A stretch of DNA of 63,656 nt, filler included, from Octopus bimaculoides (taxonomy: Eukaryota), in the NCBI RefSeq assembly GCF_001194135.2. It is 5 parts of 5 records of this genome, joined end to end, with 100 filler letters (N's around TTAATTAATTAA, not from the genome) between each part and the next. Parts side by side here need not be neighbours in the genome. Positions count along the whole stretch, not along the records: positions 44,759 to 63,656 come from NC_069010.1; 4 more parts are not named here. One strand, given 5' to 3'. How positions within the stretch are numbered: position 1 is the stretch's first letter; each line of letters starts with the position of its first letter. This document shows positions 1 through 63,656 of this stretch, piece after piece. The notes below the pieces were generated by a model. That model did no database searches, was not told the origin of the DNA, and was given only the letters and a program-made list of their open reading frames with translations. The position numbers were made by a program, and so were the translations under genes.

Positions 1-225
1 ATATATATTCATATATATATGTGTATATATATTCATATATATATGTGTATATATATATATATGTATATATATATTCATATATATATGTGTATATATATAT
101 ATATGTATATATATATTCATATATATATGTGTATATATATATATATGTATATATATATTCATATATATATGTGTGTGTATATATATATATATACATATGT
201 GTTTATATATCCACATATATATATG
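1..225. repeat. AT-rich compound microsatellite with a higher-order unit of about 42 bp (ATATATTCATATATATATGTGTATATATAT...)
   Basis: Direct inspection; it produces the repeating [14 protein letters not shown] artefact ORF. Confidence 0.9.
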
Positions 226-618
226 TATATACCTACATGCATGCAAACATGCACACATTCATTCATTAAAAAATACACATGCATAGCTCCATTAATTCAC
301 AGAATCCCTCACTGTCTGCCATGTGCTTCTCATTCTACATTGTCAACCTTTTTCTCTCAAATGATAAAAATGTCCTTTGAATACATTTCCTTATTTGTCT
401 CTAGATATTCTTTGTAGATTAAACCATATTTGTTAAGCAATGCAATTAAGATTTGGAGGAAAGAAAAGTAAATCAATTCAATGTGATATCATTCCGATAT
501 CACTCCAGCACCAAATTCTACTAAAATAGTTTCAGACAGACAATTGCAATATTACAGTAATTTCATACAGTATACACACAGGAATGATCTAATCACACAC
601 ACACACACACACACACAC

Positions 619-657
<39 letters not shown>

Positions 658-783
658 CACACATACATATATATAACCATATTTATCAGACTTTGAAGAG
701 ACTGGAGTTGGTGTACGTCGGCAAGACTTATACTGTGTGTATATATATATGCGTACATATATATATATATATATATATAGATA

Positions 784-817
<34 letters not shown>

Positions 818-891
818 GATATCTGTATGTGTACATATATATATATGGATATGTGTATATATGTGTGTGTATGTATGTGTGTATATGTGTA

Positions 892-927
<36 letters not shown>

Positions 928-1332
928 CACTAAATATATATATAAATACACACACAAACATATATAAAATGCCATACATTTGTATGTAGGTGTATAAGTG
1001 CATATATATATATATATAGATAACGAGCTAAGATTTGCTGTATGAACATTATTGATCAGTTTGGAATTAAAATAATTAAGAAGTAAAAAAAAAAATTGTA
1101 AGAAACTCCTCAGTTGGCAGAGGTTCTTGATTCATCTGTGCTTGACAATTTTGTTTTAATTTATTTTGCATTCAGAAAATCATTTACAATTTATTTACTG
1201 ATTAATATAATAATGAACACACACGCAAATACAAGCATGCACTCATACACACATGTGTTTTTGTATATGTGTATAGAAATAGAATAAGAAATGAAATAAA
1301 AAAAAAAAATGAAGAAAGCTCCTAAAAATGAA

Positions 1333-1478
1333 GAAATGAAAGTTCAAATAATCTTAATATTTGAGGATCAAAGGCCTGTCTTCAGAACGATAGTCTACAG
1401 ATACACATTTCTTTGACTGTATCCTTCTGAAGATGGCCAGTTGTGCCCAAAATATAAAGGTTTTTAAACTTTGATTTC
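1333..1478. mobile_element. Degenerate fold-back repeat (arms 1333-1395 and 1415-1478) built from a Penelope-like terminal motif
   Basis: The arms are imperfect reverse complements, and each carries CTGAAGA reading outward from the centre. Confidence 0.55.
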
Positions 1479-1854
1479 TGCATTGTTAGAAGCTTTCTTC
1501 ATTTCTCATCTCATTTATTATTCTACTTATGTATGTATATTACATGTGTGTGTGTCTATGTAACTTTATCACCTAGTAACATATATATATATACTCAACT
1601 TGTATATATTCATATATGTATATATATTCACATATATATATACATACACACACATACAATTGTATATACTTACATGTATACACCTACATAAACACACATT
1701 TTATATTCAGATGCATAGTTACATGAAATTCTTGACTCAAGTAATTTATGTAACACATAAAACTATTGACTTTTGAGTCACTTGTGCAGCTAAATATAGA
1801 ATGTATCTGCTTTTATGTATTGACTTCTGTTCCTCCTGCATCTTCCAACGAATT

Positions 1855-1886
<32 letters not shown>

Positions 1887-1988
1887 TATTTTCATTATAA
1901 ATATATTCAGTACAGTGTGTTTATGAAGTTACACCAGACAGCAGAATATGGACAATTTCATTAAAACAACACATATACATATATTAGT

Positions 1989-2182
1989 TTCAAATTTTGG
2001 AGAGGGTTAAGTCCATTACATCGAACCCCCAGTGTTCAACTGGTACTTATTTTATCAGCCCCGCTAAAGGGATGAATGGCAAAGTCAACCTAGGCGGAAT
2101 TTGAACTCAAAATATTAGGACAGACGAAATGTCGCAAAGCATTTGCCCAACTTGTTAATGATTCTGTGAGTTCACCGTCTTA
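1989..2182 (-). mobile_element. tRNA-derived SINE, family B (ggcggtgagctggcagaa... type)
   Basis: Reverse complement matches the copies at 15754, 23060 and 25464 (aaattccgcc...gactttgcc.ttcatcc...aagtaccag core). Confidence 0.8.
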
Positions 2183-2670
2183 ACACATCTACATACATTA
2201 CAGACACAGACACACATATACAATACAAAAAACATGCACACATATATATATATATATATATATCAAAGCCAAATAAAATAAAATAATCCAGATTCGCAAA
2301 AGAAGTCAGCAATGGAATCGGTGCATAGCTGATAGGAATCTTTGATTTATTAATATAATTCATTAATAAAAAAATTTTATCTAAAAAAAAAAAAAAAACA
2401 ATTTAAAAAAAATTTTTTAATTTCATTGTTTTTTTCATTTTTTTTCGTCATTTTTATATCTTTCGATTTAATCTTTCATAAATATAGCTCACTTTAAATT
2501 GTTCTAGAATATTCAGGTGACCGTTCTTTAATCTTTCATTTATATTTAATCATATTTTTTCTTTTTTTAGATTATGTTGGTGGTGGGTGTTGTTATTTTT
2601 TAATTTTTTTTTTAAATATTTACCTGTTGTCTTTCCATACAACAGAAACTATACTATATAAGATGAAATA

Positions 2671-2747
2671 TATATATCCATGTATATATATCCATGTATA
2701 TATATCCATGTATATATATCCATGTATATATATCCATGTATATATAT
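2671..2747. repeat. 14-bp tandem repeat (TATATATCCATGTA) x5
   Basis: Direct inspection. Confidence 0.9.
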
Positions 2748-2853
2748 GCAAGCTGACTGATGTCTGATGTAATGTGGTATTGTTTTTTTTTTAATTTTTT
2801 TAATTGACTTCAAAGGATGATCAAATTTGTAGCGTGTAAAATAATTGTGCCCT

Positions 2854-3002
2854 TTAAGAACACTGCCAAACATTCTGTCCAACATCAGCTTGCTCTACCA
2901 AGTCGACTTTCAGGTCGGTTCCCAGTGTGAAGTCAGTGAGGCAGCCATGGAAACCAGTTGTGAATCTCCGTCTTGTATGGTGTACAATATCAGGCATCCC
3001 TC
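2854..3002 (-). CDS. EGFLAM: Terminal coding exon of a pikachurin/EGFLAM-like (SP2353-like) laminin-G protein: (G)GMPDIVHHTRRRFTTGFHGCLTDFTLGTDLKVDLVEQADVGQNVWQCS*
   Basis: Strong acceptor (ctttttcttttttttcctacag|GA), phase 1, open to TAA at 2856-2854. The LamG end motif GG..GF.GC..F.L...L...A..G.N...C is present. About 22 of 48 positions are identical to the human EGFLAM C-terminus as recalled from memory (needs BLAST). Confidence 0.8.
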
Positions 3003-3169
3003 CTGTAGGAAAAAAAAGAAAAAAAGAAATATGGACAGATTAGTTGTGGTTGGGAATGTGGTGGGGTGCTAGGTGAAGAGAGATAACGATTTTTCATACT
3101 GGGGTCGATCTAATCGACTGCCTCCCCTCCCAATTTCGGGCCTTGTGCCTAGAGTAGAAAAGAATATAC

Positions 3170-3355
3170 CGTGCTTGAGAATACGTGTCGAGCCAAGTGA
3201 GACCATAATCATGGCTGGTCCAGGGGTTTTGTAACTGGCACCGATGCTAGTGGCATGTATGAAGCATCCACTACACTCTTGGAGTGATTGGCATTGGGGA
3301 GGGCGTCCAGCTGTAGAAACCGTGCCAAATCAGACTGGAACCTAGGGCTGCTTGC
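3170..3355 (+). mobile_element. Fragment of an RTE-type LINE/SINE 3' region
   Basis: cactacactct.ggagtg.ttggc.tt.gg.agggc.tccagctgtagaaac is shared with the 3' end of the RTE copy at 38400-38645. Confidence 0.7.
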
Positions 3356-3744
3356 TAGATTTCAATTAAACCCATTCCAGTAAGCAAAAAGGAAGTTAAT
3401 TGATTGTGATATATATATATGTGTGTGTGTGTGTATTTGCATATATATGTAGCATTCACGTAAGTAAGTACATGTGTTAGTATGTGTACATATATGTATA
3501 TTGATATCACATAATGCGTGTGGATTCATTCATGCGTAACATAATTAGAGTGAATTTCACGTATGTTAAATAATATCAAACTGTATTACAAAATATATTG
3601 GCAGGATATTAATCGTAAGGGAGGTAACTTTGAACACCCAAATTACTCTTGTCAAGGGAAACCACTCTGTTTACAGCTAAAATTTACTCGCAAAGCGCTG
3701 TTTGATATACACACACGCATCGTTTTAACATTTTACTTGTTTGT

Positions 3745-3930
3745 AGCACCACCTTGAAATTGAACTCATAAGTTATCTTTTTTAAAAGCCTGGTACTTAT
3801 TCTATCAATCACTTATCTCGAGCTTTTAAGTTACGGAAACGTAACTAAAACAACAGTGATTGTGACGAGGTGGTTATGAAGGAACACAGTCACCCACACA
3901 TATATATATATATACGACGGGCTGCTTTAT
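3745..3930 (-). mobile_element. Degenerate partial SINE, family A
   Basis: Reverse complement resembles the body/tail of the full copies at 40733 and 46963. Confidence 0.65.
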
Positions 3931-3989
3931 ATACATATATATAAATATGTATATATACTTTATTTAAAAGCAGCGAAATATAACAAAAA

Positions 3990-4031
3990 AACTGTTACTC
4001 GGAGTTTCACGTTCCTGTTCATCGGACAGTT
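3990..4031 (-). ncRNA. Minimal type I hammerhead ribozyme motif with CCGAUGA core variant
   Basis: RC = aactgt CCGATGA acaggaacgt GAAA ctccgag TA acagtt; 6-bp stem I, ACTC/GAGT stem III, GUA triplet. Confidence 0.6.
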
Positions 4032-4041
4032 TATCTAACAG

Positions 4042-4083
4042 AACTGTCCGATGAACGGGAACATCAAACTGCGAGTAACAGTT
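4042..4083 (+). ncRNA. Second, more degenerate copy of the same hammerhead motif
   Basis: aactgt CCGATGA acgggaacat CAAA ctgcgag TA acagtt; GAAA is mutated to CAAA. Confidence 0.5.
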
Positions 4084-4254
4084 TTTTGTTATATTTCTGC
4101 TGCTTTTAAATAAAGCATATTACTCTACCTCTGGTATTTGAGTACTCTTTCTTCCACCTTGTTGCACATTTCATGTGCTTACTGCGGTATATATATTATA
4201 TATATATATATATATATAAATATATTGTATATATATACATATATATATATATAC

Positions 4255-4597
4255 CTCACTGATCCTAGTTGGACTGTCTGTGAGGGAGCCATCGTTTTCG
4301 AAGAGGGGTCCAATCTTGCAGCGTACTGAGGCTGTTTCTTTTGCGTAATGAAAGAAGACCTTTGGGTTTGACTTAATGTTTTTTATAACCCAGGCTTCTT
4401 TGTCTGCTCTCTCCTTCACATAGGATTGTTGCAGCCTTTTTTTGATCTCCATCAGTGTCGTTTTTAGGCGGAACCTTTGGCCATTCTTGGGATGCTGGTT
4501 GAGTCGATTTGCAACTTTTGTCCATCGTCTCATGAGGATCTTCCTCTCCCTTGGAATCTTGTTCCTATTTGTTTTGGCCTTGTGCTCTGGGACATAT
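4255..4597 (-). mobile_element. CR1/L2/Jockey-like LINE ORF2 fragment (endonuclease-RT linker)
   Basis: Translation contains IKSNPKVFFHYAK...KIGPL, the typical KxNPKxFxxY...IGPL linker motif. Confidence 0.75.
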
Positions 4598-4641
4598 NNN
4601 NNNNNNNNNNNNNNNNNNNNNNNNNNNNNNNNNNNNNNNNN

Positions 4642-4653
4642 TTAATTAATTAA
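4642..4653. other. Assembly gap linker TTAATTAATTAA inside N runs (also 19641-19652, 35189-35200, 44703-44714)
   Basis: An identical 12-mer flanked by fixed-length N runs occurs four times. Confidence 0.9.
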
Positions 4654-4889
4654 NNNNNNNNNNNNNNNNNNNNNNNNNNNNNNNNNNNNNNNNNNNNTAT
4701 GTATATATATGTATATATATATGTATATATATGTATTTATATATATATATACATTCATACATACATATATATACATATATATATATATAGTAAATCCCCA
4801 AAAATAAGAACAAACAAAAAGACAACAACAATGCGAGCACGTGGTACATGTAAAGTATTAGAAGACACTCAGTGAAGGAAAGAAAGATG

Positions 4890-4924
4890 GTTTAACGTTT
4901 CGAGCAGAGCTCTTCTTCAGAAAC
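4890..4924 (-). ncRNA. Minimal type I hammerhead-like motif in a Penelope-like terminal repeat
   Basis: RC = gttt CTGAAGA a gagc tct gctc GAAA cgt T aaac; stem I gttt/aaac, stem II gagc/gctc, palindromic ACGT stem III. Confidence 0.55.
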
Positions 4925-5132
4925 AGAGGAAATTCCAATGGAAAAGGAAGACGGAGGAAGAAAATTGCCAACGATTCACACATATATATATGTGTACTTT
5001 TGAAGAACGTTGGTACGTAATCTTTATTTACTGTCCATTGTAGCCTTTGCTTGTGCAGTGGATTTGAAAACGTATAATGTATATAGATAGAACATGCGTG
5101 TCTTCAGTGTTCCACAAATATACATTAATCAT

Positions 5133-5213
5133 AGCACCCATACTGATGAGACACGGATGGCAAATTATTTCATTTGTTCATTGATTGTCGAAACTGCAGT
5201 ACATGCGGTAGCT
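5133..5213 (+). ncRNA. Type I hammerhead ribozyme motif with long loop II, partly decayed
   Basis: agcacccata CTGATGA gaca..32 nt..tgtc GAAA ctgcag TA catgcggtagct; palindromic ACTGCAGT stem III, imperfect stem I. Confidence 0.55.
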
Positions 5214-5374
5214 ACTGAAATACTTTTATTTTTCATTCCCTTAGAAATTACTCTTATCCGCGGTTTGGGTTTTAACTACCCTGTTAGGGTCACCTCTTAT
5301 CTGTACAGAAATGTACACTAATATATGTGTGTGTGTGCGTGTGTGGCGTGTGTGTGTGGCGTGTTTGTGTTATC

Positions 5375-5750
5375 TTGTACCTGTTTCAGTCATTAGTCTG
5401 CGGCCATACTGGAGCACCGCTTTGAATTTGTAGTCAAATGAATCGACCCCACTACTTATTTTTGAAGCCTGGTACTTATTCTGTCGGTGTCTGTTGCGGA
5501 ATCGCTACATTACGGGGACGTAAACACACCGATACCAGTTGTCGGGTAGTGATTGGTGAACACACACACACGCACACATACAGACACACACACACTCACA
5601 TACTCACACGCTGACATACATATTTCCGTCTACCAAATCCACTCACAGGGCTTTGGTCGGCTCGAGGCTATAGTAGAAGACACTTGCCGAAGGTGCCATG
5701 AAGTGGGACTGAACTCGGAATCATGTGGTTGGGAAATATACACTTCTGCG
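5375..5750 (-). mobile_element. Near full-length SINE, family A
   Basis: Reverse complement of the tRNA-like head, ggccgaccaaagcc core and gactgaaaca tail seen at 40733-41177. Confidence 0.85.
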
Positions 5751-5753
5751 CTA

Positions 5754-5784
<31 letters not shown>

Positions 5785-5792
<8 letters not shown>

Positions 5793-6640
5793 TATGTGAT
5801 ATTGAAAGGAATTCTTTGGGGTTTTAATAATTTACCTTTGGAAATATGGGTGTTTTGTTCAGCATCCTTAAAACAAACCTTTTTCAGGGGTCTTTCTTGC
5901 GGTATGGACCATTGGACTTGAAGAACATTCTAACTGGGCCCCACCTACAAGGTCAGGCGCTGTTTATCTTGATATGAGATAACCATGTCACGCTCATGTG
6001 GCTGTGATGCATGTGACTGGTGCTACCTTATCAGACGTATAGTCGTGATGGTCATACTAGGCTTCGTATATTTTACCCCAGTGTCATTTTGATGGCATGC
6101 GCTGCTCTGTCACTCAATAACAATAGTAAAATGTTTTTTTTTTGTAGATATAGAAGATGGGCTACAACAAATATTCTGCTCAATACCATAGATTTGCTTG
6201 TAAGCAGTTTGACCTTTACCATTTGAGCGTGTCCCTTGGTGGCTCATAATATGTTCATCTCTGATCACGAGCAGGCGTCTTTGGGAAGCATCATAGCTAT
6301 GTGTTGAGAGGAATTCTTTGGAGATTGAATAATTCGTATCTGGAAACATGGGTGTTTTGTTCATCATCCTTAAAACAAACCTTATTCAGGGGCCTTTCGA
6401 GCGTTATGGGCTACTCGACATGAAGAAAATTCTAACTGGCCCCCACTTTCAAGACCATGCGCTGATTATTTTGATATGAGATCAACATTCAGCGCACATA
6501 TGTGATACATATGATGCATGTGCCTAGTGTACCCTTATCAGAATGGTACTCATTAGGGGTATATTGGGCTTTGTATATTTGTAACCCAGGGTCACTTTGA
6601 TAGCATGTACTGCTCCCTCACTCCACAATAATAATAGTGA
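5785..6640 (-). mobile_element. Two tandem copies of an unclassified interspersed repeat of about 500 bp (third copy at 22545-23020, + strand)
   Basis: Shared blocks gaattcctctcaacacat.gctatgatgctcc and gatgggctac..aaatattctgctcaatacc; parallel pseudo-ORFs 6110-6367 and 22765-23004. Confidence 0.75.
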
Positions 6641-6935
6641 AGGACAGTTCCGTCGAAGGCGACATAGGAGTTTCCAGCATTTACCAAACGAGCAGCACAA
6701 ATGATTTGTTTATAGTGATCAAATTTTCGTGCTGCACATTAGCTCACTCTCTCCATCAAATTGATGCTGCCTGAACAGGTGCATGGTGTACCACGAGTTA
6801 GTTGTCGACTTGATCGTGGAGCGACGTGAGGCGAAGTATTTTGCACAAGAACACTACGCGCCACCTGGTCTGAGAATTGAAACCACGATCTCGGGATCGT
6901 AATTACATCATCATATCCACTAAGCCATGCGCCAT
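6625..6935 (-). mobile_element. Degenerate SINE, family C
   Basis: Reverse complement resembles 22224-22540 (tRNA-like head, tgtccttg.gcaa.acact). Confidence 0.55.
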
Positions 6936-7179
6936 ATTTTCATGAGCATTTTTTTACACGATTGAGAAGAGTTCTTCGTGCCTTTGAATTCATATTATGA
7001 AAACCGACGAAGGCATCTTATTTGGAGATATGTGTGCATATATATATATATANNNNNNNNNNNNNNNNNNNNNNNNNNNNNNNNNNNNNNNNNNNNNNNN
7101 NNNNNNNNNNNNNNNNNNNNNNNNNNNNNNNNNNNNNNNNNNNNNNNNNNNNNNNNNNNNNNNNNNNNNNNNNNNNNNN

Positions 7180-7235
<56 letters not shown>

Positions 7236-8088
7236 GTGTGTGTACGCATTTATACATATATGCACCCTTTTAGACATTGCTAAGCAACATACAGTTATGA
7301 AAGTTGTTCATGTTTCCAATCCATTTATTCCGGTTATTCACGTTTCCAGATTGTTTACATTTGAATAGGTTTTCCATGACTGTTAAGGATATATCGTCGT
7401 TTGTTGAGGTTGATACCTCTTTCAGGTGACACGTTATTTCCCAATGTTCCTCGTCAAAAATATTCTATCAGTATGCCTTTATCTCTGTATGCCAGACGAT
7501 ATTTCCATGTCTATAATCACATTGTGCCTATTTTTCAATCGTTGTTTCTGTGTAGAGGCCTCCCTTCCAATTTGGTTGCACCGCATCTTTTACGTCGGTT
7601 TTCATAATGCTGACATCATTTCCAGAGTATAAAAACGCCTTACTGTTGTTATTTTGATAGAATCTTCAGAGCATTGAACCAAATGTTTTGCGATATTGTT
7701 TCCAGCAATGCGTAAATTGCTGAGTTCAATTCCCGCAGTGGTCGACTTTACCATTCATCTTTTTGAGGGCGATAAAATGAGGTATTATTATAATCGGGGA
7801 TGGTGGGATCATCTAAAGACCTTTCCTTGAAATTATTACCGTTTTGTTAAATCAGGAACTGTTTATGCATTATGCATTATGTGAATCATAAAGTTTATGC
7901 ATTATCTGAATCACCCTATCGGTTACCTCACATAAGACAGGGCTGTTGGTATGCTTCTGTCAGGTGTCAATTGCAGAAGAGGTTGCACAATGGACGAAGA
8001 TAAAAGGATTGAGGACAGGTAATTTCCACTTCGGTTAAGTCCTCATCGATTCTTTTCAATTTCTATTTAGAAATGTAGTTAAGAGTAA

Positions 8089-8091
<3 letters not shown>

Positions 8092-8134
<43 letters not shown>

Positions 8135-8144
8135 NNNNNNNNNN

Positions 8145-8175
<31 letters not shown>

Positions 8176-8215
8176 TCTATATCTCTCTCTCTCTATTTCA
8201 CTCACTCTCTCTCTC
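8092..8215. repeat. (CT)n microsatellite with a gap
   Basis: Direct inspection. Confidence 0.9.
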
Positions 8216-8446
8216 TCTTTCTTTCTCTCCATGACTCTCTTACTCTCTCCTCTTTCTCTCAGCTAATTTGTTAGAAGGTGTGTTACTGGCAAAGCTTGTT
8301 AGAGTTAATAATCTTCCGCTAACTGTGTTCCTCCAGGATAAGGAATAGCAGTTGGGTAACAGAGTGTACATATTGTAGTGAGGATGGTCCAGCATTTATG
8401 GTGATCCTTGACTGGCTTCAGATGGAGATCTTCTATGTTCTGTTTC

Positions 8447-8489
<43 letters not shown>

Positions 8490-9249
8490 NNNNNNNNNNN
8501 NNNNNNNNNNNNNNNNNNNNNNNNNNNNNNNNNNNNNNNNNNNNNNNNNNNNNNNNNNNNNNNNNNNNNNNNNNNNNNNNNNNNNNNNNNNNNNNNNNNN
8601 NNNNNNNNNNNNNNNNNNNNNNTATATATATATATATATATATTATTTATTAAAGGCATTTTAGGCATGATGTATACTGTTGCTACTACCATGCTATTTT
8701 CAGTATTTGTGCATACTTGTAACAGCTACGATTGCTTACATATTTTTCTATCATTCTCAAAACCCCTAATATTTTAAGGATTGCTTTCTGTTTTACTCTA
8801 CTACATTCTTGGTATAAGTTTTTCCGCATATCATAAGGGATGCATTGTCATCAGTGTAGGATCTATTCCCTAACCTAATGGTCTGTAACGACACCTAGTC
8901 AAATTTCCTTTATCGAGATTTTTCTGTGGATTAATTTTACCATAAACAATGGCTACGTTGGCATATCTCGAATATTGCTAGGACATCTTGTGATCTTTGA
9001 CTATTGTGTGGCTTTGTGGTTACGGTGTTTCACTCATGATCGTAAGATTAGGGTTTCGCTTCTTGGATCGGGTGGTGCGTTGTGTTCTCGAGCAAAACAA
9101 TTCATATCACGTTGTTCTAGTCCTGAGACGCGAAGGTTATGTGGGAAATATATACAACCCAGGATCCAGGATAACCTTCCATTTGAGCCTGTGAATCGAG
9201 AAGGCCCTTTGATCTTAATTCATGATTGAACACTCAGAGAAAATGTGGT

Positions 9250-10262
9250 TTATTGTTTTGTTCCATTTTCTTACATATTCGGCAATTCCATGCTGTACAA
9301 TGTCCCATAACATTCTGTTGATGATTTCGTTCCAAAATGTCTAATTTTCCGACACAATCAATAATCCTTTACGTTCAGCTTTGATTCTTGTGTTCCCCAG
9401 GCAAATTTGCAAATTCTTCTAGTCTATATCCAGTCTGTTCATCTTTTCATGTATTGGCCATATAGGGACTTTTCTTGCTGAAGTTTTATGACGGCATTAT
9501 GTAACCATATTCTTCACTATATCTTTAGCAGTTTCACAAATTCTCTTCTTTCTCTTTTTTTCTATATAGATATCTGTCCGTCTCTGCGTTATATATATTG
9601 GCTTCGTTGCAGACAGAAAACAGATTTCATTTTGAGGTTTTATAGCTAATTGTATTAGTTTTCCATTATTCTTTACTAGATAAAAGTATCTAGTAAATGC
9701 GGTGCTATAGTGGATAATTTATAATAGTTTGCTAGTTAGATAAAACCCGTATCGTCCTGTGTTCGCAGTAAATATAATCTTTCACTGTGTCAGATTCTGA
9801 GTTATGTATTCTAAATTCAGTCATTGTTTTTGTTATTTTTTTCTGTTAATTCTTTCTAGTTTGTTCAGCGTCCAATTGAGAATATTATAACTTTATCTTA
9901 TTAACGCAAAAGAAAACCAAAAAGCTAAACCAGTGATGTCCATTACTTTAGTTTCCATTTCTAGTTCTGTTGTAAACTGTGATATAATGCGCCATGATGT
10001 CCATTTATGAAATGATTTTGATGGGGTTTTTTTTTAGGAAGGCTTTGATCCTGTGTCCCAATCACGAATCCTTCTTATTTTAGGCGTCTACTTGTCAGGC
10101 AATGTTTCGAATTTTCATTTTCTGTTTCAGTTTTTCAGATATTGGTCATGGAGTTCCTATTCTTCGCATCGATTTACCAAGACGTTTTGTACTCCGATAT
10201 TCAGCCTTGATTTTAGTCTTTTCAGAATTTCCGCAGTTGCAGTTGCAGTTCCTTTGTTGGCA
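9250..10262 (-). mobile_element. Decayed R4/Dong-type LINE, N-terminal ORF region
   Basis: Degenerate FW..IW-type segment and composition typical of the upstream ORF part; many stops. Confidence 0.5.
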
Positions 10263-10263
10263 A

Positions 10264-10401
10264 TTCTTCTTCTTCTTCTTCTTCTTCTTCTTCTTCTTCT
10301 TCTTCTTCTTCTTCTTCTTCTTCTTCTTCTTCTTCTTCTTCTTCTTCTTCTTCATCTTCTTCTTCTTCTTCTTCTTCTTCTTCTTCTTCTTTGTTCCCAT
10401 A

Positions 10402-10435
<34 letters not shown>

Positions 10436-10544
10436 GCTGTTGTTGTTATGATTTCTAGTTATATGGAATTGGTGTTGTACTCGTTTTAATTATGCATCAA
10501 TATGGAACTACGATTCCAGCTCTTTAGCACATTCATTATTGCTA

Positions 10545-10608
<64 letters not shown>

Positions 10609-10686
10609 CATCATTATTTACNNNNNNNNNNNNNNNNNNNNNNNNNNNNNNNNNNNNNNNNNNNNNNNNNNNNNNCATTATTGCTA

Positions 10687-10750
<64 letters not shown>
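10264..10750. repeat. (CTT)n followed by (TTA)n microsatellite cluster
   Basis: Direct inspection; source of the poly-L/F/K/I ORFs. Confidence 0.95.
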
Positions 10751-10759
10751 CATCATTAT

Positions 10760-11400
10760 TTACTTTTGATCTGCATCTTTGTTACAATCGCTCGACGAGA
10801 CACACTCAGGATAAGAGATGTTACAGTATGACTGAAAAGTTGGAGAGGGGAAGTGGCAGCGTCAGTAGCGAAATATCTTCATATAATACAACACATACAT
10901 TTAAATTGATAGGGATTTCTGAGGATTTGAACAGTACTTGTCAGCACAATCATTTGGATTTCTCTGAGACATGGTTCTCCTGAGATATTAGCCAGCTGTT
11001 TCTGGTATCCCTTTCTTATTATACCAAGGACACCAACAACAACAGGAACAGTTCTCGCTTTGAGATGTCACATCTTTTATAATTCCAGGTCCTTATGTTG
11101 CATTATGTTGCATTATCTTAGTAGATGTTGTTTCTATGCAATAGTTGTATGGTTTGTTGTTGTTATTGTTATGATATTTCTGTAGAATGTGCGTTATGTG
11201 GTTTGCATCATTTCACTGGGTCATGAATATGTAGAGAAAGTGTTTGACAGCAGTTCTAGCTTTGCAGTTGTGGGTTCTGCAAAGCAGTATTATTGTTTCC
11301 TGTATTTAGCACTCTGAATATTTTACATTGGTTTTAAACTCGTTTTATCATACGTATTTCTTCAGTTAATACCCATACTACATATACATTCATACTTTAT
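10760..11400 (-). mobile_element. Decayed R4/Dong-type LINE 3' region ending in (TAA)n
   Basis: Similar to the 3' parts of the copies at 23330 and 62300; VPVVVGVLGII-like segment near 11020-11060. Confidence 0.6.
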
Positions 11401-11750
11401 GTACAGTATATGGTATTCTGTGAATTTTCAACCTATCTCCGAAAGATATTTTTAACAGTAGTGATTCATATAGGAATTTATAACAGTTCAGAAACTTTCG
11501 TAGTCACCTGTGATAAATATACATTGCTGATCTAGATTTATCTCTTAAATTTTGCTAAGCATTTACCCAGAGTGTACAGATCATATGTGTGGATATACTA
11601 GAACTTTTGAGGGCTGGACGGCAACGCCATTTAAATGGTAGGAACAATTACTTCATTGTTTTTATCTTCCGCTTACATCGCTAGCTTCTTGCTTTATTAT
11701 TGAGCTCTTATAGTTACGTATGTTTAAATATCGTTCCTGTCCGTCTAAAT

Positions 11751-12003
11751 CGGGGTTCTCAACCATTCTTTGCCTGTGGACCCCTTTGATTTCTATTCAA
11801 CTCTAATTACTAGACCCCATGGCCATTTGAAATTTTAAAAACCTCCCATTATATTTTTATAATTAAATGTTACATGTATTACAAAATTGTTAAAATATTT
11901 TGTGCCTTGTAGAAGTATAACGAATTTATTGCACTTGAATTTTAGCAACAAAATCTAATATGAATCCCCAAAGAGCATATAGACCTCTAGTTGAGGACCA
12001 CTA
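11751..12003. mobile_element. hAT (Charlie-like) MITE
   Basis: Imperfect TIRs cggggttctcaac / gttgaggaccacta; 8-bp flanks gtctaaat / atttaaat (6 of 8 match) as a decayed TSD. Confidence 0.65.
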
Positions 12004-12312
12004 ATTTAAATTACTGTCCATTATTTTACTTTGCCTCATCATAAGTAAATCTGGTTTATCTGGACATCTTATATTCAAATATATATCATAGATAACTTAA
12101 CTAACAATTGTTTTTGTATTAATGTTCAGTATTTACATGTTTATGAATTACTCATTTTGTTACAATGAAACCTACGGTGGAACATAAATCCACACAAAGG
12201 ACATTATTTCGTCAGAATTGTTTCGAGTGTCAAAGAACGAGTAGAATACTTATATCGATACACCTTACTATACACTTTGTGACGTTCTGCTTGAGTTAGA
12301 AAAATTTATTTA

Positions 12313-12361
<49 letters not shown>

Positions 12362-12392
12362 GCTGCTGCTGCTACTACTGCTGCTGCTGCTA
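12313..12392. repeat. (CTA)n(CTG)n microsatellite
   Basis: Direct inspection. Confidence 0.9.
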
Positions 12393-13011
12393 TTTTCGTC
12401 ACAAAACGGAGAATACTATACACAATGCGCGTGATATAAATAGAATAAACTCACGATGTAGAGAGTTTGATGTGTAGGAGTGATTAACAAAACTGTTTTC
12501 TTAATTGAGCTTCTGTGCATTTCCAGAATGTTCTGATAAACATGAGATAAATTTTCTTTTGTTGTGCCATCATTTTTTTTCCAAAGCGACACGTATTCTT
12601 AGAATAAAATTCTAAATTCAGATAAATATATTATATCGATTAATGCATTAACAGATATGCTTCGTATCTAAGACTATCCGTGATTTGTCGATTTGTTTCA
12701 AAATATCTTTAGTTTTCTTTTCAAATATCTTTTGAAACGAAAACGAAGAACGCTAGAAATATCGCCTTGTGGGTATTCTCAACAATAAATATATCCAGTT
12801 TCGACTCAACACAAAAGAAAATCATCATAGAATCAACCCATATATATATATATATATTTCTATTTTGTAAAAAGGAACATCAATATACATGTTACATACA
12901 CACTCAGAAACACATATACACATACCTATTATGTAAGTGTTTATATACATGCATACATACATATACATATATATGTGTGTGTGTATACATATACATACGC
13001 ACACACACACA

Positions 13012-13102
<91 letters not shown>

Positions 13103-13913
13103 TAAATTATAAATAGTATGATCCTTTTTGATATTGGTACGGGTGCTGTGAATCTCTGCTCACTACCTGGGTTTCAATTGTATATCAGTTGAACATTTAT
13201 AGTTGTAGTCGTCTTCTGATAGCATCCTTGATTACTATTATTATATATATCAGTTATTCTTATATATATTAATATATATTAACATATATATATGGTTCCG
13301 AATTGTAACAAAAAAACACAAAGGATTAACACAGGCGACAAACAAGGTGTATAAGCTTGACACTCAGGACAAGCAGTGAAACTGAATCCCAAAATAGGTG
13401 GTTGGAAAGGAAGACTCTGACCAAACAGACACGCTTGCGCTTATACATGATACACCTATGATGTACTGAAATTATATACGCACGAAGGGAAGCTAAAGTA
13501 CTCGCGTCGTAGTAAGTCCAAATGAGAAATAATGATATGGGAAAGAAACAAGAATTCTCTGAAATTAGCATATCATTAACAAAATGACAGTTTCATTGCC
13601 TATTGATAAAGGGAGAGTTGTGGATACGTTTACACTTATGTTCAATATATTTCAGCATATCATCTGCTGAAGTCAAAAGCCGATAAAAATGGTGAATGAC
13701 ATCTTTTGAGGCAGAAATATACCCCTAACCAGAACAACTGAAATACAATTATTAAAGCAGGGCGTGCATTGTGGGAGTTAGAAGGACATTTAGAAATAAG
13801 TAACAGGTATTAAGAAGTAAAACTGAATAACTTAGAAATACTATTTATATGTGTGTTTGTATATATCTTTATATATGTGTGTGTGTGTGTATGTGTGTGC
13901 GTATGTATATAAG

Positions 13914-13950
<37 letters not shown>

Positions 13951-14002
13951 GTATGTATATATATATGTAGACATGTATATATATATATATAATATATATA
14001 TA

Positions 14003-14059
<57 letters not shown>

Positions 14060-14295
14060 GTATGTNNNNNNNNNNNNNNNNNNNNNNNNNNNNNNNNNNN
14101 NNNNNNNNNNNNNNNNNNNNNNNNNNNNNNNNNNNNNNNNNNNNNNNNNNNNNNNNNNNNNNNNNNNNNNNNNNNNNNNNNNNNNNNNNNNNNNNNNNNN
14201 NNNNNNNNNNNNNNNNNNNNNNNNNNNNNNNNNNNNNNNNNNNNNNNNNNNNNNNNNNNNNNNNNNNNNNNNNNNNNNNNNNNNNNNNNNNNNNN

Positions 14296-14349
<54 letters not shown>

Positions 14350-14712
14350 ATGTATAATGTAAATGATCTAGAAAAGAAATCCAAACTGAAACTTTAATTT
14401 ATAGAATTGATTTAATAAACATTGTTTATGGTAGAGTGAAAAAGAAATAGGAAAAATACGAAATACCCTTGAGTTAAGTCACTAAACAAATTTGAAAATT
14501 GTAATAGAAAAGTGAATGTAAAAAAAAATGGACGCGTTGTACTTTTTAAAATATCGTACCTAATCTAATAAGATTGATGAAATTCATAAGATGAACTAGC
14601 AGAGGGATAACAATGATCAACATCTTGCTGCAGTGCGACTCGTTGTGACGTCACTAACTATGATCTAGCCATAATGCTGATGGTGACAAAAATACATTTA
14701 GTTATGTGTGGG

Positions 14713-15184
14713 CAGGGAGTTTGTTGTTTTATTACAAAGTTCTATTTTGTACTGATAATATAGTGGATCGTTGAAGTTTAATATAACATCTAAAAAGATA
14801 AATTTAGACACGCTAGTTTCAACGAGTATCAGCAGACCAATACAAGTAAGCACACGGTAATATTACTTTTCCTAGCGAGGTTTTTAGTGCCCTGTATGTT
14901 TTTTTAGTACTTAATTTTATTATGGTACCCACTTTGGAGTAGAACATCATTATAACAAATACAGGAATCTAAGAAGATATTTCTTAGCATAAATCTTTAT
15001 TATCCTAAACGAAATATTTTATCTACATTATTGATTATATTTTTAGGATATAGTCTCAGGGAGTTTGTTGTTTTATTACAAAGTTCTATTTTGTACTGAG
15101 AATATACTGGATCGTTGAAGTTTAATATAACATCTAAAAAGATAAATTTAGACACGCTAGTTTCAACGAGTATCAGCAGACCAA
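14713..15184. repeat. 128-bp direct duplication (14713-14840 and 15057-15184), possibly within a decayed Penelope-like RT fragment
   Basis: The two copies differ at 2 positions; the minus strand reads FLDVILNFN, similar to the Penelope RT FLDV motif. Confidence 0.8.
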
Positions 15185-15753
15185 AACCATCGATAAAAGT
15201 CTGTTAACCATATTTGGGATCAGTTAGCTTTTTGCGAGTAAAAGTTACATATGGAAAATGGTGTTATCTTCAAATATAGAATCTAAGGAAATTCGTATAT
15301 AATTCAGAGTGATATAATTAATTCAACTATATCATTAACTTCAACAAAGTCTCCCCAGTTTTTCCTACATCCTATCGTTAAAATAAGAGAAAGGACTTTT
15401 GTAATTAAAGTGCCTTGTAAATAAAGTCCTTAAAATTAATTTTCGGTTTTCGCACTTATTAGTATTATATAATTGTTGTAGAGAGATGAAAGAGTCGTAA
15501 TCTGTTATGTCTAACTAATATTTATAAGTAGGTTTAGAGAAATTGATAGAAAGAAATCTATGATGTTTTGTATAACATTCTATAATTATAGACACGAAAC
15601 TAGGTTACATTACCTAATTAGGTTAATGCCAATTGCGTTTGTTAACCTAAGTGAAATGTTAATTTCCAATAATTCTGATAGCGCTTAAGTGTAAAGCAAG
15701 GATGTTTAAGTGCAGTAATTCATTTCTCTCCATTGGTAATATTCTGGCTATGT

Positions 15754-16180
15754 AAGGCGGTGAGCTAGCAGAAACGTTACCATGCCGGGAAAAATGTGTA
15801 GCATCATTTCGTCTGTCTTTACGTTCTGAATTCCAATTCTGCACCGAGAGTGACTTTGTCTTTCATCGTTTTTGCGTTCGATAAAATAAGTACCTGTTGA
15901 GGATAGCGGTCGATGTAATCGACCAAATTTACTGGCCTTGTGTCAAAATTTGAAACCAATATTTTGGCCATGTTAGAGGACGAGATGGAAAAATCATTGA
16001 CACACCCAGCAAAATGCTTAGCAGCATTTCGTCCGTCTTTACGTCTGAGTTCAACTTCCGCCGGGTTCGACTTTGAATTCCATCCTTTCGGGGTCGATAA
16101 AATAAGACTGTAGTCGATGGAATCGATTTACACTCTCGACCTACCCCTCCCCTGTACTAGCAGAAACCCATATTTTGGCC
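15754..16180 (+). mobile_element. Two tandem family-B SINEs
   Basis: aaggcggtgagctagcagaaacgtt head; the core is repeated at about 15975-16170. Confidence 0.8.
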
Positions 16181-16789
16181 CTTGGATATTGATAACATTT
16201 TAAAATACGATACGTCTTCTATACTTAGTGATAATTTCATTCATTAAAATATGCATTAAGTAAGTTTAATGTTTTGGGGGAAATCAATTGGATTTGGCGG
16301 GTTGGTAAAATGTGTTTTATATTATCTAACTTTTGAGGGTTTTTCATTTGCGATGGGCTTTGTAAGAATTTAATATCATTGATCTATTAGGAATTTAATG
16401 GATTTAAATTCATAGTTTAGAATATAGCTAATTTTGCATCAGAGTAACGAATTATAATCGTCAGCAGCTTCATCTTTTTATGAAATAATTGTTTTTAAAC
16501 ATAGAATATTTCAGTTATATCTAATAAAATGTGTAATATAGAAGGCATTAATTTATTGATTTAAACGATCAGGAAACTGTAATAAAGAAACTAACACTTG
16601 TTCTGCAGAATATATTAAATATTTATTTTGTACTTACAACTACGCGGTTGTTTTCTCTGAGATATTCAACGTAATGTCACTAATATCCCCAATTCATAAA
16701 TAGAAAGCAAAAAATGATAACGATGTCAATTATCGGGAAAGGTGGGATAAATGTCAAAGAACAAGACAGATATCATTTTATTTTTTTAT

Positions 16790-16960
16790 GCTTTTACTTG
16801 TTTCAGTCATTCAACTGCAGCCAAGCTGGGTTACCTCGTTGAAGAATGTTATCGGATGCTGAAGCAGAACCGCTAGGTTAAGAGGACATAAACGCACCAA
16901 CACGGGTTGAGAAGCGGTGGTGGTGAACAATCATAGACACAAACACACACATGCATATAT
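16790..16960 (-). mobile_element. Degenerate SINE family A tail
   Basis: cttgtttcagtcatt.actgc.gcca.gctgg matches the reverse complement of the tail. Confidence 0.65.
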
Positions 16961-16964
16961 ATAT

Positions 16965-16995
<31 letters not shown>

Positions 16996-17040
16996 GTGGC
17001 CTAACATGTAGAAAACTAGTCAATAGACTATATGTTATTC

Positions 17041-17580
17041 ATATAAATACAGTGTACATTTAAACGCATAAGAGATGACAATCATAGGACACCTAGTACG
17101 CTAGAAGGAGTAGCCAAAATTCAAACCACTATTAGGGATAAATTTCGAAGTGAATGAAAAAAGAAACGTTTATCATCTATCTTCTGGGCCATGATTTCGA
17201 ACTCTAAATTAGCAAATAAAGTAATTTGCTAGGCGACAAGCAGGGACGCCAAGATTAACATATAAATACAAGGCAATACAGTATATGCCTCGAGCCTACA
17301 TATTATAACTTTTCAAATCCACCGCACAAGCGCAGTTTTTTGTCGATAGCAAATTGACAAAAATGCCAACTAGCTTCGAAAATTTACCTAGCAAATTACT
17401 TTATTTACTAATTTAGAGTTGGAAACCATGCTGCAGGTGATAGATGGTAAATGTTTATTTTTTTTTCATTCCCTTCGAAATGTATCCCTAATAGTGGTTT
17501 GGATTTTGGCTACTTCTTCTAGCATGCTACGTGTCCTATGATGGTCATCTCTTATGTGCTTAAATGTATACTGTATATAT
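17041..17580. mobile_element. Fold-back/MITE-like element with inverted arms of about 193 bp (17041-17233, 17387-17580)
   Basis: The arms are imperfect reverse complements; related sequence occurs at about 5040-5320. Confidence 0.75.
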
Positions 17581-18497
17581 ATATATATATATATATNNNN
17601 NNNNNNNNNNNNNNNNNNNNNNNNNNNNNNNNNNNNNNNNNNNNNNNNNNNNNNNNNNNNNNNNNNNNNNNNNNNNNNNNNNNNNNNNNNNNNNNNNNNN
17701 NNNNNNNNNNNNNNNNNNNNNNNNNNNNNNNNNNNNNNNNNNNNNNNNNNNNNNNNNNNNNNNNNNNNNNNNNNNNNNNNNNNNNNNNNNNNNNNNNNNN
17801 NNNNNNNNNNNNNNNNNNNNNNNNNNNNNNNNNNNNNNNNNNNTTTATATCTAAGATATAAGTTGCTTTTGAAACAGTTCACAGAGACATTCCAAAAACG
17901 TGGGGTTTGGGGAATTAGTGTATGTTGAAGGATACGGGAGAGGGAAAACAATTTGCCTTAACAATTAAATTTATAAACCCTAGAATAACGAGAAAAAGTG
18001 CGTAAAATTAAGTTAGTAAATCTGCGTAAATAATATTTGAAAAGCTCTTATGTAATGTTGTATCACTACATATGAATATAGTTAAATGTGTCAAAAAACA
18101 TTTTAACGTTTTAAGCAACATTTAAATATATTTATGCGGTTAACTCAAAAAAAATAAAGAAATAATTTTGAAAATCAATAAACATGAAGGAAAAAGTAAA
18201 TACGTAATATTTTAATATTAGCTAATTTTATATTAAATAATTAAAGACCTGGAATTTATAAGAAGAGATAAATATATACATTAAAAATATATTGCTAATA
18301 GATAGGAATTCTAAATATGGATACAAAAAAATTAGGGTGGGTGGAAAAGTTAAAATAATGTATTTATGCGTAAAATACTTTCACAAATAACTAAGCAGAT
18401 TATATTTTGGAATTATTCATGATAATTCTATGGATTGTGTTAGGAAAAGGAAACTATAAAAAGATAATAATAGTTATAGCAAGTTAATGTATATTCC

Positions 18498-18535
<38 letters not shown>

Positions 18536-19525
18536 GTATATACATATATGTATGTGTGTATGTGTGTGTGCATGTGTGTATATGCATATATGTGTGTATA
18601 TATGTATGTATAAATAGATAGATACACGCGTATGTATCGTTATGAAAACATATGCCTACACGCACGCAGTATTTTATACATATATGTATAATAGATATTT
18701 GTTCTGAGTTAATATCTCTTATGGACGTGATTTTCCAAAACCACAATATATATTAGAGGGAGACGTGATTAAAGAGAACGGATTGGTGCATTTCCTTTGT
18801 TTGGGTCTCTTCAATGGCAACGAATCAAACTAATATCATATATATTATATATGTACGCACACACGCGCACACATACTCACACACACATACTCACACACAC
18901 ATACTCACACACACACATACTCACATACACATACATACATACACACGTTTTCCATTTTCCTTTACCAAACCTCATGATATTGCTTCTAATAAATGTTGAT
19001 TTTTATGACAGATACTGCCCTTTATTCTCTCAGCCTTAGATACACAAGGATTTGATAAACTAATCTATTAATTGAAACTGACCCCATAAAAACAAATAAA
19101 ATCAGTGACAGGCAGAGTCTTCTTGATAATTTAGTAACTCATATGCTGTAGTAGGGTCAACATGTTATTTGTATCTCTCCTTAACTTCTTGGAGATTTTA
19201 GGTATAATTATACTAATGTGTCTATCTGTTCTAATTTAATTAAATTATGTGTCTTTATGCAGCTGAGGATTGCTCTGCATTTTAAATTGATGTAATGATT
19301 GCATCGTTCAATTAAATGGGGTTGCATGAAACGATCGTACTGCATTATCTCTGGATATCCTTGTTGCTTATTTTGATTATATATATATATATATATATAT
19401 ATGCATGTATGTATGTGTGTATATATATATATAGGAGAGAATATACAAATAATAACAACAGACGAGGACAGGTGGTGTAAATAACAAAAGTATATATTAG
19501 TATGACGCTCGGGAATACGGAAAGT

Positions 19526-19560
19526 CTTTGACGTTTCGAGCTACGCTCTTCAACAGAAAG
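19526..19560 (-). ncRNA. Minimal hammerhead-like motif, same family as 4890-4924, core mutated (CTGTTGA)
   Basis: RC = cttt CTGTTGA a gagc gta gctc GAAA cgt C aaag. Confidence 0.45.
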
Positions 19561-19699
19561 AATACGGAGACAAGGAGAAAAACACGGAGAAAAAAANNNN
19601 NNNNNNNNNNNNNNNNNNNNNNNNNNNNNNNNNNNNNNNNTTAATTAATTAANNNNNNNNNNNNNNNNNNNNNNNNNNNNNNNNNNNNNNNNNNNNTAT

Positions 19700-20120
19700 A
19701 TACACTAAAGCCGTCAGTAAAAAAAATGTGGACGATCTAACTGCGGTATATGCCTCACCTTATTTGAGAGATCAGAGTTCTCTTTCAAATAGGGTCAACG
19801 TTTTACAGTGAATAGCAACTTCACATGTGCTTCAGAGAACTTGATATATGTATTAAACTTGTTCTGGGTGTCGAGAGCAATACATAGACCGAACCAAAAA
19901 CAGTCTACGTTAAAGGATGGCTCTACATAGATCCCAGATCAAAATTCGGAAATACAGAAATATAGCATTCAGCGAACACATCGACATTTGCGCCAATAAC
20001 AAACAACCCAGCTTCAGAATTGTTCTCCTCTATCAATTCAGGGACGATGCAACCTGTAGTCAGCGCATTAGTAAAGAGTCATCACAAAACATAAACCCCC
20101 CTTGAATGCGTCCACCACAA
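19700..20120 (+). mobile_element. Decayed Penelope-like GIY-YIG endonuclease fragment
   Basis: Translation FTCASENLIYV..., matching the PLE motif FTC.S.N.IY.I.C; frameshifted. Confidence 0.6.
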
Positions 20121-21193
20121 ATGACACTATTAAAAGAGCTTTAGAATGATACCCATGCAAATATTAAAAACAATATGCTCAGAACAGTCACTACCCGTCA
20201 ATTTATTCAAAACAATTCCAATCACTACTACTACAACCACAACGGGTCACTTTTAGGTCACTTGATCATTGAAGATGATTCCACGAACATCCTACTACCA
20301 CCATACCACTCCCGCATTGTTCTCCTCTCCTTCTTCTCCTCCTCCTCCGACTTCTTCTTCTTCTTTGTCATCTCCATTCGCAAATCCTACTGCTGCTTAA
20401 GCAATCAAAATCAAGAATTCATATCAAATATTAGGACTGCTACTACCTGTTGTCCACTACCTAGAACTCACATAAGTAAAAGAAGACAGAGACAGACAGA
20501 ATAAAGGAAAATGTCCCTTGCATTTGAAAACTATGGAAATATCTTTTAAAAAAACATTTCATTTAATTTTTCCACAATTTAATTGTTTGTTATGCTTTGC
20601 TCTAAGTTGAAAAAGTCGCAAAGACTGGAACCGTTACCAAGATGTCGTTCATGATAAAATTATTTTAGCATTTTCTATCTTGTCTTATTTTCTTTATATN
20701 NNNNNNNNNNNNNNNNNNNNNNNNNNNNNNNNNNNNNNNNNNNNNNNNNNNNNNNNNNNNNNNNNNNNNNNNNNNNNNNNNNNNNNNNNNNNNNNNNNNN
20801 NNNNNNNNNNNNNNNNNNNNNNNNNNNNNNNNNNNNNNNNNNNNNNNNNNNNNNNNNNNNNNNNNNNNNNNNNNNNNNNNNNNNNNNNNNNNNNNNNNNN
20901 NNNNNNNNNNNNNNNNNNNNNNNNNNNNNNNNNNNNNNNNNNNNNNNNNNNNNNNNNNNNNNNNNNNNNNNNNNNNNNNNNNNNNNNNNNNNNNNNNNNN
21001 NNNNNNNNNNNNNNNNNNNNNNNNNNNNNNNNNNNNNNNNNNNNNNNNNNNNNNNNNNNNNNNNNNNNNNNNNNNNNNNNNNNNNNNNNNNNNNNNNNNN
21101 NNNNNNNNNNNNNNNNNNNNNNNNNNNNNNNNNNNNNNNNNNNNNNNNNNNNNNNNNNNNNNNNNNNNNNNNNNNNNNNNNNNNNNNNNNNNN

Positions 21194-21266
21194 TATGTGT
21201 ATGTATGTATGTATATATATATAGAGAGAGAGAGAGAGACAGAGACAGAGAGAGACAGAGAGAGAC

Positions 21267-21352
<86 letters not shown>
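21194..21352. repeat. Compound (GA)n(GACA)n(GATA)n microsatellite
   Basis: Direct inspection. Confidence 0.95.
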
Positions 21353-21353
<1 letters not shown>

Positions 21354-21704
21354 TGCGCAGATGTATAGACATTATTCATACGGACCTAAATATCTGCACA
21401 GACATTTTAATAATACGAAAAGACAATATGAATATAGAAAGACAATTGTGACAATTACTAAATAATTGGAGACGCTACAAGCAACATACAAGAATTTAAT
21501 AAAAATAATTTCTAATATAAATACACATGGGTCGGTCTTATTTTTTATTAATTTTTTTCTGTACACATCTGAGATCTTTGCAGGGCATGAACGCCTAAGG
21601 AAGAATGAACTATGAGTACTCAATGGTTGTGTTTGATTCGCTTCATCATCTAGCCACCTTCGATTACGCGTCACCGAAATTCTGGCTGTTGTTATATAGT
21701 CGCT

Positions 21705-21845
21705 GGCGTGGCTTAGTGGTAAGAAGTTTGCTTCCCTACCACATGGTCTCAGGTTCATTCCCACTGCGTGGCACCTTAGCCAAGTGACTTCTAACACACC
21801 CTGCGGCCGACCAAAGGCCTGTCAGTTTATTTGGTAGACGAGAAC
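21705..21845 (+). mobile_element. SINE family A head fragment
   Basis: ggcgtggcttagtggtaagaagtttgc...cccactgcgtggcacctt...ggccgaccaaaggc. Confidence 0.75.
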
Positions 21846-22223
21846 TAATATCACCAATATCATGTTAGATGAATTAAAAGAATTATGAATATACCAAAAC
21901 AGAGTTTAATATATTTACCAATTAATGAACCAGACATACTATGTCTAGTTCATTAACTGATACATACAGAAATGAAAGAATAAGTTAGGAAGGAATATTA
22001 CAGAACCATTAGATTTACGCTTAAAACACTTATAAATGAGAAAATATAATAGCTGTTAATTAGCGACTTGTAATAAATTATAGCAATATTCTTTTCGAGT
22101 TAGCAGTAAATGAATTAACAATATTTGGAAGGAAGAGAGATAAAATAAGTATTGACTTTTGAATATACCAGATAAAATCTGGCACGGGAATATATTTACC
22201 GCGTTCATAGATAAGTAATAGCG

Positions 22224-22540
22224 AAGGCACGTGGTTTAGTAGTTAGGGTAATCGGCTTACGATCGTAAATTTGCGTGTTGAACTCCTGGCGACGCGCTGT
22301 GTCCTTGAGCAAGACACTTTATTTCACGTTGCTCTTGTCTACTCAGCTGGCAAAAATGAGTAGTACCAGTATTTCAAAGGGCCAGCCTTGTCACACTCTA
22401 TGTCGCGCCGAATCTCCCTGAGAACTATGTTAAGTGTACACGTGTCTGTGGAGTCCTCAGCCACATGCATGTTTATTTCATGAGCAGGCAGTTCTGTTAA
22501 TCGGATCAACAAGAACCCTCGTCGTCGTGATGCCATCAAA
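22224..22540 (+). mobile_element. Full-length SINE, family C
   Basis: tRNA-like head (ggcacgtggtttagtagttagggta) with a body shared by 58430-58570. Confidence 0.8.
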
Positions 22541-22544
22541 GTGA

Positions 22545-23020
22545 GAGACTGGGGTACAAATATACGAAGCCCAATGATATGCATCATGTTGCGTGTCTGA
22601 TAAGGATACACTAGGCACATGCATGACGACCATATGTGCGTAACATGGTGATCTAATATCAAGATAAACAGCGCATGACCTTGCAGGTGGGGCCTAGTTA
22701 GAATTTTCTTCAAGTCGAGTAGCTCATCTCGCTCAAAAGGTCCCTGAATAAGGCTTGTTTAAGGATGTCGAATGAAACACTCATGTTTCCAGAGGTGAAT
22801 TATTCAAATCCCAAAGAATTCCTCTCAACACATAGTTATGATGCTCCCATACTACTCCTGCTCGTTATCAGAGATGCACTTATTGTCAGCCACCAAGGTC
22901 AAGCAACTGATAACCGAATCTGTGATATTGAACAGAATATATTTGCGGTAGCCCATTTTTTTGCACAAAGACAAAACAATATACATGACAATATTTCCAA
23001 TTAGTTAAGATTAGAAGACA
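22545..23020 (+). mobile_element. Unclassified interspersed repeat of about 500 bp
   Basis: Homologous to 5785-6640. Confidence 0.75.
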
Positions 23021-23059
23021 CGAGAGACAGTGCTTAAAACTGAATCAGGGTTATTAAAG

Positions 23060-23272
23060 CAGCAAGCTGGCAGAATCGTTAGCCCCCCCCGAACAAAATA
23101 CTTAGGGGCATTTCGTCCGTTGTAACGTTCTGATTTCAAATTCCACCGGGGTCGACTTTGCCTTTCATCCATTCTGGGTCGATAAAATAAGTACCGATTG
23201 TGTACTGGGGCCGATGTAATCGACTATACCCCTCCCCCAAATTTCAGGCCCTTTGCCTATGGTAGAAAGGAT
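23060..23272 (+). mobile_element. SINE family B
   Basis: gcaagctggcagaatcgttag...gtcgactttgcctttcatcc...gtagaaaggatt tail. Confidence 0.85.
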
Positions 23273-25265
23273 TATTATTATTATTATTATTATTATTATT
23301 GTTGTTGTTGTTGTTGTTATTATTATTTTGGTTTGGCTCAGGTTTGGTCTGATTCCTGGTAGAGTTTATGTAGGTATCCACAAGTCTTCAGCTGTCTTTC
23401 AAATGCTTAGAACCCTCCTGATAATCCTTGTTGTCCTTAAGAGACAAACTTTCTGTCGGAGCTCTACCGGCATTTTATTCCAATCTCCTTCGGGCATTTA
23501 TAACTATCTTTGCTTACTGTTCCCAGCACACCGATTATCATAGGCACGACTTTACTCTTTTTTATGCTCCAAATCCTTCCTATTTTAAATTTTAAGGGAT
23601 TATCTTTTTTTCCGTCCTGTCTTTGCGACCCTGGAATCATACGGGCATAATTAGTCGATCAGTAAGAAATTTCGCTTTTCCTTATCAATATTTGTTATGT
23701 TCAGTCTGTCATTTTCTAACTTTAAAAAGGAAAGTCCCACAAAATCTTACATTTCTCTGACTCCAGTACATTTTCGATACGGTGATCGTACCATGTATTT
23801 CCAGCTTCAAATCCCCATTTTTGTTAGAGTTTCCGGTGTAAAACTCTTACAGCCTGGTCGTGCCTCCATTTCTTATATTCTTCCTGTGCCAACTTGGGGC
23901 ATTCTTCTACAAAGTGTACCACTGTCTTGTTCCAAGTTCCATAGGCTCTACATTTATCTGACACATTCTCTCCATTTATATTTTTTCTCGTTTTTTTCTT
24001 TTTTACCGCTTGATCTTGGGCTGCTACAATTAGGCTTCATGTTTCTTCTTTTAATTGCCCTTGTTTTTAACCAAGTCCAGGATTTTGTTCCACATATGTC
24101 TTCAGTGGCTCCCCAAAATTGGCCATGGAGGGGTTTCTCTTCAATCTGTCTGATGTGCTCTCTTTGTATTTCATTCTTGTCCTTTTCTTTTCTTCTATTA
24201 CGTGCTTGATCCTCTGTTCTTTAGTTACTGTCTTAAGTACTTTTTTTTGTGCTGCTCTGTAAATAATCTACTGGGCTTTTTCTTTCCATCTCTACACATT
24301 CTTCTAGTCCTATTAAGCCTCTTCCATCCTGGTCTCTCCAAAAGTACAACCGGTTGATACCAGCTTTCGGATGGTGGGCTCCATAAATTGTCAACAACTT
24401 TCCAGTTTTTCTGTCAAGTTTATTTCCATCCTTTTTGGTCCAGGCTATAATTCCAACTCCATATATGATTACGGTTATTGCTCTTAAATGTATTACTTCA
24501 ATAATAGTTTCTTTTAATTCAGCTTTGACTGCAATAATTTTCTTACTGCCGCTGTGTACTTTCTACTGGTCATTTGTTACATTTCATTTTTTAAAAATCT
24601 CGTCTGCTTCCAGTATTCCCAAGTACTTATACCTCTGTTCTTTCTCAACTGCTCTCATTGTTTGCCTATTTGGCATTTCAATTCCCTGGCTTCTTTCAAA
24701 TCTTCCTCGTTTACTTTTCAATATAGTGCACTTTTCTATCCCAAATTCCATACTTACGTTATTTGAGAAAAAGCTGTTTCTCTTTTTTTGCATAAACCTT
24801 TATATCATCCATGAAAAGGAGATGCTTTATCTGACCATTTCCTTTTCCCAAACCGTAAGTAATTTTAACTTTGCGTAGTATCATAGCGAGTGGTCTTATG
24901 GCCAATACGAATAGTAATGGAGATAAGCTATCACGTTGGAATATTCCACGTCTGAAGTTTACTTCTCCGAGCTTGTATTTTCCTCCGATCAATTCAGTAT
25001 TCCAATGTTTTATACTTTCATTAAGCATTTTCTCCATGTTTTTTGCTATTCCAGACATACTCACTGTTTTCCTTATCCAACCGTGTGGTACCATGTCATA
25101 TGTTTTTGTGTAATCTAGCCACGCTACCTCAATCAGCGTGTACAGTTTCTAATTATCATTTTATCAATCAACAAATGATCTTTTGTTGCCCTACTGTTTC
25201 CTGCATCCTTTCTGCTCTTCTGATAGTAGATTGTTACTTTCCAGATGGTTGCATAACTCTTCCGC
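23272..25265 (-). mobile_element. 5'-truncated R4/Dong-type non-LTR retrotransposon (RT and RLE region), frameshifted, ending in (TAA)n
   Basis: RT motifs GIFQRDSLSPLLFVLA, HLLFMDDIKVY, FGIEKC and YKYLGILE in ORFs 24759-25094 and 24584-24793. Confidence 0.9.
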
Positions 25266-25274
25266 TAATACACC

Positions 25275-25419
25275 GGTCGTAAACTTCCACATAAGTGGTC
25301 GGGTTTGCCTTTTATCCTATAGGGATCGATAAAATATGTAGCAGTTAAGTACTGGGGTCGATGTAAACGACTAGCCCCTTCCCCTAAAAATGTCAAACCT
25401 TATACTAATAATAGAAAGG

Positions 25420-25464
<45 letters not shown>

Positions 25465-25610
25465 AGGCGGTGAACTGGCAGAATCGTTAGCACGCTTACG
25501 GCATTTTGTCAGTCTTTATGTTCTGAGCTCAAATTCCGCTTTGCCTTCGATGTAATCGATCAGCTCCTTCCCAACAAAACTGCTCGTTCTGTGCCAAAAT
25601 TTAATCCATT
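25275..25610 (+). mobile_element. Two family-B SINE copies separated by (TTA)n
   Basis: aaggcggtgaactggcagaatcgttagcacg at 25464; core and tail at 25290-25420. Confidence 0.75.
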
Positions 25611-25619
25611 ATTATTATT

Positions 25620-25900
25620 ACTAGTACTAGTTGCAGTTATCCTTTCTTTCTCGCAAATATTTTATTGTTGCGTCATCAGTATTCGACTGCACGATACCAA
25701 GTTACATCCCACTAAATTAAGTGACTCACACCTTTCTTATGATTCGTGCAACATCCAAGCAGACATTCTGTAAAATCAAGGATCTCACATCAATATCCGG
25801 CATCTTCAACCAACCATTTAACCGGCTTGCTGCTGTTCCTGAGACTCTCGTTACAATTGAGGTGATGCCGTCGATTCCAAATTCTCTGAAGACCATATTT
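25620..25900 (-). mobile_element. R4/Dong-type LINE 3' fragment
   Basis: Minus-strand translation LQNVCLDVARIIRKV resembles the Dong C-terminus (LQK..LLGTA.ILRKV). Confidence 0.55.
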
Positions 25901-25999
25901 GTTGTTACAGCATTTTATTTTTATTTTACATCACTCCGTTTTTGTACCACTCAAGTATCAAATGAGCACGCTACATCTATTCAATAACACGCTCTTTCT

Positions 26000-26990
26000 T
26001 CTTTATTATGACAATATCTGGGCGTGAATGTTTTATTTGTCTCTCATAACTCGAAAGTCGATTTTTCTACATAGGAGATCATGTAATTCATTGCCTACAT
26101 TCGCTTCAATAGTCACATATTGATAATACAAATTTCTTTTAAGCATATAGAATGCAAAATTCAATAGTTCATTTAAAATATTACAATTTTCTGCCATTCT
26201 TGGAACAGTAATTTAATTTTTTGTTTTTGAATTCACCCAGCACAGGTCTCATAAATTCATTAGCTGCATGAGTATGCGGCATGTGATTCCCTTGCATAAG
26301 ACTTGTCGCTACAAGATGTCATTTGAAAATATAATTTTAATGCACCCCACTGGCTAAAAATTCATTTTACACAATTACGTTTCGCTAACCAACTTGTGTC
26401 TGAAAGGGGAATCAATTTTCACTTGTTCCTCGCTATCGTTGATTAATTTATAGATTTCCAAGCAAAATTCTCTTCGCAATGTTGATCTGTGGAACCAGTT
26501 GTAAGTTTCTCTTCTTAACGGATTGTCAATATTAGAAGGTAATTCTTCACCAACCTGGGAACATGCTAAATGGAGAGAGTGACAAATACATTTTATGAGA
26601 ATCGACTTTGGATTTTCTAATTTCATTAACTTTTACAGAGAATTATTAACGCGGCAAATGTTTGATGTGACGGCTGTTGAAATAGCAAGACAGCTGTAAA
26701 TATTAATTCCCACATCAGTTGAACATTTTTCACAACTTCATGCAAAATTTCAATTGTAGTTTTGGGGGATAAACCCTTCAAAATGTGATACAATTATATT
26801 TTCTCGTTTGCTGAAATATGTAATACCGAAAACATAGGTACTTTTCAGAAGTAGCATCAGCTGATTCGTTCAAAGACAAGGGGAGCTGACAATTTATATC
26901 TTGAATATGTTGTTTCAGTACGAACGAAGAAATGATAATTTTTACAAATGTTGTGAATTATTTTTCTATGCAGTATCAAATTACAAATAA
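26000..26990 (-). mobile_element. Decayed hAT transposase
   Basis: CICHSLHLAC (CxxH motif) in ORF 26375-26626 and SDTSWLA (TRW motif) in a shifted frame. Confidence 0.8.
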
Positions 26991-27220
26991 TTACNNNNNN
27001 NNNNGAGAGAGAGAGAGAGGTATTGGTATCCAGAAGACCCAAGATGGCGGTTAAAGCTATGGAAGTGATACGGGAGGACCATAGTTAGACTCTTGATTCG
27101 ATAATAATACGAGTGAGGAGTCTAATGCGGGTCTTGTGTGAGCATGTATATGTTAAATAAAATGAGACAACAAAACCAAGGCTGTATGGAATTTACAGGA
27201 CATTTATAAAGTGAAACGTG

Positions 27221-27268
27221 GTCTTACAGCTGTTTCTGGGGTGTTAGGGATATCTCTTCATCAGAGAC
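27221..27268 (-). ncRNA. Type I hammerhead ribozyme motif with intact core, in a Penelope-like terminal repeat (about 27100-27770)
   Basis: RC = gtct CTGATGA agagatatccctaacacccca GAAA cagctg TA agac; stem I gtct/agac, palindromic ACAGCTGT, weak stem II. Confidence 0.6.
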
Positions 27269-28099
27269 GATATGAGAAAGTTAACTAGAGGAGAATAGTA
27301 GAGTTCAATATAAAGAGTTATTTGGGAAAAAGATGGATATAGGAAGTATAAAAAGAAATAAGAGAATAAAAATAAAAGTAAAATTGTATGTAGGATGTTA
27401 CAGTTGCAGTTCCGTTATCCAAAGAAAGTGCTCTGTAGAATGGGTAGAAATGCTTCTTGTCCATGGTATGTAGATTCCGATAGGAGTTCATATTTTGTTA
27501 TTACGATTGGATAGTGTGGAGAAATAAATTCCATGTGCTGTTCATTCAAAGGGGTCTTGTGGTGTGAATGAAATTTTGAGAATGTACTGGTAAGAGTAAG
27601 TAGATAGGGAGAAGAGAATAGATTTGTATATTAGAAGGAGAATGGTATTAGTCACTAATTTATGAGTGTGTTTATGTATATGCTTGTGTTTAAGTCAGTT
27701 GTAAGAATAGAGTAAAGAATACTCAATAACTCAAATAGAATAACTTTATCTTTTCCATAAATTTATCTATATTATCATTACTTGAAGTTTTGTCGTTTTG
27801 GGTTTTTTTTTTTTTCCTGAGGAGCAGTCGTAAAATAGTTTATCAAAAAAAAATCTTTAAACGGTAACGGATCTTTCGTTTAGTGGGGCAGGATAGCAAG
27901 TCGTAAACTTTCATGTGATCCAATTACTTACCTCAGGAAGATCAGTCAGGTTTTATTTTCCTATTAAAATTTGCCAGTTAGAATTTTGTTTCATGAATGC
28001 ATATTGGTTTTATCTTTAATATTTGTTCATATTATTTGCTTAGCTTCTAAGCAAATTTAGAAGTGTATTGTTCAGTTTAAGCAATGTATATTGTATCGG

Positions 28100-29290
28100 C
28101 CAGACACTTAACCCGAATGCTTGCAACAAAACAGATTCTGTTAAAGACACCTAAGAAGTCAGGTTGGTAGTGTTAAATCGGGTGACATATCAGTCTACCA
28201 TTCTACATATGAATAAGAATCTAATTTTTTTCTTTAAACACGCTTTTGCACGTTTTCTTTTATATATCATAGTACCTACTGGCTGCTTTATCTGAAAATA
28301 GGTCACCTTTTTCTGCAGATATAATAAAATAGTTTCTTGCTTATATTTTTTTTATGATATTGGAAAAGGATAGATCGTTATTTTTGTACTTTTCATGAGG
28401 CTTTCTATGGCTGAGCGTCACCTGTCTTTGGCACTGAATATCTAGGACATAAACCATGTTTATATTGACGGGAACAAATATTAAGGCCCAATTACTTGAA
28501 TATACTCATAAATTCTGTCCTTTACATATCTCATGAATATCCTCGTGTGGTGTAAGATTGTTAGTCTATTTCTGTATACAACCATATAACTTGAAGTTTT
28601 GAATTTTCTTTTTAGAATAATTCAACTCATATATCTCAGCTCTGTCGTCGTAGCTGTTTATGTTAACATCAAATATGTCACTCATGTATTTCATTTCTAT
28701 GAATTCGTTATTGGAAAATAAATTTTGTAACTAGCATTATTATTTTGATATTATTGCTGTTTGTGATACTGTGTTTCTTTCCGTATTCCATTACCTTTAT
28801 AAAGTGGCCATGGAAATTGACAGAGAGAACTTGGTGATGTCAAATTGAATAAACTTTTGTTCCAAATATTGTTCATTCAGGTAGCCATGGCGATGCTGAT
28901 ATTCCGTTGTGGTTTGTCGGTTTCCTAATTGCATCATTGATGGTGCAGTTAAATTATATTTGGGGTCATTAAGTGTAATGTAAACATGTTGCTTTGATAA
29001 GTGTCTTATCTACCTAATTTTACTTGTGTTACATTTCTTTTTATCATTTATGATTTCATAGTAGGCAATTTTAGAAACAGCAAAGTAGTTAATAGAAGAC
29101 TGTAGATAACCCATTTCTAACAAAACAGCAACAGAAACTCGTCAACCACAAACACATTCGAATTTGGTTCCTGAAAATGCCCAACACGTATTAACAATAT
29201 TGACTACCTTGAAGTAAAGTTTTCAGACAAAAAGCAGTAAGGCAAGGTGGAAGAGAAATGGCGTTATCCGAATTAGTTAATAAGAGAGGA
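28100..29290 (-). mobile_element. Highly decayed LINE endonuclease-region remnant (CR1/Jockey-like)
   Basis: Residual APE-like segments on the minus strand; no long ORF. Confidence 0.35.
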
Positions 29291-29342
29291 AGAAAATCGT
29301 TTTACATACATACATAAATAAATATATGCGTACGTGCGTGCG

Positions 29343-29357
29343 TTTGTGTGTGTTTGT

Positions 29358-29452
<95 letters not shown>

Positions 29453-29878
29453 TGTGTGTGCGTAAAACATTTAATAACAGTTTGATTCAGTTCCATATAA
29501 CTTAAAGATTCGTAGTCTTGCCAAACGAATCTATTTAATCAGACTCGTAGAAACCAAATGAGTCAAGCCGATATGGTTTCTGGATGTTGAGCCACTGTTG
29601 ATCAGCATAATGTTATCAATTTGGTAACATCAGTTCAGAGTGTATTCAATCTGTACCCCTGGGATCACGTTCTGGGACAGGCTGTTGGTGGCGACTTTCA
29701 ACCTAGAATGTAGAGTGGGATTTGTTAACGAAATCAGTGTGTTGGTGTGTGTGCGTATGTGTGTACATGAGTGATTGTGTACTTTTAGTACGTGTGCGTA
29801 TATATATTCTGCGCTGCATCTGGTAAGGGTAGGTGTGTATCTTTTGTGCACAAGACTATGCGTGTGTGTTTGGGTTTG

Positions 29879-29915
<37 letters not shown>

Positions 29916-29955
29916 GTGTGTGTGTGTGTGTNNNNNNNNNNTGTGTGTGTGTGTG

Positions 29956-29993
<38 letters not shown>
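29343..29993. repeat. (TG)n microsatellite clusters with a short RTE fragment at about 29815-29880
   Basis: Direct inspection; 29815-29880 is the reverse complement of 32792-32855. Confidence 0.85.
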
Positions 29994-29997
<4 letters not shown>

Positions 29998-30239
29998 AGT
30001 ACGTTAGTTCGTTGATGTGTGTCCCTGATGTGAGTGCATATATCTGATATGTCTACGTTTATATCTGCTCTGTGTCTGTTGAGAGAACTCAAACATATTC
30101 TTCAGGCGCAAACCACATATCATAACGTACTAACAAATTGAATAAATGAAAGAAACGTGATGAAGCTGAAAAAGCAACATATAGAAAACGCAGAAAGTAA
30201 ACAACGGAAAACGAAACTAAAGTGTCAAAAGGTAAAAAG

Positions 30240-31790
30240 TGCTATCCTCCTTAGGCCTTAATTGATAAAGCTGGAAATATATCAAATCAGTCAGGAATAG
30301 GCGGAATTTTCCAGTTCTTCAGCATATATCTGAAGATATATTTATACATATGCATGCAACCACTGAAAATTTCGAACCTGGAGTTCAATAGAGAGTTAGG
30401 GATCTACATTTATTCGATCCATTAACATATGGTATGGATTTCTCAATTACTTTCCATTTAATAACATGCGGTGTTTCGTTATCCTTCAAAGTCCACACGT
30501 AGCTAGCCAAGTCAGTAGCTTTACTTTTATCCCTATATCGGAAGGAGGCTATGTGATTGGCATAGCGATTTTTAAATTCTACTTCACATAATCCAGTGTA
30601 GGTCTTCATATCAGTTGTATTATTATTTAGAGTTACAGAAACTTCTGCCTCATATTTTATATTGTTGGTCAAGTGGACAGGATCCTGGGTCGTGACAGTT
30701 GCAGCTGGATTCGAGTTCTTGGTGTTGACTACATGTAACGATACTCTTCATATTTGGGCAAAGGAAGCTATATGAAGCTGGATTGCCTGCATGGATAATT
30801 CTGCGGTCTGTATGGGTAGCGGAAGTTATGTTACTGCTACCGTGTATGAGCAATCTGGCCTAAGGTCGTATATCTGGATTGCCAGCAGCCAGGGACTTGA
30901 AGTTCACTAGCATGGCATACCTCTGGCGGTAAGGTTAAAGTAATTCGTTTTTCCTGTTGATGACTACGTCAAATTAGTAGTGAACATCTAGTTGTTTGCG
31001 GAAGTAAAGTTGGCAATTGCAAGTCCTGAGTAAGTAAGTTGGGCCCCAATCAATGATACTCCACTCGATGTTGGGAGAATTGTTCCGATGATGGCGAAGT
31101 CTCCAAATAACGGGAGAAGGAGGTAGAGTTTTTCCATCCCTACATCTGAAAGCGCGCATATGCTGTGTATACTTTCAGTTTAAGCCACTGGCCGTCATGA
31201 CCTTGTACTGTCTTTGGATGCTATCGGTTGATGTAAGTGTGGCTTTATACACCAAAGACCTTGATAGGTAGGATCCTCACTGAACGCAGTTTTACAGGGT
31301 TTCAGTAGTTACAGTTTGGTATGTAGATGGGAGGCTGTGCAGGAACGTGCTTGCATCTATTGTAGCGTGCGATGATAGAAGTGATGTTGTCTAAGGAGGA
31401 GTAACCTACTTAAACATCGTGAGGTTGAAAAGCATATAGTACTTATGACCTATAGAGAAATGCACCTTGGTCAACGACAGTGTGCTTCTATCTAATATTG
31501 GCTGAAAATTCTAGGTTAAATGAAGAGTTAAACCAGATTATGTTTTTTCTCTCTCGTTCTTTTACGGTGCCGGTTGTGTTTTGGGATGTAGTGGCATCCA
31601 TATATGTTAACTTTTTAGCAAACCAAAATCCAGAGGCTGTCCTGGACTTCTCTCATCCAGTCTCCATAAAGCTAACGAGATAGGCGCGTTTGACGAACGT
31701 ACGAGACTTTAGGTTGTGTGGGGCCGATTCAAACCGTTATTAAATAATAAAAGTATCTCCAACCAAATGTGGTGAGTGCCACGTTCGATT
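30240..31790 (-). mobile_element. Penelope-like retroelement remnant with two GIY-YIG segments in tandem
   Basis: CNCHDPGSCPLD followed by IKYEAEV...KTYTGLCEVEFKNRYANH...WKVIEKSIPY..GSNKC (30385-30672); a second copy VYKATLT...IEWSII..TY...CNCQL lies at about 30974-31260. Confidence 0.85.
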
Positions 31791-31821
31791 GTCCACTCAA
31801 TCGTGTATATATAAATACATA

Positions 31822-31854
<33 letters not shown>

Positions 31855-32791
31855 TATGTATATATNNNNNNNNNNNNNNNNNNNNNNNNNNNNNNNNNNN
31901 NNNNNNNNNNNNNNNNNNNNNNNNNNNNNNNNNNNNNNNNNNNNNNNNNNNNNNNNNNNNNNNNNNNNNNNNNNNNNNNNNNNNNNNNNNNNNNNNNNNN
32001 NNNNNNNNNNNNNNNNNNNNNNNNNNNNNNNNNNNNNNNNNNNNNNNNNNNNNNNNNNNNNNNNNNNNNNNNNNNNNNNNNNNNNNNNNNNNNNNNNNNN
32101 NNNNNNNNNNNNNNNNNNNNNNNNNNNNNNNNNNNNNNNNNNNNNNNNNNNNNNNNNNNNNNNNNNNNNNNNNNNNNNNNNNNNNNNNNNNNNNNNNNNN
32201 NNNNNNNNNNNNNNNNNNNNNNNNNNNNNNNNNNNNNNNNNNNNNNNNNNNNNNNNNNNNNNNNNNNNNNNNNNNNNNNNNNNNNNNNNNNNNNNNNNNN
32301 NNNNNNNNNNNNNNNNNNNNNNNNNNNNNNNNNNNNNNNNNNNNNNNNNNNNNNNNNNNNNNNNNNNNNNNNNNNNNNNNNNNNNNNNNNNNNNNNNNNN
32401 NNNNNNNNNNNNNNNNNNNNNNNNNNNNNNNNNNNNNNNNNNNNNNNNNNNNNNNNNNNNNNNNNNNNNNNNNNNNNNNNNNNNNNNNNNNNNNNNNNNN
32501 NNNNNNNNNNNNNNNNNNNNNNNNNNNNNNNNNNNNNNNNNNNNNNNNNNNNNNNNNNNNNNNNNNNNNNNNNNNNNNNNNNNNNNNNNNNNNNNNNNNN
32601 NNNNNNNNNNNNNNNNNNNNNNNNNNNNNNNNNNNNNNNNNNNNNNNNNNNNNNNNNNNNNNNNNNNNNNNNNNNNNNNNNNNNNNNNNNNNNNNNNNNN
32701 NNNNNNNNNNNNNNNNNNNNNNNNNNNNNNNNNNNNNNNNNNNNNNNNNNNNNNNNNNNNNNNNNNNNNNNNNNNNNNNNNNNNNNNNNNN

Positions 32792-33600
32792 CAAACACAA
32801 ACACACACGCACAGTCTTGTGCACAGAAGATACACACCTACCCTTACCAGATAGCGGTATTTACCTGCAGACAAAAATCAGTGTCTATAAAGCGTGTGTA
32901 TTGTCTGCACGTCTTTGTGAAACATGGACCACTTTCAAGCGTCACATAAAAATGCTGGAGAGATTTCATCAAAAGTGCTTCAGACCTATTTTAGGAGTCA
33001 AGTGGGAATGTTTCATACCAGATACAGAGGTTTTGCTCATGGCACGTTGCAGCCCAATTGAACATAATATCTTGGCTCAAATGAGATTAACTGGACATGT
33101 TATTAGAATGAAAGACGAGCGTTTGCCAAAGCATCTTTTTATGGTGAGCTCAACTCTGGTAAGCAACAGCATGAACCGAGGAAAAGGTATAAAGACTGTA
33201 TAAACGAAAACCTGAAGAGACTAGATATGGACAAAAGTGATTGGGAAAATGATGCTTTAGATCGGAACAAGTGGAGAGGACTGGTTGTAAGGCCTGGAGG
33301 GAAAAGATGATTCAGCACTCTGAGCTTAAAAGGACCTGTCGCAAAGGAACAATTAGAACTGTAATCAACAGTGAACTTTGTGTGTGTGTTGTATGTGATC
33401 GTGTTCTGTTGTCAAAAGCAGGATACGTGAACCGTATGAAGTCACATGAAAATCGAAATGCCCAGATAGGTAATGATCTTGGAAGCCAACGACCTCTTAC
33501 AACTTGCGTCATATGTCAAAAAACTTGTAAGACATTATCTGGTCTTAAAAGACAAATGCTAGTTCACAAAAATATTCCTTCAAAATCAGATTCCAAAGGA
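32792..33600 (+). mobile_element. RTE (BovB-like) LINE 3' portion, frameshifted
   Basis: CETWTTFKRHIKMLERFHQKCFRPILGVKW...GHVIRMKDERLPK and C-terminal CxxC zinc-finger-like segments. Confidence 0.9.
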
Positions 33601-34672
33601 CAAAGATATAGAAGACACTTGAATAATATCTGTCACGTGTTTAAAACCCTGTCAGACCCTTATAGTTTGTTTTCTAACCTCATCTTCAGGATATGGAGTA
33701 GTTTTGTGTTCTCTACCGCCCTTTTTATTGTAGTCTTCTATTATTTAAACAGATTTCACCGCCAAAACTTGACCGCTACAGTATTTGAGCCGTACGACAT
33801 CGGAGTTGCATCTGTGATGAGTATATATTTTACATCAATTATAACCTTATGATGTGATACTCGTAATTCTTCCATAGTAAGTTTCTGTGGGAATTCTATA
33901 AAGTATGGAAGCATTTTCAATTAATGTTTTCTTATCTAGTTTTCTTTTGTGATGTAGAATGTAGTGTGTTGAAATTACACCTCGTTTTAAAGGCATGATA
34001 AGCGTATGAGATTTTTTGTGCTTCCATAACCAATATAACAGTTGGAATCATGACGGTCGCAACTTTTTAGCTATATTGTAAAATTCGTAAGTTCATTTTT
34101 CATTCTAAGTTGTTTTCTTAGATTTACACACCTGCAGTGAGCTGTTAATGAGGTTTTACATTTCATTCTTTTTCAAATATATTACTTGTGTCAGGTTGTA
34201 GTTTGCTGTATGTGTGTGTGTATGTATGTGTATGTGTGTGTGTGTCTGTGTATGGTTGTGTGCCTGTGTCTTGGTGTGTGTGTGTGTGTCAGTCTCTGTT
34301 TCGGTGTGTGTATATATATCGATCTAAATTTTCACATCTGTGTGGTTATGAGAGAATAGAACAACCGGGCGCAGCTGTTTGGTTACTGATGGTCTGGCAC
34401 AGCTCATTGAGTATTCAGGATGTTTCAGCGACAGTCCTTGTTGGCACTGGAGGCAGACATACACACATGCGCACGCACGCACACACACACACACATGCAC
34501 ACACATGAACGCACATAGTCATTCGCGCAGCGTACGAGCGTGCAGAGATATGCGCATACAGATAGAGCGACTGTGAAAGAGAAATTATAATTAATTGATT
34601 GAACACAATTCACATAAACATTTTCCTTTCTCTTCACACACACAAAGGGAAATATGCTCATATTCACGAAGA

Positions 34673-34679
<7 letters not shown>

Positions 34680-34703
<24 letters not shown>

Positions 34704-34708
34704 AAGGA

Positions 34709-34756
<48 letters not shown>

Positions 34757-34757
34757 A
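34680..34757. repeat. (GAAA)n microsatellite
   Basis: Direct inspection. Confidence 0.95.
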
Positions 34758-35301
34758 ATTGAGACATAGCAATTTATCAATGGAATTCGATTAGCGTCAT
34801 CAGATGCCCCTCTCCTTCATATGGAGATATGATCACACGCATAAGCATAGAGAAAGGGTTGCAGAGGAAGATGAAGGGAGATAGAAGGAGGGAGAATGTA
34901 GGAAAAATAGAAAGACAAACAAGGAGAGAACGAAACAGGCATTAAAACGTCCGAAGCCAAATAAGCCAATGTTGAATCAGCGACGCCGGATAGGGAGCGG
35001 CAAAACGGTTATACCGAAACTTTTCATACCCTGATTGAGCAGAAAAACCTTAAACAAGTAATAAAGGTATACCCACTTTGAGCTCTAAATATATTTTAAC
35101 ACGTTCTAAAACTTTGTCATTTTTACCCAATCTCCTTCACTCGTNNNNNNNNNNNNNNNNNNNNNNNNNNNNNNNNNNNNNNNNNNNNTTAATTAATTAA
35201 NNNNNNNNNNNNNNNNNNNNNNNNNNNNNNNNNNNNNNNNNNNNATATATAATCATAAATATACAGGGATTAGCAGGAGCCTGCTTCTCCAACATACTGA
35301 G

Positions 35302-36051
35302 AATTCAGAAATAGCAGTCAAAGAACTACTGATTCCAAACTACAAATTTTTTCTCTAACGGATGGCGATATTTATGGCACGGGCCCCTACTTTTGGTGAC
35401 CGCAGCCACTTCCTCAAGACCTGGTCCCCGCGCCGCAGCAACCATGGCGAGGGGGATCCCGAGGCGCCGGTGTATTAAGGTGGAGCAGTGCCACCCGTCG
35501 AGGCATGAAGTATCCCAGTCGACACGACAGGAGAATATGGGCGTGGCAAAAGAGTCATCCACACCAAGACGCCGGCGTATTATAGGCGATGTTAATTATT
35601 AATTTTATTACTAATTGACGATTCCCTGCCCTATATATTTTATAGTAATGCCTCTAAGTTGGATGGTTAAACCGCAACCCGCCATACGGGACTTTTTTCT
35701 ATATGGGACTATTTATGACACACATAGAATAGATTCATTGAGGTGAGGTGTTTTAAACTCACTAGCCGATAAATTTCTTAGTGTCTGCCTCACGTGGTCT
35801 TGATGTCGCATGGTCAAAATTCACATGAGTTATTAGACACTTACAAATTTATTCGAATATTGAGGCTGAAGATCAGAATAGGGAACTTCATACCCTTAAC
35901 CGTGAAACGTCGTACCCAATTAACTAAAGGCAGGTTTGTTTTTACTCTTCTCTTCTGTTTTCTGTTCTGTGTATGCCATAAATATCGCCATCCGTTAGAG
36001 AAAAAATTTGTAGTTTGGAATCAGTAGTTCTTTGACTGCTATTTCTGAATT
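35302..36051. repeat. Perfect 78-bp inverted repeat (35302-35379 / 35974-36051) enclosing a CpG-rich island
   Basis: The arms are identical by eye; the peptide CHKYRHPLEKKFVVWNQ appears on both strands of the ORF track. Confidence 0.85.
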
Positions 36052-36428
36052 NNNNNNNNNNNNNNNNNNNNNNNNNNNNNNNNNNNNNNNNNNNNNNNNN
36101 NNNNNNNNNNNNNNNNNNNNNNNNNNNNNNNNNNNNNNNNNNNNNNNNNNNNNNNNNNNNNNNNNNNNNNNNNNNNNNNNNNNNNNNNNNNNNNNNNNNN
36201 NNNNNNNNNNNNNNNNNNNNNNNNNNNNNNNNNNNNNNNNNNNNNNNNNNNNNNNNNNNNNNNNNNNNNNNNNNNNNNNNNNNNNNNNNNNNNNNNNNNN
36301 NNNNNNNNNNNNNNNNNNNNNNNNNNNNNNNNNNNNNNNNNNNNNNNNNNNNNNNNNNNNNNNNNNNNNNNNNNNNNNNNNNNNNNNNNNNNNNNNNNNN
36401 NNNNNNNNNNNNNNNNNNNNNNNNNNNN

Positions 36429-36465
<37 letters not shown>

Positions 36466-37022
36466 TCAATGTGGGTCTTTGTTTCTGTGTTTTTTCAACT
36501 CTCACTGCTTGACAACTGATGTTGGTTTGTTTATGTCCATGTTACTTAGTGATTCAGCAAAAGAGGCTGATAGATTAAGTACTGGACTTCAAAAAAAAAA
36601 AAAATAGAAACACACAAGTACTGGGGTTGATTCATTTGACTAAAAACCCTTCAAGGTGGTGCCCCACCACCTGGCTTGGCTGCAGTCCAATATCTAAAAA
36701 ATATAACTGACAACAAGTAAAAGATAAAAGGCAACAGACAGCCATTCCTCAACAAAACTATTTATTGATAGTTATCAGAACACTAAAAATAAATAAAATA
36801 AATAAAGTACTTTATTATTGTTTAAACAATAAGACACTAATTGAAAGAAATGACTCATGATTTATGCCGGATTTCTTTGTGTATTTGTTGCTTTCTCTCT
36901 TTTACTATATGTGTGACAGTGTGTTATCATTCACAGAAAATACATTTTTATTATTTTATCAATTGTATTATATCTGACAAACTGTGAAACAAACCCTACA
37001 TATTAGTTACAATTCCGTCACC

Positions 37023-37418
37023 ATCATCATCATCATCATCATCATCATTATTTAATGGTCGTTCTCCGTGCTGGCATGAGTTAGATGGTTTGACAAGAGC
37101 TGGTTTAACAAGAGCTGGTTTGACAAGAGCTGGTTTGACAAGAGCTGGTTTGACAAGAGCTGGTTTGACAAGAGCTGATTTGACAAGAGCTGGTTTGACA
37201 AGATGGTTTGACAAGATGGTTTGACAAGAGATGGTTTAACAAGAGATGGTTTGACAAGAGATGGTTTGACAAGAGATGGTTTGACAAGACATAGTTTGAC
37301 AAGAGATGGTTTGACAAGACATAGTTTGACAAGATGGCTTGACAAGAGATGGTTTGACAAGACATAGTTTGACAAGAGATGGTTTAACAAAAGATGGATT
37401 GACAAGAGATGGTTTAAC
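37023..37418. repeat. 15-bp minisatellite (GGTTTGACAAGAG[C/A]T) of about 22 units attached to an RTE-type 3' tail
   Basis: Direct inspection; 37023-37100 is homologous to 38400-38470. Confidence 0.9.
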
Positions 37419-38396
37419 TAGGTGAAATTACTAAAGAAGGCTTGAATTTATATAATGAAATTATACTGGATCTTGGGTGGATAAAATGTCATACAATGAA
37501 GGAAAGAGGAAGCTGAAGTACAAAAGGTTGAGAACCATTGATTTGAGATATGTCTTTTTGTATTGAAGTTGATAAAATAGAATCAGAAAATAAAGTAAAA
37601 ATTTCTTTTCTTTTTACTTAGGGACATGTTCTGGATACTGGAAGGTATAATAAAGAAAAATTGTTCCAGCTGTTGGCTACCACCAAATTAGCCCAATTGA
37701 TTATTACCTATATATTTTGACAGGTTAAAACACTTTTGATTGATAACAATGCTTGTTATCAATCTCACTGGTTGACACATGTCAATAAATTTCTTATTTG
37801 ACCTGCTAGGAATAGCAGCAAAATCACCTTAGAAATTGTATCCTATCATCTTAAAAAAGGAAGGTCACACTGAATAAAGTAGCTCTAGTTTCATCATATC
37901 TTAAAAATAAATGGTTAATCATAGCTGCTAGAAAATCTTTCACAAAAGGTTTGTTCTGTCGGGTCTGGCCTAGAGGTCAAACAAATAAAACAAGAACTAC
38001 AACAGAATTATGCTCACACTCACTGACATACAAGTAAGATTAGTGATTTATTTTATGGTACATATGCTGCAATATGTTACAATGGTTGCTCTTGAGGATT
38101 TCAAGAAATTTACTACAAAACACCAAGATTAAAAGTTTTATATTGTTTGTACTTCAGTTAAAAAAAAAAAACAGATAAGAAATATAATATTACTAGGTTG
38201 CAGTATATTTGAGATCATTGAGTAAATAGATGTGGTTAAGAAGTTTGCTTCTCAACAATGTGGTTTGAGTTTCATTTCAAATGCATGGCACCATGGGCAA
38301 GTGTCTTCAGCTATAGCCCCATAGTCCTAGGATGACCAAGCTTTTGTGAATGGATTTGGGAGATGGAAACTGAAAGGTGTCCATCCCACTTGTCAC

Positions 38397-39375
38397 CTCA
38401 TCATCATCATCATCATCATCGTTTAACGTCTGCTTTCCATGCTAGCATGGGTTGGACGATTTGACTGAGGACTGGTGAAACCGGATGGCAACACCAGGCT
38501 CCAGTCTGATTTGGCAGAGTTTCTACAGCTGGATGCCCTTCCTAACGCCAACCACTCAGAGAGTGTAGTGGGTGCTTTTACGTGTCACCCGCACGAAAAC
38601 GGCCACGCTCGAAATGGTGTCTTTTATGTGCCACCCGCACAAGCCNNNNNNNNNNNNNNNNNNNNNNNNNNNNNNNNNNNNNNNNNNNNNNNNNNNNNNN
38701 NNNNNNNNNNNNNNNNNNNNNNNNNNNNNNNNNNNNNNNNNNNNNNNNNNNNNNNNNNNNNNNNNNNNNNNNNNNNNNNNNNNNNNNNNNNNNNNNNNNN
38801 NNNNNNNNNNNNNNNNNNNNNNNNNNNNNNNNNNNNNNNNNNNNNNNNNNNNNNNNNNNNNNNNNNNNNNNNNNNNNNNNNNNNNNNNNNNNNNNNNNNN
38901 NNNNNNNNNNNNNNNNNNNNNNNNNNNNNNNNNNNNNNNNNNNNNNNNNNNNNNNNNNNNNNNNNNNNNNNNNNNNNNNNNNNNNNNNNNNNNNNNNNNN
39001 NNNNNNNNNNNNNNNNNNNNNNNNNNNNNNNNNNNNNNNNNNNNNNNNNNTATCCTCCTCCATTCTCACCACATGTCCATACCAGCGCAATCGTCTCTCT
39101 TGCACGCCACAACTGATGCTTCTAATGTTCAGCTTTTCTCTCAAGATACTTACACTCTGACGGGTATTCACATTGACATTACACATCCAACGGAGCATAC
39201 TGGCTTCATTCCTTGCGAGCTTACGTATGTCCTCAGCAGTTACAGCCCATGTTTCACTGCCATGTAGCATGGTTGTTCGTACGCATGCGTCATACAGTCT
39301 GCCTTTTACTCTGAGTGAGAGTCCCTTTGTCGCCAGCAGGGGTAAGAGCTCTCTAAACTTGGCCCAGGCTATTCC
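38397..39375 (-). mobile_element. 5'-truncated RTE-clade LINE with (GAT)n tail, interrupted by a gap
   Basis: WAKFRELLPLL...GRLYDACVRTTMLHGSETW...RLRWYGHVVRM; the 3' UTR ends in (cat)n at 38397-38420. Confidence 0.92.
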
Positions 39376-39392
39376 ATAGATACATATATGTG

Positions 39393-39423
<31 letters not shown>

Positions 39424-39814
39424 TGTGTGTACATGTGTGTGTTTGTACATGTGTGTATGTTACTATCTCTTTGTTTTGAGATCACATATTGGAAGTTTAA
39501 TGTCACCTTCATACAAATGGTGCCAACAGACATATATCTGACATAACTGTGTGATCCGTCACCCTTGTATAAAATGTAATGCAAGGCTGGAGAATTCACC
39601 AACCACCCAATCAACCAACACATGCACACACACACACATGCAGGCATGAACGCACACATCTGTGCTGGTTCAATCATGTACATTGCATGCCGGTTGGGAG
39701 GAATTGACCATCAGCACAAGAGCACAAGGACAACTTCATCTTCATTTCAAGGACATCTCCAAGAAAGATATGAAGTCAACAAATTTGGATGTCCTGGAGA
39801 CAAATATTCTTTTC

Positions 39815-40022
39815 TAATCTAGGCGCAAGGCCTGAAATTTTGGGGGAGTGGGGGTGGCAATCGATTAGATCGACCCAAGTATACAACTGGTACTGAATTT
39901 ATTGACCCTGAAAGGATGAAAGGCAAAGTCAACCTTGGCGGAATTTGAACTCAGAACATGACAGGTAAAATACCGCTAAGCATTTTGCCCAGTGTACTAA
40001 TGTTTTTGCCCGGTCACTACCT
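39815..40022 (-). mobile_element. SINE family B
   Basis: gaaaggatgaaaggcaaagtcaacc.tggcggaatttgaactcagaac. Confidence 0.85.
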
Positions 40023-40039
40023 TCCTGGAGACAAATATT

Positions 40040-40290
40040 GCAAAAGAGGATGAAATGAGGGGAAGAGAAACCAGAACTTTCCACCAATGAAAAGAGCACT
40101 TGAAGAAAGGAAAAGAAAGTAGCACTTATAAAGAGCTTCTTCAAATGCAGTCACTGTATGTGTGTCCGCCACTCTTGTGTGGGTTTGCACAGCCACAACT
40201 GATGCATCACCATCAGTGGCTGACACAAATTCTCCAAGCACAGATATCTGGCTTCTCAAGACCAACGGATGCCTACTATGGCATATGTAG
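40040..40290 (+). mobile_element. RTE LINE extreme 3' fragment
   Basis: FKCSHC...HSCVGLHSH...QDQRMP resembles the RTE C-terminal zinc-finger tail. Confidence 0.55.
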
Positions 40291-40732
40291 AGGAAGGATA
40301 TCCTGTTGTAAAACAAGGTCTCAATAAAACCTCCATCTAAAAACGAACTTGCATGTATTGTTTGAATGATGAAATACTTGTGTTTACTGAATAACTTCAT
40401 CGTTGTCATCGTCGTCATCACCGTCGTCGTCGTCATCATCATCATCATCATCATCAATATGGTGAAGAGAGTAGATTTAACAGAACCAGCTCACAGAAAA
40501 GGAAAGATTTTATATAAGGAAATACTACTAGAAAATGAAACTGAAATATTCAGTTTTTGGTGGTATGAGTACACAATTATGTGTAACAATATGAAAAGCT
40601 ATTCGGAAGTTTTGTTTCACATTTTTATTTTTAAATTTCAAAATATTTATTTTATTCATTTACCTCCTTCAGTCACTGAAGGAGTTTAGTTGATCAACTT
40701 GACTGCAGTACTTAAATTCTTTTTAAAAGTCT

Positions 40733-40913
40733 AGGCATAGGAGTGGCTGTGTGGTAAGTAGCTTGTTTACAAACCACATGGTTCCGGGTTCAGTCCCACT
40801 GCATGGCACCTTGGGTAAGTGTCTTCTATTATAGCCTCGGGCCGACCAAAGCCTTGTGAATGGATTTGGCAGACGGAAACTGAAAGAAGCCTGTCGTATA
40901 TATGTATATATAC

Positions 40914-40957
<44 letters not shown>

Positions 40958-41177
40958 TTGTTTGTCTGTGTTTGTCCCCCCCAACATTGCTTGACAACCA
41001 ATGCTGGTGTGTTTATACCCCCGTAAATTAGCAGTTCAGCAGAAAAGACCAATAGAATAAGTACTGGGCTTACAAAGAATAAGTCCTGGGGTCAATTTGC
41101 TCGACTAAAGGTGGTGCTCCAGCATGGCCACAGTCAATTGACTGAAACAAGTAAAAGAGTAAAAGAGTAAAGAGAGT
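40733..41177 (+). mobile_element. Full-length tRNA-derived SINE, family A, with internal (TG)n and (GTAAAAGA)n tail
   Basis: A-box/B-box-like head ggagtggctgtgtggtaag...ggttcagtccc; near-colinear with 46963-47364. Confidence 0.9.
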
Positions 41178-42220
41178 AATTATTCTATTTGTCTCTTTTT
41201 ACTGATCTACTGAGTCACAGGGATATAAACAAACCAACACCGGTTGACAAGTGGTGAGAGACAAACATACATGCACACATGCTCACACATATATAACATG
41301 ATTTTTTTCCATGCCAATTTTAAATCTATGATGTGTGTGTGTGTGTGTGTGTGTCTATGCCTCTGTATGTGCACGTGCCTCTTAACAATATGGATGAGGT
41401 TCTTGTACCACTTTTGAAGAAGAATATCTCAACTAATACCTATGTTTGAAACTAGTTCAACTTAAGACATTTTTGAAAAGTGTTGGTGAGTTAGTTGGTG
41501 GGATAGGCACAGAGAGTCATAAAAAAGGGAAAAGAAAAAGGAAATGGAAAGGATTCAACTAGTTACTCTGCAACAAATTAAAAATACTTATTGATAGTTA
41601 AAAATGTTATGGAAAATGGAAGAGCAAGTGACATAATTTTGGCAATTTTTACCTCCGCCTGGGTGGATTCAGATGAAACTTTTAGGGATGTTTGGCCTCA
41701 TGACTGGGATGAACTGACTAGATTTTGGGATCAATCCAGTACCAGACAAGGATTCTGGATTATTTTTCCTGTTTTTTTAAATTTAATTTTTGAGAGCGGT
41801 TGGGTTCATTTTTAGTATTCTTGTTTGTGAGAGCAGTCAAGTTTATTTCAGATATTCTCATTTTAAAAATCATCTCAGGCTAATTGTTGAGAGGAAGTTG
41901 GTGTTGCCTTGGCAGAGGTTTGCACTCTCTGAGTGCTCTTGTTTTATATGTTTTCTGACTTCAGTTGATAGACTTTCCTATTTCTTTAGTGCCCACAAAG
42001 GGCTAAAGTTGATAGACTTTCTTGCTCATTTCCTTATTTATTGGTGAAAGGATGGAAATTTGAAATAGCTTTAGCTAAAGATAAAATTATCTGTGTTTTT
42101 GGTGACAGCTTTCTAAAATTATTTAATTTGATTAGATATTAAAATCCAAAGTATATCAGGCGAACAACCTTATCATCTGATTTCACACGTATATGCACAC
42201 TTCTGCGTACACACACATAA

Positions 42221-42267
<47 letters not shown>

Positions 42268-42286
42268 CATACATACATACATACAT

Positions 42287-42321
<35 letters not shown>

Positions 42322-42333
42322 AACAAACAAACA
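42221..42333. repeat. Compound (GATA)(CATA)(GACA)(CAAA) microsatellite
   Basis: Direct inspection. Confidence 0.95.
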
Positions 42334-42449
42334 AGGGCAAATATTACAGGTTAGATACTGTTTGGGACAGACAGGAAAAAGTATGTACAATGACTGAATG
42401 TAAAGTTCATAAGCTGGTTGAGATATTTTCATGAAGTAAGTCAGTATCA

Positions 42450-42940
42450 CATGTGGAGAATTCCACTCATTTCACAAGACTGATCAAAGATACCCCATTG
42501 GATCCAACCAGATGGTGAGTCTAGATCTATTAAGTCTGTTCACCAAGGTCTCGACTGATGAAGCATTATCAGCAATTCATGACAAAATAATTGTGGACAC
42601 CTCTCTAAAGAAACATACTAGTATACCTATAGGGAACTTGATGGAAATGTTGACCTACTGCATAGAAACAACCTACTTCAGAAAAGGTACTGACATGTAT
42701 CAGCAAGAATGGGCCTGGCTATGGGTTTACCATTATCATCAGTAATGGTCAACATGTACACGGAATACTTTGAGAGTATGGCTCTAGTTTGAAGACCACT
42801 AAAGTCAATGCTATGGCTATGACATGTTGATGACATCTTCATACTCTGGCACCATTAGGAAGTTGTCCAAGTACTTTGGGATCATGTGAACTCAATAAGA
42901 CCATTCATGTAATTCCCAATGGAAAGAGAAAAGCACGATA
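42450..42940 (+). mobile_element. Penelope-like reverse transcriptase fragment, decayed
   Basis: MVSLDLLSLFTKVSTDEAL...LTYCIETTYF...YQQ, followed by frameshifted GxAMG/SP and HVDDIF motifs. Confidence 0.85.
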
Positions 42941-44109
42941 AGATCTCCTCCTCCTCCTCCTTACAGAAGCAGTGAATATGCTAGGACATGACAACCAAAA
43001 TCTAGTGAAAGCAACAATCAAGATGAGGACGACAGTCCAACTAATGTAAATAGCATACATATTTCAGTTTAATGTAAAGCTGTTTTTATTAAAACATAAA
43101 AACAAACATTAATCTATATTTTCATGAGTATTGCTTTTCTGTGTGTGTGTATATATATATATATATATNNNNNNNNNNNNNNNNNNNNNNNNNNNNNNNN
43201 NNNNNNNNNNNNNNNNNNNNNNNNNNNNNNNNNNNNNNNNNNNNNNNNNNNNNNNNNNNNNNNNNNNNNNNNNNNNNNNNNNNNNNNNNNNNNNNNNNNN
43301 NNNNNNNNNNNNNNNNNNNNNNNNNNNNNNNNNNNNNNNNNNNNNNNNNNNNNNNNNNNNNNNNNNNNNNNNNNNNNNNNNNNNNNNNNNNNNNNNNNNN
43401 NNNNNNNNNNNNNNNNNNNNNNNNNNNNNNNNNNNNNNNNNNNNNNNNNNNNNNNNNNNNNNNNNNNNNNNNNNNNNNNNNNNNNNNNNNNNNNNNNNNN
43501 NNNNNNNNNNNNNNNNNNNNNNNNNNNNNNNNNNNNNNNNNNNNNNNNNNNNNNNNNNNNNNNNNNNNNNNNNNNNNNNNNNNNNNNNNNNNNNNNNNNN
43601 NNNNNNNNNNNNNNNNNNNNNNNNNNNNNNNNNNNNNNNNNNNNNNNNNNNNNNNNNNNNNNNNNNNNNNNNNNNNNNNNNNNNNNNNNNNNNNNNNNNN
43701 NNNNNNNNNNNNNNNNNNNNNNNNNNNNNNNNNNNNNNNNNNNNNNNNNNNNNNNNNNNNNNNNNNNNNNNNNNNNNNNNNNNNNNNNNNNNNNNNNNNN
43801 NNNNNNNNNNNNNNNNNNNNNNNNNNNNNNNNNNNNNNNNNNNNNNNNNNNNNNNNNNNNNNNNNNNNNNNNNNNNNNNNNNNNNNNNNNNNNNNNNNNN
43901 NNNNNNNNNNNNNNNNNNNNNNNNNNNNGACAAATTTCGATTCAACATCACTTCAACTTCAATCGTTACTGTTCTCAATAAAAGTTTACGTTTTCATTCG
44001 CTAACAAGTTCACATTTACTGATGTAAGTAATTTCATCATTTACTAACAGAAGTACGGTTTTGTGTTTCCCTGTTGCTGAGGTTTTTTTTCTTCTGGTAC
44101 CTTCGATAC

Positions 44110-44658
44110 TGGCTCTTTGGTTCACTGAGTCTCATATATCTGGCAACATGTCAAGCAGCTTACTATGACAACCAGCATGAGGGTTCACATTCATGGTGAC
44201 CCGTTAGCCGCACAGTTCTCCAACAAGTTACTTGACATTGGAAATGGAAAACTTCCACAAGATCCAGAAGATAATCTGCATCATCTCCCATGTGGCAATA
44301 TGACTGCCTCCCTTGAAGAACTAAAGAGCAAGGTGTTTCCAAACATTGCCACAAACTACAAAAGTCAGAGGTGGCTATGTGAAAGAACAATTCGGGCACC
44401 AAGGAATGTTTCTGTAGACAAGCTGAATTTAAATTTGTTAACTCAGCTTCCAGGACCTGAATGTTCATACAGATCAATTAACTCTGTCCCTGATCAACAA
44501 CAGGCAACACATTACCCAGTGGAGTTCCTCAATTCACTTCAGCCACCAACATTTCCACCACACATTCTGATCGTGAAAATAGGTGCTCCCATAATGCTAT
44601 TAAGAAACCTTGATGCACCCAGACTCTGCAATGGAACAAGGTTGGTTGTTAAAACAGC
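44110..44658 (+). mobile_element. Helitron PIF1-like helicase fragment
   Basis: MRVH...FSNKLLDIGNG...YPVEFLNSL...PPH.L.VKIGAPIMLLRNLD..RLCNGTRLVV. Confidence 0.95.
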
Positions 44659-44758
44659 NNNNNNNNNNNNNNNNNNNNNNNNNNNNNNNNNNNNNNNNNN
44701 NNTTAATTAATTAANNNNNNNNNNNNNNNNNNNNNNNNNNNNNNNNNNNNNNNNNNNN

Positions 44759-45313
44759 ATCTGAAAAATCACCGAAATGTGAAAACTACCCACCCTCCCA
44801 TCTGTTATAACTTTTGTTGTTCTGTTTAATATGTACATAGATTATGCCTCCGTTTAAAAAGACAGCAACAGACTGCAGCAATTCACCACATTCCAGAAGT
44901 TACTTTGAACATAATGCAAAACGGTGCATCATTATCTACTGCCCAATCTGATAGAATTCTGGCAGAACTGTGTAGCAACAGATCGCCAGCAATTGCTTCA
45001 TCAGAAATTGCCGTCCTATCTCCTGCGAAAAGGAATTACCCTGCTATGTGTAATCAAGGCAGCGCAAAAAGTTGTTTTGCATAAACGTTTGTATAGCCAA
45101 TTAGCCGGATGAAATTTACGTACACTTAATAATGTTACACAAAACAGCCTTCAGACTTCCCCTATTAATTTAGTCTTTTGAATTATGAACATATTTACAT
45201 CATAAGGGTTTTTTCATTGTAAGGCTTTCTTTTTTAGTTGATTTTCACCTAGCAAGACTTATCGTAGATGGCGTAATAAGTCTCACCCGGACAACGTCAG
45301 GTTATACTGCTAG
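44759..45313 (+). mobile_element. Helitron 3' end
   Basis: Subterminal hairpin-like cccggacaacgtcagg (45286-45301) followed by CTAG (45310-45313) and then T. Confidence 0.7.
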
Positions 45314-46394
45314 TTTGAAATAAAACAGACGACGGCAAGACTAATTATGGTAAACGAGAAGGACAAGAAAAAAAGGAAAACAACAAGTTGTAGAAGGAGA
45401 AAAACAAGGAAAGAAAGAAGAAAAAGAAGAAAGAAAGGATTCCAAGCAGAAGAAGAGAGGACTCCAAGAAGAGGAAAATAAATTTAGAACAAGTAACAGA
45501 AAACGGAAAGAGAAAGAAATAAAATAATGAAAAAGTAAACAAAGAAGAAAAAGAAGAAGAAGATGAAAATGAAGAACAAGTGCAACAACGATAAACACAA
45601 CAAAAAAAACACAGAAGGAAGTATAAAAAAGGAGGAAAAAGAGAAAGAAAGACGGGGAGAAAATAAATATGAAGAGAAACAAGCGGAGCAGGAAGATATT
45701 GATTTGAATAATAAATCGATGTCTATGATGATGATGATGATGTTGGTGTTGATGAAGAGGATGAGGAAGGGCGTAATGACAGGAATGATGCTCAAGCTGA
45801 TGAGGATTATGGCAATAAAAATGCTGTCAATAATGATGATGACTATCATGATGGTAGTGATCTTGCTTACGTTAGTGATGATGATGATGATGATGGAGAG
45901 GATTATGAGGATTATGAAGATGATGATGAATTTTGAGGAAAAGAAAAGAAACGAAATGAAAGAAAGAAATGCAGAGGAAAAGGAAAGATAAGAAGAAGCG
46001 AGCGAAGGAAGAAAAAAGACATAAGAAATGCAGTTGCTGAAGAAGAAAACAGAAAGGTAAAAAAGTACATAAAAACGTAGAAATGTCGGTAAATTATCAG
46101 AAAGTGGAAAAGTCCAGTCATTCGATATACACCTGAAACTGCACAGCATCTGAAGAGTTTATTGCGAGAGAAATAGGAGTGAATTAATGAAACGACATTT
46201 TTGTTATTCCACAACACTAAAATAGTTTCTACATGTCGTCACAGCCATAAATTATTGATGAGATGATATCATTAATATACTTCGTAATCCTTACAATCAT
46301 TCAAAGCTGTAAAATATGCTTTCTCAATTGTATATTGGAAGGAGTTCTACGTTCCATCATACTTTCGTTTCACTGACACATGCTAAACTGATAC

Positions 46395-46562
46395 AGTTAT
46401 ACCTGTATATATTTATCTTTTACCTATTTTACTCATTAGATTCGGCCATGCTAGAACGCCACCTTGAAAGGTTTGAGTCGAATGTATCAACCCTGTAATT
46501 ATTTTTGAAGGCTTGTTACTTATTTTATTGGGTTCTTTTGCCGAACCGTTACGCGAGGGCGT
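46395..46562 (-). mobile_element. SINE family A tail fragment
   Basis: tcggccatgctagaacgccaccttgaa...cttttgccgaaccgttac. Confidence 0.65.
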
Positions 46563-46962
46563 GGAGAAGAAAATAGACTCCAAGATACACATGTATGTAT
46601 ATACATGCATCATATGACAGACCTGATTCCGTTTCTTTGTACCAAATCCCCTGTAAAGGAATTGGTGCACCCGAAGAGGAAAATCCGGTACACGAGTCTT
46701 GAACTACGTGGTTTGCAACAATCTTCTTACTAAACAGTCACCTGTGTCTGTATATATATGCTTATGTGTGTGTACGTGTGTGAGTGTGTGCATGAGGGTA
46801 CGTGTCTGTGTATGTGTGTGTGTTTGTGTAAATAAGAGTGCATATGATTGTGTGCGCGTGTTTAGCCCAGAAATTTTCTGAAATAGTTCTTCAAAGAAAA
46901 ACGAATTACTTTTTCAAATCTGAGTCCTAATAAATAGGTCATCCATAAATATTAATAAAAAC

Positions 46963-47120
46963 AGGAGTGGCTGTGTGTTAAGTAGCTTGCTTACCAACCA
47001 CATGATTCTGTGTTCAGTTCCACTGCGTGGCATCTTGGGCAAGTGTCTTCCACTATAGCCTCGGGCCGACCATAGCCTTGAGAGTGGATTTGGTAGACGG
47101 AAACTGAAAGAAGCGCGTCG

Positions 47121-47151
<31 letters not shown>

Positions 47152-47364
47152 GTGTGTGTATATGCTTGTGTGTCTGTGTTGGTCCCCCAACATCACTTGA
47201 CAACCGATGGTGGCGTGTTTACGTCCCCGTAACGTAGCGGTTTGGCAAAAGAGATCGATATAATAAGTATAAGGCTTACAAAGAATAAGTCCTGGGGTCG
47301 ATTTGCTCGACTAAAGGCGCTGATCCAGCATGGCCGCAGGCAAATGACTGAAACAAGTAAAAGA
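46963..47364 (+). mobile_element. Full-length SINE family A inserted into a duplicated intron block
   Basis: Colinear with 40733-41177; absent from the paralogous block at about 49755. Confidence 0.9.
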
Positions 47365-47825
47365 CTATCCCCTACGTGAAGTAAATCTCGATGAAAGTAT
47401 ATCACTCACACTTTCTCTTTGTGAGTGTTCATGTGAGTAAGGTATTTCGTTAGGGTATCAGAATGATTTTAAAACTATTTAAGACAATTATTAATAGCAT
47501 CATTTTCGCTTAGTAAATATAATTTTTCTTCCAAAGACAAAGAGAAACACACACGGACACAAACGTACACACCATAGACACACAGATATAAACATACATG
47601 ATTATATAAAACCATACTTTCATGCACAAAACATTTATTTATTCACACACAGAAAGACACATACAATTGTATACAACTTCAAACACTCACAAACGGAGAT
47701 ATAATGATGAAATATAAATTAGGAAGGCAGTGAGAGAGAGAGAGAGAGCAAGGGTAGTAAAGAGATGATATGAAATTTCTAGTGATATTACCTTCATAAA
47801 TATTATCCACAAAAAATGAACTTAC

Positions 47826-47897
47826 AATCTCTGTAAATTGGTAAGATCCTGGAAGATTCCACGGTCGATTTTCTTGATTTTATTATGGTTCAAACTT
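47826..47897 (-). CDS. LRR exon 9 (type A): SLNHNKIKKIDRGIFQDLTNLQRL
   Basis: 72 nt, atgcaacag|A ... TT|gtaagt, phase 2-2, matches LxLxxNxIxxIxxxxFxxLxxLxxL. Confidence 0.9.
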
Positions 47898-48324
47898 CTG
47901 TTGCATAAAATAGATTATAAAGGAAATAGTACAGGAAATTATTTAGTAAAACATTAAATTTGGAGATCTATGAAATAGAAAAGCGTGATAATGATAATGA
48001 GGTAGAGGAGCCATAGGAGGTGGTGGAGGAGAAGGAGAAGTATGAGGTGGGTAGGAAGTGAAGAGAGGAAGCAAGAGAAAAGGAGGAGGGGAAGAGAAGG
48101 ATTGGGAGCAGGGAAGGAGGTGGAAGGAGATGATGATTATGATAATGATGGTGATGCTGAACATAAAGATAAATAATGAGGGAAGGAGAGGAGCAGGTGC
48201 GGAGGGGACGGGGTGGAGTGGAGTGGTGGAGGAGGAGGTGGAATAAAGAGGCGATACAATGGAAAAATGAGCGGACTAACGGAGATGAAGATAAACAAGA
48301 CGTAGAAGAAAAATGTGTAAAAAG

Positions 48325-48491
48325 TAATAGTAGTAGTAGTAGTATTAGTAGTAGTAGTAGTAGTAGTAGTAGCAGCAGCAGCAGTAGTAGTAGTAGTAGT
48401 AGTAGCAGAAGCTGAAGCAGCAGTAGGAGTAGTAGTAGCAGTAGTAGCTGTAGTACTAATACTAGCAGCAGTTCTAGTAGTAGTAGTATTG

Positions 48492-48533
<42 letters not shown>
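48325..48533. repeat. (TAG)n/(CAG)n microsatellite
   Basis: Direct inspection. Confidence 0.9.
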
Positions 48534-50000
48534 NNNNNNNNNNNNNNNNNNNNNNNNNNNNNNNNNNNNNNNNNNNNNNNNNNNNNNNNNNNNNNNNNNN
48601 NNNNNNNNNNNNNNNNNNNNNNNNNNNNNNNNNNNNNNNNNNNNNNNNNNNNNNNNNNNNNNNNNNNNNNNNNNNNNNNNNNNNNNNNNNNNNNNNNNNN
48701 NNNNNNNNNNNNNNNNNNNNNNNNNNNNNNNNNNNNNNNNNNNNNNNNNNNNNNNNNNNNNNNNNNNNNNNNNNNNNNNNNNNNNNNNNNNNNNNNNNNN
48801 NNNNNNNNNNNNNNNNNNNNNNNNNNNNNNNNNNNNNNNNNNNNNNNNNNNNNNNNNNNNNNNNNNNNNNNNNNNNNNNNNNNNNNNNNNNNNNNNNNNN
48901 NNNNNNNNNNNNNNNNNNNNNNNNNNNNNNNNNNNNNNNNNNNNNNNNNNNNNNNNNNNNNNNNNNNNNNNNNNNNNNNNNNNNNNNNNNNNNNNNNNNN
49001 NNNNNNNNNNNNNNNNNNNNNNNNNNNNNNNNNNNNNNNNNNNNNNNNNNNNNNNNNNNNNNNNNNNNNNNNNNNNNNNNNNNNNNNNNNNNNNNNNNNN
49101 NNNNNNGGAGGGGAGAAGGAGGAGGGGAGAAGGAGGAGGGGAGAAGGAGGAGGGGAGAAGGAGGAGGGGAGAAGGAGGAGGGGAGAAGGAGAAGAAGGAG
49201 GAAAATAAAATGAGACGTGGAAGAAAAAAGGAGAAGCGGAAAAAGTAAAGACTGATAAAATATTAAAATTGTGTCGAGAATAAACTGAAGGACGGAATGT
49301 GAGAATGATAACCATGGTGATGATGATATGATGAGGAAGATGGTGATGATGGTGATTATGAAGTTAATGACGGTGATGGTGCGGAACGGTTTAAGCATGA
49401 TGGTGATGACCATCTTAATGTCAATATCATCGAATAATCTCACGGTTTGGATGTTGATGTTGATAATAATTATTGATTAGGACAAGAAACACTAGTGATG
49501 AATATGTTGATGATGACGATAATACTGATGAAGACGTGATGATGATGTTGAAATGCATTGAGAAAAAGAAAGGAAAGGAAAGGAAAAGAAACAAAGAGAT
49601 GAAGAAAGAAACAAAGAAAGTATTGAAGGAAGATGTGATTATGTAGGTGTGTTCATCTCAGAACGGTTCTGAAAATTTCTTCCTCGAGAAAAACGAATTC
49701 CTTTTTGAAATCTGAGTCTCATAGAATAGGTCATCCATAAATATTAATAAAAACTTATAATTACCTACGTAAAATATCTCTCGAAATGACACGTAACACA
49801 CATATATAAACATTTATATTCACATAAAATGGACGAAACATTTATTCACTCAGACACATACACTCGTACGTATATTTTGTACGCACAAACAAATATATAA
49901 TGACAGAATAGGAATTTGAAAAGCAGAGAGGAAAAGAAGATATGAAATCTCTAGTTATACTGCATTAATAAAAAAAAATATCGACAAAAACGGAACTTAC

Positions 50001-50072
50001 AACATCCACAAACTGGTAAGATTTTGGAAGATTCCTCGTTCGATTTTCTTGATCTTATTATGATCCAAACTT
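50001..50072 (-). CDS. LRR exon 8 (type A): SLDHNKIKKIERGIFQNLTSLWML
   Basis: 72 nt, atgtaacag|A ... TT|gtaagt, phase 2-2, open. Confidence 0.9.
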
Positions 50073-51382
50073 CTGTTACATAAACCAGATTATAAAGGAA
50101 ATTGTACAGAAAATTATTTGGTAAAACATTAAATTTGTTGTCATAGAATCAAATGAAAAAAAGGGTTATAACGGAGAAAAACGTGATGATGATGATGAAA
50201 AGAAGGAGGTTTGGATAGAGGAAGAGGTAATATGAGATGGGAAGGAGGCAGAGGGGAAGTTAGATAAGAGGCAGGGAAGAGAAGTAGGGGAGCATGGAAG
50301 GAGGGGAATTTGGAGGAGGGAAAAAAGACAGGTTGAGAGGACACGAGGAGGGAAAGACAGGATGAGGTGAAGAGAAAGTGGAAAAAAGAGACGATGCACA
50401 TTGAGAAATTGTACGTAATAACGAAGGTGAAGGAAAAAGTCATAGGTGGCACAGATCTATAGAAGTGCAAGTAAATTATGATGAAACGAAAACGACGCAT
50501 GAGAAATGGAAAAAGCAGTTGAAAAATTTTAATTGATGAGAGGAAATATATTATGAACATGAACGATGGAGAAGAAAATTGAGAAGAGAAAAGATGCAGG
50601 AATAAAATACATAGTACAAGGAAGAGGAGGAAAGTAGCAACGAGAATCACAATGTAGAAAAGAGGGAGAAGAAAATAAATATGAATATAAATAGTACGGT
50701 CACATATCTGCACATACACACAAGCATTTTCGCACAGAATATCAATCGCTGCTGTAGATACGCCCATACATACTAAACACAAATCCCTTCACAGACATAC
50801 ATTCAAACCCAATCAAATACTTTCACACAAAAATTGAGAGGGATGATATGAATTAGAGAAGAATAAAGCTGGAAGAAAAGTGTGATGTGAAGACAATAGG
50901 TATTCAGAATAATACTTGGAAGATATTGCTCATACCATAACCATGAAGATGTCCGTGATATGAAAGAGATTTGATAAGCAATTCTAATTCGGATAAATAA
51001 TATATATTGTTAATATTGAGACTTAAAAATGACATTATGGAAAAGAAGAAAGATAACGACGAAGAAAAGGAGAAAGAAGAATAGGATGGCAATTATGAAG
51101 GCGGAGATAACAAAGGAAAATACTTAGTAGTAGTAGTATTAGTAGTAGTAGCAGTTGTAGTAGTGGCAGCAACAACAGCAGCAGGAGCAAAAAGAAGAGG
51201 GGGAGGAGAAGAAATAAATCATGATGATGATGCTAAACAAAAGTAAACAAGGAGAGGAAGAAAAAGGAGAAGAAGAGGAAGACAAAGTAGATGTAAAAGA
51301 AATGGAATTAGAAGGGGAAAAAGAAGAAAAGATGATGTGGAAAAAGAGCTGACAGTATTAGGTATGTGAATGAGTGGGTGTA

Positions 51383-51414
<32 letters not shown>

Positions 51415-51789
51415 GTTGCATGTGTATGTAGATGTAAGAGTCAATAGTGAGTCAGGGGCAGTCTTAAGGGTATGTGAATGTGTGGGTGTGACTGTTTGTT
51501 TATGCCTGTGAGTGTGTCGAAGTATACGTATGTGTGTGTATATATGTGCAAGTGTGCATGCGTTGTGTGTTTGTGTTGCGTGTGTGGAGTAGTGTCGAGT
51601 GCGAGGAGGTATATGTGCGTTCATGTGTGAGTGTGTGGGTGAGTTTATGTACGTGTTTGTGCGTGCGAGTGTATGTGTATGCATGAGAGGGAGATCGGGA
51701 TGTGGTGGAGTGTGTGCTTACGCTGGTGTAGTCAATGGTATGGGTATCGCGTGCGGGCGGGCGGGCGTGTATGCTTGTGTGGTGGTAAC

Positions 51790-52190
51790 TAGCTGGAGGC
51801 GACGGATGGCCTGCAGGATCTTCAGACGAAGTGTAGGGTGGCGGAGTGGAAAGGGGGAGAAAGTTGGGAATCAATGTGGGAAGGAAAGAGGGAGGTAGTA
51901 CGACCAATTTAGTACGAGCGCTGTAAAGGCAGTTTGGACAAGGATGGATGTGTATCCGCGAGGTATGAAGAAGAGAGGGAAATATTGGGATTGGGTCTCA
52001 AAGCCTAGTGCCGACTGCACAGGCATCGGAGGCGGAGGAACTGAGACAATGAAATAGTCCATTTGGTGTTGAAAGGATGGGAGAAGGAACGTTGAAGTAG
52101 AGGTAGAAGTCTGTGGGTTTAAAGAAGGTGGAGGTGGTGAGAGAGAGGGTAAGGGTATCAATGGCTAGTGTGATATCGTGGAAGTTTATG
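51790..52190 (-). mobile_element. Decayed Penelope-like RT C-terminal fragment (intronic)
   Basis: FFKPTDFYLYF...SHPFNTK..ISLSQFLRLRCLCS matches the PLE KPTD...YL...SxHP...SQFLRLRRLCS motif. Confidence 0.8.
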
Positions 52191-52203
52191 GAAGTATGAG
52201 AGA

Positions 52204-52240
<37 letters not shown>

Positions 52241-52254
52241 ATATATAATATGAA

Positions 52255-52400
52255 AGTCCTCTGAGTTTCCGTCTACAAAACTCAGAAAGTATAGGTCATC
52301 TCGAGGCTATAGCAGGAGTCATGCGCCAAATTTGTCACAGTGGTACTGAGATCTAAACCGTGTCGTCGAAGCGTCTTACTACATAACCATACCAATCCTA
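52255..52400 (-). mobile_element. Degenerate SINE family A head
   Basis: tttccgtctac.aaac...ctcgaggctatagca matches the reverse complement of the head/core. Confidence 0.6.
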
Positions 52401-52968
52401 ATATATATATATGCTTGTGTATGTATATGTGTGTTTGTGTGTGTATGTATATGTGTGTTTGTGTGTGTATGTGTGTGTTTGTGTGTATATGTATGCGAAT
52501 ACATATATTCATACACAGCAAACATATATATTCACTCCATTTTCATACTTCAAAATATGTAACAGAAACTCAGAGATCTTAACGTAAAAACCTTTCTCTT
52601 TCATTTTCTCATGTTAAATTTTCTAACACTTTATGAAAGTACGTCTCTCGCACCATATGTGTCGGCATCTTTATCAGTGTCTGTGGGAATTATTTAAAAC
52701 ACAGTGTAAAATAATTGTTTTGATAACGTAATTTACTGTTAATAATTATGATTTTCTTAAACACATATACACACACCAATATACACGAATATACACGCGT
52801 GCACACAGAAAAGGAAAGACACATATTCACATAAATTCATACTCCCATACACAATATGTCGAAAATAAGTTAGGGAGAGATGGAGAAACAGAGCGAGAAG
52901 AAAGAGAAGATATATAATTTCTAGAGATATCACATTAATAAAATATTAACGACAAAAATTTAACTTAC

Positions 52969-53040
52969 AATCTCTGTAAAGTGGTAAGGTTGTGAAAGAT
53001 TCTGCGATCGATTTTGTCGATCTTATTATTAGTGAGATAT
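52969..53040 (-). CDS. LRR exon 7 (type A): YLTNNKIDKIDRRIFHNLTTLQRL
   Basis: 72 nt, atgttacag|A ... TT|gtaagt, phase 2-2, open. Confidence 0.9.
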
Positions 53041-53365
53041 CTGTAACATATATAAAAGAAATAGTAAACGAAAGTTTTCTGATAAAATATTTAATCTTTA
53101 ATCTTAAAATCAGATGAATAACAAGGGACAGTGAAAGACAAAAACTTAATGATGATTATGATGATAATAATGATAGATGAAAGAGGGAATACAGAATCAG
53201 AAATTGATAGTGATATAGAAAACAGTTAAAAAATGATTCCTAGAACATACAATTTTAAAGAAATGGAAACTGATGAAACGAAACATAAGTATCAAAATTT
53301 GAAAATGTAGTTGAAACATATTTTGAGAAGAGTTGATGAACATGGTAAATGTAAAGGACAATTGT

Positions 53366-53565
53366 GAAGAAGAAGAAGAAGAAGAAGAAGAAGAAGAAGA
53401 AGAAGAAGAAGAAGAAGAAGAAGAAGAAGAAGAAGAAGAAGGAGGAGAAGGAGGAGGAGGATAAGGAGAGAAAGAAGAAGAAGAATAAGAAGAAGAAGAG
53501 GAAGGAGGAGGAGGAGGAGGGGAGGAGAAGAAGAAGAAGAAGAAGAAGAAGAAGAAGAAGAAAAA
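53366..53565. repeat. (GAA)n/(GGA)n microsatellite
   Basis: Direct inspection. Confidence 0.95.
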
Positions 53566-54391
53566 AAATAAATAAAATAAGAACAAATATTTCAGTGAGT
53601 TGAAGTGAACTTTAAAGGAAGAGATCATATCTGAAAGAAAAACACATGCTTTTAGTGAGAACCGCACATATACTTATACAGTCATACACGCATACACTTA
53701 GGTACACGTTATCAATGATTGTTTCAGTTATATTCACATTCACACATACACATTTATACACATTCATACGCAAATGTGGTGAGAGAGTATTAGTTTAAGA
53801 GAAAGAAGTCGAGGGAGGTAGTGACGTCAGAAAAGAAATATTTAGAAATACAACATCAGTGAAATAGCATCAGGAAAATGTTAGAAATTACGAATGCTGC
53901 AAGCTGATGACTTTTACAGAGAGGAAGATATGTGTGACTATATTATAAGTATTTATATATTCCAGTTCTACATCCAGAGGTTGTATTATATAAATAAGCT
54001 ACACTGACTAAAGAAATGGGAGAGGAAGAGAAAATTGGGGGGAAGGAAGGACGGCAAAGAACAAGAGGAAAACCAAAATTCAAGAAGGGAATCAATATCG
54101 AAGGAGGAGCTAAAACATGGTTACGAGTTATATAGTCAAAAATATATACGCCGCCACACAAATGCATATAAACATACATATTACACTTCAATTTATATGG
54201 TTTCTTACAAGCATATATAAAATCCCTGTTGTTCTCAGCTTCATTCAAAATCAAAGTAATTTAACGCAAATATAAGGGCAGAATATGAGTGAGAGTGAAA
54301 GGAATAAAGAATAAAAGGGAAAAGAGCGGACATTAAATGCATAGAAATATTACATGCATAATGTAGTATCAACAGAATTAAACGGACTTAC

Positions 54392-54463
54392 AATTCTTTT
54401 AAACTTGGAAGACCCTGGAAGCTTCCTTTTTCAATATGCGAAATTTTATTTTGGTGAAGGTAT
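54392..54463 (-). CDS. LRR exon 6 (type B): YLHQNKISHIEKGSFQGLPSLKEL
   Basis: 72 nt, ttttctcctatag|A ... TT|gtaagt, phase 2-2, open. Confidence 0.9.
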
Positions 54464-55741
54464 CTATAGGAGAAAAGAAGAAGGATATGTGTTGATCTAG
54501 AAAATCTTTGTCATAAGATATTAAATAAAGATTCTTTAAAATGGAAGAATGGATGAGAGGACCGATTGCGATAAAAAAGGAGAAGAAAAAGGTGAATAAT
54601 TTAGTGAAAAAGAAGGAATTAAGAAAAGAAGCAGGTGAAGAAGATGAAGTCGAAGTAGATGGATTTGAAGAGGAAGTAGAAAAGAAAGTGATAATAAAGA
54701 TGTTTGAATAGAATAAACGCAAGAGAGGGACAATTTGTTACAGTCTGTCAGATTCCGACCATGATGAAATACCACAAGGTATTGAAAATACGTATTCGCC
54801 TTTATATATTTAATCCTTTATATTGAACACTCAATATTTCATATATTCAATAAGACATATTCCATATATTCAATAAGACATTCAATACTTCATTTCATTG
54901 TACCATCCATTTTTACAGTATATATTATATATTCCATATTTTATATCCCACATTAATTTTACAAGAATATAAATAAAACATAAGAAACAGAGTTGGAAGT
55001 CTTTTAATTAAAATAATATATTTCTCCATACACGATCATACAAANNNNNNNNNNNNNNNNNNNNNNNNNNNNNNNNNNNNNNNNNNNNNNNNNNNNNNNN
55101 NNNNNNNNNNNNNNNNNNNNNNNNNNNNNNNNNNNNNNNNNNNNNNNNNNNNNNNNNNNNNNNNNNNNNNNNNNNNNNNNNNNNNNNNNNNNNNNNNNNN
55201 NNNNNNNNNNNNNNNNNNNNNNNNNNNNNNNNNNNNNNNNNNNNNNNNNNNNNNNNNNNNNNNNNNNNNNNNNNNNNNNNNNNNNNNNNNNNNNNNNNNN
55301 NNNNNNNNNNNNNNNNNNNNNNNNNNNNNNNNNNNNNNNNNNNNNNNNNNNNNNNNNNNNNNNNNNNNNNNNNNNNNNNNNNNNNNNNNNNNNNNNNNNN
55401 NNNNNNNNNNNNNNNNNNNNNNNNNNNNNNNNNNNNNNNNNNNNNNNNNNNNNNNNNNNNNNNNNNNNNNNNNNNNNNNNNNNNNNNNNNNNNNNNNNNN
55501 NNNNNNNNNNNNNNNNNNNNNNNNNNNNNNNNNNNNNNNNNNNNNNNNNNNNNNNNNNNNNNNNNNNNNNNNNNNNNNNNNNNNNNNNNNNNNNNNNNNN
55601 NNNNNNNNNNNNNNNNNNNNNNNNNNNNNNNNNNNNNNNNNNNNNNNNNNNNNNNNNNNNNNNNNNNNNNNNNNNNNNNNNNNNNNNNNNNNNNNNNNNN
55701 NNNNNNNNNNNNNNNNNNNNNNNNNNNNNNNNNNNNNNNNN

Positions 55742-55803
<62 letters not shown>

Positions 55804-55997
55804 AGAAATACAGGGGTACATATTCATATAAAATCCTTCTCTCATATAAAAAATGTCGAAAATAGGTTATTGGAAAAGAGATAGAGAGAGATATAGGGAG
55901 ACAGGAGAGCGATAGGCAAACATACGGAAAGAGAAGTTGGTATAATTTCTAGAGAAATTACGTTACAAAAAACATTAGCAACAAAAATTGAACTTAC

Positions 55998-56069
55998 AGC
56001 ATCTGTAAACTGGTAAGATTGTGTAACATCACACGATCAATTTTTTTTACCCTATTTTTACGCAAATCT
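55998..56069 (-). CDS. LRR exon 5 (type A): DLRKNRVKKIDRVMLHNLTSLQML
   Basis: 72 nt, tatgttacag|A ... CT|gtaagt, phase 2-2, open. Confidence 0.85.
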
Positions 56070-56813
56070 CTGTAACATAAAACAATGTGTAAATGAAACA
56101 ATAAACGAAAGTTTTATGATAAAATATTTAATCTTCAGTTTTAAACGCAAATGAAGAACATAGAACAATAGATGAGAATTCATGATGAAGATGAGGAGGA
56201 GGAGGAGAAGGAGGATAATGATGAAAGTGGTGGTACGGAATCAGAAATTGATGGAAATATCGGAGATGTTGAAGGAAAATCAATCATAGCAGGTATAGAT
56301 ATACAAAAGTGGAAGCAGATGAATCGAAGAAGAAAACTAAGAACAAGCAGAAGAACAACGAAAACTAAAAGAACAAGAAAAAGAAGATGAAGAAGAAAAG
56401 GAGGAGGAGCAGAGCAAGAAAATAAGATGGAGGAGGAAAGTATGTCGCTCACATCGTGTGTTTCAGCGTGTTTATCAGTGTCTGTGTATATGCATGTCAG
56501 AAAGGTATTTAATCAGTAGAGGGAATGATTCAAAACGCTGTGTAAAATAATTGTTTCAATAGAATAATTTAATGTTAACTATGATATCTCTTACACACAC
56601 AGACATACCAACGTACATGAACATACAGGCACAGACACAGGAATACAAAAATATATATTAACATCAAATCAGACTCTTATACATGAAATATCAAAAATAT
56701 GTCAGAGGAAAAGAGAAAGAGAGAGAGAGAGAGGAAGGGACTAAGAAATAGATGATATATAATTTCTAGATATATTGTGTTAGTAAAATATAATCAAACA
56801 AAATTCAACTTAC

Positions 56814-56885
56814 AATATCTGTAAACTGGTAAGGTTATGGAAGGTTCCGCGATCGATTTTCTCGACCCTATTGATACGCAAATCT
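56814..56885 (-). CDS. LRR exon 4 (type A): DLRINRVEKIDRGTFHNLTSLQIL
   Basis: 72 nt, tttcgttacag|A ... TT|gtaagt, phase 2-2, open. Confidence 0.9.
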
Positions 56886-57278
56886 CTGTAACGAAACACA
56901 AAGTATAAAGGAAATAGTAAACGAATGCTTTCTGATAAAATATTTTATCTTCCGTCTTAAAATCAAATGAAGAACATAGGACAATGAAAGACAAAAACTA
57001 AATGGGGATGATGATGATGATGATGATGATGATGACGACGACGACGACGAGAACGACGATGATAATGATGATGATGAAACAGGTGATACAGAATCAGAAA
57101 TTGATGGAAATATCGAAGATGGTGAATGAAAAGTCAATCACAATTTATAGATTTATAGAATTGGACGCTGATGAATCGAAACAGATGCATCAGAAGTTGA
57201 AAAAGTAGTTCAGACAAATTTTTGAGACGAAGAAGAAAGGTAGCGTGATGAACATGATCAAGGTAAAGGAATTTTGTG

Positions 57279-57455
57279 AAGAAGAAGAAGAAGAAGAAGA
57301 AGAAGAAGAAGAAGAAGAAGAAGAAGAAGAAGAAGAAGAAGAAGAAGAAGAAGAAGAAGAAGAAGAAGAAGAAGAAGATGAAGAAGAAGAAGAAGAAGAA
57401 GAAGAAGAAGAAGAAGAAGAAGAAGAAGAAGAAGAAGAAGAAGAAGAAGAAGAAA
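57279..57455. repeat. (GAA)n microsatellite
   Basis: Direct inspection. Confidence 0.95.
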
Positions 57456-57846
57456 GAATTTAAAAAAGACAACAGTTTGTCTTAGATATGTAAACTGAAG
57501 AAATTGGAGATGAATAAAAAAATCCTAGAGGAAAAGAAGATGGTAAAGAACAAGAGGAAAAAGAAGATTCAAGACTGGAATGAAAAACGGAGGAAGTAAA
57601 ACATATGGATGCGAATTATATAGTCAAATATATATACGCAGCCAAGCAAATTCATTTTCATATAAACACATATAAAAGTCTTGTTGTACTATTCTTCATA
57701 CACAATCCAAGCAATATAACGTAAATATCGGTACAGAATATAAGTAAGAATGAAATAATTAAAGAATTAAAGATAAACGAGAGGACATTAAATGTATAGA
57801 AATATTACATGCATAATGTAGTATCAACAAAATTAAACGAACTTAC

Positions 57847-57918
57847 AATCCCTTTAAACTTGGAAGACCATGAAAGACTCCTTTTTCAATATGTGAAATA
57901 TTATTTAGGTAAAGATAT
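57847..57918 (-). CDS. LRR exon 3 (type B): YLYLNNISHIEKGVFHGLPSLKGL
   Basis: 72 nt, ttttctactctag|A ... TT|gtaagt, phase 2-2, open. Confidence 0.9.
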
Positions 57919-58429
57919 CTAGAGTAGAAAAGAAAGACGGTAAGTGTTGATATAGAAAATATTTGCAATAAGATATTAAATGAAGATTCTTTAAGATGGG
58001 GTGGTTATGAGGGGAGAGATTGCGATAAATATGAAGTTGAATAAAATGTAGAAGGAGGAAGAGGAGGAGAAGAAGGGGAAGCAGGGAAAGGAGACAAAAA
58101 GAATAAGTGAAACAGCAAGGGCAACAAGCAAACGAAGAAAAGAAGAGAAGAAAAAGAAGAAAAGGAAGAAGACGGAGAAGAAAATGAAGAAGAAAATTGA
58201 ATCAATATAATTATAAGTGTAAACAGAAGAAAGAGAAATAAAGATGAAGATTAGAAAAAGATGCGAAAGAAGTAGAATGATAAGACAGAGAAAAAGAAAT
58301 GAAAGAAAAGGACAAAGCGGAGCAAAGGGAAAGATTAACGAAGGAGAAGAAGAACAAAAACAAGAACTACAGCAACAAATGCATCAAGAAGTGAAAAAAG
58401 AAGAAAAAGAAGAAGGAGGTGGCGAACCC

Positions 58430-58570
58430 TGCTGTACTCTTTCACTTCCTGTTTCTGTTGTGCGTGTAATTCAAAGGGTCAGCCTTGTCACACTGTGTGA
58501 TGCTGAATATCCCCGAGAACTACGTTAAGGGTACACGTGTCTGTGGAGTGCTCAGCCACTTGCACGTTAA
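58430..58570 (+). mobile_element. Internal fragment of SINE family C
   Basis: caaaggg.cagccttgtcacact...gagaactacgttaagggtacacgtgtctgtggagtgctcagccac matches 22370-22470. Confidence 0.85.
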
Positions 58571-58796
58571 GAAGAAAAAGAAGGAAAGAAGAAAAATTAG
58601 AAGAAGTATAAATATAAAGTGTAAAATGAAGTAAAAAAATTAAAGATTAAGATTTGAAAAAGATGAGAACGACTGAAGAATTTGAAGAAGAATTAAAGTA
58701 GAAGAGAATGAAGAGAAAGAACAAGACGAAGGAACAGCGGAAGAAGAGGAAAAAAGAAGAAAGATGTGAAGAAGAATTAGGAAAGAAAGAACTGCA

Positions 58797-58982
58797 GAAG
58801 AAGAAGAAGAAGAAGAAGAAGAAGAAGAAGAAGAAGAAGAAGAAGAAGAAGAAGAAGAAGAAGAAGAAGAAGAAGAAGAAGAAGAAGAAGAAGACGGCAA
58901 AGAGAAGAAGAAGAAGAAGAAGAAGAAGAAGAAGAAGAAGAAGAAGAAGAAGAAGAAGAAGAAGAAGAAGAAGAAGAAGAAA
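58797..58982. repeat. (GAA)n microsatellite
   Basis: Direct inspection. Confidence 0.95.
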
Positions 58983-59378
58983 AGATCGTGCAGAAGACGC
59001 TGGAAAATAAAAAGACGAACAGGTCTTATTAGATCCCTAAACTAAATTGAATGAAGAAACTAGAAATAAATGAAAGAATTTGGAGGAAGAGAATACGGTA
59101 AAGAACAACAAGAAAAACAAAATTCAGGACGGGAAGAAAAAACGAACGTGGAAGTAAAACGCCGCCACACAAATACATATGAACATATACATTACACTTG
59201 TATTTATATGGTTTCTTGCAAACATATATAAAATCCCAGTTGTTTTCAACTTCATTCCAAATCGAAACAATATAACGCAAATTTAAGGACACAATATGAG
59301 TGAGAGTGAAAAGAATAAAGAATAAAAGGGGAAATATTACATGGACTGTGTAGTATCAACAAAATTGAACGAACTCAC

Positions 59379-59450
59379 AATTCTTTCAGATTTACAAGAC
59401 CACTGAAGCTTCCTTTTTCAATATGCGAAATTTTATTTTGGTGAAGATAT
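59379..59450 (-). CDS. LRR exon 2 (type B): YLHQNKISHIEKGSFSGLVNLKEL
   Basis: 72 nt, ttttctcttatag|A ... TT|gtgagt, phase 2-2, open. Confidence 0.9.
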
Positions 59451-59666
59451 CTATAAGAGAAAAGAAAGAGGATAACAGGAAAGAAGGAGGATAAGTGATG
59501 ATATAGAAAACATTTGCAATAAGATATTAATTAAAGATTCTTTAAAATGGGAGAATGGATGAGAGGAGGGATTGCGATAAATAAGACGCAGTAGAAGAAA
59601 ACAAAAGAAGAAAAAAGTTTAAGAGGGGCTAAAGCAGCAGCATTAGTGATAATAATAATAATGATG

Positions 59667-59711
<45 letters not shown>

Positions 59712-59771
59712 AGAAGAAGAAGGGAAGGAGGAGGAGGAAGAAGAAGAAGAAGAAACACACACTTACACACA

Positions 59772-59805
<34 letters not shown>

Positions 59806-61065
59806 NNNNNNNNNNNNNNNNNNNNNNNNNNNNNNNNNNNNNNNNNNNNNNNNNNNNNNNNNNNNNNNNNNNNNNNNNNNNNNNNNNNNNNNNNNNNNNN
59901 NNNNNNNNNNNNNNNNNNNNNNNNNNNNNNNNNNNNNNNNNNNNNNNNNNNNNNNNNNNNNNNNNNNNNNNNNNNNNNNNNNNNNNNNNNNNNNNNNNNN
60001 NNNNNNNNNNNNNNNNNNNNNNNNNNNNNNNNNNNNNNNNNNNNNNNNNNNNNNNNNNNNNNNNNNNNNNNNNNNNNNNNNNNNNNNNNNNNNNNNNNNN
60101 NNNNNNNNNNNNNNNNNNNNNNNNNNNNNNNNNNNNNNNNNNNNNNNNNNNNNNNNNNNNNNNNNNNNNNNNNNNNNNNNNNNNNNNNNNNNNNNNNNNN
60201 NNNNNNNNNNNNNNNNNNNNNNNNNNNNNNNNNNNNNNNNNNNNNNNNNNNNNNNNNNNNNNNNNNNNNNNNNNNNNNNNNNNNNNNNNNNNNNNNNNNN
60301 NNNNNNNNNNNNNNNNNNNNNNNNNNNNNNNNNNNNNNNNNNNNNNNNNNNNNNNNNNNNNNNNNNNNNNNNNNNNNNNNNNNNNNNNNNNNNNNNNNNN
60401 NNNNNNNNNNNNNNNNNNNNNNNNNNNNNNNNNNNNNNNNNNNNNNNNNNNNNNNNNNNNNNNNNNNNNNNNNNNNNNNNNNNNNNNNNNNNNNNNNNNN
60501 NNNNNNNNNNNNNNNNNNNNNNNNNNNNNNNNNNNNNNNNNNNNNNNNNNNNNNNNNNNNNNNNNNNNNNNNNNNNNNNNNNNNNNNNNNNNNNNNNNNN
60601 NNNNNNNNNNNNNNNTATATATATATATGTATGTATATATATATATATGTATGTATATATATAAACAATATATACGGGCGTGCAATTTATAGGACAGATC
60701 CAGGTAATAATTACAAGATACCTAAGTGATGCTTAAGTGTCCAAGGAAACAATGATCACACTTCCGGGATAAGTAAGTCGTATTTAGGAGAAAATAGGGA
60801 AAATTGAAAAAGGAGACAAGCGCTCAGGATGTTATTAACGCATTTATCTCTTCATATCTTCTACATATATTTCAATGGATGCATTCAAAATACGTGGGAC
60901 TGGAAGGATTATGGTCAGCTATGTATCAATCTCATCAGGAAAGATATTAAAAACAATACTCATCAAATAGACTTTCTTACAGATATAAGAAACCCTAGAA
61001 AATGTGACGCATTTATATGCATATGCACGCACACGTTCACATATATATGCAACATGTATACATAA

Positions 61066-61096
<31 letters not shown>

Positions 61097-61878
61097 CATA
61101 CGCACAAACACACACACATATATGTGTATATATATTTGTATTTATATTTTACTCGGCACGTGCAAAAACACAAATATATACGTTAATAAACGTTTTCGAG
61201 CATCTACTTATATGCATAAAAACACGTTTACATACACGTAAAAGTGCATACACATCCCAAATAGATAAACCTAAACACATACATACAGAGGACACATATT
61301 TACTTAAGCACATATACACGTTTGTATACAAACATAGCAAACATAGCATACGTACATAGAGGAGCAAAACCAGATATATACACATATACACATATAGAAA
61401 GCCAAGTAGTGAGGGAACACTAAATATTTAAAATTGTCCTTAGGGAAATATACATTATAGGGTGCGAGAAAAAGAAAAGGTATAGAAAGACAGGGGAAAA
61501 AAGAAAACAATGAAAGAAAGAGAGAGATAGTAGAGAGTAACGGGCCAAATTGTATAAATAAAGGTAGGAAGAGAATAAAGAAGGGACGAATAATATTTAT
61601 GTGAAATAATATAGATGAATAAAGAAAAGATAATTTGCAAAAAATTATTATTATAACGTGCAAATACTAGTTGAAAAACTGAAGAAATTTTTTTTCTGGT
61701 GCCTACACTTGTAAACAACCTCTATAAACCTATTTACCAGTTTATGTTTGAAAAAAGAGATTAAAAATTGCAATGCTTTTCCGTTGAAAGAGAGGCAAAG
61801 TCAGAGACATGCAAAAGTAGGAAATTGAAGATGTATAATCCCTATTGATAAAATATTATCAACAAATATTTAACTCAC

Positions 61879-61950
61879 AATATCTGTAATCTGGTAAGGT
61901 TGTGGAAGATTCCACGACCGATATTCACGACAATATTACGACTCAAATCT
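61879..61950 (-). CDS. LRR exon 1 in window (type A): DLSRNIVVNIGRGIFHNLTRLQIL
   Basis: 72 nt, tgtatgttacag|A ... TT|gtgagt, phase 2-2, open. Confidence 0.88.
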
Positions 61951-62067
61951 CTGTAACATACAACAAAGTATTAACAAAAATAGTTAAAGAAAGTTTTGTC
62001 AGAAAATATTTAATATTCAGACTTAAAAACAGATGAAGAACACATTACGATGAAAGACAAAAGCCTA

Positions 62068-62088
62068 ATGATGATGATAATAATGATA

Positions 62089-62148
<60 letters not shown>
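62068..62148. repeat. (GAT)n microsatellite
   Basis: Direct inspection. Confidence 0.95.
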
Positions 62149-62150
<2 letters not shown>

Positions 62151-62269
62151 AGAGGTGGCAGAATTTGATGGTAATATCGGTTACGGTGAAGGAAAGTCAT
62201 TCATAGAACATATAGAAGAAGAAAAGCAAGATGAAAAAGATGATACAGAAGAATGCGTAGAAGAGGAAT

Positions 62270-63656
62270 ATTATTATTATTGTTCAGTAGTTTTATTTTT
62301 ATAACGTGCTGTCACTTCACTACCGAGCGCAGCTCTGTGCGTCTTGGGTATGTGCTGTGGTTTGCTGTGATGCTCTTATCGTTACTGTATTGAAAGTGTT
62401 TTGCGTAGGATGTGTGCAGTGCTCAGTAGTGCAATTTTCTGTATGTTATATATATTTGAAAGTCTTGATGTTTTTGTTATGTATTTGTCTGAATATTTTT
62501 TTTATTATACCTAAGGCACCTACTATGATACGAATTGTTTCTGTTTTTAGATTCCACATTCAAGTCACTTCTATTTCCAGGTCTTTGTATTTTGAAAGTT
62601 TTTCCATTTCTTTTAGGGAAACGTTGTCATCTGCTGGTTGATACATCAATTAGAAAGCATTTTTTTTTCTTCATGATCTTTGACAACTATATCTGGTCTA
62701 TTTGCCTTAATTTCTCTGTGTGTATTGGCATATCCCAGAGTATGGTTGCTTTCTCGTTTTCTGTGACCTTTTCTGGCATGTGTTTATACCATCTTTTTTC
62801 TGTTGTTATTCCATAGTGTTGGCATAGCTTCCAGTGTATATAGGTCCCAGCTCTGTCGTGTCTGTGAATATATTCCTTCTTAGCCAGGACTGGGCAGCCA
62901 GAGATAATATGATTCATTGTTTCTTGTCGATCTCCACATATTCTACAGTTACTTGTTATGTTTCTTTCCATTGTGTGTTTTTGGTAATGTCTGGTAGGGA
63001 GGCTTTGGTCTTGTGCAGCAATTAAAAACCCTTCAGTCTCTGCTTTGAGTCCTGAGCTTCTCCAGCATTGCTGGGATTTTTCTCTGTCTATTTCTTTTGC
63101 ATTTAGTTTAGCCCAGTATTTACCATGTAGGGGCTTTTCTTGCCATCGTTTTATCATGGCCCGTTGCTGTTCTAGTTTTAGTTTGGATTTCATTTGTTTT
63201 ATAACTTTTGTTGTTTCTTCTTCTTCTTCGTATTTGTTACGTATTATGATTTCTTGTTTGTATTTGTCAGCTTCCGTAAATATTGAAAACAGTTTTTTGT
63301 TTGCATGTGTTTTGTGGCTATTTCTATTAGTTTTCCTTGCTTCTGGAGTAGGTATTTTTGCAGTCCTATGGTTGGTTATTTTATAATAGTTTTCCAGCTG
63401 TATAAGATCCCTGCCACCTTCTGTGCGTTGTATATATAGCCTTTCTATGTCAGATTTTGGGTGGTGCATCCTATATCCTGTCATTATTTTTCTTGTTTTC
63501 CTGTCTATTTTACATAGTTCGTTTAGTGTCCAGTTAAGGATATTGTAGCTGTAACCTATAACTGGGACAGCTAAAGTGTTGATACCCATTATCTTGTTTT
63601 TAGCATTGAGCTCTGTTTTTAGTATTGATCTAACTCGTCTATAGTACTCTTTCTTT
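62270..63656 (-). mobile_element. R4/Dong-type non-LTR retrotransposon, 3' half (runs off the window), with (TAA)n tail
   Basis: 300-aa ORF 63589-62687 with HHPKSDIERLY, GLKAETEG..IAAQDQ, CCHC knuckle CRICGDRQETMNHIISGC and RHD; RLE motif NRPDIVVK in a shifted frame near 62680-62705. Confidence 0.95.

What the first reader, a model, noticed from the sequence alone, without database searches (positions are those of the whole stretch)
47826..61950. Hidden array of nine interchangeable 72-nt LRR exon cassettes
Seen in sequence: nine minus-strand exons, invisible to the ORF track, at 61950-61879, 59450-59379, 57918-57847, 56885-56814, 56069-55998, 54463-54392, 53040-52969, 50072-50001 and 47897-47826. 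Each is exactly 72 nt with canonical AG / GT(A/G)AGT sites, starts with A and ends in TT or CT, so every junction makes a Leu codon. Spliced, they give about 216 aa of stop-free 24-residue typical LRRs. Established: one-LRR-per-exon phase-2 architecture is known from LGR/RXFP/GRL101-type receptors and Slit, and octopus has expanded GRL101-like LGRs. Inference: because any subset of exons keeps the frame, the locus could produce a combinatorial repertoire of LRR ectodomains by exon skipping or copy-number variation. The residues that vary between cassettes include the exposed xLxxNx positions (DLSRN, YLHQN, YLYLN, DLRIN, DLRKN, YLTNN, SLDHN, SLNHN) that form LRR ligand-binding faces. This would resemble a diversified recognition receptor, either immune or chemosensory. 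More cassettes may lie in the gaps at 48534-49107, 55045-55741 and 59806-60615.
Basis: partly seen in the sequence, partly recalled or inferred. Interest (0 to 1): 0.9.

Follow-up and report, generated by a model that had tools for sequence, protein, structure and literature searches.

The report
Expressed LRR exon array, ordinary modular gene
The nine 72-base exons are real, transcribed and spliced in plain genomic order as part of a long leucine-rich-repeat protein gene built by tandem exon duplication, a well-known gene design, and I found no evidence that they are shuffled into a receptor repertoire.

Summary
Nine minus-strand 72-nt exons lie exactly where stated. All have AG/GTRAGT splice sites and phase-2 introns, and together they give 216 stop-free, cysteine-free residues of nine 24-residue typical LRRs (Pfam LRR_8, E=1e-81).

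RNA contigs from two public runs join the first eight exons in strict genomic order: 61950>59450>57918>56885>56069>54463>53040>50072. One contig continues at least 610 nt further upstream, beyond the piece. The assembly gaps at 59806-60615 and 55045-55741 therefore lie inside ordinary introns. The gap at 48534-49106 is not bridged. After exon 50072 the RNA continues into a near-identical cassette that is absent from the readable sequence, so at least one cassette is probably hidden there.

Each exon lies in a 0.25-1 kb paralogous exon-plus-intron block (61-73% identity), and the exons fall into two classes. This indicates growth by tandem duplication of one-exon units.

I saw no exon-skipping junction. 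The one exon-to-intron stretch tested is present in about ten DNA samples. Selection on the concave-face residues is not clearly positive. The gene family (LGR/GRL101, LRIG-like, chaoptin-like, TLR) cannot be assigned from LRRs alone.

One-LRR-per-exon modularity, and the idea of splicing-based LRR diversity, are already published. Verdict: an ordinary new member of a known kind, of low interest.

The parts
61879..61950 (-). LRR exon E1 (class A; DLSRNIVVNIGRGIFHNLTRLQI)
   Evidence: 72 nt with AG/GTGAGT sites. X27 716-nt RNA contig, depth 50, covers it and joins it to E2; the contig continues 610 nt further upstream.
59379..59450 (-). LRR exon E2 (class B; YLHQNKISHIEKGSFSGLVNLKE)
   Evidence: X27 contigs: the loose ends match the 3' end of E1 and the 5' start of E3.
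57847..57918 (-). LRR exon E3 (class B; YLYLNNISHIEKGVFHGLPSLKG)
   Evidence: The loose end of the X27 250-nt contig at 56885 matches the 3' end of E3, and the loose end at 59379 matches the 5' start of E3.
56814..56885 (-). LRR exon E4 (class A; DLRINRVEKIDRGTFHNLTSLQI)
   Evidence: X27 contig, depth 56, joins 56814 to 56069, skipping 744 nt with CT..AC ends, which is GT..AG on the minus strand.
55998..56069 (-). LRR exon E5 (class A; DLRKNRVKKIDRVMLHNLTSLQM)
   Evidence: It lies in the same X27 contig as E4, and the loose end at 55998 equals the 5' start of E6. X32 also shows E5 joined to E6.
54392..54463 (-). LRR exon E6 (class B; YLHQNKISHIEKGSFQGLPSLKE)
   Evidence: The loose ends place it between E5 and E7, in both X27 and X32.
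52969..53040 (-). LRR exon E7 (class A; YLTNNKIDKIDRRIFHNLTTLQR)
   Evidence: X27 276-nt contig, depth 54, and X32 contig, depth 7.8. Its 31-mers are held by RNA runs X42, X27 and X32, and by X43-47 whose library kind is not recorded.
50001..50072 (-). LRR exon E8 (class A; SLDHNKIKKIERGIFQNLTSLWM)
   Evidence: It lies in the same X27 276-nt contig directly after E7.
47826..47897 (-). LRR exon E9 (class A; SLNHNKIKKIDRGIFQDLTNLQR); its position in the mRNA is not established
   Evidence: Correct splice sites and frame. All 4 sampled 31-mers are held by RNA runs X42 and X27, and by X43-46 whose library kind is not recorded; all six also hold E7. However, no X27, X30, X32 or X33 contig could be laid on it, and the RNA does not join E8 to it.
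48534..49106 (.). Assembly gap that probably hides at least one more cassette (E8b, whose first 63 nt equal those of E8 and which ends ACAGAGATT)
   Evidence: X27 contig: E8 is followed by a second copy of its first 63 nt, then ACAGAGATT, then ATAT. None of these strings is in the readable window. A cassette midway between E8 and E9, about 1.09 kb from each, would fall inside the gap.
44759..63656 (-). Part of one transcription unit. The introns are 744-2896 nt, pyrimidine-rich on the sense strand, and each carries paralogous flanks of its exon.
   Evidence: Self-alignment finds exon-plus-intron blocks of about 0.25-1 kb at 61-73% identity. Flank similarity sorts by exon class.

Best explanation
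This is an internal segment of one ordinary, expressed protein-coding gene on the minus strand. The gene encodes a long, uninterrupted run of typical 24-residue leucine-rich repeats.

Each repeat is one 72-nt exon bounded by phase-2 introns that split the codon of the Leu at position 4 of LxxLxLxxN. In the RNA contigs examined, the first eight exons (E1-E8) are spliced one after the other in genomic order. They form part of a curved LRR solenoid. That solenoid is most likely the ligand-binding or adhesive ectodomain of a secreted or membrane protein. This is an inference from the typical-LRR subtype and from six N-x-S/T sequons, five of them at the same repeat position.

The array grew by tandem duplication (unequal crossing-over) of one-exon-plus-intron units. 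These units fall into two cassette classes: A (DLxxNxVxKIDRGxFHNLTSLQ) and B (YLHQNKISHIEKGSFxGLPSLKE).

The gene extends beyond the piece on both sides. At least 12 cassettes are evidenced, and there may be about 19 or more. At least one very recent copy (E8b) is probably collapsed into the assembly gap at 48534-49106. The rest of the protein, and so its family, lies outside the piece.
For: Shown:
- Exact exon anatomy and open frame.
- LRR_8 at E=1.3e-81.
- Exactly nine profile matches, all on the minus strand.
- RNA contigs of X27 (depth about 50-56) chain upstream>E1>E2>E3>E4>E5>E6>E7>E8.
- X32 independently shows E5>E6 and E6>E7, and E2 joined to an E3-like exon whose first 40 nt differ from the reference E3.
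- Exon depth is about 50 against 0 on introns.
- Two exons upstream of E1 the contig holds another class-A cassette (NMIDKIDRGVFHNLTRLQI).
- Paralogous exon-plus-intron blocks at 61-73% identity. Exon identity within a class is 49-63 of 72 nt, while introns are about 70% identical, and pN/pS is 0.47-0.61. Together these indicate purifying selection on the exons.
- The 216 residues contain no Cys and six N-x-S/T sequons.
- About ten DNA samples of the same organism hold 81-97% of the sampled words of 52800-54600. A second organism holds 20%, consistent with a conserved locus at roughly 95% identity.

Inferred: the extracellular location, the binding function, and unequal crossing-over as the duplication mechanism.
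Against: - The junctions of E9 were never seen. The E8>E8b contig contains the same 63-mer twice, which a k=31 de Bruijn contig should not do. The hidden-cassette inference therefore carries an artefact risk (see notebook entry 'unexplained').
- Logan contigs cannot exclude minor alternative isoforms.
- The three raw-read RNA runs (X24-26), sampled at about 6%, had no reads on the two exons tested, E4 and E5. No read-level junction counts exist.
- No full-length protein or close homologue was found. The best match is 41% identity. The domain architecture and family are therefore unknown.
Confidence: 0.8

Rival explanations
1. The cassettes are interchangeable modules that exon skipping and/or copy-number variation combine into a repertoire of different LRR ectodomains, forming a diversified immune or chemosensory receptor.
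For: - All exons are symmetric (72 nt, phase 2), so any subset keeps the frame.
- Class-A concave x positions have pN/pS of about 1.1.
- There are hints of instability. A near-identical extra cassette E8b appears in RNA. An X32 contig carries an E3 variant that is closer to E2 than the reference E3 is.
- Alternative splicing of modular LRR exons has been proposed for other families (PMC6642158).
Against: - No skipping junction appears in any placed contig from X27 or X32; all junctions join neighbours.
- All nine exons have equally strong GTRAGT donors, as expected for constitutive exons.
- The one stretch tested (52800-54600, holding E6 and E7) is present in about ten DNA samples.
- Class B shows no excess change on the concave face.
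- Cassettes within a class are 68-88% identical, so they are old and individually conserved rather than a rapidly turning-over set.
- Frame-preserving LRR exons are the rule in many constitutively spliced genes (PMC6642158).
Confidence: 0.07
2. The exons are the ectodomain of an LGR/GRL101-type leucine-rich-repeat G-protein-coupled receptor.
For: - One LRR per 72-nt phase-2 exon is the LGR gene design (from my own knowledge; met here).
- LGR4/5 ectodomains are among the good PDB matches at 135-154 bits.
- Some library hits combine many LRRs with 7tm_1, for example P0244 and P0419, P0426, P0454, P0487.
Against: - No 7TM, LDLa or hinge exon lies in the piece.
- LRIG1, IGFALS, LRRC15 and TLR3 match as well or better.
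- The best long-protein hits are chaoptin/artichoke-type.
- The evidenced repeat count (at least 12, possibly about 19 or more, uninterrupted) is at or above the top of the LGR range (about 17-18 in type B, about 10 in RXFP-type; from my own knowledge).
- The same exon design occurs in Slit and other families (PMC6642158).
Confidence: 0.2
3. The exons are relics: an unexpressed or decaying tandem array, or exon-like repeats inside a transposable element.
For: - No annotated protein containing them was found in the protein collections.
- E9 has no placed contig.
Against: - Exon-only RNA coverage at depth about 50, with canonical junctions, for eight of the nine exons.
- All nine frames are open, and pN/pS is below 1.
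- The 31-mers of E9 occur in the same six runs that also hold E7.
Confidence: 0.02

Closest known systems
LGR family receptors (type B LGR4/5/6 and bursicon receptor; type C RXFP and GRL101)
   Same: Typical 24-residue LRRs, each encoded by one exon of about 72 nt with phase-2 introns (from my own knowledge). LGR4/5 ectodomains align at 135-154 bits. The A/B/C1/C2 classification follows PMC11863921.
   Different: No 7TM, LDLa or hinge is visible. The repeat count probably exceeds the LGR norm. The internal A/B cassette pattern arises from lineage-specific tandem duplication. Membership is untested.
Slit1-3
   Same: LRRs encoded by modular frame-preserving exons. Alternative use of these exons has long been proposed (Little et al. 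2002, as cited in PMC6642158).
   Different: Slit LRRs come in four short blocks, each capped by Cys-rich LRRNT and LRRCT modules (from my own knowledge). Here there are 9-10 consecutive repeats with no cysteine at all.
LRIG1 (LRR plus Ig transmembrane protein)
   Same: Best-scoring solved structure by sequence (4u7l, 212 bits, E=6e-62), with a regular NxIxxIxxGxF typical LRR pattern.
   Different: The score is the sum of four overlapping stretches, the three main ones scoring about 73-81 bits each. IGFALS has a better single stretch at 88 bits. The Ig and TM parts cannot be tested, and LRIG1 has about 15 LRRs.
Chaoptin / artichoke / IGFALS-type long LRR proteins
   Same: Long uninterrupted arrays of typical LRRs. 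These are the top hits among 617-1890-aa proteins.
   Different: Identity is only 27-38% and is generic to LRRs, so there is no orthology evidence. The insect genes are not known to me as one-LRR-per-exon arrays.
NLR (NLRP3) modular LRR exons with regulated exon skipping
   Same: Strictly frame-preserving, repeat-matched LRR exons. Exon skipping gives functional isoforms (PMC6642158).
   Different: NLR exons are 171 or 84 nt of the RI-type LRR, and the proteins are cytosolic. No skipping was seen here.
Lamprey/hagfish variable lymphocyte receptors
   Same: A recognition surface built from interchangeable 24-residue LRR cassettes. VLRs appear among the sequence hits.
   Different: VLR diversity comes from somatic copy-choice assembly of cassettes that have no splice sites. 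Here the cassettes are ordinary exons, joined by splicing in fixed order.

Membership tests
Typical (T-type) LRR domain, Pfam LRR_8/LRR_1 | Tandem 24-residue repeats with LxxLxLxxNxI and a downstream F/L core, scoring above the Pfam cut-off | tested here: met
   LRR_8 E=1.3e-81 (268.7 bits against a cut-off of 27); LRR_4, LRR_1 and LRR_5 also pass. L, L, N, I, L and L are invariant at repeat positions 1, 3, 6, 11, 19 and 22.
LGR / GRL101-type LRR-GPCR | Rhodopsin-type 7TM domain C-terminal to the LRRs | not testable with these tools
   No such exon lies in 44759-63656. The downstream transcript could not be read: read laying shows only 30 loose letters, and all its calls are used.
LGR / GRL101-type LRR-GPCR | LDLa module(s) N-terminal to the LRRs (type C) | not testable with these tools
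   The upstream 610 nt of the X27 contig lie outside the piece. Only one further LRR cassette in it could be read.
LGR / GRL101-type LRR-GPCR | One LRR per exon of about 72 nt, all introns phase 2 | tested here: met
   This feature is shared with Slit and other families (PMC6642158), so it does not discriminate.
LGR / GRL101-type LRR-GPCR | About 9-18 LRRs between the LRRNT cap and the hinge | tested here: inconclusive
   Nine in the window, plus E8b, plus a following ATAT-starting exon, plus at least one upstream: at least 12 in all. If the whole 610-nt upstream contig part is LRR, the total is about 19 or more. No caps were seen.
Slit | LRR blocks of at most about 6-7 repeats, bounded by Cys-rich LRRNT and LRRCT caps | tested here: not met
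   Nine consecutive genomic cassettes (ten with E8b), with zero cysteines in 216 aa. The RNA joins them without intervening exons.
LRIG | 15 LRRs followed by three Ig-like domains and a TM helix | not testable with these tools
   Only LRRs lie in the piece. The top PDB rank of LRIG1 comes from summed overlapping stretches.
VLR-like somatically assembled LRR cassettes | Cassettes without splice signals, copied into an incomplete germline gene | tested here: not met
   All cassettes have AG/GTRAGT sites and are joined by intron removal in genomic order in RNA (skips 744 nt, CT..AC).
Dscam-type mutually exclusive cassette array | Neighbouring cassettes of one cluster are never spliced to each other; one is chosen per mRNA | tested here: not met
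   Adjacent cassettes, including same-class neighbours E2-E3, E4-E5 and E7-E8, occur together in single RNA contigs.

The most novel reading that the evidence does not exclude
The array is genetically unstable and individually variable. Recent unit duplication (E8/E8b) and gene conversion between same-class cassettes (the X32 E3 variant) would generate germline-polymorphic LRR ectodomains of different length and surface, possibly with low-level exon skipping. That would make it a cephalopod-lineage diversified recognition receptor built from spliced LRR cassettes.
Probability: 0.07. Interest if true: 0.7.

Novelty: new member of a known kind. Interest (0 to 1): 0.2.

Why it matters
As it stands, this is mainly an annotation result. 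It identifies a transcribed multi-exon LRR gene segment for which no matching product was found in the protein collections searched here. Those collections may simply not hold this organism's proteome. At least one of its cassettes is probably lost in an assembly gap.

It is a clean example of LRR-array growth by tandem duplication of single exon-plus-intron units with two alternating cassette types. It would become interesting only if read-level or long-read data showed combinatorial or individual-specific cassette use. That would be a new route to receptor diversity in an invertebrate lacking adaptive immunity. Nothing seen here points that way.

Tried and rejected
I therefore walked exon by exon using loose ends. 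All 8 calls are used, so I could not examine E9's junctions, the exon after E8b, or DNA reads across the gaps.

2. Raw-read RNA runs X24-26 gave no reads on E4 or E5 at about 6% sampling, so there are no junction counts.

3. Protein searches:
- The 215-aa peptide found nothing above 40% identity.
- The exhaustive representative search was swamped by giant LRR proteins, with a maximum of 41% identity.
- The search for homologous proteins appears to list only proteins between about 1/1.75 and 1.75 times the query length.
- I therefore used a 5x concatenated query as a search device. It still found no close relative, only artichoke/chaoptin-type hits at 38% identity or less.

4. The look-up of encoding contigs with the intronic retroelement ORF, tried in order to fetch flanking DNA, found nothing on record.

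6. Pfam scans of the most similar library proteins gave mixed architectures: LRR only, LRR plus Sushi and F5/8C, and LRR plus 7tm_1. This does not discriminate.

7. Rfam hits (mir-297, mir-466 and others) are all far below the gathering scores and lie in TG/TA low-complexity sequence. I rejected them as chance.

8. I considered a Slit-like reading (rejected: no caps and no Cys), VLR-like assembly and Dscam-like exclusivity (both rejected by the RNA junctions).

9. The organism could not be named, because run and organism labels are coded and the retroelement homologues are unnamed or from other phyla.

Full report
OBSERVATION

I extracted the nine claimed minus-strand segments. Each is exactly 72 nt, preceded by AG and followed by GTGAGT (two exons) or GTAAGT (seven). 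Each begins with A and ends in TT (eight) or CT (one). Every junction therefore rebuilds a Leu codon across a phase-2 intron.

The concatenated exons are open in that frame and give nine 24-residue repeats with no cysteine. L, L, N, I, L and L are invariant at repeat positions 1, 3, 6, 11, 19 and 22. Pfam calls the peptide LRR_8 at E=1.3e-81.

The signal is far above chance:
- With the strict pattern AG-72 nt-GTRAGT and an open phase-2 frame there are nine hits on the minus strand (exactly these exons) and one on the plus strand.
- A looser scan for 72-nt AG/GT LRR-like exons finds no further true cassette on either strand. Its only extra hit is a low-complexity frame-0 window overlapping E9.
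- An nhmmer profile of the nine exons finds exactly nine copies (E=2e-13 to 4e-20) and no degenerate pseudo-cassette in the readable sequence.

GAPS, AND WHETHER THE EXONS ARE USED

The run index found DNA and RNA runs of one coded organism ('organism A'). Logan RNA contigs of run X27 cover the exons at word depth about 50-56 and the introns at 0. Their joints and loose ends chain the exons as follows:
- A 250-nt contig joins 56814 to 56069 (skips 744 nt, CT..AC, which is GT..AG on the minus strand). Its loose ends match the 3' end of exon 57918 and the 5' start of exon 54463.
- Contigs on exon 59450 have loose ends matching the start of exon 57918 and the end of exon 61950.
- A 716-nt contig holds 34 nt of exon 59450, all of exon 61950, and 610 nt further upstream that are not in the piece. 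Two exons upstream, that stretch includes another class-A cassette, NMIDKIDRGVFHNLTRLQI.
- A 276-nt contig holds the end of exon 54463, then exon 53040, then exon 50072.

A second run, X32 (depth 5-8), independently shows 56069>54463 and 54463>53040. It also shows exon 59450 joined to an exon 57918-like exon whose first 40 nt differ from the reference.

The gaps at 59806-60615 and 55045-55741 therefore sit inside introns that the RNA bridges in frame. They hide no exon used in these transcripts.

The third gap, 48534-49106, is different. After exon 50072 the X27 contig continues with 63 nt identical to exon 50072, then ACAGAGATT, then ATAT. That cassette ('E8b') is 67/72 identical to exon 50072 and only 64/72 identical to exon 47897. 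Neither it nor its junction is anywhere in the readable window. A cassette midway between exons 50072 and 47897, about 1.09 kb from each, would fall inside the gap. At least one cassette, and probably also an ATAT-starting exon, is therefore missing from the assembly there, or the scaffold join is wrong.

A caveat applies. A k=31 de Bruijn contig should not contain the same 63-mer twice, so an artefact cannot be excluded.

Exon 47897 itself is ambiguous. No contig of X27, X30, X32 or X33 could be laid on it; only 19-22-nt fragments of a paralogous transcript matched. Yet the k-mer index says that all four of its sampled words are held by RNA runs X42 and X27, and by X43-46 whose library kind is not recorded. 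All six of those runs also hold exon 53040.

ANATOMY AND ORIGIN

The exons fall into two classes:
- Class A: DLxxNxVxKIDRGxFHNLTSLQ (exons 61950, 56885, 56069, 53040, 50072, 47897).
- Class B: YLHQNKISHIEKGSFxGLPSLKE (exons 59450, 57918, 54463).

Within a class, 49-63 of 72 nt are identical. Between classes the figure is 31-46. The 200-nt intron flanks sort into the same classes.

Self-alignment shows that each exon lies in a paralogous exon-plus-intron block of about 0.25-1 kb at 61-73% identity, always in the same orientation. The array therefore grew by tandem duplication of single exon-plus-intron units. The mechanism, unequal crossing-over, is inferred. Most copies are old, and E8/E8b would be a recent one.

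The exons are better conserved than the introns, and pN/pS within classes is 0.47-0.61. The cassettes are therefore under purifying selection. At the concave-face x positions pN/pS is 1.11 in class A (0.41 elsewhere) and 0.33 in class B (0.52 elsewhere). This is relaxed constraint at most, with very few sites.

Six N-x-S/T sequons occur. Five are the NLT at the same repeat position in class-A cassettes. Together with the typical-LRR subtype, this suggests an extracellular protein. That is an inference.

WHAT THE GENE IS

The piece contains only LRR exons, so the family cannot be decided.
- By sequence, the best solved structure is LRIG1 (212 bits). That score is the sum of four overlapping stretches, the three main ones scoring about 73-81 bits each. 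IGFALS (best single stretch 88 bits), LRRC15, TLR3 and LGR4/5 are equivalent.
- No protein above 41% identity exists in the collections I could reach.
- The search for homologous proteins seems to list only proteins within about 1.75-fold of the query length. I therefore also searched with a five-fold concatenated query as a device. It returned only insect artichoke/chaoptin-type and similar proteins at 27-38% identity.
- Pfam scans of the most similar library proteins give mixed architectures: LRR only, plus Sushi and F5/8C, or plus 7tm_1.

The product of this gene is thus either not annotated, or not present in these collections in the length ranges I could query. The organism could not be named.

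The symmetric design does allow in-frame skipping. That is true of many constitutively spliced LRR genes. Hoss et al. 2019 (PMC6642158) document enriched frame-preserving LRR exons with a 69-75-bp peak in several human families, including Slit. They already propose alternative splicing of LRR exons as a source of diversity.

In the data here:
- Every placed junction joins neighbours.
- All donors are equally strong.
- Same-class neighbours (E2-E3, E4-E5, E7-E8) are co-spliced, which excludes a Dscam-like mutually exclusive scheme.
- The cassettes have splice sites and are joined in order, which excludes VLR-like assembly.
- Nine to ten uninterrupted repeats without cysteine exclude a Slit-type block structure.
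- The only stretch tested, from E6 to E7 (52800-54600), is present in about ten DNA samples.

The negative evidence is limited. Contigs drop rare variants, and the three raw-read RNA runs had no reads on the two exons tested. The E8b cassette and the X32 exon-3 variant leave a small opening for copy-number or gene-conversion polymorphism.

VERDICT

This is a real, expressed array of LRR exons. The eight whose junctions could be read are spliced in plain genomic order. It belongs to a long LRR-protein gene of undetermined family, and its architecture is well known. The combinatorial-repertoire idea is unsupported. Interest is low, and the finding is a new member of a known kind.

Noticed in passing
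window 62687-63589 (-): A 300-aa ORF in the intron upstream of exon 61950 is the C-terminal part of a retroelement reverse-transcriptase ORF (Pfam zf-RVT, E=4.6e-7). A 93%-identical fragment occurs in a Logan assembly. Homologues at 40-50% identity are found in shrimp, sea anemone, hydrozoan and starfish genomes.
   Followed up: partly
window 47200-47390: A short interspersed repeat with enormous representation in RNA contigs of all four runs tested (summed word depth 1e4 to 5e5, hundreds of variant contigs). It looks like a very high-copy, widely transcribed SINE-like element lying about 450 nt downstream of exon 47897.
   Followed up: no
window 44759-63656, e.g. 53366-53562, 57278-57454, 58684-58985: The plus strand is strongly purine-rich throughout (GC skew up to +0.6, AT skew up to +0.44). 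Long (GAA)n tracts recur in several introns, at least partly as part of the duplicated unit (52670-53564 aligns to 56509-57472). On the sense strand these are (TTC)n polypyrimidine tracts.
   Followed up: partly
RNA run X32, contig laid at window 59379-59450: The exon following exon 59450 has a 5' 40 nt only 2 mismatches from exon 59450 (the reference exon 57918 has 4), followed by the 3' part of exon 57918. This is either an allelic or gene-conversion variant of that cassette in another individual, or a chimeric contig.
   Followed up: no
RNA runs X27 and X34, 166-nt contig touching window 50018-50061: A further paralogous cassette (…TLAYNKIKKIERGIFQNL…LQKL) is expressed at a depth similar to the gene (74 in X27) but is absent from the window. 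It comes either from another part of the same gene or from a co-expressed paralogue. A 2471-nt paralogous LRR transcript also exists in X33.
   Followed up: no
window 47826-47897: The tools disagree. The k-mer index reports all 4 sampled words of this exon in X27, but read laying laid no X27 contig on it.
   Followed up: partly
window 52404-52535 and 60616-61149: Sub-threshold Rfam matches (mir-297, mir-466, mir-1277, mir-3149; 30-44 bits against gathering scores of 81-101) fall on TG/TA-rich low-complexity repeats. I judged them chance.
   Followed up: yes
tool behaviour: the search for homologous proteins listed only proteins between roughly 1/1.75 and 1.75 times the query length (133-376 aa for a 215-aa query, 176-524 for 300 aa, 880-1883 for 1080 aa). 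A short exon-derived peptide therefore cannot retrieve its own long parent protein.
   Followed up: partly
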